Source: Candidatus Rariloculaceae bacterium
GTDB lineage: Bacteria > Pseudomonadota > Gammaproteobacteria > Steroidobacterales > Rariloculaceae
Length of the DNA stretch: 64,000 bases
Reading direction: 5' to 3'
Assembly: GCA_965262365.1 (NCBI GenBank)
Contig: OZ253541.1
Location: 5,417,648 to 5,481,647 of the forward strand
In this document: in pieces, positions 1 through 64,000 of the stretch
Layout: each line of letters starts with the position of its first letter
How positions within the stretch are numbered: position 1 is the first letter of the stretch
Notes under the pieces: model-generated
What the model saw: the letters and a program-made list of their open reading frames with translations, nothing else
Database searches by the model: none
Told to the model about the DNA's origin: nothing
Translations under genes and position numbers: made by a program

Positions 1-410
1 GGCACTGCTCGCTCACGATCGGCACTACGAACGAAATTATGTAAGCCAGCCTGCCTGAAGCAAGGCCGGTTGGTTTGGCTTCAACTACCAAGACAAGGAG
101 GAGACGCCAGAAAGGTTGCACCAGGTACGACACGAGGTGATGGGCAACAGGTAAGACCGCGATCCGCCAAGCTTGAATCCAATCTCGGGCATCAAGCCCT
201 TTTGGATGGCCCTCTTTATGGGTGCCAGCACTAATCTGAAAGTGTAGTCATTCTGCCAGTCTGAAATTGTTGTTTTCTTCGGGGGCGTCTTCTTCGAAAA
301 GCTTCCACTAAGCGGTTCTTCGTTTTCTTCGTTTTCTTCGGCCCATTGACTTTCGGCATCCCGCTCCGGTGCCGATGGCCGCATCATCGGCGGTCGGAGG
401 AAGGCGATCG

Positions 411-558
411 ATGACGAAACGAAGACGACGCAAGTGTCTGAACTGTGGGCGGTTGTTTCGCCCGGACCCGCGCAATCGGCGGCACCAGCGTTACTGCTCG
501 GCGCCCGATTGCCGCAAGGCGAGCAAGGCGGTGAGCCAGGCGCGCTGGCTGTCCAAAC
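411..558 (+). pseudogene. N-terminal fragment of a Cys-rich (CxxC...YC..C) transposon-associated hypothetical protein, cut by an IS66 end
   Basis: ATG at 411 after GGAGGAAGG; MTKRRRRKCLNCGRLFRPDPRNRRHQRYCSAPDCRKASK...; the IS66 terminus GTAAGCG starts at 559. Confidence 0.55.
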
Positions 559-598
559 GTAAGCGTTCCGTCAAGGGGGGATCAGCGTTGATCGTACC
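559..598 (+). mobile_element. IS66 left-end stub (40 bp)
   Basis: GTAAGCGTTCCGTCAAGGGGGGATCAGCGTTGATCGTACC closely matches the left end at 7470-7509 and starts with the canonical IS66 GTAA. Confidence 0.8.
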
Positions 599-697
599 GT
601 TCCGTCAAGCGGGGATAGATGACGGCCATTTTTGGCCGATCCAGTGAGCGCGGTGCAAGCGAGGGAGGGCTGATAACCTGATCGGTGTTCGGATAAC

Positions 698-1363
698 CTA
701 CCGGTTGAGGGTTCGTTGCCAGTCTTTGCGCAGGGGGCGAAGCCAGATGTCCTTTTTCGGCTTGTCGTACTGTTTGTAGCGGGCGTTGTCGATCACCAGC
801 GGCAGGTTCTTCTGGCGCAGCGCCGGCGTCCAGCCGATGAAGCGGTCGCGCGGGGCGAGTGTCCGTGCCGCGGTGGAGAAGCCGAGCAGGGCCAGCAGGC
901 GGCCGTGGCGGTCATGGACGGTGTAGCGCATCTGCGCGCCGACCAGGGTCTTGTAGCCGAGGTAGTGGTAGCGGGCGATGAACGCGTTCCACTGCTTGCT
1001 CTGGGGAGTGGCCCCGAGCACGGTTCGCAGGCGGATCGGACGCGCCTCATTGAGGGTGACGGGCGGCGGTTCCAGCGGCGCGTCGGTTTCGGGCCCGAAC
1101 GTGATTGGCACGGCCGGGTTGCGTCCCCACTTCGGCGGCGGCAGGGCGATGCGCCCGTCACGGTGCATGGCCAGCATGGCGACCCGCGCCATCATGTCCT
1201 TGAGCCCGCCGTCGGGCTTGTACCAGCCGATGCGCCGGCAGAACTCTTTCGACAGGGCGAAGCGGTTCAGGGCGGGGAGCCCGGCGATGAGCGCGCGCAG
1301 CAGCGCCATTTCCTCCACCGTGAAGTCGCGTCCGTAATAGCGGCACTCCATTTCGGCGGTCAT
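698..1363 (-). pseudogene. DUF4338 protein with an in-frame 72-aa internal deletion
   Basis: Translation equals 9871..10752 except ...IDNAR|YKQYDK... Confidence 0.85.
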
Positions 1364-1620
1364 CCCGGGGCCATCAGGGTCCGTCGGCGCGCCTGGCTCA
1401 TCGACCACGGCAGCCACTCGGACAGGTCCGGTGGCGCCCGCCCGCCATTGGCCGCGCACGCGTTAAGCCACTCGTGCAGCCAAGCGCGCACATTGAGGCC
1501 GTTCAACGCGAGCGTGCCCACGACCGAGTACATCATCGCGGTGAACCGCGCGCCGGCCTCGCTGTCGGAGCCGAACGACAGGCGCCGTCCGATAACCGCG
1601 CTTCGAAGCGTGCGCTCGGC
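1360..1620 (-). pseudogene. IS66 transposase C-terminal fragment
   Basis: AERTLRSAVIGRRLSFGSDSEAG...TLMAPG, same as the end of 7625..9874. Confidence 0.85.
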
Positions 1621-1810
1621 CACGTTATCCCGGAACCCGGATTATTCCGGAATCGATGTCTCGGGAGCCGACTGTCCCTGCAATGTCGGGTGCTAAATGC
1701 CTGAATAATCACAAACTGTCTTCTCCTGCTGGCCTGCTTGCCAGCGTACGCAGCGGGACACCGCCCGTCTGGCGCCGGTTGATCGCGAACCTTCACACGA
1801 TGACCCGGTC

Positions 1811-2470
1811 ATGGAAACGGTGGAGCGGTATGAGCGCTTCCTCATCGACGAACGCGGCGCAAGCCCGAAAACGATACTGGCCTATCTCTCGACCGTCCGT
1901 GACTTTCTTGGCGACTGTTTCGAGTCCAGGTGCCAGGATCTTGGATCTCTGGATTGCAGTCACATCAACGGGTTCATACGTCAGTCCTGCCGGACCCAAT
2001 GCTCGGCGACGACACGGGTCCATGTTGCCGCCCTGCGCAGTTTCGCGCGGTATCTGTATCGATCCGGGATCGTCACTGCCGATATTGCCGACGGAATGTG
2101 CCGGGTCAGCACCTGGCGCCTGGCGAACTTGCCGACGGCGTTGGCACCGGACCAAGTCGAAGCGATGCTCGCCAGCTGCAACCGCGAGACGGCCACGGGC
2201 CGGCGCGATTACAGCGTTCTCATGTTGCTGGCGCTCCTTGGGTTGCGCGCTTGCGAGGTCGTCCGTCTGACGCTGGACGATATCGACTGGTCCAACGGCA
2301 AGATTACCGTGGCCGGAAAAGGCGGTCGGCACGACGTTTTGCCGCTGCCCCACCAGGTCGGCGAAGCGCTGGCGGCGTATCTGCAGGGCGGTCGACCGAT
2401 TTGTGCGACACGACGTGTGTTTGTGCGGCGTTATGCCCCTGTAAACGGCTTTCAGTCATCGGCCGCGGTT
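1811..2470 (+). pseudogene. Truncated tyrosine recombinase (RIT/XerD-like)
   Basis: Integrase SAM-like N-part, ...GRRDYSVLMLLALLGLRACEVVRLTLDDIDW...GKGGRHDVLPL; breaks off before the HxxR and Tyr boxes. Confidence 0.75.
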
Positions 2471-3009
2471 GCCCTAAGTGCCAGAGCCTGTCGCAAACTC
2501 GATGGGTCGAGCGCCAGTGCGCCGATCTGCTGGACATCGGCTACTGGCACGTGGTCTTCACCTTGCCCCATCGGCTCAGGTCCTGGCCCTACACTCACAA
2601 GACCGCCATCGGCAACCATCGGCTGATCGACTTCGACGGCGAACACGTGCGGTTCCGATGGCGCGACTACGCCGACGGCAACCGGCGAAAGGTCATGCGG
2701 CTGGAGGTCGACGAGTTCATTCGCCGCTTCCTCCTGCATGTGCTGCCGCGAGGCTTCACCCGCCTGCGCCATTACGGGTTGCTCGCCAATCGCAACCGAT
2801 CCCGGAAGCTTGCCCAATGCCGTGCGTTGCTTGGACAACCGGAGGCCGAACCGCCGAAGGAGGAAACCGCGCAGGAACTGATGTTGCGTGTGACCGGAAT
2901 CGACATTGCCGTGTGCCGGTACTGCGGACGCGGCCAGCTGCGACACCTTGCCATCCTCAAACCGGGTACCGACGCAGTGGTGCCGGCGCCGACGGCGAGA
3001 CCGCCATGA
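2466..3009 (+). pseudogene. IS91-like (Y2) transposase relic with internal deletion
   Basis: RGCPKCQ zinc motif, YWHVVFTLPH joined directly to YTHKTAIGNHRL...FIRRFLLHVLPRGFTRLRHYGLLANR. Confidence 0.8.
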
Positions 3010-3291
3010 CGATTTGTCTGGAACCGGCCAACACCCCTAACCGATCAACGCTCATTGCGCCGCAAGCGACACTGCGCCCGGCTCGGGCGAACACTGGCGT
3101 GAAGGCCACGGAACACACGCGCAACCGCGTGCAAAACCGTGGTTCATCGGATCGTCCTGGCAACGGCCGGCCATCGGTCGCAAAGAGTTGACCCCATCGG
3201 TTCCGCCTGAACCGTTACTTTCCCCATAGCGCGACGCCCGCATCCCGGAGGACGATGCCGAACTCCAAGGGCTGCTGACGCCGAACAGCGT

Positions 3292-6200
3292 TTATCTCAA
3301 CGCTGACTCGAGTCGTGGAAGCGTGTTCGGGTGTGCGGGTAGCATCCATTGGATGTCACGGGAGACGCCGGTGAACTCAATTGGCGTGGCTTCCGCGCGC
3401 TGATCTGTCAGTTCTCCGTCCTTGTACCAACCCAGGAGATAGCGCGTGATTTGGTCATCTGACCACCAGAGAGATATAGCATCAGCCGTCCCAACGGCGC
3501 CGGCAGTATATGTGATGGTGAGGTACAGTGGGTCGGTCCATTGTCCTTTCGATCCGGTAGCAAATGGCCACCGATCCGAGTCATCTTCCCACGAAACATC
3601 TTCCAAATAATCTCCCCAATAAAGGTAGAGAAACTCCCCAACGATCGGAGGATTCGCTTCCATGTCCGGCCAGAGCATTTGTATCGTTACCTGGTCAAAG
3701 GCGGGAATCTGCGACGGCAGCCATTCTTCGAATTCATCGTAATAGTCATCGACGCCGATGCCGAATGCTGCCTCGAATGCCTGCTGCCAGGTTGAATTCT
3801 CACCGAGTAACTTCCAGAACTCCACATAAGCGTTTTCCGACGCTTGCTCGGCCAGGAATTTTGCTGCAACGAAACTCAAGGCATAGTAGTAGATTTCACC
3901 GAACGTACATCTGGCATCCGAATACTCTGCCGTTCTGGCCAAATCACCGTAATTGAGTTCGTCGTTGACTTGGGACCAACCCAAGTCTTTGTAGGGGGAG
4001 TACCTGTCACCCACGAAGGGGCGTCGACCCGGCCTGGTTGGGGTGTACTTGTAATCGGCATAGGAAGCGAGCCCTTCCACCAGCCACTGGGGCGCTACGG
4101 CCTGGGTGTCAGTGTGCCATCCAATCTCGCCGTTCTGTAATTGCGAAAATCCCGAAGCAAGTTGTCCCTGGAGAACATGGAAGTACTCGTGAGCGATATG
4201 GTGTTTGAGTGAAGTGAACGAATAAGCCCCCAATCCGTACATGAGCGTAATGACGGCACTGCCCTGGGCGGAAGATGTAACCCACGCATCCGTATATTTA
4301 GCGTCGGGGTGATAGAAGTACCTGAGATCTGTTCCGACTACATCCCCGTATACCGGTGCCAGCGTTTCGTAATTCGTACCGACCAGAACGGTGAAGTTCG
4401 TTGCCGTAACACCAAACTTATCGGCGAAGTACCTTCGGCTGTACTCCAGCTCTTCGCGCAACATGGTCTGCTCGATATCCGGTACATCTCCTGCAAACAT
4501 CCATGTCACAGTGGAATCGATATACTCAAACGGCTTCTCCACGGAGACGCGCACCGCGTAGGAACAGTTGTTTGCGGTATCGGACTCCCCAGACACTGGG
4601 TCGACACAAGCTCCGAAGTAGTAGGTTCCAGAGGTTGACGGGATTGTCAGGCTGATCGACTCATGGCTGGTACCTCCGGGGGAGAGTGCGCTCAACGCGA
4701 TTGTGCCGACCTCCGTGTCCGTCGTTGAAATCGTGAAGTCCGTCGAGCGATAGTAGCGTAGCGTAGTGGCGGCGGACTGACCGGTGCCCTGGTTGCGGAC
4801 GGTCGCATAGTAAGTGATCGAGGCCCCCGGTTCAGGATTGTTGTCGCTAACCGATGTGGACACGACCACCAGGTCCGGCCCGGAAACCTGACCGCAGGTG
4901 ACGTCGTCATCCAGCGGGCATGCGTCATCCGTGTCGGAAACGCCGTCATTGTCATCGTCCGTGTCGGCGTTGTTGCCGATCCCGTCGCCATCCGTGTCGA
5001 CGGACTCGCCCGGATCCTGCGGGAAGGCGTCGTTCGCGTTGGACACGCCGTCGTTGTCGTCGTCCCCGTCGACCATCCCGCCGCCACCTGTCGTGGGCGG
5101 TGTCGCGGGCGCCTCGGTGCTGCCGGCCACCCGATCCATCCGCCACACCCCTTCGCCTTGGTGCGAGGCCTCAAAATCGTAGACCCGCCCGTTGATCGTC
5201 TGGTTGGTGATCCGGATCCTGATACCGGCCAGGAACGTCAGGAACGAACCCCGGCCGCGTTCATTGACGCTGAACGCGTCCGTCGTGCCGGGGTAGGTGC
5301 AGCTCTGCCCAATGCTCACCGACAGACTCACGTAGCATTCGCCCAACGAACCTGTCTCGGTCGTGCCGGTGTTCACCGTGATGGTGAAGCTGAGCGTGTC
5401 GGTGTCGTCATCCTCATCCGTCACGGTGTACGTCATGGCATGGGTGCCCGCCGTGGTCGGTGTGCCGGTGAGTTGGCGCGCGGTGGCGTTGAACGTCAAC
5501 CCGGCCACGTTGGGCGAGAGACTGTAGGCCAGGGTGCCGTTCCCGCCGCTCGCCTCCGGCAGCGTCAATGCATCGATCGCGGTGCCAACGGTGTAGGTCT
5601 GGTCACCCGGGCCGCTTACACTGCGGAAACTCGGGAATCGATCCACTTCGCCCGAACCCGCCGCACGCCCGGTCACGGTGCCTTGGGTCACTGCCCCATT
5701 CACAATGCTGCATCCCGCTGGCGATGTGCAGGTGTATCTCGTGCCATCGCTCAGCTCGAAGTACTCACCGTCATTCAACTCGATCGTCGTGCCGGCGCCG
5801 GTGGCTGTGACACTTCCACCGGACGCCACTGCTGGAAAGAAAAATCCGGATGTGGGCACGCCGGGGAGCATGTCATCAACCCCATACGTGGTGTCGGTGA
5901 CCTCACCGCCGTCATCCTCGTCATCCTCAATGGACCAGCTCCCGCCCAGCCAGGTCCCGTCCGCCGGGTAATCGCTGCCGGTGCAGTGAGAGGCGAACCA
6001 GCCCGCCGTGTGCGTGGAAAAGTACAGGTTCGCCGCGCATTCGTCGCCGTCGTCGTAGGTGAGCGTCAATCGGCCCGCGTCTGGGCCGATGCCTTCGTAG
6101 CCGTAGCTGCCGGTGTAGGTCGTTGAGGTCCCATCGACCTCGCCGGTCTCGCTGAACTCATCGCCCGTCATGGCATTGAGCGTGAAGCGGTCGCTACCGC

Positions 6201-7119
6201 TAAGGTAGACAACGTCGATCCCGACGAAGCGTTCGTTGAACGCCTCAAGATCCGCCGGCGCCGCTCCCGGCACCGCAGTCGTTGAAAGGTTGTTCCAGTA
6301 CCCGGCGGTGGCCGCGACGATATTCACCACCTGAAGCGGCTGGTCCGACGACACCGTCAGCCGCCACTTGCCGGTGCCGGCGCCCAACTGGCCCGTGATG
6401 GCGGTGGCACCCGCCTCCAGTTGCTGCGCGGTCAGCGTCTGAGCACCGCCCGCCGCAAGCGTCAGCGTCACGTCTCCCCCGGTGGCCGCGGCACCGCCGT
6501 CGTCGCGCCCCGCAATCGTCACCGAAGCCGCCGCATCGCCCGGATTGATCAGCCGCAGCCGGCTCACCTGGGTGGCGTCGCTGGCGGGGTTGAAGATCGG
6601 CACTTCATAGGTGTAACCGTCCGACCCGTCAGTGGCCGCCGCGCCGCGCACCGTATCGTGCATCGCGCTCAGTGTGCCGTCGGCAGCGCGAACGAAGGCC
6701 AGGGGCACGATGGAAAGATCCGTCTCGATCTGAAGGCGCGCATCGCCCACGTCCGTGCCGATACCCCCGGTCAATCCCAGGGTCGCGTTACCGGAGGCAA
6801 GGTCGGTGGCCGTGAACTGCACCGCCGCCGAGGCGTTCAGCGTGAAGGTGGCGGGACCGGATCGTGTGCCGGCGTCATCGATGGCGTAGATCTCCACCGT
6901 GCCGGACTCGTCCGTGCCGTTGAGAATCCGCAGCACCCCCTGCGGCTCGCTCGATGTGCCCGCCGGCGCCAACAGCGGCACCGTGTAGTGCTCGGCTTGC
7001 GCCGCCGAAGCAAAAAACAGCAGACCCGCGAGGACAAGGCGTCGGAAAATCCTGCTCTTAATTTTGATAAGCCTTCCCGGCCTGCGGCGAGTCCATGCAG
7101 CGGTCAATTTGCGGAACAT
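3292..7119 (-). CDS. Large secreted modular protein: duplicated N-terminal beta domains, putative Ig (He_PIG-like), thrombospondin type-3-like Ca repeats, CARDB, C-terminal HExxH zinc metallopeptidase-like domain
   Basis: Signal-like RRLVLAGLLFFASAAQA; DGDDDNDGVSNANDAFPQDP/DTDGDGIGNNADTDDDNDG; PDLVVVSTSVSDNNPEPG...VRNQG; HHIAHEYFHVLQ...WLVEGLASY. Start uncertain (7158 or 7119). Confidence 0.8.
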   Translation of the reverse strand: MFRKLTAAWTRRRPGRLIKIKSRIFRRLVLAGLLFFASAAQAEHYTVPLLAPAGTSSEPQGVLRILNGTDESGTVEIYAIDDAGTRSGPATFTLNASAAVQFTATDLASGNATLGLTGGIGTDVGDARLQIETDLSIVPLAFVRAADGTLSAMHDTVRGAAATDGSDGYTYEVPIFNPASDATQVSRLRLINPGDAAASVTIAGRDDGGAAATGGDVTLTLAAGGAQTLTAQQLEAGATAITGQLGAGTGKWRLTVSSDQPLQVVNIVAATAGYWNNLSTTAVPGAAPADLEAFNERFVGIDVVYLSGSDRFTLNAMTGDEFSETGEVDGTSTTYTGSYGYEGIGPDAGRLTLTYDDGDECAANLYFSTHTAGWFASHCTGSDYPADGTWLGGSWSIEDDEDDGGEVTDTTYGVDDMLPGVPTSGFFFPAVASGGSVTATGAGTTIELNDGEYFELSDGTRYTCTSPAGCSIVNGAVTQGTVTGRAAGSGEVDRFPSFRSVSGPGDQTYTVGTAIDALTLPEASGGNGTLAYSLSPNVAGLTFNATARQLTGTPTTAGTHAMTYTVTDEDDDTDTLSFTITVNTGTTETGSLGECYVSLSVSIGQSCTYPGTTDAFSVNERGRGSFLTFLAGIRIRITNQTINGRVYDFEASHQGEGVWRMDRVAGSTEAPATPPTTGGGGMVDGDDDNDGVSNANDAFPQDPGESVDTDGDGIGNNADTDDDNDGVSDTDDACPLDDDVTCGQVSGPDLVVVSTSVSDNNPEPGASITYYATVRNQGTGQSAATTLRYYRSTDFTISTTDTEVGTIALSALSPGGTSHESISLTIPSTSGTYYFGACVDPVSGESDTANNCSYAVRVSVEKPFEYIDSTVTWMFAGDVPDIEQTMLREELEYSRRYFADKFGVTATNFTVLVGTNYETLAPVYGDVVGTDLRYFYHPDAKYTDAWVTSSAQGSAVITLMYGLGAYSFTSLKHHIAHEYFHVLQGQLASGFSQLQNGEIGWHTDTQAVAPQWLVEGLASYADYKYTPTRPGRRPFVGDRYSPYKDLGWSQVNDELNYGDLARTAEYSDARCTFGEIYYYALSFVAAKFLAEQASENAYVEFWKLLGENSTWQQAFEAAFGIGVDDYYDEFEEWLPSQIPAFDQVTIQMLWPDMEANPPIVGEFLYLYWGDYLEDVSWEDDSDRWPFATGSKGQWTDPLYLTITYTAGAVGTADAISLWWSDDQITRYLLGWYKDGELTDQRAEATPIEFTGVSRDIQWMLPAHPNTLPRLESALR

Positions 7120-7624
7120 GCTCACCAACGACGAATACATCGTGTAGGGATTGCGCACGATATTGACGAACCGGGCCGCCGGTCAAAAGCTCCAACCATG
7201 CGGCACTCACCGTGGCGATGTGCGCGACACGACCGCGTCCCTCGCCGTCGAACCCATTCCATCGCCTCCATCCTCGGCTCGCGACGAACGTCCGGGCGTG
7301 TTCCGGAACCGAAGATCCCCGTCCACCGGCTTTCCCGGTGCGCGCGCGCGCGAGCGATGAAAAAATACACACGAAAGCCATAGTAGAAGAATGGCGCGCC
7401 GATGTATCTCCCCAACATTGGGGGAGAGGAGGCGTTTTTTTTTCGAACGGTTTCAGTCGGTTACGGAGAGGAACCGTTCCGTCAAGCGGGGATCGGCGTT
7501 GATCGTACCCTATTTTTCCGTAATCGAGCTGGCTGGCGGCTTCGAGTATTTTGTGACCGGTGCCGGTGAGAAAATCGCTTTGGGGCGCTGGTAACACGAT
7601 CGGCATTGCGGTATCGTTGCGCGC

Positions 7625-9874
7625 ATGGCGATTCGCGCAGAGGATGTCCGCACAGAACTGACGCTGATTGAGCGTGCCGAGGGGACCGGGCCGCAGCCTA
7701 AGGCGGTGCCGGCGGGTGAGCGGCGCGACTACCGTTTGCTGTATGAGCGGGAGGTGGCGCGGGCGGGCGAAGCCGAAGCCCGGGCGAAAGCGGCCGAAGC
7801 GCGAGCCGAAGAGTTTCGCTGTGCGGAGGTCAGGACCCGTTTCGAATCCGCTTCCTGGAAGCATCGGTACGAGCTTTCCCGGAGGAAGCTGACGAGAGTC
7901 GTCGAGCAGACGAAGGCAATCCGGGGCACGGCGAACAACGCGCAGTCGTTGCAGGGATCGCAGCACCGGAAAGACACGATCAAGTCGCTGCGCACGGAAC
8001 GCGGCGGGCTGCGCAAGGAGGTGACCCGGCTGAACCGGGACCTCACTCGGCTGGAGACGCGTCTGGCCCGCCAGACGGAGAAGTCGGAGACCCACAAGAA
8101 AACCATCCTGCGGCTTTACAAAGAGGACGTTCGGCTTCGTAGGGAGCTGAGGGGATTACGCGATCAAGAGGATGTAGTTGGGTCGCTGTGCGACGAGGTG
8201 TACTGGTTGCGTTATGCCCTGAAGAGGTCGGAGGCCGGGAAGGAGGCGTTGAAAGCCCGGCTGGTCAAGCTTCGCGCCACCGGGGCGACGCTTTCGAAGT
8301 TGCCGTCCGACGAGGTCGCACAGCTGCGCAAGGCGCTGAGGCGGTCGCGGCGCCAGAAGACGACGATCAAGTCACTGTACAAGGAGAACGCCCGGCTGCG
8401 CAGGGCGGCGCAGGTGTCGCAAAGCCGCAAGGAGGCCTTGAGCGCGGAGTTAGCGGAGGTTCGTGCGAGTCGGGCCGTATTGTCGAAGTGGCTGTACGGG
8501 CGCAGGAGCGAGCAACAGGACAAGTTCCGCTCGGCGCGTCGGCGCGGCCAGCAGCCTGGCGCTCCCGGCCATGGCCGCACCCCGCGACCGGGGCTTGAGG
8601 AACGGATCGAAATCCACCAACCGCCGGCGGAAGCATGCGTGTGTGGCCGCTGCGGTACCCCGTATGTGGCCAACGGCGAGCGTTCCACCACGATCGTCGA
8701 AATCGACGTGAAGGCGCATACACGGCGCATCGTCCGTCCCCGCTGGCGCCGGCGGTGCGACTGTGCCGATTCCCCGCCGGATGTTATCGCGGCAACGCCG
8801 GACCGGGTGTTCGCCCGCGCGGCCTACGGCACCAGCGTGTGGACGCATGTTCTGTTCGAGCGCTACCTGTGCAATCGGCCGCCGAACGGGGTGGCGATGT
8901 CGTTGTCGCATCAGGGACTGCCCATCTCCGCCGGTACGCTGGCCCGCGGGCTGGCGCGGCTCGCGCCGCTGTTCCAGCGGCTGGCGCTGGCGATGCTGGA
9001 GCACCAGAACGAGGCGGCTGTGCGCCACGGCGACGAGACCGGCTGGCGTATCCAGGCGCTGCGCCAGGCGGGACGTTCCGGGCGCGCCTGGCTGTGGGTC
9101 TCGGTGACCGAGCATGCCGTGTACTTCCACATCGATCCCTCGCGCAGCGCCGAGGCGGCGCTGAAGGTGTTCGGCGGTGCCGTGGGCGTGCAGGTCCTGG
9201 TGGTCGACCGCTACTCCACTTACAAGAAGCTGGCCCGCGTGCTCGAGGGCCGGGTGATCCTGGCGTGGTGCTGGGCGCACCAACGCCGCGACTATATCGA
9301 CTGCGCCGCCGGGCAGGTGGAACTGAGCGAATGGTGTCAGGCATGGTTGGGGCGCATCGCCGCAATCTACCGGCTGAACAAGACGCGGCTGTCGCATTAC
9401 GAGTCCAGTGCCGAGAGACAGAACGAGGCGTTCGACACCGCGCAGCGGGCGCTGGAAACCGAGGTCAAGGGTCTGTTCGCCACCGTCGAACGGGAACTGG
9501 CGGGGCTTGACGACACCGCACCCGAGGCCGGGCCGCTGCGCTCGCTGCTGAAGCATCGCGATGGCCTGAGCGTGTTCCTCGAACGGCCCGAGGTGCCCAT
9601 GGACAATAATTTTGCCGAGCGCACGCTTCGAAGCGCGGTTATCGGACGGCGCCTGTCGTTCGGCTCCGACAGCGAGGCCGGCGCGCGGTTCACCGCGATG
9701 ATGTACTCGGTCGTGGGCACGCTCGCGTTGAACGGCCTCAATGTGCGCGCTTGGCTGCACGAGTGGCTTAACGCGTGCGCGGCCAATGGCGGGCGGGCGC
9801 CACCGGACCTGTCCGAGTGGCTGCCGTGGTCGATGAGCCAGGCGCGCCGACGGACCCTGATGGCCCCGGGATGA
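7625..9874 (+). CDS. IS66-family transposase (TnpC-like) with a long N-terminal coiled coil
   Basis: LYGRRSEQ, RRRGQQPGAPGHGR, CxCxxC zinc finger, RHGDETGW, LVVDRYSTY, WCWAHQRR, DNNFAERTLR. Confidence 0.9.
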   Translation: MAIRAEDVRTELTLIERAEGTGPQPKAVPAGERRDYRLLYEREVARAGEAEARAKAAEARAEEFRCAEVRTRFESASWKHRYELSRRKLTRVVEQTKAIRGTANNAQSLQGSQHRKDTIKSLRTERGGLRKEVTRLNRDLTRLETRLARQTEKSETHKKTILRLYKEDVRLRRELRGLRDQEDVVGSLCDEVYWLRYALKRSEAGKEALKARLVKLRATGATLSKLPSDEVAQLRKALRRSRRQKTTIKSLYKENARLRRAAQVSQSRKEALSAELAEVRASRAVLSKWLYGRRSEQQDKFRSARRRGQQPGAPGHGRTPRPGLEERIEIHQPPAEACVCGRCGTPYVANGERSTTIVEIDVKAHTRRIVRPRWRRRCDCADSPPDVIAATPDRVFARAAYGTSVWTHVLFERYLCNRPPNGVAMSLSHQGLPISAGTLARGLARLAPLFQRLALAMLEHQNEAAVRHGDETGWRIQALRQAGRSGRAWLWVSVTEHAVYFHIDPSRSAEAALKVFGGAVGVQVLVVDRYSTYKKLARVLEGRVILAWCWAHQRRDYIDCAAGQVELSEWCQAWLGRIAAIYRLNKTRLSHYESSAERQNEAFDTAQRALETEVKGLFATVERELAGLDDTAPEAGPLRSLLKHRDGLSVFLERPEVPMDNNFAERTLRSAVIGRRLSFGSDSEAGARFTAMMYSVVGTLALNGLNVRAWLHEWLNACAANGGRAPPDLSEWLPWSMSQARRRTLMAPG

Positions 9875-10752
9875 CCGCCGAAATGGAGTGCCGCTATTAC
9901 GGACGCGACTTCACGGTGGAGGAAATGGCGCTGCTGCGCGCGCTCATCGCCGGGCTCCCCGCCCTGAACCGCTTCGCCCTGTCGAAAGAGTTCTGCCGGC
10001 GCATCGGCTGGTACAAGCCCGACGGCGGGCTCAAGGACATGATGGCGCGGGTCGCCATGCTGGCCATGCACCGTGACGGGCGCATCGCCCTGCCGCCGCC
10101 GAAGTGGGGACGCAACCCGGCCGTGCCAATCACGTTCGGGCCCGAAACCGACGCGCCGCTGGAACCGCCGCCCGTCACCCTCAATGAGGCGCGTCCGATC
10201 CGCCTGCGAACCGTGCTCGGGGCCACTCCCCAGAGCAAGCAGTGGAACGCGTTCATCGCCCGCTACCACTACCTCGGCTACAAGACCCTGGTCGGCGCGC
10301 AGATGCGCTACACCGTCCATGACCGCCACGGTCGCCTGCTGGCCCTGCTCGGCTTCTCCACCGCGGCACGGACACTCGCCCCGCGCGACCGCTTCATCGG
10401 CTGGACGCCGGCGCTGCGCCAGAAGAACCTGCCGCTGGTGATCGACAACGCCCGCTTCCTGATCCTGCCCTGGATCCGCATCCCCAACCTGGCCTCGCAC
10501 ATCCTGTCCGTCGTCTGCCGACAACTGCCCGGGCAGTGGACCGAGCGCTACAACACCTCGCCGGTGTTGATCGAAACCTTCGTGGAGACCCCGCGCTTCA
10601 CAGGCGCCACCTACAAAGCCTCGGGGTGGGTCAACGTCGGCACCACCCAAGGACGCGGGCGCTACGACCGCTACAAACAGTACGACAAGCCGAAAAAGGA
10701 CATCTGGCTTCGCCCCCTGCGCAAAGACTGGCAACGAACCCTCAACCGGTAG
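9871..10752 (+). CDS. DUF4338 (Druantia DruA-like) domain protein
   Basis: ATGA overlap with the transposase stop; FIARYHYLGY, NARFLILPW, NLASHIL, ETFVETPRFTGATYKASGW, GTTQGRGRYD. Confidence 0.8.
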   Translation: MTAEMECRYYGRDFTVEEMALLRALIAGLPALNRFALSKEFCRRIGWYKPDGGLKDMMARVAMLAMHRDGRIALPPPKWGRNPAVPITFGPETDAPLEPPPVTLNEARPIRLRTVLGATPQSKQWNAFIARYHYLGYKTLVGAQMRYTVHDRHGRLLALLGFSTAARTLAPRDRFIGWTPALRQKNLPLVIDNARFLILPWIRIPNLASHILSVVCRQLPGQWTERYNTSPVLIETFVETPRFTGATYKASGWVNVGTTQGRGRYDRYKQYDKPKKDIWLRPLRKDWQRTLNR

Positions 10753-10855
10753 GTCATCCGAACACCGATCAGGTTATCAGCCCTCCCTCGCTTGCACCGC
10801 GCTCACTGGATCGGCAAAAATCTCCGTCATCTATCCCCGCTTGACGGAACGGTTA

Positions 10856-11669
10856 TTGCGCCAGGGAAAGCCCTGGAGAGGAGAATGCTATGAATTGAAA
10901 CTGAAACCTCTCGTAGCGATCCAGCGGGTTCGACTCCCGCCCGGCAAAGGCGCAGCCCGCCAGCCGGAAGCAAGTCTTGCGTGGCGCGCGGCAACGCCCG
11001 TCGTGAAGCGTAGACAGCAGGTGATGAAGCGGCGGAGGAAGCCTCGAAATCGGAATCGATGACGCCTTCATTGTTAATCGTGTGGGGGCAGCACCGGAAG
11101 CGCCGCTATTGGTGAGGCGCAACGGGTCGTCCGGGGTCGTGGACCGGCGCAGAGTCACGGAATGGATCGCCTGGGAACCTGGGAGGTCCTGCTCACGCCC
11201 ACGGGCAACGACGCTGGAAGGGGATTGCCAGCATAAATCCAGACCCCGGCCCGTCGCCGGGCCTGCACGGCGGCGGGACCGCCCGATGCGGACACGAATT
11301 CCGACAGGCACCCGTGGAACCGGCTGGCGAAAACAATAAGCCGAAGGACATGCGAGGGCAGGAAGTCGTAGCGCCTTGATAGTACCTGTGAAGGCGGGGA
11401 ACCGTGGCCCTCGGGACCCGCTGGAGGGAAGCGGGGCGTCACTTGTACAGAGCCACTGATGGGAAACGCTGGAGGAAACGCTGAGTTCCACAAACACGTA
11501 CACGAAACAGCAGTGGATAGCCGAACAGGCGAGGGAGCGGTCTTCCTCAACCTGCGGATCAAGGACGAAACTCCTTGAGCGAACCTGTCAGGTGAGGAAC
11601 CGAGTGCGTCAATCGCGCACGCTCGGGTCTGCGGGGGGAGGGGCTCGGTAACGACCCCTCCTACCCGGC
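10856..11669 (+). ncRNA. ORF-less group II intron (IIB-like), copy 1
   Basis: 5' TTGCG; EBS1 loop TAATCGT at 11075-11081; domain V GAACCGAGTGCGTCAATCGCGCACGCTCGGGTC at 11597-11629; domain VI with GTAA loop and bulged A, ending CCTACCCGGC; repeated at 59081-59894. Confidence 0.9.
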
Positions 11670-11785
11670 CGCTCAAAGAGCCGACATGAGAGCGCTGTAA
11701 TTGGAATAAATCTGTATGCGGTTTGCTTACGAAGCAAAGTGGCCAAGAAGACTTAGCGACTAACCACGCCAATCTTTTTCCCATA

Positions 11786-11798
11786 AATCAATAAGTTA
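11786..11798 (+). promoter_or_regulatory. IHF consensus site
   Basis: AATCAATAAGTTA matches WATCAANNNNTTR in an AT-rich patch between two mobile elements. Confidence 0.4.
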
Positions 11799-11965
11799 TA
11801 AAATTCTGCACGGCTGTAAGTCGCGAGAACGGCCAAAAGCGAGGAGCCCCCGATACGAGACCCGCCAGGGATGGCGGGGCGAGTTCAAGCCCGCACGGCT
11901 GTACGCACGCGCCCCCGCGACTCGCTCTCTACAGGGAATTCCCGTTGCGGCGTCGCGGGCCTCGA

Positions 11966-11991
11966 TCAGGCCGAAGGCAACGCGTCGACGG
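11966..11991 (-). pseudogene. Detached original 3' end of the aldo/keto reductase gene
   Basis: Joining across the GACGG TSD gives ...MAETV-DALPSA-TGA (stop 11966-11968). Confidence 0.8.
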
Positions 11992-12185
11992 TGTTGTTGG
12001 TCAGACTAGACCGACACGGATTTGTCGGATTATCCGGTCACGGTTGAGGCCGGATTGGTCACATTGTTTTGCTTTTGCCGACCATCGCAGGCCGGTCGCC
12101 GCGACGGCGGTTGGGTGATGGAGGGGCACGACCCGGTCCGATCCGAAGGATCGGCCGGCGTTGGCGGGTCCGTTTGGGCGCGGAT

Positions 12186-12395
12186 TCAGAACGGGCGGGG
12201 TTCGCCGAACAGGTGCAGCTGGCGTTCGTGGCAGGACTCGGCGGGGCACGGGGGCGGCCGGATGGATTCTGCGTGGCGCCTGATCTGGCCGTAGTAGCGG
12301 CCTTCGAAGTCATAGGCGATGCGTTGCAGGCACTCGGCCATGTGCGCGGCGGCCTCGTCGCTGATCTGCTCGGGCCGGGGATCGGGATCGATCAT
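12186..12395 (-). CDS. Small transposon-associated hypothetical protein (69 aa)
   Basis: ATG overlaps the ATPase stop; MIDPDPRPEQISDEAAAHMAECLQRIAYDFEGRYYGQIRRH. Confidence 0.6.
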   Translation of the reverse strand: MIDPDPRPEQISDEAAAHMAECLQRIAYDFEGRYYGQIRRHAESIRPPPCPAESCHERQLHLFGEPRPF

Positions 12396-13192
12396 GGCCG
12401 CAGATCCTCGACGGCGCGGGCCAGGTGTTCGGCGTCCACGGTACGCGCTTGCTCGACCGCCGCGGCCGAGAGCGCGTAGTGGGCGATGCGGTTGATGAGC
12501 CGCGGCAGTCCGCGGGCGGCCTGGTACAGCGCCTCGATGGCGGGGGGATCGAACAGGGGCATTTCGCACCCGGCCAGGCGCAGCCGGTGGGCGAGGTAGG
12601 GGTCCAGTTCCTCGCGCTCCAGCCCGCGCAGGTGGTGTTGAACGATGAGTCGCTGTTGCATCGATTCGTGCACGGCCATGCTCAGGCGCCGGCGCAGTTC
12701 GGTCAGTCCGATGAGCACCAGGCACAGCCTGGGGGCGGAGTCCATGTCGAAGTTGGTCAGCAGCCTGAGGTCCTCGATCACGTCGGCTCTGAGGTGGTGA
12801 GCCTCGTCGATGACGAGCACCGGTTGTTGCTTGGCCTCCCCGACCAGGCGGGTGATCTCGGTCTGGATGGCGCGGTAGGCCGCGGCGCGGGCGTGCTCGG
12901 TAGGCAGGCCCAGTTCCCAGCCGATGCTCTTGTACATGTCCATCACGTTGCCGGTGGACAGCGCCACGTAGCACACCCGGAACAGCCCCGGGTGCAACGC
13001 ACCGGTGACGTGGCGGCACACGCTGGTCTTGCCGCTGCCGGACTCCCCGGTCAGCAGCCCGATACCGCGCAGATCGATGAGGTGCTTGAGCCGCGCCTCG
13101 GCCTCGCGATGGGAGCCGCAGCGGAACAGCTCGTCGGTGTGCGCGGGGGTTTCGAACGGCAGGCGGGTCAGGGCGAAGTGGCGCAGGTACAT
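12392..13192 (-). CDS. ExeA/TnsC-like AAA+ ATPase
   Basis: MYLRHFALTRLPF, Walker A GESGSGKT, Walker B VLVIDEAH, GLPRLIN. Confidence 0.9.
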   Translation of the reverse strand: MYLRHFALTRLPFETPAHTDELFRCGSHREAEARLKHLIDLRGIGLLTGESGSGKTSVCRHVTGALHPGLFRVCYVALSTGNVMDMYKSIGWELGLPTEHARAAAYRAIQTEITRLVGEAKQQPVLVIDEAHHLRADVIEDLRLLTNFDMDSAPRLCLVLIGLTELRRRLSMAVHESMQQRLIVQHHLRGLEREELDPYLAHRLRLAGCEMPLFDPPAIEALYQAARGLPRLINRIAHYALSAAAVEQARTVDAEHLARAVEDLRP

Positions 13193-14523
13193 CAGTCTTC
13201 CTCCTTCAGTCGGCGGATGCTCAGCGGCGAGCGCGGCGGTTGCGGCTCCCCGGGCTCGATGCGCCCGCAGCGGCGCTCGCGTTTCACGGCGGTGTTGGCG
13301 TAGGCGTCCAGCGGCGTGGCCAGGCCCGCGGGACGTCCCTCGTGCACCAGTTGCAGCGCCCGGGTGGGCGGGGCGGCCGGATCGTATCGCACGGTGACGG
13401 TTTGCCCGATGAGGATCGCGTCGGCCTCGTAGAGGCGCCCGTGCAGACTCAGGGTGCGGTCCTTGAGCACGCGGCGTTTGGTCTCGAACAGGAACAGCTC
13501 GTCCAGATCCAGCCCGGCGGCGTCCGGGTAGCGCACCTCGGCGGCGGTCCCGGCCCAGCGGTCCAGCGGGGTCTGACCGTCCAGTCCGCGGTGCGGGGAC
13601 TGATGGTATTCGCCCTCCACCCAGCCGGCCAGCGCACGGTTCAACGCCTCGATCCCGTCGATCGAGCCCACATCCAGATGGCGCAGCCAGCCGGCGCGCA
13701 GGGTGCGGAACCAGCGTTCGATCTTGCCCTTGCCGGCCGGTTGATACGGGCGGGCGTGGATGAGCGCAATGCCGAGCTTCGCGCACACCAGCGCGAGGTG
13801 GCGGGAGCGGTAATTCGCCCCGTTGTCCACGTAGAGGCGCTCGGTGAGTCCGCGGCGCAGCAGCGCGTGCTTGAACACCGGCAGGAACGCGGCGGTGTTC
13901 TCGGCGAAGGCGAACGCGGCGTGGGGAATGACGCGGGTGGCGTCGTCGATGAAGGCGATGAGGAAGGTCTTGCGCCGGCGGCGACCGTCAGGGACCTTCG
14001 GCCCGTGCATTACATCGCTCATCCAGAGTTGGCCCGCCCGGCGATAGTTGAAGCGGCGCCGGTCCGTGGCGGGTCCCTGCGCGGCGGCCCGGCCCGTCAG
14101 CCCCTCGCGGCGCAGCAACCGCTGCACGGTGGACGCCGAGGGCATCGCCGCCTCGCTCACCAGCCCGTGCTCGGCGGCGTGGGCGATGACCGCGCGCACG
14201 GAGTAGCCGGGGCGCCGGGTCTTGATCGCCACCAGCGCCTCGGCGACCTCCGCGGGCATGCGCCGGGGCCGGCCCAGGTCCGAGCGACGTTTCGGGTACA
14301 GCGCCTCGAAGCCACCGTAGCGGTACGTCACCAGCCACTTGCGTATCGTCTCCGCGGCCACCCGGGTGCGGTGCGTGCCGGGGATCGCGTAGGTCCCGGC
14401 GGCCTTTTCTTTCAGCTTCTCACCGATGCCGCGGGCGCCGCGGGGCAGGTGCGCCAAGTCCGCGATCAGCCCGTAGCGGAACAGCGCCACGGCCTCTCGC
14501 AGCTTCTCGTCGTGCTCGGTCAT
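13192..14523 (-). CDS. DDE transposase/integrase (rve core, Mu-like C-terminus)
   Basis: WMSDVMHG, FIDDATR, YVDNGANY, KGKIERWF, YHQSPHRGL. Confidence 0.9.
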   Translation of the reverse strand: MTEHDEKLREAVALFRYGLIADLAHLPRGARGIGEKLKEKAAGTYAIPGTHRTRVAAETIRKWLVTYRYGGFEALYPKRRSDLGRPRRMPAEVAEALVAIKTRRPGYSVRAVIAHAAEHGLVSEAAMPSASTVQRLLRREGLTGRAAAQGPATDRRRFNYRRAGQLWMSDVMHGPKVPDGRRRRKTFLIAFIDDATRVIPHAAFAFAENTAAFLPVFKHALLRRGLTERLYVDNGANYRSRHLALVCAKLGIALIHARPYQPAGKGKIERWFRTLRAGWLRHLDVGSIDGIEALNRALAGWVEGEYHQSPHRGLDGQTPLDRWAGTAAEVRYPDAAGLDLDELFLFETKRRVLKDRTLSLHGRLYEADAILIGQTVTVRYDPAAPPTRALQLVHEGRPAGLATPLDAYANTAVKRERRCGRIEPGEPQPPRSPLSIRRLKEED

Positions 14524-14570
14524 GGTCTCGGCGGCCTCCCCGGGGTCTTGCGCGGTTCACGGTGGCCACG

Positions 14571-15194
14571 TTAGCGCCTGCAAGCCGGTGGATCAGGCCC
14601 CGTCCCGTGTTGGACGACCGCCAGAGCGGTCCCCGGCGCCGGCACGTCAGGACAAAAGCCCAACGGCGGCGCCAGCCGCGCCAGGCGCCCCTCGCACCGC
14701 CCGCGCAGCCCCACCAGCACCGCCTCGGTCTTGAGCCGCTCCCGGAACGCCCCAACTTCCGGGGGACACTTCAGGAACCGCTCCGGCCACAGCCCCCGAA
14801 CCGCCGCCAGGTTCCGATGCACCGCCCGCACCCGGCGGCCCAGCCAGCGCATCGCCCCGGGCAGATGCACCGCGTCGCGCCGCAGCGCGTCGGCCGCCTT
14901 GGCGAGACTGGGCGCGGCCTCCGCCTCAACCACCGCCTCTTCGACCGCCTGCAGCGTGCCCCCCAGCCTCGCCGCCAGGCAATCCGGCAACCGGCTGAAC
15001 GTCATGTGACTCTCAGGACAGTACCAGCGGGCAACGCGCGTCCCGCGCGGGCGCTTGCGCGGGTAGGTCCCGTGGCGGGCGAAGGAACAACCGCCCCGCG
15101 GATGGTTCGGACACCGCTCAAGGGTTGCATCGCGCCATGCACGGCGTTTAACGTATTGCTCGCCGGTAAGCCCCGTTGGATACCGAAGCTGCAC
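14571..15194 (-). CDS. Transposon-associated hypothetical protein with a Cys/His cluster
   Basis: GTG start (VQLRYPTGLTGEQY); CPNHPRGGC..HG..WYCP; first gene of the element. Confidence 0.6.
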   Translation of the reverse strand: MQLRYPTGLTGEQYVKRRAWRDATLERCPNHPRGGCSFARHGTYPRKRPRGTRVARWYCPESHMTFSRLPDCLAARLGGTLQAVEEAVVEAEAAPSLAKAADALRRDAVHLPGAMRWLGRRVRAVHRNLAAVRGLWPERFLKCPPEVGAFRERLKTEAVLVGLRGRCEGRLARLAPPLGFCPDVPAPGTALAVVQHGTGPDPPACRR

Positions 15195-15305
15195 CGGCCA
15201 CGGCCCGGCGGGAATCGTCGTCCCGCGCGGGCCACCCTCCCTTTCCATCCAGGAAGCGCTCAGGTTAACCCAGTGCCCCGCCCCCACGTCGGTCGCGCCA
15301 GCACC

Positions 15306-15380
15306 GCGTTATCCACCGCCTGCCCACCGGCGACAGGGCTGACCAAGGGCCCGCGCCCGTGGACAGCCCGTGGATAACGC
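15306..15380. repeat. Extended inverted repeat / hairpin with DnaA-box-like arms
   Basis: GCGTTATCCAC (15306-15316) and GTGGATAACGC (15370-15380) are perfect complements; inner CTGCCCAC/GTGGACAG also pair. Confidence 0.7.
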
Positions 15381-15485
15381 TACGTCAACGCCGACTTGGC
15401 CGTGCCGGATTAATCCACCACGTCAGACGTTTCACCAGGAAGATAAACCGACCAAAAGGCTCGGTGGTTCAGTGAAAGAATGTGC

Positions 15486-16421
15486 CTAACAACAGACGGT
15501 TTCCGCCATCCGCTGCAGCGTTGCCGCGTCCGGAATTGCGCCCCTGCCGCCCATGAGGTTGTCCAACATGTTCGCCGGCCTGCTGGTCGCCGGGGTGATG
15601 ACGGTCACCGCCGGATGGGCTGCGACGTACTTGAGGAAGAACTGGGCCCAGGAAGTGGCGCCGAACTCCGCCGCCCATTCGGGCACGTCGCGTCCGGAAA
15701 CCCTGTTCCACAGCCTGGTACGTCCGAACGGCGCGTAAACCAGCACGCCGATGCCGCGGTCCTGCGCCAGCGGCAGGATCGTTTCCGCAGCCACGCGGTT
15801 GTCCACGGCGTAGTCCACGCCGATGAAGTCGATGGAATAGTCGCGCATGACCTGGACAAACTCGTCGTAGCGGCGATCGGTGGTACACGTGATGCCGGTG
15901 TAGCGCACCCGGCCTTGCGCCTTCAGTTCACTCAGGATTTCCAACTGCGTCGGCGGGTCGCCCAGGTTGTGGACTTGAATTAGGTCGATGGGCGTCTTCC
16001 GGATGCGTTCGAAAGATGTTTCGATCTGCTGCCATGCGCGATCGGGGTCCGCCGCCCCGCCTCCACGGGCGGCGACATTGAGCTTGGTGGCCCAGAAGAC
16101 GCGATCGTGGGCTTCCATGTCGTTTATTATCGATGCGGCCACCTCTTCGGAGACGCCGTAACCGGGTGCGGTGTCGAATACGCTGCCGCCGTTGTCCAGC
16201 AGCGTCGTCAACACGCCGCGCAGCGCCGTTACGTCGTCGCTGCGAGCCACTCTGGAAAACGTCGCCGAACTGCCCAGGCCGATGATGGGCAGTTCCTCGC
16301 CCGTCGAGGGGACCGCCCGGGTGATCATGGGCGCATCCTGGGCCTGCAACAATCGTGGATGGATTGCCAGAGCCGTGCCGGCGGCAGCAGTCAGCTTGAG
16401 CCATTCGCGTCGTGTGTACAT
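15486..16421 (-). CDS. Aldo/keto reductase with a Tat-like signal; last 6 codons replaced by transposon sequence
   Basis: MYTRREWLK; IGLGS, FDTAPGYG, WATK, IDLIQVHNL, YAPFG, ITPATS. Confidence 0.9.
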   Translation of the reverse strand: MYTRREWLKLTAAAGTALAIHPRLLQAQDAPMITRAVPSTGEELPIIGLGSSATFSRVARSDDVTALRGVLTTLLDNGGSVFDTAPGYGVSEEVAASIINDMEAHDRVFWATKLNVAARGGGAADPDRAWQQIETSFERIRKTPIDLIQVHNLGDPPTQLEILSELKAQGRVRYTGITCTTDRRYDEFVQVMRDYSIDFIGVDYAVDNRVAAETILPLAQDRGIGVLVYAPFGRTRLWNRVSGRDVPEWAAEFGATSWAQFFLKYVAAHPAVTVITPATSRPANMLDNLMGGRGAIPDAATLQRMAETVCC

Positions 16422-16558
16422 CGGGAGTCCTCCTCGGTTGGGCGAGTTGAGCCTACCCGAGCGGAAAAAGACGGGTCAACGAAGTTTCGTTAATATTTCT
16501 TTAGCCCGCGTCGGTGAGCTATTTCGGATAGCGTTAACGGGCCCCGTGGGACGGGCCC

Positions 16559-17584
16559 CTAGTTACCGGTTCTCTTTGCGCCCTGCAGGCTGGCCATACC
16601 CGGTGCGCGGCGTTCACGAAGCACGGCGCGGCGGAAGCGGAACAGTTCGGCCGGGCGGCCGCCGGTTTTTGCCGACCGCTGGCCGGTGCCTTCCACGAGG
16701 CCTGCGCTTTCGACCTGGCGCCTGAAATTCTGCTTGTGCACCTGCAGACCGGTCAGTGCTTCCACCACCCGCTGCAACTCCAGCAGGGTGAACCTGGGCG
16801 GAAGCAATTCGAATACCACCGGTCGATACCTGAGCTTGCCGCGAATCCGTCCCAGCCCCGTCGCCAGGATGCGGCGATGATCGAATGCCATGGATTCTCC
16901 CAGTACTTTATCGGGCGGCAACGGGTCGGCGCGGCCGCGATCGGTCCAGTATTCCGAGATCAGTCGCGCTTCATAGAGCAATTCATAGCGTTCGAGCACC
17001 TGGTAGGCGTCCCACCCGGCATTCCCGAGCCCGAAGCAGATTTCCACTCGCTCGCGCCGCTCCGCGTTGGCCCGGGACCAGTCCAGCAACGCGGCCTCGA
17101 TTTCGTCCATGATTCGCGGGCGGCCCTCCCGCCAGTCTTCCCACGGGAAATAGGCGTAGCAGTCCTGCCAACTGGAATTTTCCGCCCGGGAGAGGTCCTG
17201 CTCGCGCACCAGCGCCAGGTAACCCACTGACAGCATCCGGCTGCCGCCCGCGCGCTCGCGGGGATCGCGCCCCTGGTCGGCGAACGTATAGAGCTGCTCC
17301 ACGTACCCGAGTTCGCCCCGGGTTTTTTCCAGCACGGACCGGCGCATGCAAAGCTCCAGCGTGCGGTCATGCTTCTCGTCGAAGGAACCGAACGGCAGCG
17401 CTCGAGACGGATGCCACGAGTCCTTCCCGAAGAAACTCTCGCCCAATTCCCGGGCGCCGACCGTGAGCACACGCGGTTGATGGGCGGTGACGGCCAGAAC
17501 CACGGCATTCAAACCGACCACCAATTCCGGCTTGCGCGACCGCGCCGGCCCCTCGCCGGCCGAATGCAGCGGGGCCTTTGCCAC
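16559..17584 (-). CDS. nrtR: NrtR-family NUDIX/wHTH transcriptional regulator
   Basis: YVEQLYTFAD..RDP, FDHRRIL, FTLLELQRVVEAL, HKQNFRR, GGRPAELFRF. Confidence 0.8.
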   Translation of the reverse strand: MAKAPLHSAGEGPARSRKPELVVGLNAVVLAVTAHQPRVLTVGARELGESFFGKDSWHPSRALPFGSFDEKHDRTLELCMRRSVLEKTRGELGYVEQLYTFADQGRDPRERAGGSRMLSVGYLALVREQDLSRAENSSWQDCYAYFPWEDWREGRPRIMDEIEAALLDWSRANAERRERVEICFGLGNAGWDAYQVLERYELLYEARLISEYWTDRGRADPLPPDKVLGESMAFDHRRILATGLGRIRGKLRYRPVVFELLPPRFTLLELQRVVEALTGLQVHKQNFRRQVESAGLVEGTGQRSAKTGGRPAELFRFRRAVLRERRAPGMASLQGAKRTGN

Positions 17585-17590
17585 GGGCTG

Positions 17591-18148
17591 CTAGAGCAGC
17601 CGCAGGAGGATCTCTTCGGCTTCCTCGAAGGTCACCTCGCCGGGCTTCTGGACGTACCGGATAATGCCGTCGCGGTCCACGAACGCATTGAAGGGCAGGC
17701 CGCCGTAGGTATTGCCGTAGGCTTCGCTGATGTCCATGACGTCGAACAGGTCGCCGTAGACGATGGGGAAATCGATCGGGACCTCGTCGAGAAACTCGAT
17801 GACCTTGTCCAGCGAATCCGCGCCGAGTCCCACGACCTCGAACCCCCGATCGGCGTATTCGGCACGCAGCCGGTTGAACGCCGGCATTTCCTTGCGGCAG
17901 GGAATGCACCAGCTTGCCCAGAAGTCGACCAGGAGCACCTTGCCGTCCCACTCCGAAACGGATCGGGACCCGCCGTCGACGGTCGCCAGCGTGAAATCGG
18001 GACGGGACGGAGCGTTGGTTACGTACGAAAAACGTTCGGTGTCCAGGTCCTGCGCGTAGCCTGTCGCCGCTGCGGCAAGAACCGCCAGGCCCGCCAGCAG
18101 CCCGTGGCGAAAGCTCCGCGTCGCTGGTCTCGATGTGCGACTGTCCAT
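17591..18148 (-). CDS. TlpA-like thiol-disulfide redoxin
   Basis: LLVDFWASWCIPCRKEMP; start set at MDSRTS. Confidence 0.85.
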   Translation of the reverse strand: MDSRTSRPATRSFRHGLLAGLAVLAAAATGYAQDLDTERFSYVTNAPSRPDFTLATVDGGSRSVSEWDGKVLLVDFWASWCIPCRKEMPAFNRLRAEYADRGFEVVGLGADSLDKVIEFLDEVPIDFPIVYGDLFDVMDISEAYGNTYGGLPFNAFVDRDGIIRYVQKPGEVTFEEAEEILLRLL

Positions 18149-18330
18149 CCTGCATGCTCTCCCGGGCAGTACATGGGGGTCCATCGATACCCTTGCGCTG
18201 CGCCATTGTAAAGCCGATTTCCTTGCGTGCAAGTATAGCCCAGCGGTAGTTGCCCGTCGGTTACACTGAGCGCCCGCTCTCAGCAGCAGACTGAACGGGA
18301 CAGCCGGGCGAACCGGCTCAACTGCCGACG

Positions 18331-19257
18331 ATGGAGTCATTCTGGATCGACAAGCTCGACGCTGACGAAATCCTCATCATCGACGGGGGCACGGGCAGCG
18401 AACTGCAACGCCGCGGTGCGGCCATGGACGCCCAGGCCTGGAGCGGGCCGGCGGCGCTCGCGCACGAAGGGCTGCTGCGGGAGATACACGAGGACTACGT
18501 TCGCGCCGGCGCCGAGGTGATTACGGCCAATACGTTCGGGACCTCGCGTTTCGTTCTCGCATCCGCAGGGTTGGGCGACCGGTTCGAGCCGATCAACCGC
18601 GCAGCCATGCGCGCGGCGCGGGAGGCACGGGACGCCGCGGCCGAACGGCCCGTGGCCATCGCCGGGTCGCTCTCTTGCCTGCCGCCGGGACTCGACCCGG
18701 CCGCGTACCCGGATCCGCAAACCGAATCGGACGGCTATCGGGAACTGGCTCACTTTCTGGCTTCGGAAGGCGCCGACCTCATCGCGCTGGAAATGATGGA
18801 GGATACCGTCCACGCGCGGATGGTCATGGCTGCGGCTCTTGAGACCGGGCTGCCCATCTGGTTGGGCGTCAGCACGCGGCTGAGCGAGGCGGGCGGCAAG
18901 CTGGTCGGGTTCGACTTTCCCGACACGCCGCTGGCCGAGCCCCTGGCGGCGCTCATCCCGATGAAGCCGGCAGTGGTCAACATCATGCACACGCCGTCGG
19001 ATGCCGTCGGGCCGGCATTGGATGAGTTGCGGCGGCACTGGACCGGCCCGTGCGGCGTCTATCCGGAGCTGGGTGATTTCTCGGCCCCGGACTGGCAGTT
19101 CACGCAGCAGTTGACGCCCGGCGAGTTCGTGAGCCTCGCCGTGGACTGGGTGCGTCAGGGTGCCAGGCTGCTGGGCGGCTGCTGCGGCACCTTGCCGGAA
19201 CACATTCATGCGCTGAAGGAGGCCGAGCGGGACTTGCGCGCTGCGCGGCAAGCCTAA
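18331..19257 (+). CDS. Homocysteine S-methyltransferase family protein
   Basis: IIDGGTGSELQRRG, GAEVITANTF, LLGGCCGT. Confidence 0.85.
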   Translation: MESFWIDKLDADEILIIDGGTGSELQRRGAAMDAQAWSGPAALAHEGLLREIHEDYVRAGAEVITANTFGTSRFVLASAGLGDRFEPINRAAMRAAREARDAAAERPVAIAGSLSCLPPGLDPAAYPDPQTESDGYRELAHFLASEGADLIALEMMEDTVHARMVMAAALETGLPIWLGVSTRLSEAGGKLVGFDFPDTPLAEPLAALIPMKPAVVNIMHTPSDAVGPALDELRRHWTGPCGVYPELGDFSAPDWQFTQQLTPGEFVSLAVDWVRQGARLLGGCCGTLPEHIHALKEAERDLRAARQA

Positions 19258-19886
19258 TCGGGTATTGGGATCTCGTCGCTTGTGGCGGGTACGAAGTAGC
19301 CGCGCTGCACAGCAGGCCGCTCGGCGATCTGCAGGTACCATCGCAACACGTTCGGGTGGTCGTGCAGATCAATCTCCTGGCGCGGGTGCCGGGCGATCCA
19401 CGGCCAGGTGGCGATATCGGCGATGCTGTACTCGCCCGCAAGATAGTCGTGCTCGCCGAGGCGCCTGTCCAATACCCCGTAAATGCGCTTCGTCTCGTTG
19501 TGGTACCGGGTTTCGGCGTAGGGCGACTTGCCCTTGTTGTAGAACAGGAAGTGGTGGGTCTGGCCGAGCATCGGGCCGACGCCGCCCATCTGCATCATCA
19601 GCCACTCCAGCACCTGCCATCGGTGGGCGCCTGTCTTCGGGAACAGGCGGCCGGTCTTTTCAGCCAGATAGATGAGAATGGCCGCGGACTCCATCAGGCT
19701 CACGCCCGCGTCTGTGTCCACGATGGCGGGAATCTTGTTGTTCGGGCTGATCTTGAGAAAGTCCGGCTCGAACTGCTCGTCCTTGCCGATGTGCACCGGG
19801 ATGACCCGATAGGGCAGGCCGAGCTCCTCCAGCATGATGGAGACCTTGCGTCCGTTCGGCGTGGTCCACGTATATAGATCGATCAT
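19254..19886 (-). CDS. Glutathione S-transferase, YfcG-like
   Basis: MIDLYTWTTPNGRKVSIMLEE, ISPNNKIPAI, ESAAILIYLAEK, YSIADIA. Confidence 0.9.
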   Translation of the reverse strand: MIDLYTWTTPNGRKVSIMLEELGLPYRVIPVHIGKDEQFEPDFLKISPNNKIPAIVDTDAGVSLMESAAILIYLAEKTGRLFPKTGAHRWQVLEWLMMQMGGVGPMLGQTHHFLFYNKGKSPYAETRYHNETKRIYGVLDRRLGEHDYLAGEYSIADIATWPWIARHPRQEIDLHDHPNVLRWYLQIAERPAVQRGYFVPATSDEIPIPD

Positions 19887-19965
19887 CCGGCTTCCTTCCT
19901 TCTTTCTTCCGCTGCAGTGGCGATGAGGCTGCCGAAACATAGCGCACCACGAAACCCGGAGTCCA

Positions 19966-22738
<2,773 letters not shown>

Positions 22739-22795
22739 TAGTCCATGGCGAAAGTCCCGCGTCGCACCGTGACCGGCGAGGCGCCCGGCTGACAG

Positions 22796-23191
22796 CTACC
22801 GACCGAGCAGACGCTCCATTGCTTCCACGGAGACCGTTTCGGTCAGCTGTAGCAGCTTGCGGCACAGGAGATCGATTCGCCGTTCGCCAATGTTTGCGAA
22901 GCTCAGGCGCAGGTTGATGAAGTCCTGTTCCGAACTCGCGGAATGTGTTGCGACCGGTACCAGGCTGAGCGTGGCCAACAGGACAAAGATCCTGGCCAGT
23001 GCGCTGGATGTCGCATCGGTGACGACCGAGACAGTCCGGGTTCCCGGCCCGACGCTTGTGGATGCCGATACCCTTGGTTCGGGATCGGCATGGGCGGCAT
23101 ACCGTTCGGAAAGGCCCGGTACCGCGATGGTGGCGCGATGATGCAGCGGCATCATGCGCCGGTTGACTTCAGGACTCGTGCTGGCATCCAT
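22796..23191 (-). CDS. Small hypothetical protein with a possible ACT-like C-terminal part, divergent from the Lrp gene
   Basis: 131-aa ORF; ...RIFVLLATLSLVP...RRIDLLCRKLLQLTETVSVE. Confidence 0.4.
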   Translation of the reverse strand: MDASTSPEVNRRMMPLHHRATIAVPGLSERYAAHADPEPRVSASTSVGPGTRTVSVVTDATSSALARIFVLLATLSLVPVATHSASSEQDFINLRLSFANIGERRIDLLCRKLLQLTETVSVEAMERLLGR

Positions 23192-23346
23192 GGATTGAGC
23201 GTCTTTGAATCGGCTTCAGTGGGTATCGGTGGTGGAATTCGGGAATCAATATAGCGCAGCCGCGCCACAAAAGTGCTTCAAATTTCGTCCAAATTCGAGT
23301 TTAATTGAATACAGAATGCTAAATATGACAAAAAGACGAGTAATTT

Positions 23347-23814
23347 ATGCAACCTATTTCGTTGGACGACAAGGATCGACGGATACTGAGGCTCCTTCAG
23401 ACCGTACCTGAAATCACCGCCGCGGAGATCGGCGAGCGAATCGGGAGTTCGCAGGCTACCTGCTGGCGCCGGATACGGCGCTTGCGGAAGAAGGGGCTGA
23501 TACCCGATCAGGTGGTTACCCTGGACCGGAGAAAGGCGGGCTACAATGCCATGATATTCGCCCAGGTGAAGCTGAATTCGCAGGGCCGGGCGGATCTCGC
23601 TTCATTCTCCGAGGCCGTTCAGAGCTTTCCGGAGGTTCTGGATTGCTATGTGCTGATGGGCAGCGTTGATTTTCTGCTCCGCATCGTCGCGCGCGACATC
23701 GATGCGTACGAGCGGTTCTTCTTCGAGCGGCTGTCCAAGTTGCCCGGTGTGCAGGAGATCACCTCGAGCATGGCGCTTTCGGAGATCAAGCGGACGACTG
23801 CGCTGCCCATATAG
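23347..23814 (+). CDS. Lrp/AsnC family transcriptional regulator
   Basis: LDDKDRRILRLLQ, TCWRRIRRL, EVLDCYVLMGSVDFLLRIV. Confidence 0.9.
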   Translation: MQPISLDDKDRRILRLLQTVPEITAAEIGERIGSSQATCWRRIRRLRKKGLIPDQVVTLDRRKAGYNAMIFAQVKLNSQGRADLASFSEAVQSFPEVLDCYVLMGSVDFLLRIVARDIDAYERFFFERLSKLPGVQEITSSMALSEIKRTTALPI

Positions 23815-23854
23815 CCCGGCTATCATTGGTTATTCACGATTGGGAGAATCCACC

Positions 23855-24382
23855 ATGAATTCTTTGACGAGTTTCTTGCGCATCGGTCATTGGCTCGTTC
23901 TTGCAGGCGCGTTGGCGGTTTTGTTCGCGGGCTGCGAGTCAGGCGGTCCGGCGTTCGAGTATGTACGTCTGCCGGGTACGGAACCGGGGGGAGAGACCAA
24001 TCAGCCGTTTACCTCCGCCATCAAGGTCCGCTCGGGCAGCATCGTGTTCCTGTCGGGAACGGTGGGTGCCGGTCCGCACAGCCACCCGCACGTTGCGGCC
24101 GAATTCGACCACCTGGACTTCAGCCCGGAGGCTCAGGCGGAGCGGGTCATGGAGAGCCTGAAGGAAATGGTGGAGGCGGCCGGCGGCGAATTGACCGACA
24201 TTATCCAGGTCACAAGGTTCATGCGTGATGTGGGCGCCAACCAGGACGCGGTCAACGAAGTGATGAATCGCTATTGGGGCCCTGACCACCGCCCGGCCAG
24301 CACCACCCTGGAAATAGTCCGGCTTGCAACCGACCCGCGCTTCATCCTCGAGGTCGAAGCGGTGGCCGTTGTGGACGACTGA
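23855..24382 (+). CDS. RidA/Rid-family protein with an N-terminal lipoprotein signal
   Basis: Lipobox LFAG-C; VFLSG, EQVM/QAERVMESLK, RPASTTLEIVRL, ILEVEAVAVV. Confidence 0.75.
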   Translation: MNSLTSFLRIGHWLVLAGALAVLFAGCESGGPAFEYVRLPGTEPGGETNQPFTSAIKVRSGSIVFLSGTVGAGPHSHPHVAAEFDHLDFSPEAQAERVMESLKEMVEAAGGELTDIIQVTRFMRDVGANQDAVNEVMNRYWGPDHRPASTTLEIVRLATDPRFILEVEAVAVVDD

Positions 24383-24502
24383 GCGCTTCGACGAACTGTG
24401 CTCCGTAGTGCGGAGCGCCGGGCGAAAACCCGGCGCTCGCATCCTTCAGCATTCCGCTGAGGCGCTGCCTGTCACGCGACGAGGCGCTTCTGCGAAGAGC
24501 CG

Positions 24503-26612
<2,110 letters not shown>

Positions 26613-26630
26613 GACTTCAACCTCTTGCTG

Positions 26631-26694
26631 TTCCAGCGCCTGCCTCGGACGGTGCTCCTGCTTTCCAGCGCCTGCATCGGACGGTGCTCCTGCT
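26631..26694. repeat. 32-bp tandem duplication in the ligC-ligA spacer
   Basis: TTCCAGCGCCTGC(C/A)TCGGACGGTGCTCCTGCT twice, plus a degenerate third copy to ~26718. Confidence 0.85.
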
Positions 26695-26727
26695 TTTTCC
26701 CCCTGTCTCGGACGGCGCTGACGAGCC

Positions 26728-27672
26728 CTAACTGCTGAGGCTCCTCTCCAGCCGGTCCAGCGTCCGCATCGCCGCCAGGCACTGGCCCACGCTGGAATTG
26801 GGTTCGCGTCCTTCCCTGATCGCCGCGATGAACTCGCGGTCCTGCAACTCGATCCCGTCCATGGAAACGTCGACATCGGAGACGTCGATGGGATTCTCCT
26901 TGCCGTCGAACAGATCGTCATAGCGGGCGATGTACGTGCCATTGTCGCAGATATACCGGAAAAACGTACCCAGCGGCCCGTCGTTGTTGAACGACAGCGA
27001 AAGCGTGCAGATCGCACCCGAGGGCACCTTCATGCCGATGCTCATGTCCATGGCGATGCCCAGGCCAGGGTGGATCGGACCCTGCAGGGCATGGACCTCC
27101 TCGGCCTCTTCACCCGTCTGGTACTGGAACAGGTCCACGGTGTGGCAGGCGTGGTGCCAGAGGAGGTGGTCGGTCCAGCTCCGGGGCTTGCCTTCGGCAT
27201 TGATGTTCTTGCGCCGAAAGAAATAGGTCTGCACGTCCATCTGCTGGACCGTGAGTTCGCCGGCCTGGATTCGCTGGTGAATCCACTGGTGACTGGGATT
27301 GAATCGCCGAGTATGTCCGGCCATGGCCACGAGCCCGGTTTCCTCCTGGACCCTGACCAACCGCTCGGAGTCGGCCAGCGAATCGGCCATGGGGATTTCC
27401 ACCTCCACGTGCTTGCCGGCGCGCATGCACTGCTCGGCCTGATCCGCGTGCATCTGCGTGGGCGTCGTGAGAATCGCGGCGTCGACGCCGGGTTGTTCGA
27501 GGCTCTCCGCCAGATCCGTGGTCCAGTGGGGGATGCCGAACTTTCGCGCCACCGCTTCGGTGGAATCCGGTGAACCGCCGGCGAGAGAGACGACTTCAAC
27601 GCCGTCGATGCGAGCCAATCCGGCCAGGTGCTTCTGACCGAAGGCACCCTGACCAGCCAGACAAATCTTCAT
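26728..27672 (-). CDS. ligC: 4-carboxy-2-hydroxymuconate-6-semialdehyde dehydrogenase (Gfo/Idh/MocA)
   Basis: MKICLAGQGAFGQKHL, GKHVEVEIP, GHTRRFNPSHQ, WTDHLLWHHACHTVD. Confidence 0.85.
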   Translation of the reverse strand: MKICLAGQGAFGQKHLAGLARIDGVEVVSLAGGSPDSTEAVARKFGIPHWTTDLAESLEQPGVDAAILTTPTQMHADQAEQCMRAGKHVEVEIPMADSLADSERLVRVQEETGLVAMAGHTRRFNPSHQWIHQRIQAGELTVQQMDVQTYFFRRKNINAEGKPRSWTDHLLWHHACHTVDLFQYQTGEEAEEVHALQGPIHPGLGIAMDMSIGMKVPSGAICTLSLSFNNDGPLGTFFRYICDNGTYIARYDDLFDGKENPIDVSDVDVSMDGIELQDREFIAAIREGREPNSSVGQCLAAMRTLDRLERSLSS

Positions 27673-27811
27673 TCCGGATACTCCCTTTGCTGCCGGATCG
27701 TGCGCTCGCACGACTCATGTTGCGACCGGCAAAACGCGTGAAGCGCGTATTAGAAACGTCTCGGCTGGCGTGCGCAAGCCTTGTGGTTACCCTATACTCC
27801 TGCGGCTCAAC

Positions 27812-27888
27812 GCGCCCGTAGTTCAGCTGGATAGAACGCCGGCCTACGAAGCCGGAAGTCGGGAGTTCGAATCTCTCCGGGCGCGCCA
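27812..27888 (+). tRNA. tRNA-Arg (ACG)
   Basis: GCGCCCG acceptor stem, anticodon arm CCGGC-CTACGAA-GCCGG, TTCGAAT, CCA end. Confidence 0.95.
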
Positions 27889-27920
27889 ACGACACCCGGG
27901 TCCATTCCGGACACAGGCTG

Positions 27921-28292
27921 CTAGAGCAGGCTGCATCCGTAGTCGGCAAAGCGATGATCGTCGCTCATCAACCTCATGTTTCGCGCCATGCTCTGTACGA
28001 TAAGCATCCGGTCAAACGGGTCGCGATGGTGAAAGGGGAGATCCTTCAAACGGACAGCATCCGCTGCGGAGAAATCCAGCAGCTCGAGGCCCAACTGCTC
28101 GGCGCAAGCGATAACGTCATGATCGAAGCACAATTTGTTGAGCGACGCCTTGATCATGATTTCGGCGATCGAGACGGAACTCAGGTAGATGATGTTGGCG
28201 CGGCTCTCAAGTTCGTTTCTTTTCGCCGGTGACAGACGTTCAGGCGTGCCGACTGCCCAGATGAACACGTGGGTGTCGATCAGGATTCGCAA
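27921..28292 (-). CDS. vapC: VapC PIN-domain toxin
   Basis: LIDTHVFIW, SSVSIAEIMIK, HHRDPFDRMLIVQS. Confidence 0.9.
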   Translation of the reverse strand: MRILIDTHVFIWAVGTPERLSPAKRNELESRANIIYLSSVSIAEIMIKASLNKLCFDHDVIACAEQLGLELLDFSAADAVRLKDLPFHHRDPFDRMLIVQSMARNMRLMSDDHRFADYGCSLL

Positions 28293-28525
28293 TCATCTTC
28301 CCCATGGAACAGTCTTTCGATTTCCGCATCTTCGCCAAACAAGGCTTGATCGGGAACGTCTACTCGACCTTTCAGAAAACCCAGCTTTCGCTTGCCTTCC
28401 GGGATATGTGGCACCAGATCGGCAATGGGCAGATTGTTCTTGGCGATGACCACCTTCTCGCCATGGTAGACGCGATCGATCAGATGCGAGAGCTGCGCCT
28501 TTGCATCCGAAATGTTGACGATCAT
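28280..28525 (-). CDS. Phd/YefM-family antitoxin
   Basis: VNISDAKAQLSHLIDRVYHGEKVVIAKNNLPIADLVP; overlaps the toxin start. Confidence 0.9.
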   Translation of the reverse strand: MIVNISDAKAQLSHLIDRVYHGEKVVIAKNNLPIADLVPHIPEGKRKLGFLKGRVDVPDQALFGEDAEIERLFHGEDDCES

Positions 28526-28553
28526 CCGGTGACCTCCTGTACGTTGTCTGTCT

Positions 28554-28590
28554 GACTAAATCTAGTCTATCAGACCAGATCGGATCTGGT
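28554..28590. promoter_or_regulatory. Two palindromes upstream of the TA operon (candidate autoregulatory operator or terminator)
   Basis: GACTA-AATC-TAGTC (28554-28567) and ACCAGATC-G-GATCTGGT (28574-28590). Confidence 0.5.
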
Positions 28591-28640
28591 TGGTCAATGC
28601 AATGAGCCGCTTCGGTGGTCGAATGCAGTTGAACACGATT

Positions 28641-29546
28641 CTAGTTCAGCCGCTGGTCTGCGTGATTCCTCAGGTACCCATCGACATAGTCCCTGTAGTA
28701 GGACATCGCCCGTCGGGTCAAGCGGCCGCCACCCTCCGGAAATTCGACCGGGTTACCGCCCGACAGCATCAGGCTACGAACCGGCATTACCTCCCGCGTG
28801 GCGCTGGTGATAAAGCCCTCCATGGCGCGTGCAGCATCCCCGAGCGGGATATCCCGCGAGACAATATCCAGCCCATGGGCCGAGCAAGCCTCCTGAAGCG
28901 CGACCCGGGTCAGTCCCCGCAGGTGTCCCGCCGTCTCGGCCGGGGTGACCAGGTTACCGTCGATCACAAAAAAAACATTGCTGTTCGAAGACTCGGTGAT
29001 CAGGCCCGCGTCGTTCAGCATGACGCAGTCGTCGGCGCCCAGCTTTCGTGCCTCGATAACACCCAGAACATTGTTCAGGTAATTTCCGCCCTTGATGTTC
29101 GGGTTGAGTGCATTGATGGGATTGCGGCGCGTGCTCGAGATGGCCAGCCGCACGCCCTGACGGTAGAAATCCTCCCGCCAGCGGTGCAGTTGCTTGACGA
29201 CAATCACATACCGGGTCGCCAATTCCGGGTCGGGAAACAGATCCACCGGCCCCTCGCCGCGAGTGACGCAGTAGCGCACATAGACATCCTCACCAACTTC
29301 CCCGGCACCCGACGCCCTGAACGTCCTGCGAATCTCCTCCGTCATCTCTTCCTTGCTCAGCTCCAGTCGCAGGTGGATCAGCCTGGCGGAATTTTCCAAC
29401 CTTTCCCAGTGCTCATCGAAGAACAGCGGGATCCCCCCATAGGTCCGAAACACCTCGTAGATCGAGTCGCCGTAAAGAAACCCCCGATCCATCACCGGAA
29501 TCCGCGCTTCACTCGTGGGCGTGATGACCCCATCGACGTTGGCCAT
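28641..29546 (-). CDS. Aminotransferase class IV (IlvE/Dat/PabC-like)
   Basis: MDRGFLYGDSIYEVFRTY, IKGGNYL, TESSNSNVF, LRGLTR, FITSATREVMPV. Confidence 0.85.
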   Translation of the reverse strand: MANVDGVITPTSEARIPVMDRGFLYGDSIYEVFRTYGGIPLFFDEHWERLENSARLIHLRLELSKEEMTEEIRRTFRASGAGEVGEDVYVRYCVTRGEGPVDLFPDPELATRYVIVVKQLHRWREDFYRQGVRLAISSTRRNPINALNPNIKGGNYLNNVLGVIEARKLGADDCVMLNDAGLITESSNSNVFFVIDGNLVTPAETAGHLRGLTRVALQEACSAHGLDIVSRDIPLGDAARAMEGFITSATREVMPVRSLMLSGGNPVEFPEGGGRLTRRAMSYYRDYVDGYLRNHADQRLN

Positions 29547-29601
29547 ACTCTGAACTTTACTCACTGCGATCTCCCGAATTGTAGGTCTCGCGACGAACAC
29601 C

Positions 29602-30222
29602 TCATTCACTCCGAGTAAGCCGACCCCTGAGATTACGCTCAAGATCATTCCGCACCCGCCCAACATCCGCAACCCCACAAAGCGACCTGAGATCCGTAAC
29701 CCGCAGCGCCTCGAAACCGCAAGGATTGATCCTCGTGAACGGCTCAAGGTCCATGTTCACGTTCAGGGCGATCCCGTGGTAGGAGCACTGGCGACTGATC
29801 TTCAGCCCCAGTGCGGCGAGCTTGCAGCCGTCCACGTAGACGCCTGGCGCATCGCGCCGTCCGTACGCTTCGATGCCGTATTCCGCCGCCGTATCGATGA
29901 CGGCGTATTCAAGAGCCTCCACCAACCCGCGGACGCCAATCTTCAGGCGGGCCAGATCGAGGAGGGTATACGCCACCAGTTGGCCGGGACCGTGGTAAGT
30001 GACCTGTCCTCCCCGATCGACCTTCAGGACCGGGATATTCCCGGGATCGAGGACGTGAGCCGTGTTGCCGTTGAGCCCCAGGGTAAAGATGGCGGGGTGC
30101 TCGACGAACCAGACTTCGTCACGGGTATCTTCGGTGCGCTCCGCGGTAAAGCGCTTCATCTCCTCCCAGACCACCGGGAGGAGCCGCTGCTCCAGGTCGT
30201 GCCGTACAAAACCACCGGCCAC
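29602..30222 (-). CDS. lipB: Octanoyltransferase
   Basis: VEHPAIFTLG, DRGGQVTYHGPGQLVAY, KLAALGL, YHGIALNV, INPCG. Confidence 0.95.
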   Translation of the reverse strand: MAGGFVRHDLEQRLLPVVWEEMKRFTAERTEDTRDEVWFVEHPAIFTLGLNGNTAHVLDPGNIPVLKVDRGGQVTYHGPGQLVAYTLLDLARLKIGVRGLVEALEYAVIDTAAEYGIEAYGRRDAPGVYVDGCKLAALGLKISRQCSYHGIALNVNMDLEPFTRINPCGFEALRVTDLRSLCGVADVGRVRNDLERNLRGRLTRSE

Positions 30223-30297
30223 GGCGTCAAAGACACGGGGCTTTTGCCGCGCACGGCCTGCGTGTCCATGCGCGCGGCGTGCCTGCAGGCAGGCGGA

Positions 30298-31482
30298 TCA
30301 TTGAAACCAGAGGCTGACTTCGTCCTTGATTCGTTTCCACAGCCCGGCCTCGGCAACATCGGCCAGCGCCACCAGCGGCAGTTCCACCAGTTCTTCGTCG
30401 TTCATCGAAACCCGCACGGACCCCAGCAATGTGCCTGCCTCGATGGGCGCGGTAAGGTCCGGATCGATGGTCGTATCGGCCATCAGGAAGTCGTAGCGTC
30501 CCTTGGGAATCGTCAGGAAATGGTCCTCGGCAACGCCCAGGGAAACCGAGTTGGTTTCCCCCTTCCAGACGCGTGCCGTGGTGACTTCGTCGCCGGCGGA
30601 GTACAGCTTGTAGGTCTCGAAGAAGCGGAATCCGTAGTTGAGCAGCGCCTGGCTGTCGTTTGCCCTTGCTTCAGCGCTGTGCGATCCCATGACCACCGAC
30701 ACCAGCCGCATGCCCGAGCGCTCGGCAGAGGTCACCAGACAGTAGCCCGCCGCGTCCGTATAGCCGGTCTTCAACCCATCCACCGACGAATCGCGCCAGA
30801 GCAGCAAATTGCGGTTGAACTGCTCGATTTCGTTATAGGTAAATTCCCGCTGGGAGTACCAGGCGTAGTACTCGGGAAATTCGGAAATGATCGCCCGGGC
30901 TATGGTGGCAGCATCCCGGGCGGTCATGTAGTGGTCCGAATCCGGCAGACCGGTGCTGTTGCGGAACGAACTGGATTCCATGCCCAACTGTTCCGCGTAG
31001 AAGTTCATGAGATCGGCGAATGTCTCCTCCGTTCCCGCAACATGCTCCGCCAGGGCAACGCTCGCATCGTTGCCAGATTGCACGATCATCCCCTGCAGGA
31101 GGTCCTCCACGGAAACGGTTGTGCCGACCTGGATAAACGTCCTGGAGCCTTCCGTGCCCCAGGCCTTCTCACTGACCCGGACCTGGTCGTCCAGGCTGAT
31201 CAGCCCATCCCTGAGCGCCTTGAAGGCCGTATACGCCGTCATCAGCTTGGTGAGGCTGGCCGGTTCGAGGATCTCGTCCGGGTTGCTCTCGGCGACGATG
31301 CCGCCGGTGGCGTGATCGATGAGAATGTAGCTCTTCACGCCCAGTTGCGGCGGCGCGGGAATGGGGATTTCCTGGCCTTGGAGCGCGGGAGCGATAGCAA
31401 GGGTGAAGGCGGTCAGCATCCAGGTTCGGAGCATCGGGTTCCTCCTGACGGGCACTTGGGTTTGCATTGTATCGGGGTTCAT
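30298..31482 (-). CDS. D-Ala-D-Ala carboxypeptidase (DacA/DacC)
   Basis: PASLTKLMT (SxxK), SGNDAS, GLKTGYT. Confidence 0.9.
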   Translation of the reverse strand: MNPDTMQTQVPVRRNPMLRTWMLTAFTLAIAPALQGQEIPIPAPPQLGVKSYILIDHATGGIVAESNPDEILEPASLTKLMTAYTAFKALRDGLISLDDQVRVSEKAWGTEGSRTFIQVGTTVSVEDLLQGMIVQSGNDASVALAEHVAGTEETFADLMNFYAEQLGMESSSFRNSTGLPDSDHYMTARDAATIARAIISEFPEYYAWYSQREFTYNEIEQFNRNLLLWRDSSVDGLKTGYTDAAGYCLVTSAERSGMRLVSVVMGSHSAEARANDSQALLNYGFRFFETYKLYSAGDEVTTARVWKGETNSVSLGVAEDHFLTIPKGRYDFLMADTTIDPDLTAPIEAGTLLGSVRVSMNDEELVELPLVALADVAEAGLWKRIKDEVSLWFQ

Positions 31483-32354
31483 GGGCCTATAACCAGATGG
31501 GGTTTTTCGAAGCCCATTGCAACCAGATTGTCGACGGCCGCGTCGGCGGCATCGACATGGGGAAACGGCCCCAGCCGCACGCGGTACAGGCTGGGAGTTG
31601 CGCCGTGGTCGGCATCGATTTCGATCCGTTCAAAACCTGCGGCGTGCAACGCGTCCACGAACTGCGCGGCGCTGTCCTGCCGGGAGAATGCCCCGGCCTG
31701 CAGGTAAATGCGCTGGCTTGGGGGGACCGAAGCCGCGGCCAATGACACGGGCATTATCGTTGCCGCGCGCTCGGTACCGGCACTGGCCTGTCTGGTTCCC
31801 GGCACGCCGTCGTACGGCAGGACCTCGCCAGAGGCCGGTACGCCGAGGACGCGAACCTCCACCGGTGCGGTTCCCTCGGTCACCATATCCAGCACCACGG
31901 CTGCGCCGAAGGACAGATCGATGATGCGATTGTCCACAAAAGGTCCGCGGTCATTGACCTTGACGATCACCTGCTTGCCGGTTTCCAGGTGCGTGACTTC
32001 GACCCAGGTGGGTATGGGCAGCGTGGTATGGGCGGCGGTGTGGGCGAACATGTCATAGGGCTCGCCGCTGGAAGTGGAACGCCCGTGGAACTGTTCGCCG
32101 TACCACGATGCGACGCCGGTCCTGCGATAGCCCTGGGCCGAATCGAGCACATAGTGCCGTTGACCGAATACCTCGTAGTAAGGCGGATTGCCCAGCGCGC
32201 TGCGGGGCGGGGCGAGGATGGCCTGCTGCACCGCGGGTTCAGGAACATCCGTGCGCGGATTTCGTGCGCAACCCGCAAGCCCCACCGACAACGACACCGC
32301 GGCGATCAATGTGAGCCACGGCAGGGTACCGAAGTGCTCCGGATCGCGATTCAT
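31479..32354 (-). CDS. rlpA: Septal ring lytic transglycosylase with SPOR domain
   Basis: Lipobox LAGC; GVASWYG, TAAHTTLP, VNDRGPF, IIDLS; LQAGAFS. Confidence 0.9.
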   Translation of the reverse strand: MNRDPEHFGTLPWLTLIAAVSLSVGLAGCARNPRTDVPEPAVQQAILAPPRSALGNPPYYEVFGQRHYVLDSAQGYRRTGVASWYGEQFHGRSTSSGEPYDMFAHTAAHTTLPIPTWVEVTHLETGKQVIVKVNDRGPFVDNRIIDLSFGAAVVLDMVTEGTAPVEVRVLGVPASGEVLPYDGVPGTRQASAGTERAATIMPVSLAAASVPPSQRIYLQAGAFSRQDSAAQFVDALHAAGFERIEIDADHGATPSLYRVRLGPFPHVDAADAAVDNLVAMGFEKPHLVIGP

Positions 32355-33391
32355 GCTCCTTCGTCGGTCGCCCCGTCGAGCCCGGGTTGCTCGACGCCGG
32401 CGAGAATGGTGCGTGCCAGTTGATGTACGGCCAGGGCATACATGACGCTGCGGTTGTAGCGGGTAATGACCCGGAAGTTGTGAAACCCGACCCAGTATTC
32501 CTGCCCGTTTTCTCCTTCAAGGGACAGCAGCGTGACGGGTGTTTCTTCGGGCAGACCCGCGGAGACCTCGTAACCGGCTGCGCGCACCGAAGCCAGGGTA
32601 TCGTTCAGGTTCATGCTGTTGGCCGCTTCCCCGGGCGTCCGGCCGCTGCCGAGCGTCGCGCGCTCCACCACCGTTTCGCCTGCCCGCCAGCCGTGGGCCT
32701 TGAAGTAATTCGCGACGCTGGCGAACACGTCTTCCCAATCCTCCCAAAGGTCACGAATGCCGTCGCCGTTGCCGTCAACGGCGTAGGCGCGAAAGCTTGA
32801 CGAAATGAACTGGCCGGCGCCCATCGCGCCTGCATAGGAGCCCAGGAGTGTCTCGGGGTCCATTCCTTCCTCCCGCGCGAGCAGGAAGAACGCCTCCAGT
32901 TCCGAGCTGAAGAATCCGGATCGCGGCGGATAGGCGAAGGCCAGCGTCGCCAGTGCGTCGATGACCCGGTAGCTGCCCATGCGCCTGCCGTAGTTGGTTT
33001 CCACGCCCAGTATGGCCACCAGCAACTCCGGCGCAACGCCGAACGATTCGCTGGCCCGGGCGATTTCGTCGGCATGCTGCTGCCAGAACTCCACACCGCC
33101 ATCGATACGGGTGTCGGTCAGAAAGATGTTGCGGTATTCGTGCCAGGTGAGTACCCGTTCGGCGGGTCTGGATATGGCTTCGAGGATGCTCTGTTCGATC
33201 TCGGCCCGTTCCAGGATCTCGGCCAGTTCGCCGGCGTTGAAACCGTGTTCCTCGACCATTCGTTCGACAAAGGCGTCTCTTTCCCTGTCCACAACAGCCG
33301 TATCGACGTCAACGGCCCGGACGGCATTCGCCGCCATCGATAACCCGATGATCAAGAGCCCGACGGGTACGGGCTGAAGAGTAGTTGTCAC
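32351..33391 (-). CDS. mltB: Lytic murein transglycosylase B
   Basis: ILGVETNYG, GSYAGAMGAGQFISSS, SVANYF, ITRYNRSVMYA. Confidence 0.9.
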   Translation of the reverse strand: MTTTLQPVPVGLLIIGLSMAANAVRAVDVDTAVVDRERDAFVERMVEEHGFNAGELAEILERAEIEQSILEAISRPAERVLTWHEYRNIFLTDTRIDGGVEFWQQHADEIARASESFGVAPELLVAILGVETNYGRRMGSYRVIDALATLAFAYPPRSGFFSSELEAFFLLAREEGMDPETLLGSYAGAMGAGQFISSSFRAYAVDGNGDGIRDLWEDWEDVFASVANYFKAHGWRAGETVVERATLGSGRTPGEAANSMNLNDTLASVRAAGYEVSAGLPEETPVTLLSLEGENGQEYWVGFHNFRVITRYNRSVMYALAVHQLARTILAGVEQPGLDGATDEGA

Positions 33392-34524
33392 GTTGCCAAT
33401 AGCCTCCGGTTGCCGTGGATCGCCGTGAGAATGCCGAGTCCCGCCATCAGGGTCACCATTGAGGTGCCGCCGAGGCTGATCAGCGGCAGCGGCACGCCGA
33501 CCACGGGCAGCAGGCCGCATACCATGCCGGCATTCACGAATACGTGCAGGAAGAACGTCAGGCTCACCCCGCCCGCCAGCAGGCGGCCGAAGTTGTCCTG
33601 CGCCTGGGCGGCGATGTAAAGCCCGCGCCCGACCACCAGGAGATAAAGTCCCAGCAGCAACAGCAGCCCGAGCAGGCCGAACTCCTCACCCATGACGGCG
33701 AAGATGAAGTCGGTCGAGCGCTCCGGCAGGAATTCCAGGTGAGATTGGGTGCCGTTCAGCCAACCCCTGCCGAACAGCCCGCCGGAACCCAGCGCGATCT
33801 TCGACTGGATGATGTTGTAACCGGCCCCGAGCGGGTCCGATTCGGGATTGAGGAACGTCAGCACGCGGGCACGCTGGTAATCCAGCATATTCATCCACAG
33901 CACCGGGGCCATGCCCAGCGCGAGCACGCTGAACAGCGCGATCACGCGCAGCCTGACGCCCGCCAGGAGCACCGTGAGAGCCCCGGCCGCTAACACCAGC
34001 GCCGCCGTTCCGAGGTCGGGCTGGCGGAGAATCAGCAGCGTGGGGACCGCGATGATGCAGGCGATCACGGTCAGGTTGAGCAAGTTCGGCGGAAGGGCGC
34101 GATCATGCATGTACCACGCGATCATCAACGGTACAGCGAGCTTGAGAATCTCCGATGGCTGGAACCGAATGACTCCCCAATCCAGCCAGCGTTGCGCGCC
34201 GTTTACCATCGCACCGTCGACCAGCACCCAGAGCAGCAGCCCTACGGAGGCGAGAAAAATCCATGGAGTCCACATTCGCAACGTCGACGGCGCAACCTGG
34301 GCGGCCACGACAAAGGCCAGAAGAGCGACGGACAATCGGATTCCCTGTCGCAGCAGCAGCGGCATGTTCTGGTCCACGGCGCTGTACAGAATCACCAATC
34401 CGAGGGCGCACACGGCAAGGCTGCTGAATGCCAGCGGCAGGTCCAGCACGAAGCTTCGCCCCAGGAATGGATTCCTGATGGCGGCCTGCGATGTGCCGGG
34501 TTCGAGGATGATGCGTCTAGCCAT
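33388..34524 (-). CDS. rodA: Rod shape-determining peptidoglycan polymerase
   Basis: GAQRWL, FQPSEILKL, QPDLGTA, FLPERSTDFIF. Confidence 0.95.
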   Translation of the reverse strand: MARRIILEPGTSQAAIRNPFLGRSFVLDLPLAFSSLAVCALGLVILYSAVDQNMPLLLRQGIRLSVALLAFVVAAQVAPSTLRMWTPWIFLASVGLLLWVLVDGAMVNGAQRWLDWGVIRFQPSEILKLAVPLMIAWYMHDRALPPNLLNLTVIACIIAVPTLLILRQPDLGTAALVLAAGALTVLLAGVRLRVIALFSVLALGMAPVLWMNMLDYQRARVLTFLNPESDPLGAGYNIIQSKIALGSGGLFGRGWLNGTQSHLEFLPERSTDFIFAVMGEEFGLLGLLLLLGLYLLVVGRGLYIAAQAQDNFGRLLAGGVSLTFFLHVFVNAGMVCGLLPVVGVPLPLISLGGTSMVTLMAGLGILTAIHGNRRLLAT

Positions 34525-36418
34525 AGTCCTCAGCCGCCAGATAGAAGTCCAGGATCTTGCGCGCCGCCTGCGCGGGCAGACCGCTTCCGGCACCGCCGTT
34601 CTCCACCACCACGGCGACCGCGATGGTCGGGTTGTCGGCCGGTGCGAAGGCGATGAACAGGCCGTGGTCCCTGAGGCGTTCCTCCAGTGCCTCCTCGATG
34701 TACTCCTCGTCCCGGGCCAGGGAAAACACCTGTGCCGTTCCGGTCTTGCCGGCAACGCGGTACGGCGTTTGTCGCATCGAGAGGCGCGCGGTGCCCCGCG
34801 GATCCTCGATCACGCCGATCATCGCTTCACGAATGCGCTGCCAATGCCGCGGATCGATCTCCGGGAGCGTGGCCAACCGGACCGGATCGATCTCGACGAT
34901 GTCGCCGCTGACGGCGGTCTGCATTGCCACAACCACGCGGGGCTTCAATCGCGTGCCCGCCGCCAGTACCGCGGTTGCGTGCGCCAGTTGCAGCGGCGTT
35001 GCCGTGGTGTAGCCCTGGCCGATGCCCGCGATGACGGTCTCGCCCGGGAACCAGACCTGGTCCTCGCGCCTGGAAAAATTGTTCCGCTTCCATTCCCTGG
35101 AAGGCACCACGCCGCGGTTCTCCCCGACGATGTCGATCCCGGTCTGGCTGCCGAACCCGAAGATTCTCAGCGAGGAGTCGATGGCGTCGATCCCGATGTT
35201 CACTGCCAACCGGTAGAAGTACACGTCGCACGATTCCACCACGGCCTGGTGCAGGTCCATCAGGCCGTGCCCTTCGCGCCTCCAGTCCCGGTACTGATGG
35301 GTCTGGCCGGGCAGGGAGTAGTGCCCGCCGCAATAACTGGGATCGTCCGGATTGAGGGCGTTGATGTTCATCGCCGCGATCCCGAGGAACGGCTTGATGG
35401 TGGAGCCCGGTGGATAGCGGCCGGCCAACGCCCGATTGAACAGCGGCTTGTCGGGATCCGTCTCAAGCTCGCGGTAACCGCTGTGGCTCAAACCGGACGC
35501 AAACCGGTTCGGATCGAACGCGGGCGTGCTGACCAGCGCCAGTATGTCTCCCGTGGCGGGTTCGATCGCGACCACCGCCCCGCGCAAGCCCTCCATGGCC
35601 TTCTGGGCGGCCAGTTGAAGCTGAATGTCGAGACTGACCACCAGGTTGTCGCCGGGGATGGGCCAGCGGGTGTCCAGGCTGCCCGGAATCGAATCGGGCG
35701 ACGCCTCGACGGCAGCGGGATCCACAAGCACGCGCCCCTGCGCGTTGACCAACTGCTGGCGGAAGCCGACTGTGCCGTGCAATACGTCCTGATAACTGCG
35801 CTCAACGCCGCTGATGCCGATGAGCGTGGTCGCTGCGTAATTGGCGCGGTCGATCCGTTCCATGTTCCCGGCGCTGATGCTGCCCAGGTAGCCGATGGAG
35901 TGCCCGGTCAGATCGCCGTAGGGATAGTGTCGGATCAGGCCCTCGCGAATGTCGATGCCGCTGAATCGATGGCGCCGTGCGGAAAATCGCGCGGCTTGGG
36001 TTTCGGTCAGGTTCGCCAGCACGATACTTTCGAACCTGCGGTGCGAACTCAATGCGCCGATCAGGTTGTCGCGCTCCGCCGGGTCCAGCAACTGCAGCGC
36101 CTCAAGCGCTTGCAGCGATGCCTGAAGATCGGCAATCTGCTCGGGGATCGCCACCAGTTCCCACGCGGGCAGGTTTTCCGCCAGAAGCTGTCCATTGCGA
36201 TCGAAGATCAGGCCTCGCGTGGGCGCCAGAGGTTCGATTCTCACGCGATTGCCCTGGGCCAGTTCCGCGAAGACTTCGTGGTGCGAGATCTGGATCTGGA
36301 ACAGCCGCCAGACCAGGACGCTGCTCATTGCCAGCACGAGGAAGGCGGTAAACGCCAGCCGAGTAGTGACCAGGCGCTGTTCCTTCCAGCGGTCCCGCAT
36401 CTGGATCTGGCCGCGCAT
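34517..36418 (-). CDS. mrdA: Penicillin-binding protein 2
   Basis: APTRGLIFDRNG, YPPGSTIKPF, ESCDVYFY, AGKTGTAQV. Confidence 0.95.
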   Translation of the reverse strand: MRGQIQMRDRWKEQRLVTTRLAFTAFLVLAMSSVLVWRLFQIQISHHEVFAELAQGNRVRIEPLAPTRGLIFDRNGQLLAENLPAWELVAIPEQIADLQASLQALEALQLLDPAERDNLIGALSSHRRFESIVLANLTETQAARFSARRHRFSGIDIREGLIRHYPYGDLTGHSIGYLGSISAGNMERIDRANYAATTLIGISGVERSYQDVLHGTVGFRQQLVNAQGRVLVDPAAVEASPDSIPGSLDTRWPIPGDNLVVSLDIQLQLAAQKAMEGLRGAVVAIEPATGDILALVSTPAFDPNRFASGLSHSGYRELETDPDKPLFNRALAGRYPPGSTIKPFLGIAAMNINALNPDDPSYCGGHYSLPGQTHQYRDWRREGHGLMDLHQAVVESCDVYFYRLAVNIGIDAIDSSLRIFGFGSQTGIDIVGENRGVVPSREWKRNNFSRREDQVWFPGETVIAGIGQGYTTATPLQLAHATAVLAAGTRLKPRVVVAMQTAVSGDIVEIDPVRLATLPEIDPRHWQRIREAMIGVIEDPRGTARLSMRQTPYRVAGKTGTAQVFSLARDEEYIEEALEERLRDHGLFIAFAPADNPTIAVAVVVENGGAGSGLPAQAARKILDFYLAAEDYG

Positions 36419-36421
36419 CCT

Positions 36422-36910
36422 CTAGGACTCCTTCATCCTGTCGCGGCCGAATCCACCCAGCGAGACCATGACCACGGGCCATAGCAGCGCGCTGGTCAGG
36501 AGCGGCGCCCAGGTGATCGCACCTGGAATGGCGCGCTGACCGACGCCATCGATCCAGAACAGCAGGAAGTGATACAGAACCAGCATCAACGCCACCGTCA
36601 CGGCCACCTGCCAGGCCAGAGCGACGCGAATGCGAAGGCGGAGTTTCAACGCCACGTAGACGACCGGCAGCAACGCGAGGGCATGCTTTCCGAGCGGGGA
36701 CCCCGTGAGCATGTCCAGCGCCAGGCCCATGGCGAAGGCGCTCAACAGGCCGACGTGCTGGGGTCTGGCGATGGCCCAGTAAATAAGCACCAACGGGACC
36801 CAGTCCGGGCGAAACGGCACAACGCGATCCCCGAGGGGGACGATCGCCAGCGCCAGCGCCAGGACGAAGGTCGCCAGGGGAAGGAGCAATGGCGATATTC
36901 GCCCGGTCAT
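36422..36910 (-). CDS. mreD: Rod shape-determining protein MreD
   Basis: Hydrophobic; FRPDWVPLVLIYW; position in the mre operon. Confidence 0.9.
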   Translation of the reverse strand: MTGRISPLLLPLATFVLALALAIVPLGDRVVPFRPDWVPLVLIYWAIARPQHVGLLSAFAMGLALDMLTGSPLGKHALALLPVVYVALKLRLRIRVALAWQVAVTVALMLVLYHFLLFWIDGVGQRAIPGAITWAPLLTSALLWPVVMVSLGGFGRDRMKES

Positions 36911-37791
36911 CGCCCGGCCTCCACCAATCCGCTGGCCGCGGCAGTCAGTCCAACGTCCTCGGTGTCCATCACCAGCAGTACTTCGCGTCCCCGGTCCAGT
37001 CCCGCGCTGGGTTGTGCGAGCACGTACGCGAAAGCTTGACCCGGGCGGCGCTGCACGACCGTCACCCGGCCTACCGGGTATCCGGGCGGGAATACACCGC
37101 CGAGTCCCGACGTCACGAGCAGGTCGCCCTCCTGGACATCGGCGCTGTTGGTCAGGTAGGGCAGGTTCAGCAGGCCGGTTTCTCCGGTGCCCAGGGCGAT
37201 GGTCCGCAGGCCGGTCCGGTTCACGGCGACGGGCAGGCCGTGATTGGCGTCGTTGATGAGAACGGCCTGGGAGGTCAGGGCATCGACGATGTCGACCTGC
37301 CCGACAACGCCATCGGCGTCAAGCAAGGCCTGACCGGCGTAGACGCCGTTCAGGACGCCTCGATTGATGGTGAATCGCTGCCGGTAGGGATCCGGGTCCA
37401 CGGAGAGAATTTCGGCGACCAGCATTCGGTCCGCGACTCGCTGGCTGGAATCCAGCATGGCGCGCAGACGATCGTTCTCCGCCTCCAGCGTGTCCATGCG
37501 CTGCAGGCGTACGTCGTAGTTGCGAAGCTCGTTTTTCAGGCGGTCGTTCTCGGACAGCAGCGTATCGCGGTTGGCGAAGGTTTCCCGCGCCCAGCGCCAG
37601 GTGGCGAACGGTCGATCGACTCCGACCTGCAGCGGATAGACGATGATCGAAGCAACCTGGCGAACGCGGTTCAGAAACTCGGTTTCCCTGTGATCCAGGA
37701 CCATCATCGTCGCGCTGACGGCCGCGAGCAGCGTCAGGCGAACGCCCAACGACGCAGGCGGTTGTCTGTTGCCCGATTCAACTCCCGGCAT
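36907..37791 (-). CDS. mreC: Rod shape-determining protein MreC
   Basis: LEAENDRLRAML, GDLLVTSGLGGVFPPGYPVG. Confidence 0.9.
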   Translation of the reverse strand: MPGVESGNRQPPASLGVRLTLLAAVSATMMVLDHRETEFLNRVRQVASIIVYPLQVGVDRPFATWRWARETFANRDTLLSENDRLKNELRNYDVRLQRMDTLEAENDRLRAMLDSSQRVADRMLVAEILSVDPDPYRQRFTINRGVLNGVYAGQALLDADGVVGQVDIVDALTSQAVLINDANHGLPVAVNRTGLRTIALGTGETGLLNLPYLTNSADVQEGDLLVTSGLGGVFPPGYPVGRVTVVQRRPGQAFAYVLAQPSAGLDRGREVLLVMDTEDVGLTAAASGLVEAGR

Positions 37792-37888
37792 CTGTCACCT
37801 GGATTTCAGCCGATGGCGCCACTGCGTACCCGGACCCCGATACTCGGATGCGGTACGTTGCATGGTGCCAGTTTACCCGACGCGTCGC

Positions 37889-39330
<1,442 letters not shown>

Positions 39331-39387
39331 TACGCCATTATCAGTTGGATAGAGCACTAGGATCCGGGCTGATAACCCACCACCGGG

Positions 39388-40839
39388 ATGCACGACGCAA
39401 CCATTGCGCAACTGGCGGAGGCCCTCCGGACCGGCAGGGTTTCCTCGGTCGAACTCACCGACCTCTTCCTTGCCCGAATCGAGCGTCTCGACGGTGACCT
39501 GAACGCCTTTATAACCGTCACTGCGGAGGCGGCCCGCGCCCAGGCGGAGCAGGCAGACGCACGGCTTGCCACCGGGGACGCGACGCCGTTGACGGGCATC
39601 CCCATTGCCCACAAGGACATTTTCTGTACCCGGGGGGTCCGGACATCGTGCGGCTCGCGCATGCTCGACAATTTCGTTTCCCCGTACGACGCCACCGCGG
39701 TTGCCCGGCTTCGGGAGGCGGGCGCCGTCATGCTCGGCAAGACCAACATGGATGAATTCGCCATGGGTTCATCCAACGAGACCAGCTACTACGGGCCGGT
39801 GCGCAACCCCTGGAACAGGGACAGGGTTCCGGGCGGGTCATCGGGTGGTTCGGCGGCGGCGGTGGCGGCGCGCCTCGTGCCCGGTGCGACCGGCACCGAT
39901 ACGGGCGGGTCGATCCGCCAGCCCGCCGCCCTGTGCGGCATCACCGGCATCAAGCCCACCTACGGCCGCGTATCCCGCTGGGGCATGGTCGCCTTCGCCT
40001 CCAGCCTGGACCAGGCCGGTACGCTGGCGCGCACGGCAGAGGACGCCGCATTGATGTTGCAGGTCATGTCGGGCCCCGATCCGCGGGACTCAACCGCGCT
40101 GCCTGACCCCGTGCCCGACTACGCCGCCGCGCTGGCGCGGCCCCTTGGGCGGATGACCATCGGCGTAGTGGACGATTTCTTCGACGACGGGCTCGATCCG
40201 GACAATGCGCAGCGCATTCGCGATGCCCTGTCGGTCCTGGAACGGCAGGGTGCGACGCTCAAGCGCATTCGACTCGAAAATATCGGACTGTCCGTGCCCG
40301 CCTACTATGTCGTCGCGCCGGCGGAGGCCTCGTCCAACCTGTCGCGATTCGACGGCGTGCGCTTCGGACACCGCGCCCAGGGTGTCGGCGACCTGACCGA
40401 GCTGTACATGCGTACCCGCGGGGAAGGCTTCGGTGCGGAGGTGAAGCGGCGCATCCTGACGGGCACCTATGTGTTGTCTGCGGGCTATTTCGATGCCTAC
40501 TACCTGCAGGCGCAAAGGGTGCGACAACTCATCAGCGAGGACTTCGCCCGCGCCTTCGCCGGGGTGGATGTCATCGCCGGCCCCACCACGCCGACGCCCG
40601 CGTTCCCCCTGGGCCAGAAGCTCGATGACCCCATCCAGATGTACCTCAACGACATCTATACCATCGGCGCGCCGCTCGCCGGCCTGCCGGCGCTGTCCAT
40701 GCCGTGCGGCCTGGTGCGCGGCCTGCCGGTGGGCCTGCAACTCATCGGACCGCATCTCAGCGAGAGCCGGTTGCTGAACGCCGCTCACTGCTTCCAGAGG
40801 GAGACGGACTGGCACACATTCACGCCGCCGGGGTATTGA
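39388..40839 (+). CDS. gatA: Amidotransferase subunit A
   Basis: [40 protein letters not shown]. Confidence 0.95.
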
Positions 40840-40841
40840 GA

Positions 40842-42281
40842 ATGCATTGGGAAGCCGTCATCGGATTGGAGATTCATACCCAGCTTGCCACCGCGAGCAA
40901 GATCTTCTCCGGTTCCTCGACGCGTTACGGCGCGCCGCCCAACAGCCAGGCGTCGCTCGTGGACCTGGGGTATCCGGGTGTGCTGCCGGTGCTCAATGCC
41001 GACGCCGTTCGCATGGCCATCAAGTTCGGCCTGGCGACGGGCTGTACCGTCGCCAGGCGCTCGGTGTTCGCGCGCAAGAACTACTTTTATCCCGATCTGC
41101 CCAAGGGGTACCAGATTTCCCAGTACGAGTTGCCCATCGTTCACGGCGGCCACCTGGATATCGTCGGGGAAGACGGCGGCGTAAAGACCATCGGGATAAC
41201 GCGGGCTCACCTTGAGGAGGATGCCGGCAAGTCCCTCCACGAGGACTTCGAGGGGCTCAGCGGCATCGATCTGAATCGCGCCGGAACACCGCTCCTGGAG
41301 ATCGTCTCGGAACCCGACCTGCGCAGCGCCCGGGAAGCGGGCAACTACATGCGTGCCATCCACACGCTGGTGCGGTATCTCGGCATCTCGGACGGCAACA
41401 TGCAGGAGGGCTCGTTCCGCTGCGACGCCAATGTCTCGATCAGGCCACGGGGGCAGACCCGGCTGGGCACGAGGACGGAGATCAAGAACCTGAATTCGTT
41501 CCGGTTCGTGGAAAAGGCTATCCAGGTGGAGATCGAGCGGCAGACCGACGTGGTCGAGGACGGGGGCAGAGTGGTGCAGGAAACCCGCCTGTACGACTCA
41601 GACCGCAACGAAACCCGCGCCATGCGTGGCAAGGAGGAAGCCAACGACTACCGCTACTTCCCCGATCCGGACTTGTTGCCGGTAGTCGTCGGTGAATCCC
41701 TGATCGAGCGGTTGCAAGCGGGATTGCCCGAATTGCCGGCCGCAAAGCGGGCGCGCTTCGTCGAACAATACGGTCTGTCTGCCTACGACGCCGATGTGCT
41801 GACCGCAACTCCGGAATCGGCGGACTACTACGAGACGGCGGTGAGCGCGAGTCGATCTGCCTCGCCGAAGACGGTATCCAACTGGTTCCAGGGCGAGCTG
41901 ACGGCGATCCTGAAGCGCGCAGCCGTGGAGGTGGGCGACACCCGGGTCGAAGCCGCAACGCTCGCCTCATTGGTCGATCGGGTCGCCGACGGCACCCTGT
42001 CGGGCCGCATGGGGAAGGAAGTCCTGGAGGCCCTGTGGGACGGCGAAGGGACCGTGGATGAGATCATCGAGGCGCGGGGGCTCAGGCAGATCAGCGACGC
42101 CGGGGCCATCGAGGCGCTGGTGGATCGGGTGATCGCCGCCCACCCGGAGCAGGTGGCGCAATTCAGAAGCGGCAAGAGCAAGGTCATCGGCTTTCTGGTC
42201 GGCCAGGTGATGAAGGCCTCCCGGGGCAAGGCCAACCCGCGCCAGGTGAACGAAATGCTCAGGAGCAAGCTCTCCGGCTGA
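40842..42281 (+). CDS. gatB: Amidotransferase subunit B
   Basis: [42 protein letters not shown]. Confidence 0.95.
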
Positions 42282-42354
42282 ACCAGGGAAGTCGCACACT
42301 GGCGGACCCGGTCCGGGCCGGGTATTCTTGCTTTTTTCGCCACGGCGGATTGGA

Positions 42355-42822
42355 ATGTTGAAGCAACCCAAGACAAAGTCGGGTCCCCAACCGGCCAGGG
42401 CGCCGGCGAAAGCCGGGCCGAGTGCAGCCGCTCCCGCCGCGCAGCCAGGGTCGACGCCCGTAGCGACGTCAACCGCGACGGTGGGCGCCACCCTGTCCAT
42501 CAAGGGCGACGTCACCGGCAATGGCGATCTCTCCGTGAGCGGAACCATCGAAGGCACCATCGATCTCGCCGACAACGAAGTGACCGTGGAGGAATCCGGC
42601 CGGGTCAAGGGGAGCATCGTGGCGAAACGAGCGCAGATCAAGGGCACGGTGGATGGCGACATCGCGGCATTGGGCAAGATCACCATCAGTTCAACCGGTA
42701 AGGTGCAGGGTTCGATCGTCGCTCCCCGTGTCGAGGTTGAGGACGGCGCGAAGTTCAGGGGCCGTATCGACATGGAATTCGACGAGAGCACCGGTGCTCC
42801 GGTAAGCCTGCCGAAGAACTGA
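42355..42822 (+). CDS. Bactofilin (polymer-forming cytoskeletal protein)
   Basis: IKGDVTGNGDL.VSGTIEGTI, VKGSIVAK, VEDGAKFRGRIDM. Confidence 0.85.
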   Translation: MLKQPKTKSGPQPARAPAKAGPSAAAPAAQPGSTPVATSTATVGATLSIKGDVTGNGDLSVSGTIEGTIDLADNEVTVEESGRVKGSIVAKRAQIKGTVDGDIAALGKITISSTGKVQGSIVAPRVEVEDGAKFRGRIDMEFDESTGAPVSLPKN

Positions 42823-42829
42823 GCAATTT

Positions 42830-43453
42830 GTGGAGGCGGCACCAACCAACCGTCCTGATCGGAACGGGGACCCCAACCGAACACAGCCTCCGGAGAGTTG
42901 GTCGTACGAGCACACGCGAATCTTGCCGGAGGCGTTCGAGGGCCTCGATACCGGCGCGACGCTGAACATCCTCGATGCGGGTCCGGCCGAACCGCAGACC
43001 ATCGGCTTCCTTCGCCGCTACCGTTGCCGGTTCTACGTCGCCAACCTGTTCAATCCGTCATTTCCGACGCGCGGGCTCGACTCGGCTCGGGAATACTTCG
43101 ACACCGTCGATCAGGTTCGGTTTGACGTGTGCTTTCTGTGGGATTTCATCAACTATCCCGACAATGATGCCCTTGCGGACTTCGTCTCGATCCTGGCCGA
43201 TCACGTTCACGACAAGACGCGGTTGTATGCCATCGGCGCGTACTCGGCGCAGTTGCCCCTCAGGTCTTATCGATACGCCATTGCGGACGTCGACAAGTTG
43301 GCCACTCGACCGGCAGGCGGCATCGTGCCCCAACCCCGATCACGCAATGACCTCGTCAAGGTCATGCGCGGTTACCTGGTCCATCGGGCCGCCCTTCGGC
43401 GCGATAACAGGCTCGAACTGCTGCTTCGAACGGTCCGTACGAGCTGGAGATGA
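42830..43453 (+). CDS. Hypothetical protein, methyltransferase-like fold
   Basis: NILDAGPA, FDVCFLWDFINY. Confidence 0.55.
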   Translation: MEAAPTNRPDRNGDPNRTQPPESWSYEHTRILPEAFEGLDTGATLNILDAGPAEPQTIGFLRRYRCRFYVANLFNPSFPTRGLDSAREYFDTVDQVRFDVCFLWDFINYPDNDALADFVSILADHVHDKTRLYAIGAYSAQLPLRSYRYAIADVDKLATRPAGGIVPQPRSRNDLVKVMRGYLVHRAALRRDNRLELLLRTVRTSWR

Positions 43454-43493
43454 GCGGCGCCGGCCCATCGGCCGGCGCGGGTGACCATGGAGT

Positions 43494-43537
43494 TTGACAC
43501 TTGACGCTTTCCGAGCTATATAACGACATCGTTATAT
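43494..43537 (+). promoter_or_regulatory. Sigma70 promoter overlapped by a 20-bp palindromic operator (SahR/SamR-like)
   Basis: TTGACA (43494-43499), 17 bp, TATATA (43517-43522); ATATAACGA-CA-TCGTTATAT at 43518-43537. Confidence 0.75.
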
Positions 43538-43549
43538 TCGAATGTCAAA

Positions 43550-49032
<5,483 letters not shown>

Positions 49033-49039
<7 letters not shown>

Positions 49040-49959
49040 GTCGCCTGGCGGCCCGGTTTTTTGTCGGGGACAGTCCCGATCGTGACCCGATCGTGTCCCG
49101 CAAGGTCCCGGTGGGTTTCGACACGGCGGAAGCCGCCAAGGCGCAGCAGGGTTCGTACGGCCCCGGCCTGATCGTTGCCGTGTTCCAGTAGCAGCGTACC
49201 GCCGATCGAAAGCACGCGCGGTGCATCGTCGACGATCGCGCGCAGGCTCTCGAACCCGTCCGCGCCGCCGTCCAGGGCCAGGCGGGGTTCGTGCCGCAGG
49301 TCGCCGGTGAGAAGCGCCTCCTCGTCGGCCGCGACATACGGTGGATTGGCGGCGATGAAGTCGAATTGGTCGTCCGCCAGCGCGTTGAACCAGTGAGACC
49401 GGATCCATTCGACGCGATGCCCGAGGCGCGCGCCGTTGGAGACGGCAACCTCAAGCGCCGGAGCACTGCACTCCACCGCGACCACTCGGCAACGGGGACG
49501 GTGGTGCTTGATGGCAAGGGCGACAGCGCCGCAGCCGCAGCCCGCGTCCAGCACGACGGCGCGCTCGTCCGCGGGCAGTCTTTCCAGGACGCTGTCTACC
49601 AGCAGCTCGGTTTCCGGCCGCGGTACGAGGGTTGCCGGGGACACTTGCAGCGGCAGCGAATGGAACTCGCGCCAGCCGATCAGGTAGGCCACTGGCGTCC
49701 CGGCCGCGCGTCGCTCGATCAACCTGCGAAATCGGGCGGCGTGGCCGGCGTTTACCGTGCGCTCGGGATGGGCGATGAGGCTGCTCCGGGGCTGGCGCAG
49801 CACGAAGCCCAGCAGAACCTCCGCGTCGAGCCGTGCGCTGGAGCTGAATGGCGTGATTCTAGTCAGCGCCCGGTCGATCAACGCGTCGATGCGGCGGTCG
49901 CTTGCATTCGGCGTCGAACTCGGTGCAGCCCTAAATCCCCCTGATGCCGACGACAGCAT
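49033..49959 (-). CDS. prmC: Release factor glutamine methyltransferase
   Basis: [31 protein letters not shown]. Confidence 0.92.
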
Positions 49960-49966
49960 GGCGACT

Positions 49967-51073
49967 TCAGGCCCCGGAAGTCAGCTCGGCAAGTCGCTCT
50001 GCCTGGTGTTCCCGGGCCAGCGGTTCTATGAGCCGGTCGAGTCCGCCCGCAAGGATTTCGTGAAGCTTGTAGAGCGTCAGGTTGATGCGATGATCAGCGA
50101 CCCGGTGCTCCGGAAAGTTATAGGTTCGAATGCGTTCCGAACGGTCGCCGGAACCCACCATCTTGCGTCGCCGCGCTGCAGTCTCCGCCTGTTGCCGGGC
50201 CACGTCCGCATCCTTGAGCTTTGCGCGAAGAAGCGACAGCGCTCTGGCCCGGTTCTTGTGCTGTGACCGCTCGTCCTGGCACTCCACGACGATCCCGCTG
50301 GGCAGGTGCGTAAGGCGCACCGCCGAGTCCGTCTTGTTGACGTGTTGGCCTCCCGCGCCGGAAGCACGGAATGTGTCTACCCGCAGGTCGCCGGGATTGA
50401 TCTCCACGTCGGCCACGTCTTCCGGTTCGGGCATGACCGCAACCGTGCAGGCGGAGGTATGGATCCGGCCCTGGGACTCCGTCTCCGGGACGCGCTGCAC
50501 GCGATGGGTGCCGGACTCGAACTTGAGCCTGGCGTAGGCGCTCTTGCCCGCCACCCGGCAGATCATCTCCTTGTAGCCGCCGTGCTCGCCCTCGTGGCGG
50601 CTGAGGATCTCCATCTGCCAGCCGTTGTTCTCGACAAATCGCTGGTACATCCGAAACAGATCCCCGGCGAAAAGCGCAGCCTCGTCGCCGCCGGTTCCCG
50701 CGCGAATCTCGAGAAACAGGTTGGCGTCGTCATCAGGATCCGGGGGAACGAGCTGGAGCACCAGAGCCTTTTCCCGAACCTCGCGCTCCTGCAAGAAGTT
50801 CTCCAGCTCCGAATTGCCCAGGGCACGTGCTTCCGGGTCATCGCTGGCACGCAGTTCCTCCGCTGCCTCGATGTCGTCGAGCAGCCGCCGGTAGTCGGCA
50901 TGGGCAAGGGCAAGGGGCTCCAGCCGGGCGTACTCCTTTGCCAGGGCACGAAACCTGGGTTGATCGGCGATGACTTCCCGCGTGGCGAGCGACTCGCCGA
51001 TTTCCACGTAGCGTTCAGCCAGGGCCGCAACCCTGGATGCGATGGATGATGCCTGACTTGTGGCTCCGCTCAT
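49967..51073 (-). CDS. prfA: Peptide chain release factor 1
   Basis: [36 protein letters not shown]. Confidence 0.95.
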
Positions 51074-51275
51074 GATGGGAATCCTGGCACGGACATGCCG
51101 AATGGTGCCTGAATTGTCGGAGAATCCCAGCCAGGGTACAAGTTGTGGGGCCTGGCAGCCCGTGAACACATCGTTGACGGCCGTTGCGGCAATCTCCTAA
51201 GCTGCGGACATTGCCCGGACTCGCTGACTCTCGAGCGGTCACGCAGAGAGGGCGTTTCGCTCCGAAACCGAACCG

Positions 51276-53165
51276 ATGCAGAATTCCATGAGTATCGAGT
51301 CAGAAGGCAGTCGCTGTCCCCTGGCAGCCCGCATTTGCGCTGCCCATCGGCGCGCGGCAATAGCGGGACTGCCGGCTGCGCATCGGCGCGCGGCAATAGT
51401 GGGGTTGCTGGCCGCGTTTCTGCTCGGAGGCTGCGCGGTTACGAGCCCCGTATCGAATCCCCAGGCGGACCTGGACTCGCACCTGCTGCTGGCCGAACTC
51501 TCCCGGGAGAGGGAGCAATTCGCTGCGGCGGTGGAGCACTACCTTGAAGCGGCCCTCATATCGGAGAATCCCCAGCTTGCCGAACTGACCGCGGATCTCG
51601 CCCTGCAGGCGAACCTGCCCGGCATCGGCCTGAGGGCCGCGCAGCGCTGGCTGGAGTTGAGCGGGGAGACGAATCGCGCCCATCTGTACACGGGGATTTT
51701 CAGGTTGCGCCTGGGCGAGACCGAGCCGGCGCTCGCGGACTTCGGAACATTCGTCGAGGGGGCCGAGAACGACGCTGCAGCGGTGGCCCGCATTATTGAA
51801 GCCCTGGCGGAGGAGCCGGACGCGGATGCGGATGCGGCAATCGTCGTCGTGCAGCGCCTGGTGGAAGCTAATCCGGATATTGCAGAGGGGCACTACGGGC
51901 TGGCTCGTCTGGCCCTGCGCAGGGGCGACTACGACACGGTGCTGGCGCATTCGGAATTGGCGGCGGCATTGAGTCCGGACTGGGTCGAAGCGCGAATGCT
52001 CTACGCACGCTCGCTGCTGCTCACGGGGAGCGACGAAAATGGCCTGGCGCTGGCCAGGCAACTGGCCGCGGACGAACCCAGGCTGGAAGTGCGGCTGCAG
52101 TTCGCGGAACTATTGTTGTCCACCGGCGGTACCGACGAGGCCCGGGAACTGCTCGACGGGATCCTGGAAGAAAACCCCGGGTTGACGGAGGCGGTCAGGG
52201 CGTTGGCTTTTCTGACGCTGACCGACGGAGACCTGGATGAGTCCCGCGCGCGTTTCAACGAGATTCGTACCGATCCGCGCTTTCGCGACGAAGCCTTCTA
52301 CTACCTGGGACGTATCGCCGAGATGCAGGAGGAGCATCCGCAGGCGATGCGGCACTATTCCAGAGTCGTGGAGGGCAACAATGCGGTGGATGCCCAGTTG
52401 CGGGTCGCGCAACTGCTCTATGTCAATCTGGATGACCCGGATGGCGCGTTGAGGCATTTGCGCGAATTCGGCGTTGCCAATCCCCAATTTGTCACGGACA
52501 TGCTGCTGGGTCGGGGAGAGATTCTCGTGCGGCTCGGGCGTGAGCCCGAAGCAATCCAGCTCCTGGTGGAGGAACTGCAGCGCAGCCCGGATGACGACCG
52601 GCTCCATGACGCCAACGTGCAACTGCACCTGATCCTTGCCCAGGACGCCGTGGAGGAGGAGCGCTACAGTGAGGCACATCGTGTGCTGAACCGGGCGCTC
52701 AACAGCTACCCCGGCAATACCTCGGTCAGATATGCCAGGGCGCTCCTGTTTCAGGAGCGTGGGCGGTTGCGGCGCTCGGCCTCGGCGTTGGAACAACTGG
52801 TGGAGGATTATCCGGACGACGCGGGTTTTCTCAACGCCCTGGGTTACCTGCTGACCGACGAACTGGGACGCCATGACGAGGCCCTGGACTATCTTCGCCG
52901 CGCCCTGGCGGCGGAGCCCGACAACCCGGCCATCATCGACAGCATGGGATGGGTGCTGTTTCACCTGGACGACCATGAGGCCGCCCTGGACTACCTTGAA
53001 CGCGCGTTTGCGCTGTTTCCCGATCCGGAAGTTGCCGCGCACATCGTCGACACCCGTTGGGCGCTGGGGAACCGCGAGCAGGCACTCGAGTTGCTCAGGG
53101 AGTCGTTGGAGGAACACGCCGACAGCGTGCATCTGCTGGAGGTGCAGCAGCGGTTGGCGCAATGA
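51276..53165 (+). CDS. Tetratricopeptide-repeat lipoprotein (conserved gene upstream of lolB)
   Basis: FLLGGC lipobox; TPRs; LNALGYLL, DSMGWVLF, PEVAAH. Confidence 0.85.
   Translation: MQNSMSIESEGSRCPLAARICAAHRRAAIAGLPAAHRRAAIVGLLAAFLLGGCAVTSPVSNPQADLDSHLLLAELSREREQFAAAVEHYLEAALISENPQLAELTADLALQANLPGIGLRAAQRWLELSGETNRAHLYTGIFRLRLGETEPALADFGTFVEGAENDAAAVARIIEALAEEPDADADAAIVVVQRLVEANPDIAEGHYGLARLALRRGDYDTVLAHSELAAALSPDWVEARMLYARSLLLTGSDENGLALARQLAADEPRLEVRLQFAELLLSTGGTDEARELLDGILEENPGLTEAVRALAFLTLTDGDLDESRARFNEIRTDPRFRDEAFYYLGRIAEMQEEHPQAMRHYSRVVEGNNAVDAQLRVAQLLYVNLDDPDGALRHLREFGVANPQFVTDMLLGRGEILVRLGREPEAIQLLVEELQRSPDDDRLHDANVQLHLILAQDAVEEERYSEAHRVLNRALNSYPGNTSVRYARALLFQERGRLRRSASALEQLVEDYPDDAGFLNALGYLLTDELGRHDEALDYLRRALAAEPDNPAIIDSMGWVLFHLDDHEAALDYLERAFALFPDPEVAAHIVDTRWALGNREQALELLRESLEEHADSVHLLEVQQRLAQ
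51339..51410 (+). repeat. 36-bp tandem duplication in the TPR gene signal region
   Basis: Encodes AAHRRAAIAGLP / AAHRRAAIVGLL. Confidence 0.8.
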
Positions 53166-53740
53166 GGCGCGCGGGGCTCGTTTGCATTCTGGTGGGTGGC
53201 TGCGCCCTCTTTCGTACCGCCGAGGACGGTATGAGTTACCAGGAGCGCCTAACCCGCCTGCTGGAAACACCGAACTGGCGCATGAACGGGCGCATCGTCG
53301 TGAACACCGGGTCGCGGGCCTTCCAGGGGCGGTTCCGGTGGCGCCAGGCCGAAGACGATGTCGAGCTTTCCATCAGCGGCCCGCTGGGCATCAACGTGCT
53401 TCAGGTCAGCGGCCCGTCGGAGCGGCTTACGGTGCGGGCAGAAGGTGAAACATGGGAACTCGAGGACCCTGAGCCGGAACTGTCCGCCATGCTGGGATGG
53501 TGGCTCCCCGTACGGAGTCTGGATGCCTGGCTGCTGGGGCACCCGGACCCGGATTTCGAATCGGATCAGCAGTTCAGCCCCGCTCGAACCGAGCTCAGGA
53601 CACTGGATCAGCGCCTGTGGAGCCTCACTTACGAGAGCTATCGGCTCCACGACGGGTTTCTGCTGCCCAGACGCATCGATCTCGCGCACGGGGAGCTGGA
53701 ATTGCGGGTTATAGTGGACGGCTGGCAGCCATCGCCTTGA
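53162..53740 (+). CDS. lolB: Outer-membrane lipoprotein insertase LolB
   Basis: Lipobox LVGGC; W...GRI, FRWRQ, ISGPLG, LGWWLPV; synteny. Confidence 0.85.
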   Translation: MRRAGLVCILVGGCALFRTAEDGMSYQERLTRLLETPNWRMNGRIVVNTGSRAFQGRFRWRQAEDDVELSISGPLGINVLQVSGPSERLTVRAEGETWELEDPEPELSAMLGWWLPVRSLDAWLLGHPDPDFESDQQFSPARTELRTLDQRLWSLTYESYRLHDGFLLPRRIDLAHGELELRVIVDGWQPSP

Positions 53741-53775
53741 ACTCACCCGCCGGGCCGCATCACAATACGACTCAA

Positions 53776-53850
53776 TGGGGTGTAGCCAAGTGGTAAGGCA
53801 ACGGGTTTTGATCCCGTGAATCGCAGGTTCGAATCCTGCCACCCCAGCCA
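53776..53850 (+). tRNA. tRNA-Gln (TTG)
   Basis: TGGGGTG acceptor stem, arm ACGGG-TTTTGAT-CCCGT, TTCGAAT, CCA. Confidence 0.95.
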
Positions 53851-53886
53851 GAACGACAATCGATGGCGGTTGATTAGGAGGTCGGA

Positions 53887-54840
53887 TTGGATCCCGGAAC
53901 AGTGACCGTACTTGCGGGTAACGCGCATCCCGCGCTTGCCCAGAACATTTGCCATCATCTTCACGTGCCCCTGGGCCGAATGAATGTCGGCCGCTTCAGC
54001 GACGGCGAAGTCATGGTCGAAATCATGGAGAACATTCGTGGGCGCGAGGTTTACCTGGTGCAATCGACCTGCCCGCCGGTGAACGAGAACCTGGTGGAGC
54101 TGCTGGTCATGACCGACGCCGTGAAGCGGGCCTCGGCGGCCAGGGTGACCGCGCTCATACCGTACTTCGGTTACGCCAGGCAGGATCGCAGGCCGCGCGC
54201 AAACCGGGTGCCGATCTCGGCCAAATTGATGGCACAGCTGATCGGCAAGGCCGGCGTGGACCGGGTCCTGACGGTGGACCTGCACGCCGACCAGATACAG
54301 GGATTCTTCGATATCCCCGTGGACAATGTCTACGCATCGCCGGTCCTGCTCGGGGATGCCTGGAAGCAGAAATATGACGACATCGTTGTTGTTTCCCCGG
54401 ACGTGGGCGGCGTGGTCCGCGCACGCGCCCTGGCGAAGCGCCTCGACGACGCCGATCTGGCCATCATTGACAAACGCCGCCCGCGGGCGAACATGGCCGA
54501 GGTCATGAACGTGATAGGCGAGGTGGAGGGCAAGGTCTGCATCCTCATGGACGACATGGTGGATACGGCCGGGACGCTGTGCATCGCGGCGCAGACCCTC
54601 AAGGAGCGGGGCGCGGTCCGCGTCGTGGCCTACATTACCCATCCCGTGCTCTCGGGGCCCGCCGTGGAGCGCATCTCGGCCTCGGAGCTCGATGAACTGG
54701 TCGTGACCGACACCATACCGCTGAGCGAGGAGGCCCACGCCTGCGACAGGATACGCCAGCTCAGCGTTGGCGAACTGCTCGCCGAGACCATGCGCAGAAT
54801 CAGTGACGCCGAATCGGTCAGCTCACTGTACGTGGACTGA
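53887..54840 (+). CDS. prs: Ribose-phosphate pyrophosphokinase
   Basis: [33 protein letters not shown]. Confidence 0.97.
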
Positions 54841-54870
54841 CTGTGCGTGGACTAACTGTACCTGGACTAG
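54826..54870 (+). repeat. 3 x 15-bp in-frame tandem repeat of the prs 3' end
   Basis: CTGTACGTGGACTGA / CTGTGCGTGGACTAA / CTGTACCTGGACTAG. Confidence 0.85.
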
Positions 54871-54909
54871 CTGTCGCTGGTAATATCCTGCGCCCGCTGG
54901 ACGGAGACC

Positions 54910-55593
54910 GTGATGAGTACCGGATTTGCGCTGGACATTGAAAACAGGTCCGATTTGGGGACAGGCAACAGCCGCAGGCTGCGCAGGCAGGGCAAGGTGC
55001 CCGCCATCATCTATGGCGGCGGCCGCAAACCCAGGGCCGTGGTACTCGACCATACCAGGCTGCTTCACGAAATGGAGCAGGAGGCGTTCTATACGAGCAT
55101 TCTCACGCTGACCCTGGGGGACGTTTCCCAGCCCGTGGTGGTCAAGGATGTCCAGCGTCACCCCTCCAGGCGGCAAGTGCTGCACCTGGATTTTCAGCGC
55201 ATTCGCGAGGACCAGAAGATCAACCTCAATGTGCCGATCCATTTTCTGGGTGCGGATGTCGCCATGGGGGTCAGGGAACAAGGCGGTGAGGTCTCGGTCC
55301 AGCTCACGGAGGTCGAGGTAAGCTGTCTGCCGAAAGACTTGCCCGAGTTCATCGAGGTTGATATTTCGGATCTGGAACTGAATCAACGGCTGCATCTGGC
55401 TGACGTGGAGATCCCGGAAGGGGTGGAATTGCCGGCGCTGGTCCACGGATTGGATCCCTCCATCGTCACCATTATCCCGCGACGGCGGGAGGAAGAGGAC
55501 GAAGTACCGGAGCTCGAAGAGGAGCTGGAACTGATGGTGCCGGTGGACGAAGAAGATCCGGATGCCTCGGCAGAGGACGAATCCTCAGAGTAG
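54910..55593 (+). CDS. rplY: 50S ribosomal protein L25/Ctc
   Basis: SRRLRRQGKVPAIIYG, KDVQRHP, HLDFQR. Confidence 0.95.
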   Translation: MMSTGFALDIENRSDLGTGNSRRLRRQGKVPAIIYGGGRKPRAVVLDHTRLLHEMEQEAFYTSILTLTLGDVSQPVVVKDVQRHPSRRQVLHLDFQRIREDQKINLNVPIHFLGADVAMGVREQGGEVSVQLTEVEVSCLPKDLPEFIEVDISDLELNQRLHLADVEIPEGVELPALVHGLDPSIVTIIPRRREEEDEVPELEEELELMVPVDEEDPDASAEDESSE

Positions 55594-55690
55594 GGCCTGT
55601 TAACGCTATCCGAGATAGCTCAGCCCCGATATCGGGCCGGCGTGTACATTGGCCCGGTCGCCGTGACCGGCTTCGGCGCAGGAGTCCGGC

Positions 55691-56320
55691 ATGGACGAAT
55701 CATTGGAACTCATAGTCGGTCTGGGCAACCCCGGCCTCGAGTACCGTCGCGCCCGCCATAACGCCGGTTTCTGGTTCGTGGACTTGCTGGCTCAGCGGCA
55801 CGGGGGCGAATTCCGGGCGCGCCGCCGCCTGTTCGGCGACGTTGCCGAGATCACCCTCGAGGGCCGCCGGATCCGGATGCTCAAGCCGATGACGTACATG
55901 AACGACAGCGGCAGGGCGGTAGCCGCGGCGTGCGCGTTCTACAAGATACCGTCCCAGCGACTGCTGGTGGCCTACGATGAACTGGATATCCCACCTGGCC
56001 GCGCCAAGCTCCGGTTCAACGGTGGCCCCGGCGGCCACAACGGCGTGCGAAACGTTGCCGAGTGCGTCGGCAGGGATTTCTGGCGGCTGCGGTTGGGCAT
56101 CGGTCACCCGGGGCCCGGTCAAAGGGAGCGGGTGATCGGCTACGTGCTGAGACGCCCGACGCCCGATGAGCAGGGCGCCATACTCGATGCCGTACTCGCT
56201 GCGGCGGATGCGCTGGAGGTTTTTCTGGACAAGGGCGCGGAGCGGGCCAAGACGCAATTGCACAGCCGTCACCTTGAGGACCGGACGCCGGATGGCGCGG
56301 ACCCGGAAGGGGCCGAGTAG
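55691..56320 (+). CDS. pth: Peptidyl-tRNA hydrolase
   Basis: LIVGLGNPG, RHNAGF, KPMTYMNDSG, GGHNG. Confidence 0.95.
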   Translation: MDESLELIVGLGNPGLEYRRARHNAGFWFVDLLAQRHGGEFRARRRLFGDVAEITLEGRRIRMLKPMTYMNDSGRAVAAACAFYKIPSQRLLVAYDELDIPPGRAKLRFNGGPGGHNGVRNVAECVGRDFWRLRLGIGHPGPGQRERVIGYVLRRPTPDEQGAILDAVLAAADALEVFLDKGAERAKTQLHSRHLEDRTPDGADPEGAE

Positions 56321-56334
56321 GCGCCGCAGCGATC

Positions 56335-57426
56335 GTGGGCATCAAATGCGGTCTGGTCGGGCTGCCGAACGTGGGCAAATCGACGCTGTTCAACGCGCTG
56401 ACCGCCATGGAAGTGCCCGCGGAAAACTATCCGTTCTGCACCGTGGACCCGAACGTGGGCATCGTCGGCGTGTCCGACCCCAATCTGGAGCGTATCGCGG
56501 AAGTTGCCAGACCCGGAAGAACGGTTCCGGCAGCCGTCGAATTCGTGGATGTCGCGGGGCTTGTTCGCGGCGCCTCGCGAGGCGAGGGCCTCGGAAACCG
56601 TTTTCTCGCGCATCTTCGCGAAGCCGATGCCATCGTCCATGTGGTCAGGTGCTTTGCCGGTAGCGGCGTCGCCCACGTTTCGGGAACGGTCGACCCGGTA
56701 TCGGATATGGATACCATCGACACGGAGTTGCTGCTGGCGGACCTGGAGACGCTGACGCGGGCCGAGGAGAAGGCGGAGCGGCGGGCAAGGACCAGTGAGG
56801 CCGACGCGATCGCATGGCTTGAACTGGTCAGGCGGGTGCACGGGGAGGTGGCAGCCGGGCGTGCCGTGAGGGACGTTGCGATAGCGCCCGAGCAACGCAG
56901 CAAGCTGGATGTTCTCCAACTCCTCACCGCCAAACCGGTCATGTACGCGGCCAATGTATCGGAGTCCGGTCTCACCGATGCGGCCGAGGCGGATCCGGTG
57001 CTGACGCGCGCTGCGACCGAAGGTGGTCCGGCGGTGGTCATTTGTGCGACGTTCGAGGCCGCGCTGGCAGAACTGCCCGAGCAGGACAGGGACCTGTTTC
57101 TGGGTGAAATGGGGTTGTCCGCACCCGGGTTGGAGCGAATGATCAACGCTGCGTACGGGCTGCTGAACCTTTTGACCTTCTATACGGTAAACGAGAAGGA
57201 AGCCCGAGCGTGGACCGTGCCCGAGGGCGCCACAGCCTACGTGGCCGCCGGCAGAATCCACACGGACTTTCAGCGTGGATTCATCCGCGCCGAAGTGGTT
57301 CCCGTGGAAACGTTCGTCTCCCGCGGCGGCGAGCAGGGCGCCAGGGAAGCCGGGGAGTTGCGTCTGGAAGGACGGGACTATCGCGTCGCTCGCGGCGATG
57401 TGATCAAGTTTCGCTTTAACGTCTGA
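56335..57426 (+). CDS. ychF: Redox-regulated ATPase YchF
   Basis: GLPNVGKSTLFNALT, NYPFCT, GEGLGNRFL, IHTDFQRGFIRAE. Confidence 0.97.
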   Translation: MGIKCGLVGLPNVGKSTLFNALTAMEVPAENYPFCTVDPNVGIVGVSDPNLERIAEVARPGRTVPAAVEFVDVAGLVRGASRGEGLGNRFLAHLREADAIVHVVRCFAGSGVAHVSGTVDPVSDMDTIDTELLLADLETLTRAEEKAERRARTSEADAIAWLELVRRVHGEVAAGRAVRDVAIAPEQRSKLDVLQLLTAKPVMYAANVSESGLTDAAEADPVLTRAATEGGPAVVICATFEAALAELPEQDRDLFLGEMGLSAPGLERMINAAYGLLNLLTFYTVNEKEARAWTVPEGATAYVAAGRIHTDFQRGFIRAEVVPVETFVSRGGEQGAREAGELRLEGRDYRVARGDVIKFRFNV

Positions 57427-57456
57427 GAATGGGTGCGTACGCACCCATTCGGCGGA

Positions 57457-58860
57457 TCAGGGTGACGCGGCAATACCCAGGACCGAGTACCAGAGAAACT
57501 GCACCAGCTTCAGCAACGAGTCTTCGGGAATCCGTTCGTCGTCGCCGTGGGAGCCGCCGCCGGTACTCAGGTCCTCCTCATGGCGGACCGGGCCGAAACC
57601 GTAGCAGGCGACGCCCTTTGCCCTCACCTGCGCCATATCAGTGGCGCCGGTGAGCATCGTGGGCAGCGTCACCGCCTCCGGGAACATGCGTTCGCTGACC
57701 GCCTGGATGACGTCGAACATTTCGCTGTCGATGGGCGAGGGCGGGCTCGCCGGGCGGTAGATGGGCTGCGGAACGATTTCCACGTTCGGATTGTTGACTA
57801 CCGCGGCCATGTGGGCGTAGAACTCCTCGGGGCTTTCGTCCGGCAGTGCGCGGACATCCAGCATGGCTTCGGCCTGGGACGGAATGACGTTTCTGCGGAA
57901 TCCGCCGCTGAGGATGGTCGGACTCACTCCCGTGCGTAGCAGTGCGTTGTGCTGGGGCTCGTGCAGCGCCAGGTAGTGCTGGCTGCGGGCTTGCTCCGCG
58001 GGATCCAGCAGCCCGAGGTAGATTTGCGCGGATTCTTCGTCGCTGATGGCCGCGAGCCTCTGAAAGTAGGCGCGCGTGGTCTGGTTCAGGCGCATGGGCG
58101 GTTGCCACTCCGAGAGCTTTGTCACCGCCGCGGCCAAGGCGGCCAGCGCATTGTCCACCCGCGGCACCGACCCGTGTCCGGCCGTTCCGCGGGCTACCAG
58201 GCGAACGCGCATGGGGAATTTCTCGGTGGTCGCGATGGAGACATACCGGACCACGCCGTCCCGGGCCACCGTGCCGCCGCCCTCGGCCAGGCAGTACTCG
58301 GCAGCCACCTCGTCCCAGTGCTCGTTGACCATGAAGTCGACGCCGACCTCGGGAGTGCCTTCCTCGCCCGCTTCGGCCAGAAAGATGACGTCCCGATCCA
58401 GTTCCACGCCGGCGCGATCGAGCATCAGCAGAAGCATCAGCCCCGCAGTGACGTTGTCCTTGTCGTCCAGCGCGCCGCGGCCGTAGATGTAGCCGTCCCG
58501 GCGCACGGCGTCGAAGGGTGCAACCGACCAGTTCTCCCGCTGGACGCCGACCACGTCGGTGTGGCCCATGACCAGGATCGGCGCCTTCGAACCGTTGCCG
58601 CCGATCCGCGCCACCAGGTTGTCCCGACCCGGCACCATGGCGTACAGGCGGCCTTCGATCCCTTCGGCCTCCAGAGCATCCCGCAGATAGACTGCCGCTG
58701 CGGTTTCGTTGCCCGGCGGGTTGGAGGTGTCGATGCGTAAGAGCGCCGTGAAGTGGTCCAGCGATTCGGACTCTACCTGGTCCCAGTCAACCGGATACCG
58801 ATCCTGGCAGACGCCGGCGACGGGCAACGCCAATACCAACGCAACAAACAACCTATACAT
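57457..58860 (-). CDS. Secreted M20/M25/M40-family metallopeptidase
   Basis: Signal peptide; [27 protein letters not shown]. Confidence 0.9.
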
Positions 58861-58985
58861 GACAACTCCCGCGCACGACGCGTGATGATGCAATCGACAG
58901 CCTATCTTATAGGGCGCGAGCGTCTCTGGAATATGTTTGGGAAGGGAGGTTGGAAATGCGGATGCCGCAGAGTGCGAAACAGGGG

Positions 58986-60936
58986 TCAGTCGATCGGCTT
59001 GCCATCAGCATCGTATCTGGCCAGTTGCCGGATCCCGCTCGATATCGACAAGGTACCATCCAGGTATCGACGAACGATTATTGCGCCAGGGAAAGCCCTG
59101 GAGAGGAGAATGCTATGAATTGAAACTGAAACCTCTCGTAGCGATCCAGCGGGTTCGACTCCCGCCCGGCAAAGGCGCAGCCCGCCAGCCGGAAGCAAGT
59201 CTTGCGTGGCGCGCGGCAACGCCCGTCGTGAAGCGTAGACAGCAGGTGATGAAGCGGCGGAGGAAGCCTCGAAATCGGAATCGATGACGCCTTCATTGTT
59301 AATCGTGTGGGGGCAGCACCGGAAGCGCCGCTATTGGTGAGGCGCAACGGGTCGTCCGGGGTCGTGGACCGGCGCAGAGTCACGGAATGGATCGCCTGGG
59401 AACCTGGGAGGTCCTGCTCACGCCCACGGGCAACGACGCTGGAAGGGGATTGCCAGCATAAATCCAGACCCCGGCCCGTCGCCGGGCCTGCACGGCGGCG
59501 GGACCGCCCGATGCGGACACGAATTCCGACAGGCACCCGTGGAACCGGCTGGCGAAAACAATAAGCCGAAGGACATGCGAGGGCAGGAAGTCGTAGCGCC
59601 TTGATAGTACCTGTGAAGGCGGGGAACCGTGGCCCTCGGGACCCGCTGGAGGGAAGCGGGGCGTCACTTGTACAGAGCCACTGATGGGAAACGCTGGAGG
59701 AAACGCTGAGTTCCACAAACACGTACACGAAACAGCAGTGGATAGCCGAACAGGCGAGGGAGCGGTCTTCCTCAACCTGCGGATCAAGGACGAAACTCCT
59801 TGAGCGAACCTGTCAGGTGAGGAACCGAGTGCGTCAATCGCGCACGCTCGGGTCTGCGGGGGGAGGGGCTCGGTAACGACCCCTCCTACCCGGCCGCGAG
59901 AGTTGGCCAACCTGCACTTCAGACGATCGCCAGGCAGCCTCAACAAGCGGCTCTTGAAGCGCACGCAATTGTCCTTGCGCACGACCCTCCAGTACTGCTC
60001 ACACAGGATGTCGACCAATTGAGAGGGATCCGTACAAGGTTCGAACGCAGAACCCTCTCGTTGAGCGACCTGCTGGAATTCCTCGTTGTATGCGCGCTGA
60101 TAGATACTTGCCAGGTAGCGGTTGGCTGCGGCAAATTCGGTGATCCCTGCAGCCGCAAGTTCCGACGGTAACCGGTTCATATGAGTTTGAAAGACGCGCT
60201 GGCAGCGTGTGCGAACCTGCGTGGAGCGAGTTGCGACCAACTTGATCCCAAGCTGCATCATTGCCCGCTCAATCTGGGTGAGTTTCCGGGGACCTTGTGT
60301 TTCGGCCGCCTCCGCCTTCCCTTTGTATCGATACTGTGACGTACGATCAGTGTAAAGCGAGCAGAAAAACCCCTTTCGCTCGAGCACGTCACGGACGCCG
60401 ACAAGGCTGCTCCGGGTACCTGCCTGTTCGCAGACGAACATCGAATAGTGCTCACTCGTGGCGTCGTCCAATGTCACCACCAGATCGCAGTGACGCCCAG
60501 CCAGCCACTCGTGTCTGGAACTATCCTGGTGCAGCCTCAGGCCGGGTAGCGACGCGCGATCAAAGCGCAAACGGTGCAGCCCCCGCCGCGGCAGTTTTTT
60601 AACAGCCCCTGCGTCCTGCAGTTGCATCCGCACCCAGTTGTAGCTGCGCTGGCCGCCTTCGTAGCGGTACCAGGCGTAGAATTGTTTGACGTTCCAGCCT
60701 TCGTGTTGCTTGTTGTATGCGTTGACCACGTCTGCAATCTCGTCCAGCGGCGCCCGACGTGGAGAGCCCCGTAACTGGCGTCTATCGATCAATCCCTCCG
60801 AACCGCCGCTTTCGAAACGATGAACGTAACGACGAAACGTTCTATCGCTTACACCAAGCAATTTGGCCGCTACGGTCTGTGTAATCCTACGGGACTTCCA
60901 GGCTCTGTACAGACTTTCAAACTTCATGATCCGCAA
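58986..60936 (-). pseudogene. ISNCY-family transposase interrupted by an antisense group II intron (coding parts 60936-59895 and 59080-58986; 378 aa rejoined)
   Basis: HTH AAKLLGVSDRTFRR, LHQDSSRHEWL, TLDDATSE, YTDR; rejoined C-terminus [37 protein letters not shown]. Confidence 0.85.
59081..59894 (+). ncRNA. ORF-less group II intron (IIB-like), copy 2
   Basis: Same 814 nt as 10856-11669 (matching ORF-track translations); EBS1 at 59300-59306, domain V at 59822-59854. Confidence 0.9.
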
Positions 60937-62268
60937 ACCATCAAGAGTAACTTCCCAATACTTCTGTTGAATTGCCGCACTCGTTCATGTGCGAATTCCC
61001 CAACATGAGTGCGAAGGAAAGGCTGAATACTGAAGCAGTTTGAATTCAACTTTAGGGTATAGTTGGGTTTTGGCGAAGATGATTCGATGTGATTCAACGA
61101 ACAGCCTGATCGTGGCATCCCTCTATATAGCTATGATCGAATTTCTGGCAGAAAGTTCTCGGAATTTGTTTATTGTATCGAATCTTGGCGAGATACCGGT
61201 CCAAAAATTGTGTCGTTTCTTGCATTCAGCAAATTGCAGTAGCCTATAAACATAACGAATGACCGCCAATAAGATACGGTCAGTTCATCGGAAAGGCTTG
61301 CATACTGATTGATGTCCCTTGCAAATCAGTTTATCTGTTTTGTTACGAAAACCACGAAAGATGTCCACCTTGGTGAACACGAACGCAACGCCAGATGGTT
61401 GCTGCTGCATTCGGCGCACCGCTGTAGCCGGAAAAGTGCGGCCCCCCGCCGTCGTCAGGCGATGAGTCGGGACGGAGGTGCCAGCAAGCTGCAAACCTGT
61501 CGGGAAAAGGGCCGTAGATGAGAGGCTAGTGATCGATTGGCTTTCGATTCGATGTCAGCGAAAACACTTTTCGAAAACAGAATTGGTCAGTTGACGTGTT
61601 TTGCTGTTCTTCATATCCAATAGATTCGGTGGACAACAAGTTGGTGTTGATTCAGCTTCAGCAATTTAGCATTGACTGAAGATACATGGTGGTTAACTTT
61701 AACAAGCAAGAGTTTGCCAACTGATACTGATAATATTTCGTTACAAACTAAAGGGAAACGCCAATGGTTCGTTCAATTGGATCCAGGCACTATGCTATTT
61801 TGATGGCGGCGATTCAGTAGCCCTTGCATCAGAACCTCACTTAACAGCGGGAGACAGTCATCAGCCCATGAGATTCGTGGTAGACAGGTCCGGGAAATCT
61901 GGTCAGCTCAGGTTTCGTAACGTTAGCTGGAACGTTGCTGAAAGATATTGCCCGCTCGCTCAGTGGTGCCTGTGCCCGATGACACGGCAGAAGGCATGGA
62001 GGCCACTGAAGCGCAGGGAACCCCGGAGGAAGAATTCAGATCGCGTAGGGATGCGCACCTTCAGGCGCGAGCGTCCGTGGGGCGAGGGTCGCTCACACCG
62101 GCACCCACGATTGAACCGCTTGCGATTCTCGTCTCGAAGATCTGCCCGGCGCCGCGAGTAGTCAGGCGCTCGCCCGAATTGGGGCATCGGCTTGCGCCAA
62201 CCTGGCCATTGCGCTTGTCCGGCGCGCATTGTTTGGTTGTGGCGCGCATCCGGGTTAGAGTTTCGGCA

Positions 62269-63234
62269 ATGAACCGAACGCATCTGATGGCCGGCATGGG
62301 TGTTGCGATGTTGGGTCTGGTCGCGCCGATGGCTGACGCGCAGACCGACTTTCCAGAACGCCCCATCGACATTGTCACGCATGCCTCCCCGGGCGGCGGC
62401 ACCGACGCGACCGCGCGCGCGGTGGCCCGCGGCATGCGCACCGCCCTGGATGCCGACTTGAGCGTGTTGCCCCGCACGGGCGGCGGCGGCGTTGTCGCCA
62501 TGAGTTACGTCAACAGCCGGCCGCGAGACGGGCATACGCTGTTGGCCATCACCCCGACGCACCTGTTCGCCATGGCGCGTGGGCAGGGTCCGCTGACCAT
62601 CGATGACGTCGTGGGTGTGGCCAGGGCCGCCGATGATCCCATCGTGGTCATGGTCCGGGGCGACAGCGACGTCACGTCCCTGGCGGAACTCGTGGAACTG
62701 GGCCGGGAGCGGCCCATCAAGTGGGGTACGACGCAGATCGGCGGTGTCGATCACATCGCCGGCGCAACCCTGGCCGAGCGCACCGGTACGCAAGTGAGCG
62801 TCGTGCCGTTTGCGGGCGGTGGGGAAATCGTGACCAACCTGATGGGCGGCAGCATCGATGCGGCTGGACTCAATCTCACCGAGGCGCTGGACCAGATTCA
62901 ACGGGGCGATTTTCGCGCGCTGGCCGTCATGTCCGAGGAGCGCGTGCGGAGGATCGAGGATGTGCCGACCACCGTTGAACTGGGCTACGACGTGGTTTTT
63001 TCCACGGTTCGAGGCTATCTGGTTCTGAGCGGTACACCCGAAGACCGGATTCAGATTCTGGAACAGGCAATGCTGGAGGGCATGCGACAGCCAGCCTACC
63101 TCGACTACCTGGAAGGGTCAGGCCTGGAACCCGCAAGCGTCGCCGGGCGGGAGGAATGGGATAGTCAGGTCCTCAGGCTATACACAGACGCTCGAAACGC
63201 GATGATAGGCTTGGGAATCATCCAGGCAGAATGA
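62269..63234 (+). CDS. tctC: Tripartite tricarboxylate transporter substrate-binding protein (TctC/Bug)
   Basis: Signal peptide; FPERPIDIV, PGGGTD, GGGGVVA, PFAGGGE. Confidence 0.85.
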   Translation: MNRTHLMAGMGVAMLGLVAPMADAQTDFPERPIDIVTHASPGGGTDATARAVARGMRTALDADLSVLPRTGGGGVVAMSYVNSRPRDGHTLLAITPTHLFAMARGQGPLTIDDVVGVARAADDPIVVMVRGDSDVTSLAELVELGRERPIKWGTTQIGGVDHIAGATLAERTGTQVSVVPFAGGGEIVTNLMGGSIDAAGLNLTEALDQIQRGDFRALAVMSEERVRRIEDVPTTVELGYDVVFSTVRGYLVLSGTPEDRIQILEQAMLEGMRQPAYLDYLEGSGLEPASVAGREEWDSQVLRLYTDARNAMIGLGIIQAE

Positions 63235-63761
63235 ACCGGCTGTCTCACCTGCTCAGGAACCGGGATGCACTGGCCGGACTCAGCGTCTTGGCGGTCTGCG
63301 CCGTGGCGTGGTGGTTGACAACGGGCTTCGACGAAGTACCCGCCATGTTGTCCCAAAATATTCCGCCGACGTTTTTTCCAAGGCTGATCATTGGCATTGC
63401 AGCATTGCTCGGCGTGCTGTTGATCGCCGGCGGTCTGCGCCGCGGCGCCGGGGAACCGGGCAGTCGCGCGACGGCAGGCGATTCGTCGACACCGGCTGAA
63501 CAGGTTCCCCGCGCTGCGTTGCCGTCGCCCGTGTTCTGGGCGACGGGAGGCGTGATCGCCGCTGCGGGCGTGCTGGTACCGCTGGTCGGGACGCTGCCCA
63601 CCCTGGGCCTGGTCGCCATCGTACTGCCCCTGTTGTGGGGCGAACGGCGCTACCGCCACGTCGCCGCGCTGGCGTTGGGACTGCCGGGCGGAATCTACGC
63701 GGTATTCACCATGGGCCTGGGCGTGCGCTTCCCCATCGGCCAGATCTGGAACCTGTTGTAG
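63231..63761 (+). CDS. tctB: Tripartite tricarboxylate transporter small subunit
   Basis: Four hydrophobic segments; PTFFPRL; between tctC and tctA. Confidence 0.8.
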   Translation: MNRLSHLLRNRDALAGLSVLAVCAVAWWLTTGFDEVPAMLSQNIPPTFFPRLIIGIAALLGVLLIAGGLRRGAGEPGSRATAGDSSTPAEQVPRAALPSPVFWATGGVIAAAGVLVPLVGTLPTLGLVAIVLPLLWGERRYRHVAALALGLPGGIYAVFTMGLGVRFPIGQIWNLL

Positions 63762-63768
63762 CCAAATA

Positions 63769-64000
63769 ATGGATCCGTCCGGACTCGGCATCGCATTTTC
63801 ACTTCTCACGGACCCGATGGTGCTCGGCCTGATCGTCGCGGGAACTATCGCCGGAGTCATCATCGGCGCGCTGCCCGGCCTGTCATCGTCCATGGGTGTG
63901 GCGCTGCTGCTGCCGTTCTCGCTGTACCTGGAGCCCGTGCCTGCGGTGGCGCTGCTATCGGCGTTGTACTGCGCCGGGACATTCGGCGGTTCCATCACGG
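63769..64000 (+). CDS. tctA: Tripartite tricarboxylate transporter large subunit (runs off the window)
   Basis: GVIIGALPGLSSSMGVALLLPFS...LYCAGTFGGSIT. Confidence 0.85.
   Translation, partial: MDPSGLGIAFSLLTDPMVLGLIVAGTIAGVIIGALPGLSSSMGVALLLPFSLYLEPVPAVALLSALYCAGTFGGSIT

What the first reader, a model, noticed from the sequence alone, without database searches (positions are those of the whole stretch)
7625..10752. IS66-type element carrying a translationally coupled DUF4338 (DruA-like) gene instead of tnpA/tnpB
Seen: between the TIRs are only the transposase and a 293-aa DUF4338 gene (ATGA overlap). The same pair recurs in the copy at 594-1620, so the gene travels with the IS. Established: classical IS66 has tnpA/tnpB accessory genes, and DUF4338 is the DruA component of Druantia. 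Inference: the stand-alone protein may be a transposition cofactor, a DNA-modifying enzyme (the HYLG motif recalls Mom/GNAT-like proteins) or mobile anti-phage cargo.
Basis: partly seen in the sequence, partly recalled or inferred. Interest (0 to 1): 0.65.

Follow-up and report, generated by a model that had tools for sequence, protein, structure and literature searches.

The report
IS66 jumping gene with Mom-like partner
This is a real insertion sequence of the IS66 family whose transposase gene is welded to a second, even better conserved gene for an acetyltransferase-fold protein resembling phage Mu's DNA-modifying enzyme Mom; the same protein is found next to or fused with several unrelated transposases, so it is probably an undescribed helper of transposition, not phage-defence cargo.

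Summary
Window 7470-10855 (plus one base, 11670, beyond an inserted group II intron) is an IS66-family element of about 3.39 kb. It has 24-bp GTAACCG-type inverted repeats and only two genes. One is a 749-aa IS66 DDE transposase with a roughly 300-aa coiled-coil arm. The other is a 293-aa DUF4338 protein whose ATG overlaps the transposase stop (ATGA).

The "copy" at 594-1628 is a dead fragment: a transposase tail plus a DUF4338 gene with a 216-bp in-frame deletion. The genome nevertheless holds a second full copy with an 8-bp target duplication, and 18 near-identical copies of a 74%-related element with the same gene pair.

In 80 of 80 related loci from several phyla the pair is adjacent and overlapping. 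DUF4338 is more conserved than the transposase.

DUF4338 is also fused in frame to IS66, Tn5-like IS4, ISAs1 and IS630 transposases, three such fusion genes being in this genome.

A confident model is GNAT-fold, and phage Mu Mom is among the best matches. Five of seven Mom active-site residues align with conserved positions.

Best reading: a transposase-bound accessory enzyme. It is not a Druantia member. I found no publication describing this.

The parts
7470..7493 (+). Left terminal inverted repeat of the element ('ISa'): GGAACCGTTCCGTCAAGCGGGGAT. Position 2 is G where the other three ISa ends have T.
   Evidence: Inverted repeat I6. Sequence read. Consensus GTAACCG... taken from the second genomic copy.
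7625..9874 (+). IS66-family DDE transposase, 749 aa. Residues 1-300 form a repetitive coiled-coil arm, a CxC/CxxC zinc-finger region lies at about 337-385, and the DDE domain spans 400-688.
   Evidence: PF03050 5.6e-51. NF033517 271 bits against a cut-off of 180. Translation.
9871..9874 (+). ATGA overlap: the start codon of the DUF4338 gene overlaps the stop codon of the transposase gene. The DUF4338 frame is -1 relative to the transposase frame.
   Evidence: Sequence. The same ATGA/GTGA overlap is present in 80 of 80 related loci.
9871..10752 (+). DUF4338 (Pfam 'DruA') protein, 293 aa. It has a small N-terminal alpha/beta domain (residues 1-75) and a GNAT-fold domain (about 105-293) with invariant H133, Y134, S209, E235 and Y248.
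   Evidence: PF14236 3.5e-38. Model with pLDDT 86.4. Foldseek finds the GNAT fold, including Mom 8bv8. hhalign against a Mom profile.
10833..10855 (+). Right terminal inverted repeat, first 23 of 24 nt (ATCCCCGCTTGACGGAACGGTTA). The final C is at 11670, after the intron.
10856..11669 (+). ORF-less group II intron, 814 nt, inserted between the last two bases of the right repeat. It is an intruder, not part of the IS.
   Evidence: Rfam RF02005 at 2.7e-36 and RF00029. Eleven identical genomic copies all lie after ACG(G/A)TTA.
594..1628 (-). Decayed inverted fragment of ISa. It holds the right repeat (with 1 nt missing), a DUF4338 gene with a 216-bp in-frame deletion (residues 196-267, the catalytic core), and the last 269 nt of the transposase gene.
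   Evidence: Inverted repeats I1-I3. BLAST and translation.
558..598 (+). A 41-nt left-end fragment of a related element (GTAAGCGTTCCGTCAAGGGGGGAT..., 92% identical to 7472-7509), abutting the fragment above head-to-head.
   Evidence: Direct repeat D2. Sequence.

Best explanation
The element is an insertion sequence of the IS66 family. The standard helper genes tnpA and tnpB are absent. Instead the transposase is made together with a DUF4338 protein from one transcript, by termination-reinitiation at the ATGA overlap.

Shown here:
- IS66-type transposase, GTAA(C/G)CG inverted repeats and 8-bp target duplications.
- Recent bursts of transposition of the two-gene unit.
- Obligate linkage of the two genes.
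- Stronger purifying selection on DUF4338 than on the transposase.
- In-frame fusions of DUF4338 to transposases of several families.
- A GNAT fold with a Mom-like constellation of conserved residues.

Inferred: DUF4338 binds the transposase and acts within the transposition complex. The small N-terminal domain would contact DNA or the transposase. The Mom-like GNAT domain would transfer an acyl or aminoacyl group onto DNA at the element's ends or target, or onto the transposase or a DNA-bound host protein. The donor could be acyl-CoA or, as in Mom, a charged tRNA. This would license or limit transposition.

The stated confidence applies to 'dedicated transposition accessory subunit'. The specific chemistry (Mom-type modification of DNA) is much less certain, about 0.2-0.25.
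For: Linkage:
- 80 of 80 loci in genome contigs carry an IS66 transposase directly upstream with an ATGA/GTGA overlap. They come from Alpha- and Gammaproteobacteria, Longimicrobiales, Bryobacterales and other MAGs.
- A second clade at 44-53% identity also sits behind IS66 transposases.

Activity:
- The relative ISb has 18 copies at 99.8% identity, perfect 25-bp repeats and 8-bp duplications, and every one of the 18 carries an open DUF4338 reading frame (two of the copies lack the left end).
- The second ISa copy has the 8-bp duplication GAAATTAC.

Selection:
- dN/dS between ISa and ISb is 0.33 for DUF4338 and 0.53 for the transposase.
- Over 38 distinct elements, DUF4338 averages 80% identity and the transposase catalytic part 62%. 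DUF4338 is the more conserved in 98% of pairs. Pairwise identities co-vary (Spearman 0.65).

Fusions:
- 10 of 10 long family representatives are DUF4338 fused to a transposase: IS66 (C-terminal), Tn5-like IS4, IS630/DDE_3 or DDE_Tnp_1.
- One more fusion, to ISAs1, is on a Thiodictyon plasmid.
- This genome holds two 752-aa DUF4338::DDE_Tnp_1 genes and one 613-aa DUF4338::ISAs1 gene, with the HY, NLAS and YRA(A/S)NW motifs intact.

Phylum sample:
- 24 of 401 genomes carry the family.
- Transposase domains dominate among the neighbouring ORFs.

Fold and active site:
- The model has pLDDT 86.4.
- Foldseek against the PDB returns GNATs. Mom 8bv8_B ranks second, with the highest query TM-score (0.45) and 17% identity, tied for highest in the top ten.
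- hhalign of the family profile against a Mom profile gives E = 0.005 over 148 columns. H133/Y134 align with Mom H58/Y59, S209 with catalytic S124, E/D239 with D149, and Y248 with Y159. The Mom residue roles come from PMC13219725.
- A relative (P0320) scores 25.7 bits on Pfam Mom, whose cut-off is 27.1.
Against: - There is no functional, expression or interaction data of any kind.
- The Mom similarity is weak in sequence terms (hhalign probability 7%). SpeG-type acetyltransferases score equally well in Foldseek.
- Mom's essential R111 and its HTH-like insertion (residues 175-209) have no counterpart here.
- The 80-locus survey is biased towards close relatives of this protein.
- Members of the family also occur in Druantia type I, and fused to DndF-like defence proteins (PMC10853773). 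The domain is therefore not exclusive to transposons.
- Identical copies from a recent burst cannot show that the gene is needed for movement.
Confidence: 0.6

Rival explanations
1. DUF4338 is passenger cargo that benefits the host or the element indirectly. It would be either a stand-alone anti-phage or Druantia-like function, or a Mom-like anti-restriction modification that protects DNA carrying the IS after horizontal transfer.
For: - Pfam names the family after Druantia DruA.
- There is a weak PADLOC DruA hit.
- The Mom-like active site fits a DNA-protecting modification.
- The family is patchy and horizontally spread.
Against: - No druB-E genes or any other defence gene lie inside the repeats.
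- The PADLOC match is only E = 8e-5 over 52 residues.
- There is no homologue in 50,697 phage records.
- Cargo is not expected to be recurrently fused in frame to four or more transposase families at either terminus.
- Cargo is not expected to be more conserved than the transposase in 98% of comparisons.
Confidence: 0.15
2. DUF4338 is a non-catalytic architectural or regulatory subunit. It would be a DNA- or transposase-binding module built on a dead GNAT scaffold that positions or restrains the transposase, with no group transfer.
For: - The canonical acyl-CoA pyrophosphate loop (Q/R-x-x-G-x-G/A) is absent. The sequence there reads IPNLAS.
- Mom's R111 is not conserved.
- The fusions fit a binding module as well as an enzyme.
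Against: - The residues equivalent to Mom's catalytic H58/Y59 and S124 are invariant and the Y159 equivalent is nearly so, across three alignments down to 34% identity and in the fusion proteins. That conservation is unusual for a dead enzyme.
- Mom itself lacks the canonical CoA loop, reading PRNSES at that position, and is active with Gly-tRNA (PMC13219725).
Confidence: 0.15
3. DUF4338 is a GNAT-type toxin, like TacT or AtaT which acetylate charged tRNA. It would stabilise the element by addiction.
For: It has a GNAT fold with possible tRNA-linked chemistry, by analogy with Mom and the GNAT toxins (PMC13219725 discusses GNAT toxins).
Against: - There is no antitoxin gene in the element. It holds only two genes.
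- The genome tolerates more than 20 intact copies.
- Fusion to transposases is not a toxin-antitoxin architecture.
Confidence: 0.04

Closest known systems
IS66 family, canonical three-gene elements (IS66, IS679, ISRm14: tnpA-tnpB-tnpC)
   Same: - IS66-type DDE transposase, above NCBIfam's equivalog cut-off.
- Inverted repeats starting GTAAGCG/GTAACCG.
- 8-bp target duplications.
- N-terminal coiled coil plus zinc-finger region before the DDE domain.
   Different: - No tnpA or tnpB.
- The transposase is only 27-28% identical to the canonical TnpC copies in the same genome.
- The coiled-coil arm is expanded to 300-450 aa.
- A DUF4338 gene follows the transposase with a stop/start overlap.
IS66 family, ISBst12-like group (transposase only; recalled from ISfinder, not checked here)
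   Same: IS66-type transposase without the tnpA/tnpB helpers.
   Different: - Those elements are described as single-gene.
- Here a second gene is present in every one of the 80 related loci examined, is more conserved than the transposase, and is translationally coupled to it.
Phage Mu Mom (PDB 8bv8; Pfam PF25680), a GNAT that uses Gly-tRNA(Gly) to modify N6 of adenine in dsDNA
   Same: - GNAT fold.
- H-Y motif, (P)xNxxS with the catalytic Ser, acidic residue after beta-5, and Y-x-A-x-N-(F/W) motif all align.
- The canonical CoA loop is missing in both.
   Different: - Below the Pfam Mom threshold.
- R111 and the essential HTH-like insertion are absent.
- It has an extra N-terminal domain.
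- It is encoded by insertion sequences, not phages (no phage hit).
- Its activity is unknown.
DruA of type I Druantia (DUF4338 in druABCDE operons)
   Same: Same Pfam family (PF14236).
   Different: - No druB-E genes here.
- The match to PADLOC's DruA model is only a 52-residue fragment.
- The context here is a two-gene transposon.

Membership tests
IS66 family of insertion sequences | Transposase matches the IS66 DDE transposase models above the curated thresholds | tested here: met
   PF03050 scores 174 bits (cut-off 23.1). NF033517 equivalog scores 271 bits (cut-off 180).
IS66 family of insertion sequences | Terminal inverted repeats of about 20-30 bp beginning GTAAGCG or similar | tested here: met
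   ISa has the 24-bp repeat GTAACCGTTCCGTCAAGCGGGGAT. ISb has the 25-bp repeat GTAAGCGTTCGGTCACGCGGCGATG.
IS66 family of insertion sequences | 8-bp target-site duplication | tested here: met
   Met for ISb copies (AAGCGAAC, TTCCGGCG, GACCGAAG and others) and for the second ISa copy (GAAATTAC). Not met for the window copy itself (TACGGAGA against GCTCAAAG).
IS66 family, canonical group | Accessory genes tnpA and tnpB upstream of the transposase | tested here: not met
   Only 131 bp lie between the left repeat and the transposase start. All 14 PF05717 (TnpB_IS66) hits in the genome are elsewhere, in other elements.
Druantia type I (DruA) | DruA-type protein encoded in an operon with druB, druC, druD and the DruE helicase | tested here: not met
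   The element holds two genes only. The neighbours are a CARDB/He_PIG surface protein, an IS91 fragment, a group II intron and another IS. PADLOC DruA gives E = 8e-5 over residues 142-193 only.
DUF4338 / Pfam PF14236 | Match above Pfam's gathering score | tested here: met
   131.9 bits against a cut-off of 27.
GNAT superfamily | GNAT fold in a confident structural model | tested here: met
   Model pLDDT is 86.4. Foldseek finds 119 PDB matches at E <= 1e-3, all GNATs, with TM-scores normalised to the target of 0.55-0.71. PMC10853773 also calls DUF4338 a GNAT domain.
GNAT superfamily | Acyl-CoA pyrophosphate-binding loop Q/R-x-x-G-x-G/A at the start of helix alpha-3 | tested here: not met
   The sequence there is I-P-N-L-A-S (residues 204-209), conserved in the family. 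Mom has P-R-N-S-E-S at the aligned position.
Mom family (Pfam PF25680) | Match above Pfam's gathering score | tested here: not met
   The window protein gives no hit at E <= 10. The relative P0320 scores 25.7 bits against a cut-off of 27.1. Profile-profile comparison gives E = 0.005.
Mom family (Pfam PF25680) | Active-site residues H58, Y59, R111, S124, D149, R151 and Y159 (PMC13219725) | tested here: inconclusive
   H58, Y59, S124, D149 (as E/D) and Y159 align with invariant or nearly invariant DUF4338 residues. R151 is offset by one position from R242. R111 falls in a gap.
Mom family (Pfam PF25680) | HTH-like insertion (residues about 175-209) that is essential for Mom activity | tested here: not met
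   This stretch is gapped in the profile alignment. DUF4338 has an N-terminal domain instead.
Mom family (Pfam PF25680) | Aminoacyl-tRNA-dependent modification of adenine in dsDNA | not testable with these tools
   Needs biochemistry, or nucleoside mass spectrometry and SMRT kinetics.

The most novel reading that the evidence does not exclude
DUF4338 proteins are Mom-type transferases, using a charged tRNA or an unusual acyl donor, that have been recruited repeatedly as a portable catalytic subunit of DDE transposases (IS66, IS4/Tn5-like, ISAs1, IS630). They would chemically mark DNA at transposon ends or target sites, or mark the transposase itself, to control transposition. Druantia's DruA would then be the same DNA-marking module borrowed for defence.
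Probability: 0.2. Interest if true: 0.85.

Novelty: new variant of a known kind. Interest (0 to 1): 0.62.

Why it matters
IS66 is a large IS family whose transposition mechanism and helper proteins are poorly understood.

A helper gene that is more conserved than the transposase, and that is also fused to transposases of at least four unrelated DDE families, points to a general, unstudied layer of transposition control. It may involve covalent modification of DNA or protein by a relative of Mom, whose tRNA-dependent chemistry was only recently worked out.

It would also give the first concrete, testable idea for DruA, the uncharacterised first gene of type I Druantia.

In practice, thousands of genes currently auto-annotated as "Druantia protein DruA" are probably transposon genes, which inflates counts of defence systems.

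In the full-text library searched I found no paper linking DUF4338/DruA to transposases. ISfinder itself could not be queried.

Tried and rejected
- First structure prediction. With a shallow alignment (28 sequences, all at least 72% identical) it gave an unusable model (pLDDT 55). It was redone with 136 sequences.
- Sequence-profile search of the PDB. It found nothing meaningful (best E = 0.49).
- Target duplication and empty site for the window copy. The flanks differ, and a paralogous upstream region (genome 4923391) diverges exactly at the left end without continuing into the right flank. This copy has probably been rearranged. I did not resolve how.
- Right flank as part of the IS. I first suspected that the repeated right flank and a GGAGAGGA match belonged to the IS. 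The flank turned out to be a separate group II intron.
- Promoter and terminator consensus scan of 7400-10900. It was uninformative (0 promoters, terminators at chance level).
- Programmed -1 frameshift. The junction C_CCG_GGA_TGA in ISa could in principle yield a transposase-DUF4338 fusion. Many related elements have non-slippery junctions (GCGTGA, GCATGA), so I do not propose it as the general mechanism.
- Toxin-antitoxin reading. Rejected because there is no partner gene.
Full report
ANATOMY

ORF 7625-9874 (+) encodes 749 aa. It matches Pfam DDE_Tnp_IS66 (5.6e-51, residues 400-688) and NCBIfam's IS66 transposase equivalog (271 bits, cut-off 180, residues 310-717). Residues 1-300 are a repetitive, charged coiled-coil arm. 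A Cys-rich zinc-finger-like stretch precedes the DDE domain.

ORF 9871-10752 (+) encodes 293 aa matching PF14236 (DruA/DUF4338, 3.5e-38). Its ATG overlaps the transposase TGA as ATGA.

The two genes lie between perfect inverted repeats at 7472-7493 and 10833-10854. Comparison with a second genomic copy extends these to 24 nt, GTAACCGTTCCGTCAAGCGGGGAT, the IS66-type terminus.

The right repeat is interrupted one base before its end by an 814-nt ORF-less group II intron at 10856-11669 (Rfam RF02005 at 2.7e-36, plus a domain V/VI hit). The last base of the IS is at 11670. Without the intron the element ('ISa') is about 3,387 bp.

The window copy has no matching target duplication, and position 2 of its left repeat is G, not T. 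It may no longer be mobile.

THE SECOND 'COPY' IN THE WINDOW

Positions 594-1628 are an inverted fragment corresponding to 9606-10853. It has the right repeat, only 269 nt of the transposase gene, and a DUF4338 gene with a 216-bp in-frame deletion between 9-10-bp imperfect repeats. The deletion removes residues 196-267, the catalytic core.

The fragment abuts a 41-nt left-end fragment of a related element at 558-598.

THE GENOME GIVES MUCH STRONGER SUPPORT

The window lies in a single-contig genome of 6.03 Mb.

- A second ISa copy at 253627-257199 is 95% identical over the 3' 2.6 kb (query 8287-10855, covering the transposase catalytic part and the DUF4338 gene) and 87% over the 5' 1 kb (7472-8434). 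Both genes are open. Once the intron inserted in its left repeat is discounted, it shows the 8-bp target duplication GAAATTAC.
- A related element, ISb, is 3,563 bp and 74% identical at the nucleotide level. It is present in 18 copies at about 99.8% identity, two of them lacking the left end.
- ISb has perfect 25-bp repeats (GTAAGCGTTCGGTCACGCGGCGATG) and 8-bp duplications at independent sites.
- ISb has the same organisation: an 852-aa transposase and a 293-aa DUF4338 protein joined by ATGA.
- A third variant, ISc, is also present.

The two-gene unit therefore transposes as such.

The genome also has 14 canonical IS66 tnpB genes. Their TnpC proteins are only 27-28% identical to the ISa transposase.

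BEYOND THIS GENOME

The protein has thousands of relatives.

- The best 120 are almost all 290-312 aa and at least 72% identical.
- In the library clustered at 50% identity, 8,157 representatives match at E <= 1e-3.
- In 80 of 80 loci retrieved from species-representative genomes, an IS66 transposase ends within the start codon of the DUF4338 gene (ATGA or GTGA). These are MAGs labelled Alpha- and Gammaproteobacteria, Longimicrobiales, Bryobacterales, Candidatus Poriferihabitaceae and others.
- A second clade at 44-53% identity also follows IS66 transposases of about 545 aa, separated by 2-5 bp.
- Between ISa and ISb, dN/dS is 0.33 for DUF4338. It is 0.53 for the transposase overall, 0.43 for its catalytic part and 0.71 for its arm.
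- Among 38 distinct elements, DUF4338 averages 80% pairwise identity against 62% for the transposase catalytic region.
- DUF4338 is the more conserved of the two in 98% of those pairs, and the two sets of identities co-vary (Spearman 0.65).

DUF4338 is thus the best-conserved gene of the element.

PARTNERSHIP WITH OTHER TRANSPOSASES

This was tested here independently of earlier notes.

- All ten long representatives I scanned are in-frame fusions.
  - Three are IS66 transposase followed by DUF4338.
  - Four are DUF4338 followed by a Tn5-like IS4 transposase.
  - One is DUF4338 followed by an IS630-type DDE_3 transposase with HTH domains.
  - Two are DUF4338 followed by DDE_Tnp_1.
- A Thiodictyon plasmid carries a DUF4338::ISAs1 fusion. 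A second Thiodictyon plasmid carries a DUF4338 gene upstream of a Tn5-like transposase, with an IS91 nested between them.
- In the window's own genome, 25 places match PF14236. Besides the IS66-type elements there are two copies of a 752-aa DUF4338::DDE_Tnp_1 protein and one 613-aa DUF4338::ISAs1 protein. All retain the conserved motifs.
- In an even sample of 401 genomes of the phylum, 24 carry the family, which is a patchy distribution. Among ORFs within about 1.5 kb of the hits, the commonest families after DruA are DDE_Tnp_1 (7), DDE_Tnp_1_assoc (6), IS66 (3), Tn5 DNA-binding (3) and UPF0236 (2). TniQ and SNF2 each occur once.

Recurrent fusion at either terminus is the classic sign of physical cooperation. 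It is hard to reconcile with mere cargo.

WHAT THE PROTEIN IS

With a 136-sequence alignment, AlphaFold2 gives a confident model (pLDDT 86.4). It shows a small N-terminal alpha/beta domain (two short strands and three helices, residues 1-70), a linker, and an alpha/beta domain.

Foldseek against the PDB returns only GNAT acyltransferases. SpeG ranks first. The phage Mu Mom structure 8bv8_B ranks second, with the highest query TM-score (0.45) and 17% identity, tied for highest in the top ten. Aravind's group also lists DUF4338 as a GNAT domain (PMC10853773).

A profile of diverse DUF4338 proteins aligns with a profile of 32 Mom homologues over 148 columns (hhalign E = 0.005, probability only 7%). 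Against the Mom residues that PMC13219725 shows or proposes to be catalytic, the alignment gives:

| Mom residue(s) | DUF4338 position | Status |
|---|---|---|
| N121...S124 | N206...S209 | aligned, conserved |
| D149 | E/D239 | aligned |
| Y159-Q-A-S-N-F | Y248-(K/R)-A-(S/A)-(G/N)-W | aligned, conserved |
| R151 | R242 | offset by one position |
| R111 | none | falls in a gap |
| HTH-like insertion (essential) | none | absent |

H133, S209 and E235 are invariant in all three alignments, down to 34% identity. One relative scores 25.7 bits on Pfam's Mom model, whose cut-off is 27.1.

Both families lack the canonical CoA-binding loop. The protein is therefore a GNAT specifically related to Mom, but not a member of the Mom family. 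Its donor and acceptor are unknown.

WHAT IT IS NOT

It is not a Druantia system. No druB-E genes are present, and the surroundings are a CARDB/He_PIG surface-protein gene, an IS91 fragment, the intron and another IS. PADLOC's DruA model matches only residues 142-193 at 8e-5. tblastn finds no relative in 50,697 phage genomes, which argues against a phage-type anti-restriction role.

MECHANISM PROPOSED

Shown: a mobile two-gene IS66-type unit with obligate, co-evolving, translationally coupled partners.

Inferred:
- The DUF4338 protein is made in cis with the transposase.
- It joins the transposase on the element's ends.
- It uses its Mom-like GNAT domain to transfer a group onto DNA or protein, and so controls transposition.

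I put 0.6 on 'dedicated transposition accessory subunit' and about 0.2 on Mom-type nucleic-acid modification specifically. The rivals are cargo (0.15), a non-catalytic scaffold (0.15) and a toxin (0.04).

NOVELTY

Full-text searches found no paper that links DUF4338 or DruA with IS66 or with transposases. ISfinder could not be queried.

Earlier notes of this scan report the same association in at least 36 other genomes. I treated them as leads and re-derived the key points here: linkage, fusions and Mom likeness.

The element is a new variant of a known kind, an IS66-family IS with an undescribed accessory gene. Wider interest attaches to the protein family.

LIMITS

There is no complex prediction and no biochemistry. 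The 80-locus survey favours close relatives.

Noticed in passing
window 10856-11669; also genome C1 at 257201, 508717, 1769606, 3555704, 3988240, 4412110, 4929387, 5231733, 5254399, 5476728: An 814-nt ORF-less group II intron is present in 11 identical copies, plus about 7 variants at 89-94% identity. Every copy lies after ACG(G/A)TTA and before C. It sits inside the terminal repeat of both ISa copies (right end here, left end in the other), and a 90-94%-identical variant sits in the right repeat of two ISb copies. It also sits at the same site in three paralogues of the CARDB/He_PIG gene.
   Followed up: partly
genome C1:4077826-4090820, 4255886-4261739, 5510709-5516544: Eight of the 18 ISb copies lie in head-to-tail tandem arrays: one of four copies and two of two. 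The copies are separated only by 7-9 bp that repeat the target duplication (CCTTGAA / CCCTTGAAA alternating). This may reflect dimer junctions or repeated insertion at the same site.
   Followed up: partly
genome C1:2320379-2320843 (+), 5102465-5102929 (-), 4409998-4410432 (-): In the same genome, DUF4338 is fused in frame to non-IS66 transposases. There are two copies of a 752-aa DUF4338::DDE_Tnp_1 protein and one 613-aa protein that joins the GNAT part alone to an ISAs1 transposase.
   Followed up: yes
window 7625-8530 and ISb transposase residues 1-440: The N-terminal arm of these IS66 transposases is built of repeated units of about 35-40 aa (K/R-T-I-K-S-L-x-K-E-x-x-R-L-R-R-E-like). Across related elements the upstream open reading frame taken as the transposase (stop to stop, not trimmed to a start codon) ranges from 439 to 893 aa, and 643-893 aa in most. 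The arm evolves fastest (dN/dS 0.71).
   Followed up: partly
window 9865-9874: The junction C_CCG_GGA_TGA fits the X_XXY_YYZ pattern of a -1 slippery site just before the stop, and the DUF4338 frame is -1. A frameshift would yield a transposase-DUF4338 fusion like the natural fused genes. Many relatives lack the pattern, so this is only a possibility.
   Followed up: no
window 558-617: Head-to-head junction of a 41-nt IS left-end fragment (canonical GTAAGCG terminus, 92% identical to ISa) with the inverted right end of the ISa fragment. They are joined through a few shared bases. Its origin (nested insertion plus deletion, or an aberrant transposition product) is unresolved.
   Followed up: partly
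window 3292-7158 (-) and about 10 paralogues (for example genome C1:4923391-4931314, 5230992-5233660, 5248610-5256325): A 1,288-aa CARDB/He_PIG repeat protein belongs to a family of paralogous genes at 72-93% identity clustered in this part of the chromosome. Three of the paralogues are split by the intron.
   Followed up: no
window 11990-14523 and beyond: Another multi-copy element has at least 9 copies at more than 99% identity and 4 at 91%. It encodes an integrase-core DDE transposase (443 aa) and an ExeA-like AAA ATPase. An IS91-type Y2 transposase fragment lies at 1930-3009.
   Followed up: no
window 369-647 (+): A 92-aa ORF with a CxxC...YCSxxCR zinc-ribbon-like motif runs into the left-end fragment at 558. 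It has no Pfam match.
   Followed up: no

What the first reader, a model, noticed from the sequence alone, without database searches (positions are those of the whole stretch)
10833..11670. Intron inserted one base from the outer end of the IS66 right TIR
Seen: the 5' exon ends ...TTGACGGAACGGTTA (10855) and the 3' exon starts with C (11670). Rejoined, the reverse complement is GTAACCGTTCCGTCAAGCGGGGAT, 23/24 to the left TIR and carrying the IS66 GTAA terminus. The terminal base now sits 814 nt away. Inference: this IS copy is immobilised, or the intron rides on it. Every intact TIR of this IS would be a ready homing site, so the intron could act as a genome-wide IS silencer.
Basis: partly seen in the sequence, partly recalled or inferred. 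Interest (0 to 1): 0.75.

Follow-up and report, generated by a model that had tools for sequence, protein, structure and literature searches.

The report
Group II intron splitting IS66 end
A small protein-less self-splicing intron has copied itself into the last-but-one base of a jumping gene's terminal repeat. This is a recent, well-documented example of a known habit of bacterial introns (parasitising other mobile DNA), not a new kind of system.

Summary
Window 10856-11669 is an 814-nt ORF-less group II intron lying between ...GGAACGGTTA and the terminal C (11670) of the right inverted repeat of an IS66-family element.

Main evidence:
- Six sister insertions in the genome have 8-bp target duplications that start directly after that C.
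- An intron-free allele of this exact junction (a precise 814-nt skip) occurs in five other public runs.
- The genome holds 11 near-identical ORF-less copies and 8 ORF-carrying or fragmentary relatives. All 18 mapped 5' junctions read ...NTTA|UUGCG, and all 17 mapped 3' junctions are followed by C.
- The EBS1 loop of each variant pairs with its own target: S with CG(G/A)UUA, L1 with CGCUUA, L2 with CAGUUA. Across other genomes 38 of 50 intron/site pairs show full 6-bp pairing, against about 9 when sites are permuted.
- 17 of 19 copies face the way expected for an endonuclease-less intron entering the lagging-strand template.

The "genome-wide IS silencer" idea is only partly supported. Only 4 of 18 copies of the abundant sister IS carry an intron, never at both ends. 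Seven of the 11 ORF-less copies lie outside verified IS66 ends.

The closest precedent is RmInt2 in the inverted repeats of ISRm17. I file this as a new member of a known kind, of moderate interest.

The parts
7470..7493 (+). Left terminal inverted repeat of the IS66-family element (IS-A). The tip reads GGAA instead of GTAA.
   Evidence: 1 mismatch to the rejoined right end; sequence
7625..9874 (+). IS66-family DDE transposase gene (749 aa)
   Evidence: NCBIfam NF033517, 271 bits; Pfam DDE_Tnp_IS66, 174 bits
9886..10752 (+). DruA-like (DUF4338) gene carried by the IS in place of tnpA/tnpB
   Evidence: Pfam PF14236, 132 bits; the same gene pair abuts related introns in other genomes
10833..10855 (+). 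Inner 23 nt of the right terminal inverted repeat, which is the 5' exon. IBS1 is ACGGTTA at 10849-10855.
10856..11669 (+). ORF-less group II intron 'S' (814 nt), from 5' UUGCG to GGC 3'
   Evidence: Rfam; 11 copies in the genome; precise 814-nt skip in 5 runs
11075..11080 (+). EBS1 (UAAUCG) in the terminal loop 11072-11081. It pairs with CGGUUA or CGAUUA at the end of the 5' exon.
11481..11595 (+). Domain IV remnant. The first ~20 codons of the lost reverse transcriptase reading frame are kept, then a clean deletion of about 1.2 kb relative to the L copies.
   Evidence: alignment of S with L1 and L2
11597..11629 (+). Domain V. The catalytic-triad position reads AAC, with A opposite G.
11632..11667 (+). 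Domain VI, with a bulged A at 11663, six nucleotides before the 3' splice site
11670..11670 (+). Terminal base of the IS right repeat (the G of GTAA on the other strand). It is the first base of the 3' exon (IBS3).
   Evidence: target-duplication evidence from sister copies; intron-free allele
59081..59894 (+). Second identical S copy. It lies antisense in the 3' end of another transposase gene (helix-turn-helix / IS481-type N-terminus). Its 5' exon ends ...CGAACGATTA and its 3' exon starts with C.
595..1620 (-). Partial inverted second copy of IS-A. Its right tip reads GGTAC (one T missing, so IBS1 is destroyed). It is fused to a further IS66-type repeat at 559-582.
6613..6623 (-). Unoccupied candidate site CGGACGGTTAC inside the 1288-aa gene at 3292-7158. 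This gene is a paralogue of three genes that carry S at this position. The site faces the disfavoured way relative to replication.

Best explanation
A non-autonomous (ORF-deleted) group II intron of an endonuclease-less, IIB-like lineage retrohomed into the right terminal inverted repeat of an IS66-family element.

Target recognition. The intron RNA recognises the last bases of the repeat by base pairing. EBS1 (UAAUCG) pairs with CGGUUA, and the base after the insertion point is always C. The RNA reverse-spliced between TTA and the terminal C. I infer that this happened on the strand that templates lagging-strand synthesis and that a nascent DNA end primed reverse transcription.

Source of the protein. 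The reverse transcriptase/maturase is supplied in trans by the roughly 90%-identical ORF-carrying relatives (L1, L2) in the same genome. This is also inferred.

Lineage. The lineage as a whole specialises on the conserved GTAA tip of IS66-family repeats. Its EBS1 changes with the repeat variant.

Consequence for the IS. The terminal base of this IS end is moved 814 nt away at the DNA level, and RNA splicing cannot undo that. This end is therefore most likely unusable by the transposase. The intron gains a harmless, multi-copy, horizontally travelling landing site and can be transcribed by read-through from the IS genes.
For: Shown:
- Intron identity and exact boundaries.
- All 18 mapped 5' junctions in the genome read ...ACGNTTA|TTGCG, and all 17 mapped 3' junctions are followed by C.
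- The 8-bp duplications flank IS + intron + C in six cases: gtaatttc, ataccacc, ttttccgc, ccggtcgc, agcaagac, gacttcgc.
- EBS1 covaries with the target in S, L1 and L2. Across other genomes 38 of 50 unique pairs show 6-bp pairing, against 8.9 when sites are permuted.
- The IS-flank junction without the intron is present in runs X6, X8, X9, X11 and X12, with 0 mismatches over 323 nt of unique flank. Runs X1 and X4 hold the intron-flank junction.
- 10 S copies are identical and 1 has a single mismatch. Four L1 copies are identical and carry a 442-codon open RT/maturase frame (TIGR04416, 347 bits).
- S keeps the 5' part of domain IV up to the start of the reading frame.
- 17 of 19 copies are co-oriented with replication as read from GC skew, against 49 of 95 unoccupied look-alike sites (Fisher p = 0.002; p = 0.012 for 15 independent events).
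- Relatives in many other genomes abut IS66 transposase / DruA-like gene pairs at either IS end.
- No terminator-like site lies between the IS genes and the intron.

Precedent: RmInt2 uses both inverted repeats of ISRm17, and lagging-strand bias is reported for introns lacking the endonuclease domain (PMC4615759, PMC5894124).
Against: - Nothing here measures splicing, mobility or transposition.
- Trans-mobilisation by the L protein is inferred from co-residence. No full-length parent closer than about 91% was found.
- The ribozyme has non-consensus features: 5' UUGCG, 3' GC, AAC in domain V, and a D5/D6 score below Rfam's gathering threshold.
- Two copies (4412110, and borderline 4094096) face the disfavoured way.
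- This IS copy lacks a target duplication and has a mutated left tip, so it may already have been immobile before the intron arrived.
- Origin and terminus come from GC skew only.
Confidence: 0.88

Rival explanations
1. The intron acts as a host-beneficial, genome-wide silencer of IS66 elements. It seeks out every intact repeat and shuts the family down.
For: Recurrent insertion at IS66 tips in this and other genomes. DNA-level damage to the repeat cannot be undone by splicing. The literature proposes that intron insertion limits IS spread (PMC5894124).
Against: Only 4 of 18 copies of the sister IS (ISB, nearly all 100% identical to one another, so recently expanded) are invaded, each at one end. 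Fifteen favourably oriented ISB ends are empty. Seven of 11 S copies lie outside verified IS66 ends, including sense insertions in large genes and an antisense hit in a receptor-like gene. Transposase genes of invaded copies stay intact.
Confidence: 0.15
2. The order of events is the reverse. The IS66 element transposed next to a pre-existing intron, with the intron's 5' end acting as an IS target.
For: IS66-type elements and introns are adjacent many times.
Against: In five runs the same IS-flank junction exists without the intron. The target duplications enclose IS + intron + C. EBS1 pairs with the repeat tip. The same intron sits at non-IS sites that share only ACGNTTA|C.
Confidence: 0.02
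3. The composite (IS plus the intron in its end) is itself the mobile unit: the intron rides on a still-mobile IS.
For: Two ISB::L1 composites 22 kb apart have different target duplications. Related IS::intron pairs with identical 5' exons but different 3' flanks occur in one other genome. Right-end insertions are co-oriented with the IS genes.
Against: The same pattern arises from independent homing after each transposition. A repeat split after its first base is unlikely to be cleaved correctly. The invaded copy at 4879266-4882012 has decayed by internal deletion.
Confidence: 0.12

Closest known systems
[quoted passage not shown]
   Same: A group II intron without an endonuclease domain. It uses an IS inverted repeat as its natural target, so each IS offers two oppositely oriented sites. 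It shows relaxed target specificity with ectopic sites. Delta-ORF forms are mobilisable by a related protein in trans.
   Different: The intron lineage differs: rhizobial relatives are at most 69% identical in protein, and the class was not determined here. The IS is a different one. Here the cut lies one base from the IS tip. The dominant form here is a natural ORF-less copy. The habit is shared by relatives in many phyla. The position of RmInt2 within the ISRm17 repeat was not checked.
RmInt1 in ISRm2011-2, and Sr.md.I1 inside an IS66 transposase gene (PMC4615759, PMC5894124)
   Same: An intron parasitising an IS, and the idea that this limits IS spread. More distant relatives of the present intron (Bradyrhizobium, Labrys, Rhizobium) also sit inside IS66 transposase genes.
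   Different: Those insertions are in coding sequence, where splicing can in principle restore the mRNA when the intron is in sense. Here the target is a DNA site needed in cis.
ORF-less bacterial group II introns served in trans by related intron proteins (review PMC4424553)
   Same: The ORF-less copy resides with ORF-carrying relatives in the same genome and keeps the 5' part of domain IV.
   Different: The review calls such introns rare in bacteria. Here the ORF-less form outnumbers the full-length ones (11 against 5) and is essentially clonal.
Group IIC introns at terminator stem-loops or attC sites (PMC4424553, PMC1702495)
   Same: Endonuclease-less introns that choose a recurrent, harmless DNA motif.
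   Different: IIC recognition is largely structural with a short EBS1. Here there is a 6-7 bp sequence pairing, the RNA is IIB-like, and the Rfam family is different.

Membership tests
Group II intron (ribozyme) | Domains I-IV matching a curated covariance model | tested here: met
   RF02005, 125.4 bits against a gathering score of 49, full model 1-225
Group II intron (ribozyme) | Domain V/VI with a bulged branch A near the 3' end | tested here: inconclusive
   RF00029 scores 35.8 bits, below its gathering score of 40. The fold gives a D5 hairpin and a D6 with a bulged A six nucleotides from the 3' end. The D5 triad reads AAC, not AGC.
Group II intron (ribozyme) | Consensus termini 5' GUGYG ... 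AY 3' | tested here: not met
   The termini are UUGCG ... GC in S and UUGCG ... GA in L. The whole clade starts UUGCG or UAGCG. A UUGCG start has been reported for another bacterial intron (PMC7923331).
Group II intron (ribozyme) | EBS1-IBS1 pairing with the end of the 5' exon | tested here: met
   6-bp pairing in S, L1 and L2, and in 38 of 50 intron/site pairs, against 8.9 when permuted
Mobile group II intron (retroelement) | Intron-encoded reverse transcriptase/maturase in domain IV | tested here: not met
   S has only a remnant. L1 and L2 in the same genome encode it (TIGR04416, 347 bits).
Mobile group II intron (retroelement) | Evidence of recent insertion (occupied and empty alleles, identical copies) | tested here: met
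   an empty paralogous site within the genome at 5249034
IS66 family insertion sequence | DDE transposase of the IS66 type | tested here: met
   NF033517 and PF03050
   Met in sister copies IS-A2, IS-C, ISB and a 236-bp MITE. In the window copy the right end is GTAA once rejoined, the left tip reads GGAA, and there is no duplication.
IS66 family insertion sequence | Accessory genes tnpA and tnpB upstream of the transposase | tested here: not met
   Only the transposase and a downstream DruA-like gene are present.
IS-repeat-homing introns (RmInt2 type) | [quoted passage not shown] | tested here: met
   Left ends at 257201, 3555704, 4094096 and 4882013. Right ends at window 10856, 5133041 and 5155267.
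IS-repeat-homing introns (RmInt2 type) | Experimentally shown retrohoming into the repeat, with lagging-strand preference | not testable with these tools
   Only the genomic orientation bias is available: 17 of 19 copies.

The most novel reading that the evidence does not exclude
This intron clade may be an obligate hyperparasite of IS66-family elements across phyla in sponge-associated bacteria. Its EBS1 would co-evolve with positions 5-7 of the IS repeat while anchoring on the invariant GTAA tip. Because it severs the tip at the DNA level, each hit would permanently kill one IS end. Together with a SINE-like ORF-less derivative, this would measurably curb IS66 expansion and select for tip variants (GGAA, GAAA, GTAC) that escape pairing.
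Probability: 0.2. Interest if true: 0.6.

Novelty: new member of a known kind. Interest (0 to 1): 0.4.

Why it matters
This is an unusually clean natural record of an intron invading a transposon end. It has exact boundaries, the empty allele of the same site, base-pairing covariation, replication-strand bias, and a non-autonomous copy that outnumbers its helpers.

It extends the RmInt2/ISRm17 habit to the IS66 family. It also suggests that a whole intron clade, spread across phyla in sponge microbiomes, tracks IS66 tips.

If split ends are indeed dead, such introns are a DNA-level brake on one IS family. The EBS1 and target pairs listed here would allow that to be tested with simple plasmid assays.

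Tried and rejected
- An alternative 3' boundary (intron ending ...GGCC, which would give seven nucleotides after the branch A and an 'AC' end in L). Rejected because the target duplications start right after that C, and because of the 814-nt skip with no ambiguity.
- The idea that TTA belongs to the intron. Rejected because intact repeats end ...TTAC and because of the EBS1 pairing.
- A full-length parent of S. None closer than about 91% was found in 80 related loci or in 30 relatives of the genome.
- Class assignment (D, E or F) of the encoded protein. Not achieved: the papers held give no diagnostic that I could apply, and annotated hits say only 'group II intron RT/maturase'.
- EBS2. Only a weak candidate was found (UCGG at about 11051-11054 against CCGA at -11 to -8). 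It does not fit this repeat (CGGA), so it is left open.
- Sponge metatranscriptomes. They show RNA from relatives of the intron but no coverage of this copy's exons, so they say nothing about its splicing.
- Tip variants as 'escape' mutations. The GAAA tips of ISB lie at ends that face the disfavoured way, so there is no support.
- Three papers could not be read, or did not settle the family of ISRm17.

Full report
WHAT IS THERE

Window 7470-11670 is an IS66-family element, which I call IS-A. It carries:
- a 749-aa IS66 DDE transposase gene at 7625-9874 (NF033517, 271 bits; PF03050);
- a DruA-like/DUF4338 gene at 9886-10752 (PF14236).

Its right inverted repeat runs to ...GGAACGGTTA at 10855. 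An 814-nt insert follows at 10856-11669, then a single C at 11670, then unrelated DNA.

The insert is a group II intron. Rfam RF02005 (domains I-IV) scores 125 bits. RF00029 (domains V/VI) scores 35.8 bits and ends at 11669. Folding gives a domain V hairpin and a domain VI with a bulged A at 11663. It has no reading frame for a reverse transcriptase.

The rejoined end GTAACCGTTCCGTCAAGCGGGGAT matches the left repeat at 7470-7493 at 23 of 24 positions. Chance expectation is zero.

EXACT BOUNDARIES AND ORDER OF EVENTS

The window lies in a 6.03-Mb single-contig genome. That genome contains 19 copies of the intron family:
- 11 copies of the 814-nt form 'S' (10 identical, 1 with one mismatch);
- 5 full-length copies of about 2028 nt: L1 four times, identical, and L2 once;
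- 3 fragments.

The L forms are about 90% identical to S and carry a 442-codon open RT/maturase frame (TIGR04416, 347 bits).

All 18 mapped 5' junctions read ...ACGNTTA|TTGCG, and all 17 mapped 3' junctions are followed by C.

In six cases the intron sits in the end of an IS66-type element whose 8-bp target duplication can be read. The duplication always begins directly after that C:

| Element | Target duplication |
|---|---|
| IS-A2 | gtaatttc |
| IS-C | ataccacc |
| 236-bp MITE | ttttccgc |
| ISB copy 1 | ccggtcgc |
| ISB copy 2 | agcaagac |
| ISB copy 3 | gacttcgc |

So the C is the terminal base of the IS, and the intron is UUGCG...GGC (GGA in the L forms).

Independent confirmation comes from public runs.
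- In five runs (X6, X8, X9, X11, X12; at least four samples), contigs join 10855 directly to 11670 ('skips 814', no positional ambiguity). They then continue for 323 nt of unique flank without a mismatch.
- Runs X1 and X4 instead hold the intron-flank junction.

The IS was therefore at this site first, and the intron arrived later, in only part of the population. One caveat applies. These records are short assembler contigs, and the 29-43 nt on the IS side are repeated DNA. The unique side anchors them.

An empty paralogous site also exists inside the genome, at 5249034.

HOW THE TARGET IS CHOSEN

A hairpin loop in domain I (11072-11081) carries UAAUCG. This pairs with CGGUUA or CGAUUA at the end of the 5' exon.

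The three variants in the genome differ in precisely this loop, and each matches its own sites:

| Variant | EBS1 | Target (IBS1) | Where |
|---|---|---|---|
| S | UAAUCG | CG(G/A)UUA | IS-A-type tip GTAACCG |
| L1 | UAAGUG | CGCUUA | ISB tip GTAAGCG |
| L2 | UAACUG | CAGUUA | L2 sites |

I fetched 80 loci from other genomes that encode relatives of the L protein. Among the 50 unique intron/site pairs analysed (47 from these loci plus S, L1 and L2), 38 show uninterrupted 6-bp pairing at the same loop position. Permuting the sites gives 8.9. This set includes relatives with entirely different targets: UUGACC, CUCGCA, CCCAGC, CUUGCA.

The sub-clade whose EBS1 begins UAA lands on NNNTTA|C, which is the conserved GTAA tip of IS66 repeats read on the other strand. 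Of 28 such unique sites in other genomes, at least 20 carry an inner-repeat motif, an abutting IS66 transposase / DruA-like gene pair, or both. They occur at left and right IS ends.

More distant relatives (Bradyrhizobium, Labrys, Rhizobium; about 69% protein identity) instead sit antisense inside classical IS66 transposase genes.

MECHANISM OF ENTRY

The encoded protein has RT and maturase regions but no endonuclease domain: it is about 440 aa and matches the RT/maturase model end to end.

Cumulative GC skew places the origin near 4.07 Mb and the terminus near 1.20 Mb. Seventeen of the 19 intron copies have their sense strand co-oriented with fork movement, which is the lagging-strand template. 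Among unoccupied look-alike sites the figure is 49 of 95. Fisher's test gives p = 0.002, or p = 0.012 when only about 15 independent events are counted.

This is the bias described for RmInt1-type introns (PMC4615759, PMC5894124). It also explains why no IS has both ends invaded.

S keeps the 5' part of domain IV up to the first ~20 codons of the lost frame. That fits mobilisation by the L1/L2 protein in trans. This step is inferred, not shown.

CONSEQUENCES

At the DNA level the repeat's terminal base is now 814 nt from the rest of the repeat. Splicing cannot restore that. I infer that this end is useless to the transposase, but this is untested.

This particular IS copy also has a mutated left tip (GGAA) and no target duplication. 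It may therefore already have been crippled.

No terminator-like site separates the IS genes from the intron, so read-through transcription of the intron from the IS is plausible.

The 'genome-wide silencer' reading is weak.
- ISB has 18 copies, nearly all 100% identical, so it expanded recently. Only 4 carry L1, each at one end. Fifteen favourably oriented ISB ends are empty.
- Seven of the 11 S copies lie outside verified IS66 ends:
  - three are in sense in paralogous secreted-protein genes;
  - one is in sense in a repeat-protein gene of more than 1599 aa;
  - one is antisense in a TonB-receptor-like gene;
  - one is antisense in another transposase gene (window 59081-59894);
  - one is unassigned.

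For the four sense insertions, removing exactly the intron restores long open frames.

COMPARISON WITH WHAT IS KNOWN

[quoted passage not shown] Its authors argue that this doubles the number of targets and guarantees one on the lagging-strand template (PMC4615759, PMC5894124).

ORF-less bacterial group II introns living beside ORF-carrying relatives are known but described as rare (PMC4424553). A UUGCG 5' end has been reported once elsewhere (PMC7923331).

I found no paper in the held library that links this clade to IS66 tips. The library is incomplete, and two key papers could not be read.

I therefore file the finding as a new member of a known kind. The points beyond the precedent are:
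- the position one base from the tip;
- EBS1 tracking of repeat variants;
- the cross-phylum spread, mostly in genomes assembled from metagenomes (several with sponge-associated names; the intron's RNA is also seen in sponge metatranscriptomes);
- an ORF-less form that outnumbers its helpers.

OPEN POINTS

- The class of the encoded protein is undetermined.
- EBS2 was not identified.
- Splicing competence is untested, given the non-consensus termini and the AAC in domain V.
- Whether IS::intron composites can still move is unknown.
- One clear exception to the strand bias remains (4412110).

Noticed in passing
G000:C1:4077785-4097657 (outside the window); also about 91.8-98.9 kb from the window start: Identical 3563-bp ISB copies stand head-to-tail in tandem arrays of up to four or five, separated by only 7-9 nt (ccttgaa, cccttgaaa). 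One array ends in an L1-invaded copy. Some array-end tips read GAAAGCG instead of GTAAGCG.
   Followed up: partly
window 7625-10752: This IS66-type element carries a DruA-like (DUF4338, Druantia component) gene instead of tnpA/tnpB. The same transposase + DruA-like pair abuts related introns in many other genomes.
   Followed up: partly
window 559-1620: The partial inverted IS-A copy has a 207-bp internal deletion in the DruA-like gene and a right tip lacking one T (GGTAC). It is fused to 40 nt that look like the left end of another IS66-type element (GTAAGCGTTCCGTCAAGGGGGGATCAGCGTTGATCGTACC).
   Followed up: partly
window 11597-11629, and the L copies: Domain V reads GAACC...GGGUC. The usual AGC triad is AAC, with A opposite G, in S, L1 and L2. 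Two relatives seen in passing also have AAC (one with A-U). The encoded RT has FADD instead of YADD in all 50 motif instances found in the close-relative loci, while more distant relatives keep YADD.
   Followed up: partly
G000:C1:4929387, 5231733, 5254399, 3988240: S sits in sense inside three paralogous large secreted-protein genes at the same codon, and inside a repeat-rich gene of more than 1599 aa. Removing it restores the frames. Unoccupied paralogous sites exist at 5249034 (favoured orientation) and at window 6613-6623 (disfavoured orientation).
   Followed up: partly
G000:C1:4412112-4412343, and similar pairs near 177267, 3513656, 4317493, 4883647: Short (about 120-236 bp) MITE-like elements consist of two IS66-type repeats. 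The one at 4412112 has an 8-bp duplication and carries S in one repeat, in the disfavoured orientation. This is the one clear exception to the strand bias.
   Followed up: partly
window 11529-11574, in RNA run X25: A sponge metatranscriptome contig matches the intron but skips a further 44 nt at the deletion scar. Other ORF-less variants of this family therefore exist and are transcribed elsewhere.
   Followed up: no
loci L001-L080: Proteins 82-96% identical to the L protein occur in genomes labelled Gamma- and Alphaproteobacteria, Binatia, Nitrospinota, Thermodesulfobacteriota, Spirochaetia and Gemmatimonadetes. Most are assembled from metagenomes and several carry sponge-associated names. 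Only 3 of 17 same-genus genomes (own genome included) have the intron. This pattern points to recent horizontal spread.
   Followed up: partly
locus L026 (about 1876-5930): Two full-length intron copies lie head to tail in one IS66 end of another genome. The 3' end GGC is followed directly by TTGCGCC.
   Followed up: no
G000:C1:2825161: An L1 copy interrupts a Fic-domain gene in sense, just before the HPFxxGNGR motif.
   Followed up: no

What the first reader, a model, noticed from the sequence alone, without database searches (positions are those of the whole stretch)
10856..11669. ORF-less group II intron, present twice and both times inside another mobile element
Seen: an 814-nt sequence with group II domains V/VI occurs at 10856-11669 and 59081-59894 with no differences I could find and no RT gene. 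Removing it restores an IS66 terminus at site 1 and an in-frame ISNCY transposase at site 2. Its ends (UUGCG...CCGGC) deviate from GUGYG...AY. Established: ORF-less introns can be mobilised in trans by a related intron-encoded protein, and some introns (e.g. RmInt1) home into IS elements. Inference: a recently active non-autonomous retroelement is parasitising and disabling two unrelated IS families, one at its terminal repeat, a target I do not know from described cases.
Basis: partly seen in the sequence, partly recalled or inferred. Interest (0 to 1): 0.85.

Follow-up and report, generated by a model that had tools for sequence, protein, structure and literature searches.

The report
Recently mobile ORF-less group II intron
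An 814-base retroelement of the group II intron type has lost its own reverse transcriptase gene yet sits in 11 near-identical copies in this sponge-symbiont genome, most likely copied by the enzyme of related full-length introns; it is a clear new example of a rare but already described kind of element.

Summary
Window 10856-11669 and 59081-59894 are identical 814-nt group II introns with no RT gene. The exact ends (UUGCG...CCGGC) are fixed by three lines of evidence: a 100 % identical empty paralogous site, empty-site alleles in public runs, and EBS1-IBS1 and gamma-gamma' covariation.

The genome holds 11 copies (10 identical, one with one mismatch). It also holds six intact RT-encoding relatives (about 90 % identical in DI-DIVa), two truncated ones and one 5'-truncated one. 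The ORF-less form is an internal deletion of the RT gene that keeps the DIVa hairpin.

All copies lie at ...ACGR-TTA|C and all point the same way as the replication fork. This fits En-independent retrohoming into the lagging-strand template, with the RT supplied in trans.

Four copies lie one base inside IS66-family terminal repeats, which are the usual homing site of the whole clade. One lies antisense in an ISNCY transposase gene. Six lie in ordinary genes, so the element is not purely an IS parasite.

Both ideas have precedents: RmInt2 homes into ISRm17 repeats, and Thermosynechococcus ORF-less introns are mobilised in trans.

One feature is less expected. The whole clade has a non-consensus core: 5' U, penultimate G, and AAC instead of AGC in domain V.

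The parts
10856..11669 (+). ORF-less group II intron, copy 1 (814 nt, UUGCG...CCGGC)
   Evidence: Identical to copy 2. Rfam D1D4-6 at 125 bits. An empty-site allele that skips exactly 10856-11669 is present in run X6.
59081..59894 (+). ORF-less group II intron, copy 2
   Evidence: Identical to copy 1. An empty-site allele that skips exactly 59081-59894 is present in runs X6, X7 and X9, with 255, 118 and 73 nt on the shorter side.
11075..11081 (+). EBS1 (UAAUCGU) in a hairpin loop of domain I; pairs with the 5' exon ACGRUUA
   Evidence: The loop sequence covaries with the last 6-7 exon bases in the ORF-less form, two resident full-length variants and about 30 relatives. The hairpin stem shows compensatory changes.
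11368..11368 (+). gamma nucleotide (G in GAAGUC-G-UAG, J2/3) that pairs with the last intron base C11669
   Evidence: G pairs with a final C in 30 sequences and U with a final A in 9, with no exceptions.
11453..11516 (+). DIVa hairpin (CCACUG...CAGUGG) holding the start region of the lost RT gene; presumed binding site for the RT/maturase
   Evidence: Predicted helix with compensatory changes at alignment columns 630-693. The 11451-11536 segment that contains it is 97.7 % identical to the resident full-length intron. Its role as a binding site is inferred from other group II introns.
11460..11534 (+). Remnant of the first ~25 codons of the intron-encoded protein (WETLEETLSSTNTYTKQQWIAEQAR)
   Evidence: Aligns with the reading frame of the full-length relatives.
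11597..11629 (+). Domain V, with AAC where the consensus has the AGC triad and a 5-nt loop instead of GNRA
   Evidence: Infernal alignment to Intron_gpII flags the triad G position as a non-standard pair. The same feature is seen throughout the clade.
11631..11669 (+). Domain VI with a bulged branch-point A at 11663, six bases before the 3' end
   Evidence: Rfam alignment and fold. The stem shows G-C to A-U changes between variants.
7470..10855 (+). IS66-family element (transposase 7625-9874, DruA/DUF4338-like ORF 9775-10752). Its right terminal repeat ends ...GGAACGGTTA at 10855 and its last base is C11670, beyond the intron.
   Evidence: NF033517 IS66 transposase at 271 bits. PF14236 at E 5e-38. 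Ends were compared with the sister copy at genome 253620-257201, which has the target duplication GTAATTTC.
59895..60936 (-). ISNCY-family transposase gene, N-terminal ~363 codons, cut by the antisense intron
   Evidence: The rejoined frame matches NF033594 at 262 bits over residues 27-379.
58986..59080 (-). ISNCY-family transposase gene, last ~31 codons
   Evidence: Same rejoined frame.

Best explanation
The element is a deletion derivative of an En-minus, IIB-like group II intron. It kept the whole ribozyme (domains I-III, the DIVa hairpin, V and VI) and lost about 1.2 kb of its RT/maturase gene.

Inferred steps: it is transcribed and bound by the RT/maturase made by the related full-length introns in the same chromosome. 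It then excises. [quoted passage not shown] The borrowed RT copies it into DNA, primed by nascent lagging-strand DNA.

The best match to this target is the outer end of IS66-family terminal repeats (...GGAACGGTTA|C), which is the ancestral homing site of the clade. The same short word also occurs in ordinary genes, and these have been hit too.

Shown here: the fold, the exact ends, the pairing rules, the copy number and near-identity of the copies, presence/absence among strains, the strand bias, and the presence of intact related RT genes.

Inferred only: splicing activity, which RT acts, and that the interrupted ISs are disabled.
For: Fold: Rfam D1D4-6 at 125 bits. The clade alignment gives 169 predicted pairs, 57 of them with compensatory double changes.

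Ends: a 100 % identical empty paralogue at genome 321899-322198. Empty alleles that skip exactly 814 nt (TT..GC) occur in runs X6, X7 and X9. EBS1-IBS1 covariation and gamma-gamma' covariation, 30 G/C and 9 U/A with no exception.

Recent spread: 11 copies, 10 identical and one with one mismatch. Each has different flanks that share only ...ACGR-TTA|C. The ORF-less form was not found in 40 related genomes, nor as an exact junction word in 185,579 species genomes.

Helper: six intact 449-codon frames match TIGR04416 at 347 bits (cut-off 300) in introns about 90 % identical over DI-DIVa. The DIVa segment is 97.7 % identical.

No endonuclease domain: the IEP is 419 aa, the model covers residues 13-381, and Pfam finds RVT_1 only.

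Strand bias: with dnaA and the local skew switch at 4.55 Mb and the terminus at 1.20 Mb, all 11 ORF-less and all 8 full-length or fragment copies point with the fork. Among GAACGRTTAC sites, 6 of 14 co-oriented sites are occupied and 0 of 12 anti-oriented ones (hypergeometric 0.013). In two ISs with a target at both ends, only the co-oriented end is occupied.

Precedents: RmInt1 with its ORF deleted works with the IEP supplied in trans (PMC3035460). ORF-less introns of T. elongatus are mobilised in trans (PMC2882425). RmInt1 shows a lagging-strand bias (PMC5894124).
Against: No experiment or RNA data from this organism shows splicing or mobility, and no RNA run holds the host genes.

Domain V departs from the consensus triad and falls below Rfam's gathering score (35.8 against 40). 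The 5' and 3' ends are non-consensus.

No RT-encoding relative is closer than about 91 %. The direct parent is therefore unsampled or lost, and the resident RT might not serve this RNA. RmInt1's IEP fails to mobilise the 88 %-identical Sr.md.I1 (PMC4615759).

The strand-bias count depends on where the origin is placed. With the global cumulative-skew minimum at 4.07 Mb instead, 17 of 19 copies fit.

Some perfect co-oriented targets remain empty.
Confidence: 0.85

Rival explanations
1. The burst was driven by the element's own parent intron, whose RT is no longer in this genome. The ORF-less copies are now immobile relics, and the resident 90 %-related RT does not serve them.
For: No RT-encoding relative is closer than 90.8 % in this genome or in 80 related loci. 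DV-DVI is only 82 % identical to the resident introns, yet within one base of the same region in some alphaproteobacterial MAG introns. Cross-mobilisation can fail between close relatives (PMC4615759).
Against: Ten of 11 copies are identical, so the burst is very recent, and no trace of a closer RT gene remains. The presumed RT-binding segment around DIVa is 97.7 % identical to the resident intron. Six intact resident RT genes are available.
Confidence: 0.1
2. The copies spread at the DNA level, by gene conversion, segmental duplication, or being carried along by transposing ISs, without reverse splicing.
For: Three copies lie in paralogous genes and four in related IS ends, where recombination between repeats is conceivable.
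Against: The identical stretch stops exactly at the intron ends at all 11 sites. Flanks of the paralogous sites differ by 1-11 % while the introns are identical. Unrelated sites (TonB receptor, DUF6152, ISNCY) share only the 7-10 nt exon word that pairs with EBS1. The IS target duplications lie outside the intron plus the terminal C, so the IS inserted first.
Confidence: 0.03
3. The RNA integrates without any protein (protein-free reverse splicing, as shown for P.li.LSU.I2), or acts as an RNA-only DNA-cutting ribozyme like the ORF-less IIC HYERs, rather than as an RT-dependent retroelement.
For: Protein-free full reverse splicing into DNA and DNA hydrolysis have been reported for other group II RNAs (bioRxiv 10.1101/2024.08.31.610620).
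Against: Fixing an RNA insertion as DNA still needs a reverse transcriptase. The element always co-occurs with related RT genes. It keeps the DIVa hairpin. It has an EBS1-based IIB-like target rule, not the IIC features of HYERs.
Confidence: 0.02

Closest known systems
[quoted passage not shown]
   Same: Both insert inside IS terminal inverted repeats, so each IS offers two oppositely oriented targets and one is always on the lagging-strand template. Both have relaxed specificity with ectopic sites, an IEP without an endonuclease domain, and several copies per genome.
   Different: RmInt2 encodes its own RT, whereas this element does not. The full-length relatives here are not class D-like: the IEP is 34.5 % identical to the intron IEP found on S. 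meliloti pSymA, and the Rfam subtype is D1D4-6 rather than D1D4-2. RmInt1-type domain V has the consensus AGC-GUU (PMC3035460); this clade has AAC. The IS family of ISRm17 was not checked.
ORF-less group II introns of Thermosynechococcus elongatus, mobilised in trans by IEPs of related introns (PMC2882425), and the general pattern for bacterial ORF-less introns (PMC4424553)
   Same: Deletion derivatives that lack the RT gene, sit in a genome with closely related RT-encoding introns, and have multiplied to several copies with diverged target specificity.
   Different: They belong to a different intron lineage (chloroplast-like IIB with an En domain in that system, as I recall, not checked here). 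The mechanism proposed here is En-independent and fork-linked. Trans-mobilisation was shown experimentally there and is only inferred here.
Engineered RmInt1 delta-ORF donors (0.74 kb) with the IEP supplied in cis or in trans (PMC3035460, PMC4615759)
   Same: Nearly the same architecture and size as the natural 814-nt element: a ribozyme with most of domain IV deleted, dependent on an IEP expressed elsewhere.
   Different: It is a laboratory construct of a class D intron with consensus ends and triad.
HYER ribozymes (ORF-less class IIC introns that cut single-stranded DNA; described in bioRxiv 10.1101/2024.08.31.610620, citing Liu et al. 2024)
   Same: Compact natural ORF-less group II RNAs.
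   Different: HYERs are IIC, with a recognition capacity of about 7 bp. This element is IIB-like, shows retroelement-type copy spread and co-resides with RT genes.

Membership tests
Group II intron (ribozyme) | Homology and fold of domain I | tested here: met
   RF02005 at 125.4 bits against a gathering score of 49. The clade alignment gives 169 predicted pairs, 57 with compensatory changes.
Group II intron (ribozyme) | Domain V hairpin (lower helix, 2-nt bulge, upper helix) followed by domain VI with a bulged A | tested here: met
   The Infernal alignment to RF00029 covers model positions 1-77. Fold. Stems covary between variants. The score of 35.8 is below the gathering score of 40.
Group II intron (ribozyme) | Consensus catalytic triad AGC (or CGC) in domain V | tested here: not met
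   The homologous positions read AAC, with the middle A opposite G, C, A or U across the clade. This is a consensus feature, not what defines homology, so I keep the element in the family as a variant. Sister introns of the same Rfam subtype have AGC.
Group II intron (ribozyme) | Consensus ends 5' GUGYG ... AY 3' | tested here: not met
   The ends are UUGCG...GGC here and U[UAC]GCG...GG[CA] in the clade. The positions are the true splice sites. One report of UUGCG..GU ends exists for another intron (PMC7923331).
Group II intron (ribozyme) | EBS1-IBS1 pairing and gamma-gamma' pairing that define the splice sites | tested here: met
   Covariation across variants and genomes.
Group II intron (ribozyme) | Self- or protein-assisted splicing through a lariat | not testable with these tools
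   The only hint is an RNA-library contig of a relative that joins the last base to the first (11669->10856) in run X23. This could be an intron circle or a tandem copy.
Trans-mobilised ORF-less bacterial group II introns | No intron-encoded protein, with remnants of one | tested here: met
   About 25 N-terminal codons and about 60 nt of the 3' end of the ORF remain.
Trans-mobilised ORF-less bacterial group II introns | Related introns with intact RT/maturase genes in the same genome | tested here: met
   Six frames of 449 codons without stops, TIGR04416 at 347 bits.
Trans-mobilised ORF-less bacterial group II introns | Multiplication of the ORF-less form itself to new sites | tested here: met
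   Eleven sites with distinct flanks. Presence/absence among strains.
Trans-mobilised ORF-less bacterial group II introns | Demonstrated dependence on the helper protein | not testable with these tools
   Needs a genetic assay.
En-independent, replication-fork-linked retrohoming (RmInt1-type mechanism) | IEP without a DNA-binding/endonuclease domain | tested here: met
   The IEP is 419 aa, TIGR04416 covers residues 13-381, Pfam finds RVT_1 only and no HNH.
En-independent, replication-fork-linked retrohoming (RmInt1-type mechanism) | Insertions biased to the lagging-strand template | tested here: met
   19 of 19 copies are co-oriented with the fork if the origin is at 4.55 Mb, and 17 of 19 if it is at 4.07 Mb. 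Occupied and empty targets compared.
Bacterial class D introns (RmInt1, RmInt2) | IEP and RNA of the class D type | tested here: not met
   34.5 % IEP identity to the intron on S. meliloti pSymA, and a different Rfam domain I subtype (D1D4-2 against D1D4-6). I did not confirm that this pSymA intron is RmInt1. No formal tree with class references was built.
Class F / g3 introns (Ni.ha.I1) | IEP and RNA of the g3 type | tested here: not met
   37 % identity over the RT domain only. The Rfam subtype is D1D4-4, and Ni.ha.I1 has GUGCG and AGC.

The most novel reading that the evidence does not exclude
The lineage this element belongs to is found in sponge-associated MAGs of several phyla and in Bradyrhizobium, Mesorhizobium and Labrys. 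It would be a naturally mobile group II intron clade whose catalytic core departs from the near-invariant consensus at three places at once: 5' U instead of G, penultimate G instead of A, and AAC instead of AGC/CGC in domain V, with the middle A usually unpaired. Its sister group of the same Rfam subtype is fully canonical. If this has not been described, the 814-nt ORF-less form is a compact natural test-bed for how the group II (and, by analogy, U6) active site tolerates loss of the triad G.U pair. In addition, the clade as a whole would be specialised on IS66-family terminal repeats.
Probability: 0.3. Interest if true: 0.65.

Novelty: new member of a known kind. Interest (0 to 1): 0.45.

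Why it matters
[quoted passage not shown] Cases that have clearly multiplied after losing their RT gene are rarer still.

This one is well documented from sequence alone. It has exact ends, pairing rules, presence/absence among strains, a strand bias that points to fork-linked retrohoming, and a helper candidate in the same chromosome. It therefore adds a second natural system, next to Thermosynechococcus, for studying how non-autonomous introns live off related autonomous ones. It also adds a second case, next to RmInt2, of introns that home into IS terminal repeats and may curb IS spread.

The non-consensus active-site sequence of the whole clade deserves a ribozyme chemist's look. The finding does not reveal a new kind of element.

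Tried and rejected
(1) I looked for a closer RT-encoding parent in the genome, in 40 related genomes and among 80 loci from 185,579 species genomes. Nothing was above about 91 %.

(2) I scanned species genomes for the exact ORF-less deletion junction and found no match. The metagenome scan was not used.

(3) I tried to assign the IEP to a named class. PDB relatives do not discriminate. Simon et al. 2008 is not held. Toro 2013 and its tables list Bradyrhizobium introns of classes D and g3 whose sizes do not fit. Ni.ha.I1 (g3) and a S. meliloti pSymA intron turned out to be other subtypes. The class is left unassigned.

(4) I looked for in-vivo splicing. No RNA run holds the host genes. Sponge metatranscriptomes hold only relatives of the intron.

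(5) I considered GGUUCGACUCC (window about 10926-10936) as EBS2 pairing with exon CGAAC. I rejected it because the hairpin is invariant in relatives whose exons lack CGAAC. EBS2 and EBS3 were not assigned.

(6) I considered that the TTA before the intron belongs to it. This was rejected by the IS target duplications, the empty sites and the EBS1 pairing.

(7) A literature search for an AAC triad found nothing. This is weak evidence of absence, because many papers are not in the library.

Full report
**Observation.** Aligning 10756-11769 with 58981-59994 shows perfect identity over 820 nt (10853-11672 and 59078-59897) and unrelated sequence on both sides. Rfam's group-II-D1D4-6 model matches both copies (10931-11146 and 59156-59371) at 125.4 bits, E 3.6e-35. 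A more permissive scan places domains V and VI at 11595-11669 (Intron_gpII, 35.8 bits, E 3.9e-5), just under the gathering score of 40. No reverse-transcriptase frame is present.

**Exact ends.** The whole genome is one 6.03-Mb contig at 62 % G+C, and the window is C1:5417648-5481647. It holds 11 copies, 10 identical and one with a single mismatch. Every copy is preceded by TTA and followed by C.

Four independent lines show that the intron is the 814 nt between them (TTGCG...CCGGC):
- Joining the flanks of the copy at 3.988 Mb gives a sequence 100 % identical over 300 nt to an uninterrupted paralogue at 321899-322198. No shifted boundary gives the same join.
- IS66-family copies with 8-bp target duplications (GTAATTTC, GCGGAAAA, GGTGGTAT) end in ...TTAC. 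The intron therefore sits between the A and the final C, one base inside the element.
- Contigs of public runs from other samples carry the empty sites. A join 59080->59895 ("skips 814, TT..GC") occurs in X6, X7 and X9, with 255, 118 and 73 nt on the shorter side. A join 10855->11670 occurs in X6, with a 29-nt side. Run X1, which matches the window exactly, shows only the filled form.
- RNA pairing rules covary (next paragraph).

**Pairing rules.** The hairpin loop at 11075-11081 (UAAUCGU) is complementary to the exon word ACGRUUA. The two resident full-length variants have UAAGUG and UAACUG in the same loop and sit behind CRCUUA and CAGUUA. About 30 relatives from other genomes show matching loop/exon pairs, for example GUUGGG with CCCAGC in Bradyrhizobium. 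A J2/3 base (G11368) is G whenever the intron ends in C (30 sequences) and U whenever it ends in A (9 sequences), with no exception. This is the gamma-gamma' pair. A consensus fold of 20 diverse members gives 169 pairs, 57 with compensatory double changes.

**What it derives from.**
- Seven further loci match nt 1-686 at about 90 %. Of these, five are complete 2.03-kb introns and two are 3'-truncated; one further copy is 5'-truncated. The complete ones also match DV-DVI at about 82 %.
- The intron-encoded frame matches TIGR04416 (group II RT/maturase) at 348 bits against a cut-off of 300, and Pfam RVT_1. It has no endonuclease domain.
- Six such frames are intact, including the one in the 5'-truncated copy. 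The two 3'-truncated copies keep only the first part of the frame, and one unrelated group II RT lies at 0.78 Mb.
- The ORF-less form keeps the first ~25 codons and the last ~60 nt of the frame, so it is an internal deletion.
- Identity to the resident intron is mosaic: 98.6 % over the first 210 nt, 72 % in the EBS1 hairpin, 75 % in the variable 11171-11360 stretch, 97-98 % from 11361 through the DIVa hairpin, and 82 % in DV-DVI.
- No closer RT-encoding relative was found in 40 related genomes or in 80 loci from other species (best 90.8 %).
- The ORF-less form itself was found only here. Sponge metatranscriptomes contain another ORF-less variant lacking 11530-11573.

**Where the copies are.**
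- Four copies are in IS66-family terminal repeats: window site 1, 257201, 3554891 and a 235-bp MITE-like derivative at 4411297.
- One copy is antisense in an ISNCY transposase gene (window site 2). The rejoined 394-codon frame matches NF033594 at 262 bits across the junction.
- Three copies are sense insertions in paralogous He_PIG surface-protein genes.
- One copy is a sense insertion in a giant Calx-beta repeat gene.
- One copy is a sense insertion in a DUF6152 gene.
- One copy is antisense in a TonB-dependent receptor gene.

The paralogous flanks differ by 1-11 % while the introns are identical, so these are separate insertions. The resident full-length introns sit in the ends of a second, abundant IS66 type (...GTGACCGAACGCTTA|C). 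In other genomes at least 20 relatives lie next to IS66 transposase or the DruA-like passenger gene. IS66 terminal repeats therefore appear to be the home site of the clade, and the other sites are ectopic matches to the short target.

**Orientation.**
- dnaA lies at 4.542 Mb, next to a local skew switch at 4.55 Mb, and the cumulative skew maximum is at 1.20 Mb. With these as origin and terminus, all 11 ORF-less copies and all 8 full-length or fragment copies point with the replication fork. Their sense strand is therefore the lagging-strand template (two-sided binomial 4e-6).
- With the global skew minimum (4.07 Mb) as origin, 17 of 19 copies fit.
- Unoccupied GAACGRTTAC words number 8 co-oriented and 12 anti-oriented. 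All 6 occupied ones are co-oriented (0.013).
- In the IS at 253620-257201 and in the MITE, both ends carry the target but only the co-oriented end is filled.
- In the He_PIG family, three of four intact co-oriented targets are filled. The one intact anti-oriented target (window ~6611) and two mutated targets are empty.

This is the pattern known for En-minus introns such as RmInt1 (PMC5894124).

**Mechanism.** The element most likely works as a non-autonomous retroelement. The RNA is bound by the RT/maturase of the resident relatives and excises. It reverse-splices into single-stranded DNA at forks where EBS1 pairs, and is copied with a nascent lagging-strand primer. Sense insertions can in principle be spliced out of the host mRNA. 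The two antisense insertions are knock-outs. An IS end split one base from its tip is probably unusable by the transposase. All three of these statements are inference.

**Comparison with known cases.**
[quoted passage not shown] Trans-mobilisation is documented in T. elongatus (PMC2882425) and with RmInt1 delta-ORF constructs (PMC3035460).

The present element is thus a new member of a known kind. It is not class D or g3 by the limited tests made, and its class was not determined.

**The unusual core.** All relatives down to about 60 % IEP identity start with U[UAC]GCG, end in GG[CA], and have AAC at the triad position with a variable base opposite the middle A. Sister introns of the same Rfam subtype at 53 % IEP identity (L104, L105) have GUGCG, AGC-GUU and a final AC. 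The review literature gives the triad as AGC or CGC (PMC4424553), and RmInt1 has AGC-GUU (PMC3035460). UUGCG ends have been noted once, for an unrelated intron (PMC7923331). This clade is evidently mobile, so these departures are compatible with function. I could not establish whether they have been described before.

**Limits.** There is no direct evidence of splicing. A contig in a sponge RNA library joins the last base to the first base of a related intron (11669->10856). This fits intron circles but also tandem copies or contaminating DNA. The helper RT is a candidate only. EBS2 and EBS3 were not assigned.

Noticed in passing
window 7625-10752 (+); also genome-wide: The IS66-family elements here carry a DruA/DUF4338-like ORF (PF14236, E 5e-38) directly after the transposase. 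About 25 such transposase + DruA-like pairs occur in the genome. The same pair lies upstream of related introns in MAGs of other phyla.
   Followed up: partly
window 563-1628 (-): A partial inverted copy of the site-1 IS (851 nt 100 % and 157 nt 98 % complementary, offset by a 216-nt indel). At 563-612 an inner end lacking TTAC is fused to about 40 nt of the opposite-type end. The site-1 IS itself has a degenerate left tip (GGAA instead of GTAA at 7470) and no target duplication, which suggests rearrangement between IS copies.
   Followed up: partly
L104, L105 versus L037-L116 and window 11597-11669: Three core changes co-occur in the clade (G1 to U, penultimate A to G, triad AGC to AAC), while sister introns of the same Rfam subtype are fully canonical.
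   Followed up: partly
L012:2100-2200 and window 11453-11534: The conserved N-terminal region of the intron-encoded protein follows an in-frame TGA and has no ATG, GTG or TTG before it. A conserved CTG is the only candidate start, and an out-of-frame ATG lies in the DIVa hairpin. The true start codon is unclear.
   Followed up: no
window 11669->10856 in RNA run X23; 11529->11574 in X23 and X24: A sponge metatranscriptome contig joins the 3' end to the 5' end of a related intron (circle or tandem). A second ORF-less variant lacking 44 nt at the deletion scar is present in two RNA runs.
   Followed up: partly
window ~6611 (- strand), inside ORF 3292-7158 (He_PIG/CARDB, 1288 aa): A perfect but unoccupied intron target (GGTCGGACGGTTA|C) in a paralogue of the three invaded surface-protein genes. 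It is oriented against the replication fork.
   Followed up: yes
window 1930-3009 (+): An ORF with IS91-type Y2 transposase and zinc-binding domains (PF04986 E 4.6e-23, PF14319). It is another mobile element between the two inverted IS66 copies.
   Followed up: no
genome 4.10-4.55 Mb (outside the window): GC skew is positive at 4.10-4.40 Mb and negative at 4.40-4.55 Mb, next to dnaA (4.542 Mb). The global skew minimum (4.07 Mb) and dnaA therefore disagree, which probably reflects a recent inversion or translocation near the origin.
   Followed up: no

What the first reader, a model, noticed from the sequence alone, without database searches (positions are those of the whole stretch)
11064..11089. 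EBS1 loop explains both insertion sites
Seen: stem GCCTTCAT/GTGGGGGC encloses the loop TGTTAATCGT. TAATCGT (11075-11081) is the exact complement of ACGATTA before copy 2 and pairs with ACGGTTA before copy 1 through one G-U wobble. Both 3' exons start with CGC. This independently supports the boundaries and target-primed insertion rather than DNA duplication. I could not place EBS2 with confidence.
Basis: seen in the sequence. Interest (0 to 1): 0.65.

Follow-up and report, generated by a model that had tools for sequence, protein, structure and literature searches.

The report
Target-reading loop of a protein-less intron
The marked hairpin loop is the EBS1 guide sequence of an 814-base mobile group II intron that has lost its own protein gene. 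Base-pairing by this loop explains where all 11 copies in the genome landed, which is ordinary intron biology in an unusually clean example.

Summary
Observation and reading both hold.

**The element.** Window 10856-11669 and 59081-59894 are two of 11 copies of an 814-nt ORF-less group II intron. Ten copies are identical and one differs by a single base.

**EBS1.** The loop at 11072-11081 sits on a covarying 8-bp stem, in the variable loop of Rfam model RF02005.
- All 11 copies follow ACGRTTA.
- Related introns with other loop sequences follow matching exon ends. Among 63 unique intron/target combinations (17 loop types), 50 pair at 6 of 6 positions. None of 10,000 permutations did as well.

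**Boundaries.** Unoccupied paralogous sites read ...ACGGTTA|CACC..., so the insert is exactly UUGCG...CCGGC.

**Other contacts placed.**
- EBS2 at 11051-11055. It is weak at both window sites.
- EBS3 is G11139, pairing with the +1 C of the 3' exon.
- Gamma is G11368, pairing with the last base of the intron.

**Mobility.** Intact reverse transcriptase/maturase genes without an endonuclease domain lie in about 7 related full-length introns, so the ORF-less form is probably moved in trans. All 19 copies lie co-oriented with replication if the origin is at dnaA (17 of 19 by GC skew). This suggests replication-fork priming rather than classical target-primed reverse transcription.

**Targets.** Several insertion sites are the outermost bases of IS66-type inverted repeats.

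**Side observation.** The whole clade starts with U instead of G, ends in GGC or GGA, and reads AAC where domain V normally has AGC.

The parts
10856..11669 (+). ORF-less group II intron, copy 1 (814 nt; 5' UUGCGCC ... CCUACCCGGC 3')
   Evidence: RF02005 scores 125 bits at 10931-11146. RF00029 scores 35.8 bits at 11595-11669. The exact ends come from empty paralogous sites. There are 11 copies in the genome.
59081..59894 (+). ORF-less group II intron, copy 2, identical to copy 1. It lies antisense in an ISNCY-type transposase gene.
   Evidence: Removing it leaves a 394-codon antisense ORF with HTH domains.
11064..11089 (+). EBS1 hairpin: stem 11064-11071 with 11082-11089, loop 11072-11081
   Evidence: Sequence, Rfam consensus hairpin, covariation with 99.1% of cells paired, and MFE fold.
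11075..11081 (+). EBS1 (UAAUCGU). The core 6 nt are 11075-11080.
   Evidence: It pairs with ACGRUUA at all 11 copies. Across 17 loop types, 50 of 63 combinations pair at 6 of 6 positions, and 0 of 10000 permutations did as well.
11051..11055 (+). EBS2 (CGGAA; the effective part is CGG, perhaps with U11050). It lies in the 5'-strand internal loop below the EBS1 hairpin and pairs with exon positions -9 to -13.
   Evidence: Covariation across 21 EBS2 types: mean 3.5 of 5 pairs for cognate targets against 2.3 for non-cognate, and 0 of 10000 permutations did as well. Pairing is weak at the two window sites, 2 of 5 each.
11139..11139 (+). EBS3 (G, intron nt 284), pairing with the first 3'-exon base
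   Evidence: The position is G where +1 is C (44 of 47 in the raw alignment column) and U where +1 is A (12 of 12). The L139-141 mismatches are a one-base alignment shift. L128 is a possible real exception.
11368..11368 (+). Gamma (G, intron nt 513, J2/3), pairing with the last intron base C11669 (gamma')
   Evidence: The position is G in 36 of 36 introns ending in C and U in 6 of 6 introns ending in A.
11440..11538 (+). Retained 5' part of domain IV, the expected binding region for the intron protein and the start of the lost ORF
   Evidence: It is 97% identical to the resident full-length introns, against about 90% for nt 1-683 overall. Its role as a binding region is inferred.
11597..11629 (+). 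Domain V. It has the canonical shape (9-bp lower helix, AC bulge), but the triad reads AAC (11598-11600) instead of AGC.
   Evidence: RF00029 alignment. The feature is present throughout the clade, with helix covariation fixing the register.
11632..11667 (+). Domain VI, with bulged A at 11663 as branch-point candidate, 6 nt before the 3' end
   Evidence: RF00029 alignment and sequence.
10849..10855 (+). IBS1 of copy 1 (ACGGTTA)
10843..10847 (+). IBS2 position of copy 1 (GACGG; only 2 of 5 positions pair)
   Evidence: Register taken; sequence.
11670..11670 (+). IBS3 of copy 1 (C). It is also the terminal base of the IS66-type right inverted repeat.
59074..59080 (+). IBS1 of copy 2 (ACGATTA)
59895..59895 (+). 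IBS3 of copy 2 (C)
7470..10855 (+). IS66-family element whose right end is split by copy 1. The left inverted repeat is at 7470-7493 and the right at 10833-10855 plus C11670. It carries a DDE_Tnp_IS66 ORF (7625-9874) and a DruA-like ORF (9775-10752).
   Evidence: Pfam and inverted-repeat matches. No target-site duplication was found.
6613..6622 (-). Unoccupied paralogous target site (GGACGGTTA|C) inside the 1288-aa CARDB-domain ORF 3292-7158. The same site is occupied in three paralogs elsewhere in the genome.

Best explanation
The hairpin loop at 11072-11081 is exon-binding site 1 (EBS1) of a IIB-like group II intron.

**How the target is read.** In the RNA, or in its complex with a reverse transcriptase/maturase, four pairings set the insertion point:
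- UAAUCG(U) pairs with the last 6-7 bases of the 5' exon (ACGRUUA).
- A short EBS2 (CGG, 11051-11053) pairs with CCG two bases further upstream.
- G11139 (EBS3) pairs with the first 3'-exon base, C.
- G11368 (gamma) pairs with the last intron base.

The same pairings should guide both splicing and reverse splicing into DNA, so they fix the insertion point at ACGRTTA^C.

**How it moves.** The 814-nt element has lost its protein gene. Two deletions in domain IV left ORF remnants. It is most likely spliced and mobilised in trans by the protein of the related full-length introns in the same genome. That protein has RT and maturase (X) domains but no endonuclease domain. cDNA synthesis is therefore probably primed by nascent DNA at replication forks after reverse splicing into the lagging-strand template.

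**Shown here:** the sequence, the structure with covariation, the exact ends, the target rule at 11 sites, the covariation of EBS1, EBS2, EBS3 and gamma, intact protein genes elsewhere in the genome, and the strand bias.

**Inferred:** actual splicing, mobilisation in trans, and the priming route.
For: - **Ends.** Empty paralogs read ...ACGGTTACACCTA..., which fixes both ends with no sliding ambiguity.
- **Target rule.** All 11 ORF-less copies follow ACGRTTA and precede C.
- **Within-genome covariation.** Variant A has loop UAAGUG and targets ACGCTTA, ACGTTTA and ACACTTA. Variant B has loop UAACUG and target ACAGTTA. In a sister genome, 7 copies with UAACUG sit at ACGGTTA or ACAGTTA.
- **Family-wide covariation.** Examples are GGUCAA/TTGACC, CGACAA/TTGTCG, UGCAAG/CTTGCA, GUUGGG/CCCAGC and UAAGCA/TGCTTA. 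Of 63 combinations, 50 are fully paired; non-cognate targets average 3.1 of 6 pairs; 0 of 10000 permutations did as well.
- **Stem.** Covariation and slide controls support it: 97.5% of cells are paired in register, against 33-48% when the partner is slid.
- **Other contacts.** EBS2, EBS3 and gamma all covary.
- **Protein.** TIGR04416 scores 347 bits against a cut-off of 300, with no endonuclease domain. Four identical intact full-length copies exist.
- **Domain IVa region.** It is 97% identical to the resident full-length introns.
- **Orientation.** 17 of 19 copies are co-oriented with the leading strand if the origin is at the skew minimum, and 19 of 19 if it is at dnaA.
- **Precedents.** ORF-less introns driven by another intron's protein (PMC2882425). 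Lagging-strand bias and targeting of IS inverted repeats by introns without an endonuclease domain (PMC5894124, PMC4615759).
Against:
- **Domain V score.** RF00029 gives 35.8 bits for this copy, below the family's gathering score of 40.
- **Core bases depart from the consensus.** U1, the AAC triad and the ...GGC end might mean poor or protein-dependent catalysis.
- **The ORF-less form is not recently derived from the resident introns.** It is only about 90% identical to them, and no closer parent was found among 80 related loci. Which protein moves it is therefore unknown.
- **EBS2 pairing is poor** at both window sites, 2 of 5 positions each.
- **One relative breaks the rule.** The G001 intron (L092) sits at a site with a G-G mismatch at position -4.
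- **Many sites are empty.** There are 294 unoccupied ACGRTTAC sites in the genome.
- **Thermodynamics is uninformative.** The fold of the region is no better than shuffles, z = -0.26.
Confidence: 0.93

Rival explanations
1. The complementarity is coincidental. The two window copies arose by DNA-level duplication or by hitch-hiking on other mobile elements, not by RNA-guided insertion.
For: A 7-mer able to pair with both exons arises by chance in 10-26% of 814-nt sequences. Several copies lie in or beside transposons. Two variant-B copies do share identical flanks, so some DNA duplication occurs in this genome.
Against: - Flanks diverge exactly at the intron ends, and empty sites exist.
- All 11 copies carry the same 7-nt upstream motif.
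- Loop and exon covary across 17 loop types.
- The three CARDB-gene paralogs differ in their flanks while their introns are identical.
Confidence: 0.02
2. Target choice is made mainly by the protein, or by recognition of the IS inverted-repeat structure in the way IIC introns read hairpins. On this view the loop pairing is secondary.
For: - Many targets share a longer motif (ATCCCC...GAACGNTTAC) that is an IS66-type inverted repeat.
- Position -9 is G at all 11 sites.
- Most ACGRTTAC sites are empty.
- RmInt1-type proteins do read distal exon positions (PMC4615759).
Against: - Seven of 11 sites are not IS ends: five lie in sense orientation inside long ORFs and two lie antisense.
- The variable exon positions -4 and -5 change together with the loop.
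- The G at -9 is itself explained by EBS2 (C11051).
- No stem-loop is needed upstream.
- A protein contribution at other positions remains likely and is compatible with the main explanation.
Confidence: 0.04
3. The ORF-less intron is an immobile, catalytically dead relic, because of its AAC triad, U1 and missing protein gene. Its copies would then be old.
For: The core bases are non-canonical. RF00029 scores below its threshold. Reviews state that most ORF-less introns have lost mobility (PMC4424553).
Against: - Ten copies are 100% identical and one differs by a single base.
- Flanking paralogs have diverged while their introns have not.
- The ORF-less form is absent from 40 related genomes.
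- The same non-canonical bases occur in every protein-coding member of the clade, many of them multi-copy and identical within a genome.
- Five copies interrupt long ORFs in sense orientation.
Confidence: 0.05

Closest known systems
TeI3 ORF-less group II introns of Thermosynechococcus elongatus, mobilised by 'driver' proteins of TeI4 introns (Mohr et al. 2010, PMC2882425)
   Same: - The protein gene was deleted from domain IV, leaving N- and C-terminal remnants.
- Related protein-coding introns live in the same genome.
[quoted passage not shown]
   Different: - It is a different lineage: TeI introns are chloroplast-like with a D/En-type protein, whereas here the protein has no endonuclease domain and domain I is of the RF02005 type.
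- Here there is one uniform family of 11 copies, not several diverged families.
- Mobilisation in trans was shown by experiment for TeI3 and is only inferred here.
RmInt1 and RmInt2, class D (IIB3) introns of Sinorhizobium meliloti (PMC5894124, PMC4615759)
   Same: - The protein has RT and X domains but no endonuclease domain.
- EBS1, EBS2 and EBS3 all take part in target recognition.
- RmInt2 has a 2-nt linker between IBS1 and IBS2.
- RmInt2 uses the inverted repeats of an IS element as targets, so that one site of each pair is on the lagging-strand template.
- Insertions are biased to the lagging-strand template.
   Different: - Class membership was not tested here.
- The bases at the ends and in domain V differ from the GUGYG...AY and AGC consensus.
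- This element is ORF-less.
- The insertion point is one base inside the IS terminus.
Rfam RF02005 (group-II-D1D4-6) introns, for example the Klebsiella pneumoniae plasmid intron in NZ_CP036336.1
   Same: The domain I architecture is the same, including the hairpin with the variable loop and the 5'-strand internal loop below it. The protein is 39% identical.
   Different: The Klebsiella intron has a canonical GUGCG start, an AGC triad and a ...GAC end. The present clade has UUGCG or UAGCG, AAC and ...GGC or GGA, a tail one base shorter, and an extra hairpin of about 41 nt near the 5' end.

Membership tests
Group II intron (ribozyme) | Domain I with the conserved architecture | tested here: met
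   RF02005 scores 125.4 bits against a gathering score of 49, over the full model.
Group II intron (ribozyme) | Domain V (34-nt hairpin with a 2-nt bulge) followed by domain VI with a bulged A | tested here: inconclusive
   RF00029 matches over its full length but scores 35.8 bits, below the gathering score of 40. Clade relatives score 40.5-46. The shape is canonical and the helix register is confirmed by covariation.
Group II intron (ribozyme) | AGC (or CGC) catalytic triad in domain V | tested here: not met
   The triad reads AAC (11598-11600). The base opposite the middle A varies (G, C, A or U) across the clade.
Group II intron (ribozyme) | 5' GUGYG and 3' AY ends | tested here: not met
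   The ends are UUGCG ... GGC, fixed by empty sites. The whole clade has U(U/A)GCG ... GG(C/A).
Group II intron (ribozyme) | EBS1-IBS1 pairing next to the 5' splice site | tested here: met
Group II intron (ribozyme) | Gamma-gamma' pairing (J2/3 with the last intron base) | tested here: met
   G:C switches to U:A without exception, 36 and 6 sequences.
Group II intron (ribozyme) | Splicing with exon ligation | not testable with these tools
IIB structural type (as opposed to IIC or IIA) | EBS2-IBS2 present, and EBS3 in domain I pairing with the +1 exon base | tested here: met
   EBS2 statistics. EBS3 covariation. The base 5' of EBS1 is U and cannot pair with the +1 C, so the IIA-type delta-delta' contact does not fit.
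IIC introns (terminator or attC targeting) | No EBS2, a short EBS1, insertion after a stem-loop, and a CGC triad | tested here: not met
   EBS1 is 6-7 bp and EBS2 is present. Seven of 11 sites lie inside ORFs with no hairpin. The triad is AAC.
Mobile group II retroelement with an RT/maturase protein | Intron-encoded RT/maturase in domain IV | tested here: not met
   The 814-nt form has no ORF longer than remnants. The related 2028-nt introns in the same genome encode it: TIGR04416 at 347 bits and RVT_1 at 124 bits.
Non-autonomous ORF-less intron mobilised in trans (TeI3-like) | Related protein-coding introns in the same genome, and multiple near-identical copies at EBS-matching sites | tested here: met
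Non-autonomous ORF-less intron mobilised in trans (TeI3-like) | Demonstrated mobilisation by a heterologous intron protein | not testable with these tools
   This needs a mobility assay.
Class D (RmInt1-like) introns | Protein without D/En domains, and insertions biased to the lagging-strand template | tested here: met
Class D (RmInt1-like) introns | Phylogenetic placement of the protein, with the class D C-terminal signature | not tested
   No reference set of classified intron proteins was at hand. Classes D, E, F and the g groups remain open.

The most novel reading that the evidence does not exclude
This intron belongs to a widespread and evidently active clade. Its members occur in sponge- and soil-type MAGs, and in Bradyrhizobium, Mesorhizobium, Labrys and Rhizobium. 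The clade has replaced three bases that are nearly invariant in the group II active site and splice sites:
- G1 has become U.
- The middle G of the domain V AGC triad has become A, with no fixed partner opposite it.
- The penultimate A has become G.

All the usual tertiary pairings are kept. If these introns splice and reverse-splice efficiently, two things follow. The U1 / penultimate-G pair would be a natural covariant of the G1-penultimate A contact. The AAC triad would show that the middle G is not indispensable for catalysis.
Probability: 0.3. Interest if true: 0.7.

Novelty: new member of a known kind. Interest (0 to 1): 0.42.

Why it matters
For the finding itself, it turns a two-site guess into a full target rule: CCG-NN-CGRTTA^C, read by EBS2, EBS1 and EBS3. 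That rule predicts which genomic sites can be invaded. It also shows a protein-less intron spreading more than its autonomous relatives, which reviews describe as rare in bacteria.

The intron cuts one base inside the ends of IS66-type transposons and interrupts at least five long ORFs in sense orientation. It therefore bears on both transposon activity and host gene expression in this genome.

The wider interest lies in the clade's non-canonical catalytic bases. If confirmed by experiment, they would bear on what the group II (and by analogy the spliceosomal U6) AGC triad really requires.

Tried and rejected
- **Thermodynamics.** The fold of 11036-11146 reproduces the hairpin, but its energy is no better than shuffles (z = -0.26). 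It was not used as evidence.
- **EBS2 by eye.** My first guesses (CGUCG near 11001, or UCGAU) were dropped once covariation fixed the register.
- **3' end.** I considered an end one base further on, which would give a canonical ...AC in the full-length form. The empty sites exclude it, and so does gamma-gamma'.
- **Domain V register.** Alternative registers (GAA, or an AGG three pairs lower) do not keep the distance to the bulge.
- **J2/3 comparison.** The alignment with distant RF02005 introns was too poor to use.
- **Class assignment.** Classes D, E, F and the g groups could not be told apart from the papers read.
- **Target-site duplication.** None was found for the IS66-family element.
- **Literature on the unusual bases.** A search for an AAC triad found nothing. 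UUGCG as a 5' end was found once, for an unrelated CL1 intron.
- **Tn3-type inverted repeat and integron attC site.** Both were considered for the target motif and dropped, because orientation and sequence do not fit.

Full report
**1. What is at the coordinates**

- The stem is GCCTTCAT (11064-11071) paired with GTGGGGGC (11082-11089).
- It encloses the loop TGTTAATCGT (11072-11081).
- TAATCGT (11075-11081) is the reverse complement of ACGATTA (59074-59080).
- It pairs with ACGGTTA (10849-10855) through one G-U.

Rfam places a group II domain I model over both copies: RF02005 (D1D4-6), 125 bits, at 10931-11146 and 59156-59371. A domain V/VI match (RF00029, 35.8 bits, just below its gathering score of 40) ends at 11669. 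The two window copies are identical from 10856 to 11669 and from 59081 to 59894, plus the shared bases CGC that follow.

**2. Is the match more than chance?**

By itself, barely. A 7-mer that can pair with both exon ends occurs somewhere in 10% of shuffled introns and in 26% of random 814-nt genome pieces. Position, copy number and covariation are what make it convincing.

*Position.* In the Rfam alignment the loop falls on the variable terminal loop of a conserved hairpin. That hairpin sits above a 5'-strand internal loop and beside a second hairpin, all closed by a long stem. In an alignment of 27 distinct relatives:
- The 8-bp stem is paired in 99.1% of cells.
- Its two loop-proximal pairs switch from A-U and U-G to G-C.
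- Sliding the partner strand by 1-3 columns drops pairing from 97.5% to 33-48%.
- The MFE fold gives the same hairpin.

*Copy number.* The genome is one 6.03-Mb contig and the window is 5417648-5481647.
- It holds 11 copies of the 814-nt element. Ten are identical and one has a single change.
- It also holds about seven related 2028-nt introns, about 90% identical over nt 1-683.
- Every one of the 11 copies is preceded by ACGRTTA and followed by C.

*Covariation within the genome.* The full-length introns carry other loop sequences and sit behind other exon ends.

| Variant | Loop | Exon ends |
|---|---|---|
| ORF-less form | UAAUCG | ACGATTA, ACGGTTA |
| A | UAAGUG | ACGCTTA, ACGTTTA, ACACTTA |
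| B | UAACUG | ACAGTTA |

Seven copies in a sister genome have UAACUG and sit behind ACGGTTA or ACAGTTA.

*Covariation across the family.* A search with the intron protein returned 80 loci from many phyla. After aligning their 5' parts, the loop tracks the exon.

| Loop | Exon end |
|---|---|
| GGUCAA | TTGACC |
| CGACAA | TTGTCG |
| UGCAAG | CTTGCA |
| GUUGGG | CCCAGC |
| UAAGCA | TGCTTA |
| UAACUA | TAGTTA |
| UGUGAG | CTCGCA |

- There are 63 unique intron/target combinations and 17 loop types.
- 50 combinations pair at all six positions.
- Non-cognate combinations average 3.1 of 6 pairs.
- None of 10,000 type-level permutations reached the observed value.
- Exceptions exist. The single copy in genome G001 has a G-G mismatch at -4, and a few others have one mismatch.

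**3. Boundaries**

Several targets have unoccupied paralogs. One is genome position 5249035; another lies in the window at 6613-6622 on the minus strand.
- The empty sites read ...GGACGGTTACACCTA....
- The occupied ones read ...GGACGGTTA[TTGCGCC...CCCGGC]CACCTA....
- No alternative placement of the ends fits, so the intron is exactly 10856-11669. It starts UUGCG and ends GGC.

Covariation of intron nt 513 with the last base confirms the 3' end at the RNA level. The position is G11368 in this copy. It is G in 36 of 36 introns that end in C, and U in 6 of 6 that end in A. This is the gamma-gamma' contact.

**4. EBS2 and EBS3**

*EBS2.* The five bases that follow the conserved CGAnAn motif, in the internal loop below the EBS1 hairpin, pair with exon positions -9 to -13. 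Two bases are left as a linker. Examples:

| EBS2 | Exon positions -13 to -9 |
|---|---|
| UUGCA | TGCAA |
| GCUCU | AGAGC |
| CAUGG | CCATG |
| CACGU | GCGTG |

- Cognate targets average 3.5 of 5 pairs and non-cognate 2.3.
- None of 10,000 permutations did as well.
- In this intron EBS2 is CGGAA (11051-11055), of which only CGG usually pairs, with CCG.
- At both window sites only 2 of 5 positions pair.

*EBS3.* It is intron nt 284, G11139. In the raw alignment column it is G where the first 3'-exon base is C (44 of 47) and U where that base is A (12 of 12). The L139-141 mismatches are a one-base alignment shift, and L128 is a possible real exception.

The RNA-read target is therefore about CCG-NN-CGRTTA^C.

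**5. Occupancy**

- The genome has 294 empty ACGRTTAC sites and 11 occupied ones.
- With CCGR upstream there are 14 empty and 3 occupied.
- Only 4 of those 14 empty sites face the replication direction that the occupied ones use.

**6. How it moves**

*Loss of the protein gene.* The 814-nt form has no protein gene. Compared with the full-length form, nt 684 to about 1930 are missing, apart from a 25-nt internal scrap.

*The protein available in the genome.*
- The full-length introns encode a protein of about 449 aa that matches the group II RT/maturase model (TIGR04416, 347 bits; Pfam RVT_1).
- Nothing follows the maturase region, so there is no endonuclease domain.
- Four variant-A copies are identical, with intact ORFs.
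- The retained start of domain IV, where such proteins bind, is 97% identical between the ORF-less and full-length forms. The overall figure is about 90%.

Mobilisation in trans is therefore plausible. It has a precedent in Thermosynechococcus (PMC2882425). It is not proven here, because no close parent of the ORF-less form was found. The ORF-less form is absent from 40 related genomes.

*Strand bias.* All intron copies lie on the + strand between about 4.88 Mb and 0.51 Mb (through the contig end) and on the - strand between 1.70 and 4.41 Mb.
- With the origin at the cumulative GC-skew minimum (4.07 Mb), 17 of 19 copies are co-oriented with the leading strand.
- With the origin at dnaA (4.54 Mb), 19 of 19 are.
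- This is the pattern reported for introns without an endonuclease domain, such as RmInt1. These reverse-splice into the lagging-strand template and use nascent DNA as primer (PMC5894124).

**7. Where it lands**

*Copy 1.* It lies one base inside the right end of an IS66-family element.
- The left inverted repeat is at 7470.
- The right repeat is at 10833-10855, with its terminal base now at 11670.
- The element carries a DDE_Tnp_IS66 ORF and a DruA-like ORF.
- On the other strand the end reads G^TAACCGTTCC.... This fits the GTAA start known for IS66-family repeats (my own knowledge of that family).

*Other IS ends.* Three more ORF-less copies, and the variant-A introns, sit in the same position of related repeats. 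These include the repeats of a 3.5-kb transposon present in many copies. Using both inverted repeats of an IS as targets is known for RmInt2 (PMC4615759).

*Copy 2.* It lies antisense in a transposase gene.

*Genes.* Five copies interrupt long ORFs in sense orientation. Three of them are in paralogous CARDB-domain genes whose flanks differ while the introns are identical.

**8. Unusual core bases**

Every member of the clade (protein at least 66% identical) shares three departures from the consensus:
- It starts U(U/A)GCG.
- It ends GG(C/A).
- It has GAACCG...CGGNUC in domain V. That is AAC where AGC is expected, with any base opposite the middle A.

Helix covariation fixes this register, and the AC bulge is at its canonical distance.

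More distant RF02005 introns are canonical. A Klebsiella plasmid intron with a 39% identical protein has GUGCG, AGC and ...GAC. The changes are therefore derived in this clade.

Many clade members are multi-copy and identical within a genome, which argues that they are active. Reviews give only AGC or CGC for the triad (PMC4424553, PMC7923331). A UUGCG...GU boundary has been reported once, for an unrelated intron (PMC7923331). I found no description of an AAC clade, but my search was limited.

**9. Verdict**

It is extended by a full set of exon-binding sites, exact ends, a target rule and a likely mobility route. As a piece of biology it is a new member of a well-known kind. The side observation on the catalytic bases is the part that could interest specialists.

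Noticed in passing
window 10856, 11598-11600, 11668-11669; loci L063-L142: The whole clade begins with U (UUGCG or UAGCG) and ends GGC or GGA. It has AAC instead of the AGC triad in domain V, with a variable base opposite the middle A. A more distant RF02005 intron on a Klebsiella plasmid is canonical (GUGCG, AGC, GAC).
   Followed up: partly
genome G000, all 19 intron copies: Orientation follows the replichores. Copies are on the + strand from about 4.88 Mb through the contig end to 0.51 Mb, and on the - strand from 1.70 to 4.41 Mb. That is 17 of 19 with the origin at the skew minimum (4.07 Mb) and 19 of 19 with dnaA (4.54 Mb) as origin. The stretch 4.07-4.54 Mb has mixed skew and may be rearranged.
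   Followed up: yes
genome G000, e.g. 1732436/1735952, 4081324-4097635, 5509493-5516562: About 34 ends of a 3.5-kb transposon carry the repeat GTAAGCGTTCGGTCACGCGGCGAT, the target of the variant-A full-length intron. Some copies stand in head-to-head arrays separated by about 10 bp (CTTCAAGGG).
   Followed up: no
window 6613-6622 (-), inside ORF 3292-7158 (-): An unoccupied copy of the intron target (GGACGGTTA|C) lies in a 1288-aa CARDB/He_PIG-domain gene. Three paralogs elsewhere in the genome carry the intron at this very codon (TA|C, Tyr). This empty site faces the replication direction that occupied sites do not use.
   Followed up: partly
window 559-582 (+) and 1930-3009 (+): A further IS66-type left end (GTAAGCGTTCCGTCAAGGGGGGAT) has no obvious partner. 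An IS91-family (Y2_Tnp) transposase fragment lies nearby.
   Followed up: no
locus L088 (CBDCME010000043.1): Two introns of this family stand head to tail: the 3' exon of the first begins TTGCGCCAGG.... A second copy evidently inserted at the same 5'-exon site, although the +1 base was then U.
   Followed up: no
genome G000 4397458-4397627 and 345133-345302 (L061, L062): A second, shorter RF02005-type domain I (74-78 bits) occurs twice in the genome, with no domain V match within 3 kb. It may belong to another intron family or be fragments.
   Followed up: no
window 10869-10910: Compared with distant RF02005 introns, this clade has an extra hairpin of about 41 nt (AGAGG...CCUCU) just after the first stem at the 5' end.
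   Followed up: no
window 12392-14523 (-): A TniB-like AAA ATPase gene and an rve/Mu-type transposase gene lie just downstream of copy 1, so this stretch is a pile-up of mobile elements.
   Followed up: no

What the first reader, a model, noticed from the sequence alone, without database searches (positions are those of the whole stretch)
11992..15494. Complete four-gene Mu/Tn7-like transposon with no TnsA or TniQ but two unknown ORFs
Seen: TGTTGTT...AACAACA ends, perfect 5-bp TSD, related subterminal motifs (GGATTATCCGG / CCGGATTAATCC), and ORF(Cys/His)-DDE-AAA ATPase-69-aa ORF, the last three coupled by overlaps. Established: TG...CA ends, a 5-bp TSD and a DDE + AAA pair typify Mu, Tn7 and Tn5053 relatives, which use extra proteins for target choice. 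Inference: the two unknown ORFs may be an uncharacterised targeting or regulatory module.
Basis: partly seen in the sequence, partly recalled or inferred. Interest (0 to 1): 0.65.

Follow-up and report, generated by a model that had tools for sequence, protein, structure and literature searches.

The report
Active four-gene Tn6049-like transposon
This is an intact, recently active 3.5-kb jumping gene from a widespread but almost unstudied group (named example: Tn6049), and its two "unknown" genes look like a DNA-binding control protein and a small adaptor carrying peptide motifs that dock onto the DNA-replication machinery.

Summary
Window 11992-15494 is a 3503-bp element with TGTTGTT...AACAACA tips and a GACGG duplication. 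It has inward-facing GGATT repeats near both ends and four minus-strand genes. The genome carries 8 near-identical copies, 4 copies at 91% identity, and fragments.

- **Core.** The core is an IS481/Mu-type DDE transposase plus a MuB/TnsC-like AAA_22 ATPase. There is no TnsA, TniQ or resolvase.
- **Known kind.** The gene order matches Tn6049 of Cupriavidus metallidurans and the DUF6431-DDE-AAA units annotated on many plasmids. It is a new member of a named but mechanistically unstudied kind.
- **ORF1.** It is 207 aa, not 238. It is a divergent DUF6431-type zinc-ribbon/HTH protein (hhalign 97.7%). A confident model (pLDDT 94) matches no solved structure, TniQ/TnsD included. The same protein family is also the first gene of tyrosine-recombinase-trio (RIT) elements, which favours a portable regulator over an ATPase adaptor.
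- **ORF4.** It is kept in position across phyla. Of 121 homologues, 85 carry QLxL[F/W], the beta-clamp motif type, and most end in an acidic, SSB-like ...PF tail.
- **Targeting.** Insertions show no site specificity and no orientation bias relative to replication (28 vs 32).

The roles of ORF1 and ORF4 remain inferred.

The parts
11992..15494 (-). Whole transposon, 3503 bp; genes read on the minus strand
   Evidence: 8 copies at about 100% identity and 4 at 91% in the same genome, all with these exact boundaries.
11987..11991 (.). Target-site duplication GACGG, left copy
   Evidence: Identical 5-mer at 15495-15499. Other copies have different 5-bp or 6-bp duplications.
15495..15499 (.). Target-site duplication GACGG, right copy
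15488..15494 (.). Terminal AACAACA. This is the 5' tip (TGTTGTT) in gene orientation.
   Evidence: TGTTGT...ACAACA tips are shared by family members in six other genomes.
11992..11998 (.). Terminal TGTTGTT. This is the 3' tip in gene orientation.
12018..12056 (+). Three direct GGATT-core subterminal repeats (12018, 12027, 12052). Probable transposase binding sites.
   Evidence: GGATT is enriched in the terminal 130 nt (p = 1e-4) and sits at conserved offsets in relatives.
15405..15416 (.). Palindromic subterminal site CCGGATTAATCC at the other end
15306..15380 (.). Inverted repeat with 27-nt arms (85% complementary, 21-nt spacer) in the 300-nt leader upstream of ORF1. Candidate operator or read-through terminator.
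   Evidence: I3. It is kept in L020. L049 has a different 21-nt perfect palindrome in the same region, and L099 has a 16-nt one at 88%. It is not found in every subfamily.
14571..15194 (-). ORF1, 207 aa, GTG start. Zinc-ribbon (C28, H31, C36, H41, C59, H63) plus helical HTH-like domain; divergent DUF6431 type.
   Evidence: 1389 homologues and 1143 clusters at 50% identity. AF2 model pLDDT 94. hhalign against DUF6431+HTH proteins gives 97.7% probability. No fold match in PDB or BFVD.
13192..14523 (-). tnpA, 443 aa. DDE transposase with HTH_32 + rve + Mu-transpos_C domains; proposed catalytic D170, D233, E269.
   Evidence: Pfam. NCBIfam IS481 model scores 209 bits against a cut-off of 224. Best PDB match is TnsB at 4e-8. 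Motif positions.
12392..13192 (-). AAA_22 ATPase, 266 aa, ExeA/GspA-like. The start overlaps the tnpA stop (TGATG) and follows a GGAGG ribosome-binding site.
   Evidence: Pfam AAA_22 1e-23. Best PDB match is MuB at 1e-4.
12186..12395 (-). ORF4, 69 aa. ATGA overlap with the ATPase stop. N-terminal SDEAA...RYYGQIRR helix; C-terminal QLHLF followed by ...PF at the end.
   Evidence: dN/dS 0.19. Kept in position in most lineages of the family. 916 homologues. Motif counts.
15486..16421 (-). Host aldo/keto-reductase-like gene whose last 6 codons were replaced by the insertion
   Evidence: Joining the flanks restores ...AETVDALPSA* in place of ...AETVCC*.

Best explanation
**Shown**
- This is an intact, recently active copy of a 3.5-kb heteromeric DDE transposon of the Tn6049-like / DUF6431-DDE-AAA group.
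- TnpA is an IS481/Mu-type enzyme with a DD35E spacing. The element has TGT...ACA tips and arrays of GGATT repeats just inside them.
- Insertion leaves a staggered gap of mostly 5 bp, with only a weak C-C-N-G-S preference.
- The AAA_22 ATPase resembles MuB and TnsC.
- There is no TnsA-type second nuclease and no resolvase.

**Inferred from the families**
- TnpA binds the GGATT arrays and cuts at the tips.
- The ATPase is the ATP-dependent target-DNA-binding activator of the transposase.
- The pathway (replicative, or copy-out/paste-in as in IS3/IS21) is not settled. Either way the element must rely on host replication or repair.

**Inferred for the two extra genes**
- ORF1 is a dimer-type zinc-ribbon/HTH DNA-binding protein. 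It most likely controls expression or activity of the operon it heads, in the way InsA does for IS1. It behaves as a portable promoter-proximal cassette, because the same family also heads tyrosine-recombinase-trio (RIT) elements.
- ORF4 is a small adaptor. Its N-terminal helix would hold it on the ATPase/transposase complex, with which it is translationally coupled. Its disordered tail would dock on the beta sliding clamp (QLxLF) and on partners of the SSB tail (acidic ...D-x-P-F end). This would couple the strand-transfer product to host replication or repair rather than choose the target.
For: **Identity and activity**
- Copy number, exact boundaries and duplications.
- Domains. Best PDB matches are TnsB (4e-8) and MuB (1e-4).
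- Terminal repeats.
- The family is multicopy in MAGs labelled Gamma- and Alphaproteobacteria and Spirochaetia. Single copies occur in MAGs labelled Cyanobacteria, Gemmatimonadetes, Chloroflexota and Acidobacteria. The tips and duplications are the same in six other genomes.
- Same four-gene layout in Tn6049 on pMOL30 (TnpA 27% identity at E 1e-28, ATPase 27% at E 2e-14). The layout recurs in DUF6431 units on Cupriavidus, Acidithiobacillus, Geobacillus, Streptomyces and Rhodococcus plasmids.

**ORF1**
- hhalign against DUF6431+HTH proteins: 97.7%, E 2e-12 over 139 columns, including the HTH.
- Conserved Cys/His ligands and basic helix R116/W117/R120/R121.
- Confident model.
- Palindromes lie upstream of ORF1 in three subfamilies.
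- An ORF1 homologue lies inside a 4.1-kb RIT unit with three identical copies. It sits directly upstream of RitABC in four further records.

**ORF4**
- ATGA coupling; dN/dS 0.19; positional conservation.
- Of 121 distinct homologues, 85 have QLxL[F/W] and 104 have QxxL[F/W] in the last 22 residues. 98 end in an aromatic residue and 100 have at least 2 acidic residues in the last 8.
- The bacterial DnaN-binding consensus is QL[S/D]LF (PMC11417375).
- The host's own SSB ends ...DDLDDDIPF, against ORF4 tails ELDIPF and DDDLPF.
- ORF4 is absent from the RIT units, so it goes with the DDE/ATPase machinery.
Against: - No experiment exists for any family member. The literature on Tn6049 says only that its transposition module could not be categorised (PMC6210171).
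- The window's own ORF4 tail (QLHLFGEPRPF) is only weakly acidic.
- One lineage (OZ244045, at least 15 copies) has lost the ORF4 tail yet multiplied. So ORF4 is not strictly required, or it acts in trans.
- Some subfamilies replace ORF4 with other genes, for example a 350-aa AAA_25-like protein in L074.
- The palindrome upstream of ORF1 is not universal.
- Tn6049's own first ORF is not detectably homologous to ORF1.
- Short linear motifs can be convergent or non-functional.
- ORF1 could instead be an essential end-binding subunit.
Confidence: 0.55

Rival explanations
1. ORF4 is a TnsE-like target selector. By binding the beta clamp it steers insertions into replicating (lagging-strand) DNA, so it is the element's targeting module.
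For: The QLxLF-type motif and SSB-like tail are conserved. Clamp-directed targeting is known for Tn7 TnsE, Tn3-family TnpA and several IS transposases (PMC11417375, PMC3971601).
Against: Across six complete genomes, copies co-directional with replication number 28 and head-on copies 32. TnsE-type targeting would give a strong orientation bias. The caveat is that origins were placed from dnaA or GC skew only, and later inversions could blur a bias. A lineage without the ORF4 tail still reached at least 15 copies.
Confidence: 0.15
2. ORF1 is a functional analogue of TniQ/TnsD. On this reading it is a zinc-finger adaptor that binds target DNA and recruits the AAA ATPase, so it selects the target.
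For: It has a zinc-binding N-terminus and a DNA-binding-type helical domain. It is the first gene of the operon. One metagenomic protein fuses it to TnpA (P0179).
Against: Pfam gives no TniQ hit. A pLDDT-94 model has no significant match to any PDB chain, a set that includes TniQ and TnsD structures (best E 0.43). Insertion sites share no sequence beyond a weak C-C-N-G-S. The same protein family heads RIT elements, which have no ATPase.
Confidence: 0.1
3. ORF1 is an essential end-recognition or transpososome-assembly subunit rather than a regulator. On this reading it would bind the GGATT arrays or the tips and deliver TnpA.
For: TnpA has only one HTH_32 region. ORF1-like Zn-ribbon+HTH architecture resembles the N-terminal DNA-binding part of ISL3 and IS1 transposases (weak Pfam hits in relatives). 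It is strictly syntenic with tnpA across phyla.
Against: It would have to work with two unrelated recombination chemistries, at ends that share no sequence. The RIT inverted repeat is CAGTATCCCGAGTAC..., against TGTTGT/GGATT here.
Confidence: 0.2
4. ORF1 and ORF4 are passenger genes with a host-directed role unrelated to transposition.
For: Neither protein has an assigned function. Some lineages swap ORF4 for other genes.
Against: Position and coupling are fixed across phyla. The proteins are small. ORF1 has DNA-binding domains typical of transposition proteins. The ORF4 motifs point to replication proteins.
Confidence: 0.05

Closest known systems
Tn6049 of Cupriavidus metallidurans CH34 (12 copies; also on P. 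aeruginosa pHS87a)
   Same: It is about 3.5 kb and multicopy, with TGT...ACA tips and a short duplication. The gene order is identical: small Cys-rich protein, IS481-type DDE transposase, AAA_22 'gspA' ATPase, then a roughly 70-aa ORF with an acidic tail ending in F.
   Different: The core proteins are only 27% identical. Tn6049's first ORF is not detectably related to ORF1 and has no DUF6431 hit. Its small ORF lacks QLxLF. Its tips are TGTGC rather than TGTTGT.
Unnamed DUF6431 / DDE / AAA ATPase / small-ORF units annotated on plasmids (C. necator pBB2, A. caldus, Geobacillus, Streptomyces, Rhodococcus)
   Same: Same architecture. TnpA is 36-38% identical. The first gene is homologous to ORF1 by profile comparison (97.7%). 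The small ORF in C. necator keeps SDEAA, Y..Q.RRY and ...ELDLPF.
   Different: Canonical DUF6431 has CxxC...CxxC, whereas ORF1 here has CxxH...CxxxH. Only 10 of 60 members of the ORF1 family touch the Pfam model, and weakly.
Tn7 and Tn7-like elements (TnsA, TnsB, TnsC, TnsD/TniQ, TnsE)
   Same: TGT...ACA tips, a 5-bp duplication and multiple subterminal transposase sites. The transposase has a Mu-C-type domain and its best PDB match is TnsB. It has an AAA_22 helper ATPase.
   Different: No TnsA, no TniQ/TnsD, no attachment-site specificity and no orientation bias. It is far smaller and carries no cargo.
Phage Mu MuA/MuB; Tn552 (p480/p271/BinL); Tn5053/Tn402 (TniA/B/Q/R)
   Same: A DDE transposase paired with an ATP-dependent target-binding ATPase. 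Protein sizes are like Tn552 p480/p271. The best PDB match of the ATPase is MuB.
   Different: No resolvase or res site, no TniQ and no phage functions. It has two extra small proteins with no counterpart in those systems.
IS481 family and IS21 family insertion sequences
   Same: The TnpA core scores highest with the IS481 model (209 bits). Like IS21, it is a small IS-sized element with a transposase plus a helper ATPase.
   Different: The score is below the IS481 cut-off of 224, and classical IS481 elements have one gene and are about 1 kb. The ATPase is AAA_22 (ExeA/MuB-like), not IstB/DnaC-like, and the IS21 model scores 39.5 against a cut-off of 160.
RIT (recombinase-in-trio) elements
   Same: They share the ORF1-family gene as their first gene.
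   Different: They move by three tyrosine recombinases. They have no DDE transposase, no ATPase and no ORF4, and their ends are different.

Membership tests
Tn6049-like four-gene transposons | About 3.5-kb multicopy unit with TGT...ACA tips and a short target duplication | tested here: met
   Tn6049 ends were read.
Tn6049-like four-gene transposons | Gene order: small Cys-rich protein, IS481-type DDE transposase, AAA_22 ATPase, about 70-aa ORF | tested here: met
   Window. Tn6049 on pMOL30.
Tn6049-like four-gene transposons | Sequence homology of transposase and ATPase to those of Tn6049 | tested here: met
   27% identity at E 1e-28 and 27% at E 2e-14. The relationship is distant.
Tn6049-like four-gene transposons | Homology of the first small protein to that of Tn6049 | tested here: not met
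   hhalign probability 0.3%. Only the Cys-pair pattern looks alike.
DUF6431-DDE-AAA elements | First gene is a DUF6431 zinc-ribbon plus HTH protein | tested here: met
   Profile-profile 97.7%, E 2e-12. The direct Pfam hit is only weak, in 10 of 60 family members.
Tn7-like | TnsA endonuclease | tested here: not met
   No Pfam hit in any of the four proteins, and there is no room for another gene.
Tn7-like | TniQ/TnsD target selector | tested here: not met
   No Pfam hit. No fold match for ORF1.
Tn7-like | TnsB-type transposase, TnsC-type ATPase, 5-bp duplication | tested here: met
Tn5053/Tn402 and Tn552 | Resolvase (TniR/BinL) with a res site; TniQ for Tn5053 | tested here: not met
   Only four genes, none a recombinase.
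IS21 | IstA transposase with an IstB (DnaC-like) ATPase | tested here: not met
   NCBIfam IS21 scores 39.5 bits against a cut-off of 160. The ATPase is AAA_22 and has no IstB_IS21 hit.
IS481 | Transposase reaches the curated IS481 model cut-off; single-gene element of about 1 kb | tested here: not met
   209.1 bits against a cut-off of 224. The element has four genes and is 3.5 kb.
Beta-clamp-binding proteins | Accessible QL[S/D]LF-type pentapeptide that binds DnaN | tested here: inconclusive
   The motif is present and conserved (85 of 121 homologues). Binding cannot be tested with these tools.

The most novel reading that the evidence does not exclude
Two claims together.

1. The ORF1-family zinc-ribbon/HTH protein is a portable control cassette. 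It has been exchanged between mechanistically unrelated mobile elements: DDE/AAA+ transposons and tyrosine-recombinase trios.
2. ORF4 is a dedicated adaptor whose tail combines a beta-clamp motif with an SSB-tail mimic.

If both hold, these very common elements are a minimal, so far undescribed class of replisome-coupled transposons in which the docking function sits on a separate 70-aa subunit instead of on the transposase.
Probability: 0.3. Interest if true: 0.7.

Novelty: new member of a known kind. Interest (0 to 1): 0.45.

Why it matters
ATPase-assisted DDE transposons (Mu, Tn7, Tn5053, IS21) are the models for regulated target capture and the basis of CRISPR-guided transposition tools. 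This group is as compact as an IS and very widespread: ORF1 has about 1100 clusters at 50% identity and ORF4 about 900 homologues. It also multiplies to many copies per genome, yet it has never been studied at the bench.

If the 70-aa protein really docks the complex onto the clamp and SSB network, it would be a simple, separable handle for asking how transposition intermediates are handed to the host replisome. If ORF1 is a swappable regulator shared with RIT elements, it could open a way into the unknown biology of RITs. As a single genomic locus, though, this is one more copy of a kind that public annotation and this scan have already met many times.

Tried and rejected
- **Fold match for ORF1.** The first AF2 run with 18 sequences was poor (pLDDT 55). 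A rerun with 60 diverse sequences gave pLDDT 94. Foldseek against PDB and BFVD found nothing below E 0.1, only local zinc-ribbon look-alikes. The TniQ/TnsD reading was rejected.
- **PDB sequence search with the ORF1 profile.** No hit.
- **Orientation bias relative to replication.** None found, 28 vs 32. Strict TnsE-like targeting was rejected.
- **Site specificity.** Only a weak C-C-N-G-S preference.
- **Promoter and terminator scan of the element.** Nothing above the shuffle expectation.
- **Universal palindrome upstream of ORF1.** Present in some subfamilies only.
- **Direct homology of ORF1 to Tn6049's first ORF.** Not detected.
- **Programmed ORF1-TnpA fusion.** The frames differ and only 11 open codons precede the tnpA ATG. 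It was judged unlikely, and the fused metagenomic protein P0179 is probably an indel.
- **Literature searches.** Searches for IS481+ATPase, ExeA+transposase and DUF6431 gave no mechanistic study.

Full report
**1. The observation**

The sequence at 11992-15494 begins TGTTGTT and ends AACAACA. It is flanked on both sides by GACGG.

A search of the whole 6.03-Mb genome with this stretch returned the following, each copy starting and ending at exactly these bases:
- 8 full-length copies differing by 0-3 bases;
- 4 copies of a 3492-bp variant at 91% identity;
- several truncated remnants.

So the boundaries are right and the element has moved recently.

Six of the eight near-identical copies carry 5-bp duplications and two carry 6-bp ones, all of different sequence. 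Across 68 distinct insertions of the family in seven sublineages, the duplication lengths are:

| Duplication | Insertions |
|---|---|
| 5 bp | 41 |
| 4 bp | 12 |
| 6 bp | 6 |
| 7 bp | 2 |
| 3 bp | 1 |
| none | 6 |

The only sequence preference is a weak C-C-N-G-S.

The GGATT core occurs 5 times in the outer 260 nt against 3 times in the inner 3243 nt (p = 1e-4). It faces inward at both ends, and it sits at the same offsets in relatives from other genomes.

**2. The genes**

All four genes lie on the minus strand.

- **tnpA (13192-14523, 443 aa).** It has HTH_32, rve and Mu-transpos_C domains. Its best curated model is IS481, at 209 bits against a cut-off of 224. Its best solved relative is TnsB, E 4e-8. 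The proposed catalytic residues are D170, D233 and E269.
- **ATPase (12392-13192, 266 aa).** It is AAA_22, ExeA/GspA-like. Its best solved relative is MuB, E 1e-4. Its ATG overlaps the tnpA stop (TGATG) and follows a GGAGG site.
- **ORF4 (12186-12395, 69 aa).** Its ATG overlaps the ATPase stop (ATGA).
- **ORF1.** The 91% variant has a 1-nt deletion at 15215, so the shared frame starts at the GTG at 15194. This gives 207 aa, which is the length of most of the best 120 listed homologues.

dN/dS between the two variants in this genome is 0.53 for ORF1, 0.27 for tnpA, 0.20 for the ATPase and 0.19 for ORF4. All four are therefore coding. None hits TnsA, TniQ or a resolvase.

**3. The family**

ORF1 has 1389 close homologues with no Pfam domain and no name. 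It has 1143 clusters at 50% identity.

In public genomes, ORF1-tnpA-ATPase keeps its order in MAGs labelled Gamma- and Alphaproteobacteria, Cyanobacteria, Gemmatimonadetes, Spirochaetia, Chloroflexota and Acidobacteria. It is often present in many copies. The elements compared in six other genomes share the TGTTGT...ACAACA tips and short duplications.

Among 60 relatives of the host, only two other genomes of the same genus, both about 6 Mb, carry it. This fits horizontal spread, although fragmented assemblies can lose repeats.

On annotated plasmids the same layout appears as 'DUF6431 domain-containing protein / DDE-type integrase-transposase (or IS481 family transposase) / AAA family ATPase / small hypothetical'. 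It is found in Cupriavidus, Acidithiobacillus, Geobacillus, Streptomyces and Rhodococcus, with TnpA 36-38% identical to the window's.

The named example is Tn6049 of C. metallidurans CH34. It is 3.5 kb with 12 copies, all carrying a 'gspA' ATPase (PMC2864759). Its copy on pHS87a has 12-bp imperfect inverted repeats (PMC4739549). Its module 'could not be categorized' (PMC6210171).

I read the pMOL30 copy directly. It encodes a 181-aa Cys-rich protein, a 479-aa IS481-family transposase, a 277-aa AAA ATPase and a 71-aa ORF, with TGTGC...GCACA tips. The core proteins are 27% identical to the window's. The first ORF is not detectably related to ORF1. So the window element is a member of this loose, named but unstudied kind, on a branch of its own.

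**4. ORF1**

The family keeps C28, H31, C36, H41, C59, H63, a basic helix (R116, W117, R120, R121) and a C-terminal Q-H-x-x-G-P-D-P-P.

With 60 diverse sequences, AlphaFold gives pLDDT 94 and pTM 0.85. The model has an N-terminal three-stranded zinc ribbon and a helical domain. Foldseek finds nothing significant in the PDB or BFVD, only local zinc-ribbon look-alikes. It is therefore not TniQ/TnsD-like.

A profile comparison with the DUF6431+HTH proteins that hold the same position in the plasmid elements gives 97.7% probability (E 2e-12, 139 columns). The aligned region covers both the ribbon and the HTH. In ORF1 the canonical CxxC pairs have become CxxH and CxxxH.

The same protein family also belongs to a different kind of mobile element.
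- In Cupriavidus sp. P-10 pMTS1, a 4119-bp unit is present in three identical copies. It is bounded by its own inverted repeats and consists of an ORF1 homologue (47% identical) followed by three tyrosine recombinases, a RIT element.
- The same arrangement is found in Marinobacter pMAQU02, R. leguminosarum, M. japonicum pMLa and a metagenomic representative.
- No tnpA or ATPase remnant follows in the two loci I checked by tblastn, L099 and L100.
- Separately, a RIT can sit inside the tnpA of such a transposon (L121). This was noted for Acidithiobacillus (PMC3414803).
- On a small tree, RIT-linked and DDE-linked ORF1s are interleaved with moderate support.

A protein that serves both a DDE/ATPase machine and a tyrosine-recombinase machine, at ends with no shared sequence, is more easily a promoter-proximal regulator carried as a cassette than an adaptor for the ATPase or an end-binding subunit. 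Palindromes upstream of ORF1 in three subfamilies fit an operator, but they are not universal.

**5. ORF4**

A short ORF follows the ATPase in most sublineages. A profile of twelve of these ORFs finds 916 homologues, all unnamed.

The N-terminal part (P..ISDEAA...L..IA...RYYGQIRRYY) is helical in character and conserved. The tail carries two short motifs. Counts among 121 distinct homologues:

| Feature | Homologues |
|---|---|
| QLxL[F/W] in the last 22 residues | 85 |
| QxxL[F/W] in the last 22 residues | 104 |
| Ends in an aromatic residue | 98 |
| At least 2 acidic residues in the last 8 | 100 |
| Ends in PF or PY | 59 |

Typical tails are RQLALFPELDHPF, RQLELFVDDDAAF and, in the window, RQLHLFGEPRPF. 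A short form ends at Q-P-D-L-W-D.

QL[S/D]LF is the consensus DnaN-binding motif (PMC11417375). The host's main SSB ends ...DDLDDDIPF. ORF4 is absent from the RIT units, so it belongs with the transposase/ATPase pair.

Clamp contacts are known for Tn7 TnsE, Tn3-family TnpA and several IS transposases (PMC11417375, PMC3971601). Here the motif would sit on a separate small subunit.

I tested the obvious prediction of a TnsE-like role. I placed origins by GC skew for the own genome and by dnaA, and copies by the ATPase gene. Co-directional copies number 28 and head-on copies 32 over six genomes, which is no bias. One lineage (OZ244045) has lost the tail of ORF4 and still has at least 15 copies. 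Another carries a 350-aa AAA_25-like gene in that slot.

I therefore favour a role after target capture, in handing the strand-transfer product to host replication or repair. This step is needed because the element has neither a second nuclease nor a resolvase. I hold this loosely.

**6. Local context**

This copy landed six codons before the stop of an aldo/keto-reductase-like gene. It replaced ...VDALPSA* with ...VCC*, so the gene is probably still functional.

**7. What could not be done**

Circle junctions, cointegrates and polymorphic empty sites could not be sought, so the pathway (replicative versus copy-out/paste-in) stays open.

**8. Earlier notes of this scan**

An earlier report on another copy in this genome reached the same Tn6049-like reading and the replisome-motif idea. 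I re-derived both from my own searches before and after seeing it. I add four things: the motif counts, the orientation test, the loss of ORF4 in one lineage, and the RIT link, which I did not find in the notes I searched.

**Verdict**

The element is real, intact, active and correctly delimited. It is a new member of a named but unstudied kind. The two extra genes are conserved and uncharacterised. ORF1 is best read as a DNA-binding control protein and ORF4 as a replisome-docking adaptor, and neither reads as a TniQ-like target selector.

Noticed in passing
L099:4342-8460 (Cupriavidus sp. P-10 pMTS1); also L100, L109, L110, L117: A 4.1-kb unit with three identical copies. It consists of an unannotated ORF1-family gene followed by three tyrosine recombinases (RIT), bounded by its own inverted repeats. 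ORF1-like genes sit directly upstream of RitABC in four further records. The RIT description I read does not mention a fourth gene.
   Followed up: partly
L121:5182-9430: A RIT trio in opposite orientation interrupts the tnpA of an ORF1-tnpA element. RITs therefore both share a gene with these transposons and insert into them.
   Followed up: no
Genome G000, e.g. C1:4856345, 2034561, 5075414 and about 20 more: The genome has 23 matches to the SSB family model. Of the 20 translated, 19 are about 143-153 aa and end in (D/E)(I/V)PF. This is far more SSB paralogues than usual, and they are presumably carried by some multicopy mobile element.
   Followed up: no
L055 (Spirochaetia MAG OZ253572) vs L057 (Chloroflexota MAG CBDHGI01): A 3528-bp family member is 99.97% identical in MAGs assigned to two different phyla. 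This means either very recent cross-phylum transfer or mis-binning.
   Followed up: no
L074:7799-8851 (Alphaproteobacteria MAG, 4.38-kb variant, 25 or more copies): In this lineage the ORF4 slot holds a 350-aa AAA_25/RepA-like P-loop protein with a winged-helix tail.
   Followed up: no
L029/L025:7790-8060 (Gammaproteobacteria MAG OZ244045): ORF4 has lost its RYY...QLxLF...PF part here, yet the element has at least 15 copies at 97-100% identity.
   Followed up: partly
G000 C1:1630229-1633720 and C1:4887051-4890542: Two copies of the 91% variant share an identical right flank of at least 30 nt. One of them lacks a duplication. This points to a segmental duplication or a rearrangement between copies.
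   Followed up: no
L117:4545-4955, L118:92-502, L124:176-571: A 131-136-aa SEC-C-motif protein is encoded divergently just upstream of RIT-linked ORF1 homologues in three unrelated metagenomic contigs.
   Followed up: no
L064:6493-9861: An orphan ORF1 copy is followed by a large serine recombinase and two 298-aa ParB-like genes. This trio is also flagged elsewhere in the scan's notes.
   Followed up: no
window 14574-14600 (ORF1 C-terminus): The last residues of ORF1 hold a motif Q-H-x-x-G-P-D-P-P in a lower-confidence, probably disordered tail. It is near-invariant: Q195, G199, D201, P202 and P203 are invariant across the 18 sequences of A1, and it recurs in the 60-sequence consensus. It may be a docking peptide.
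   Followed up: no
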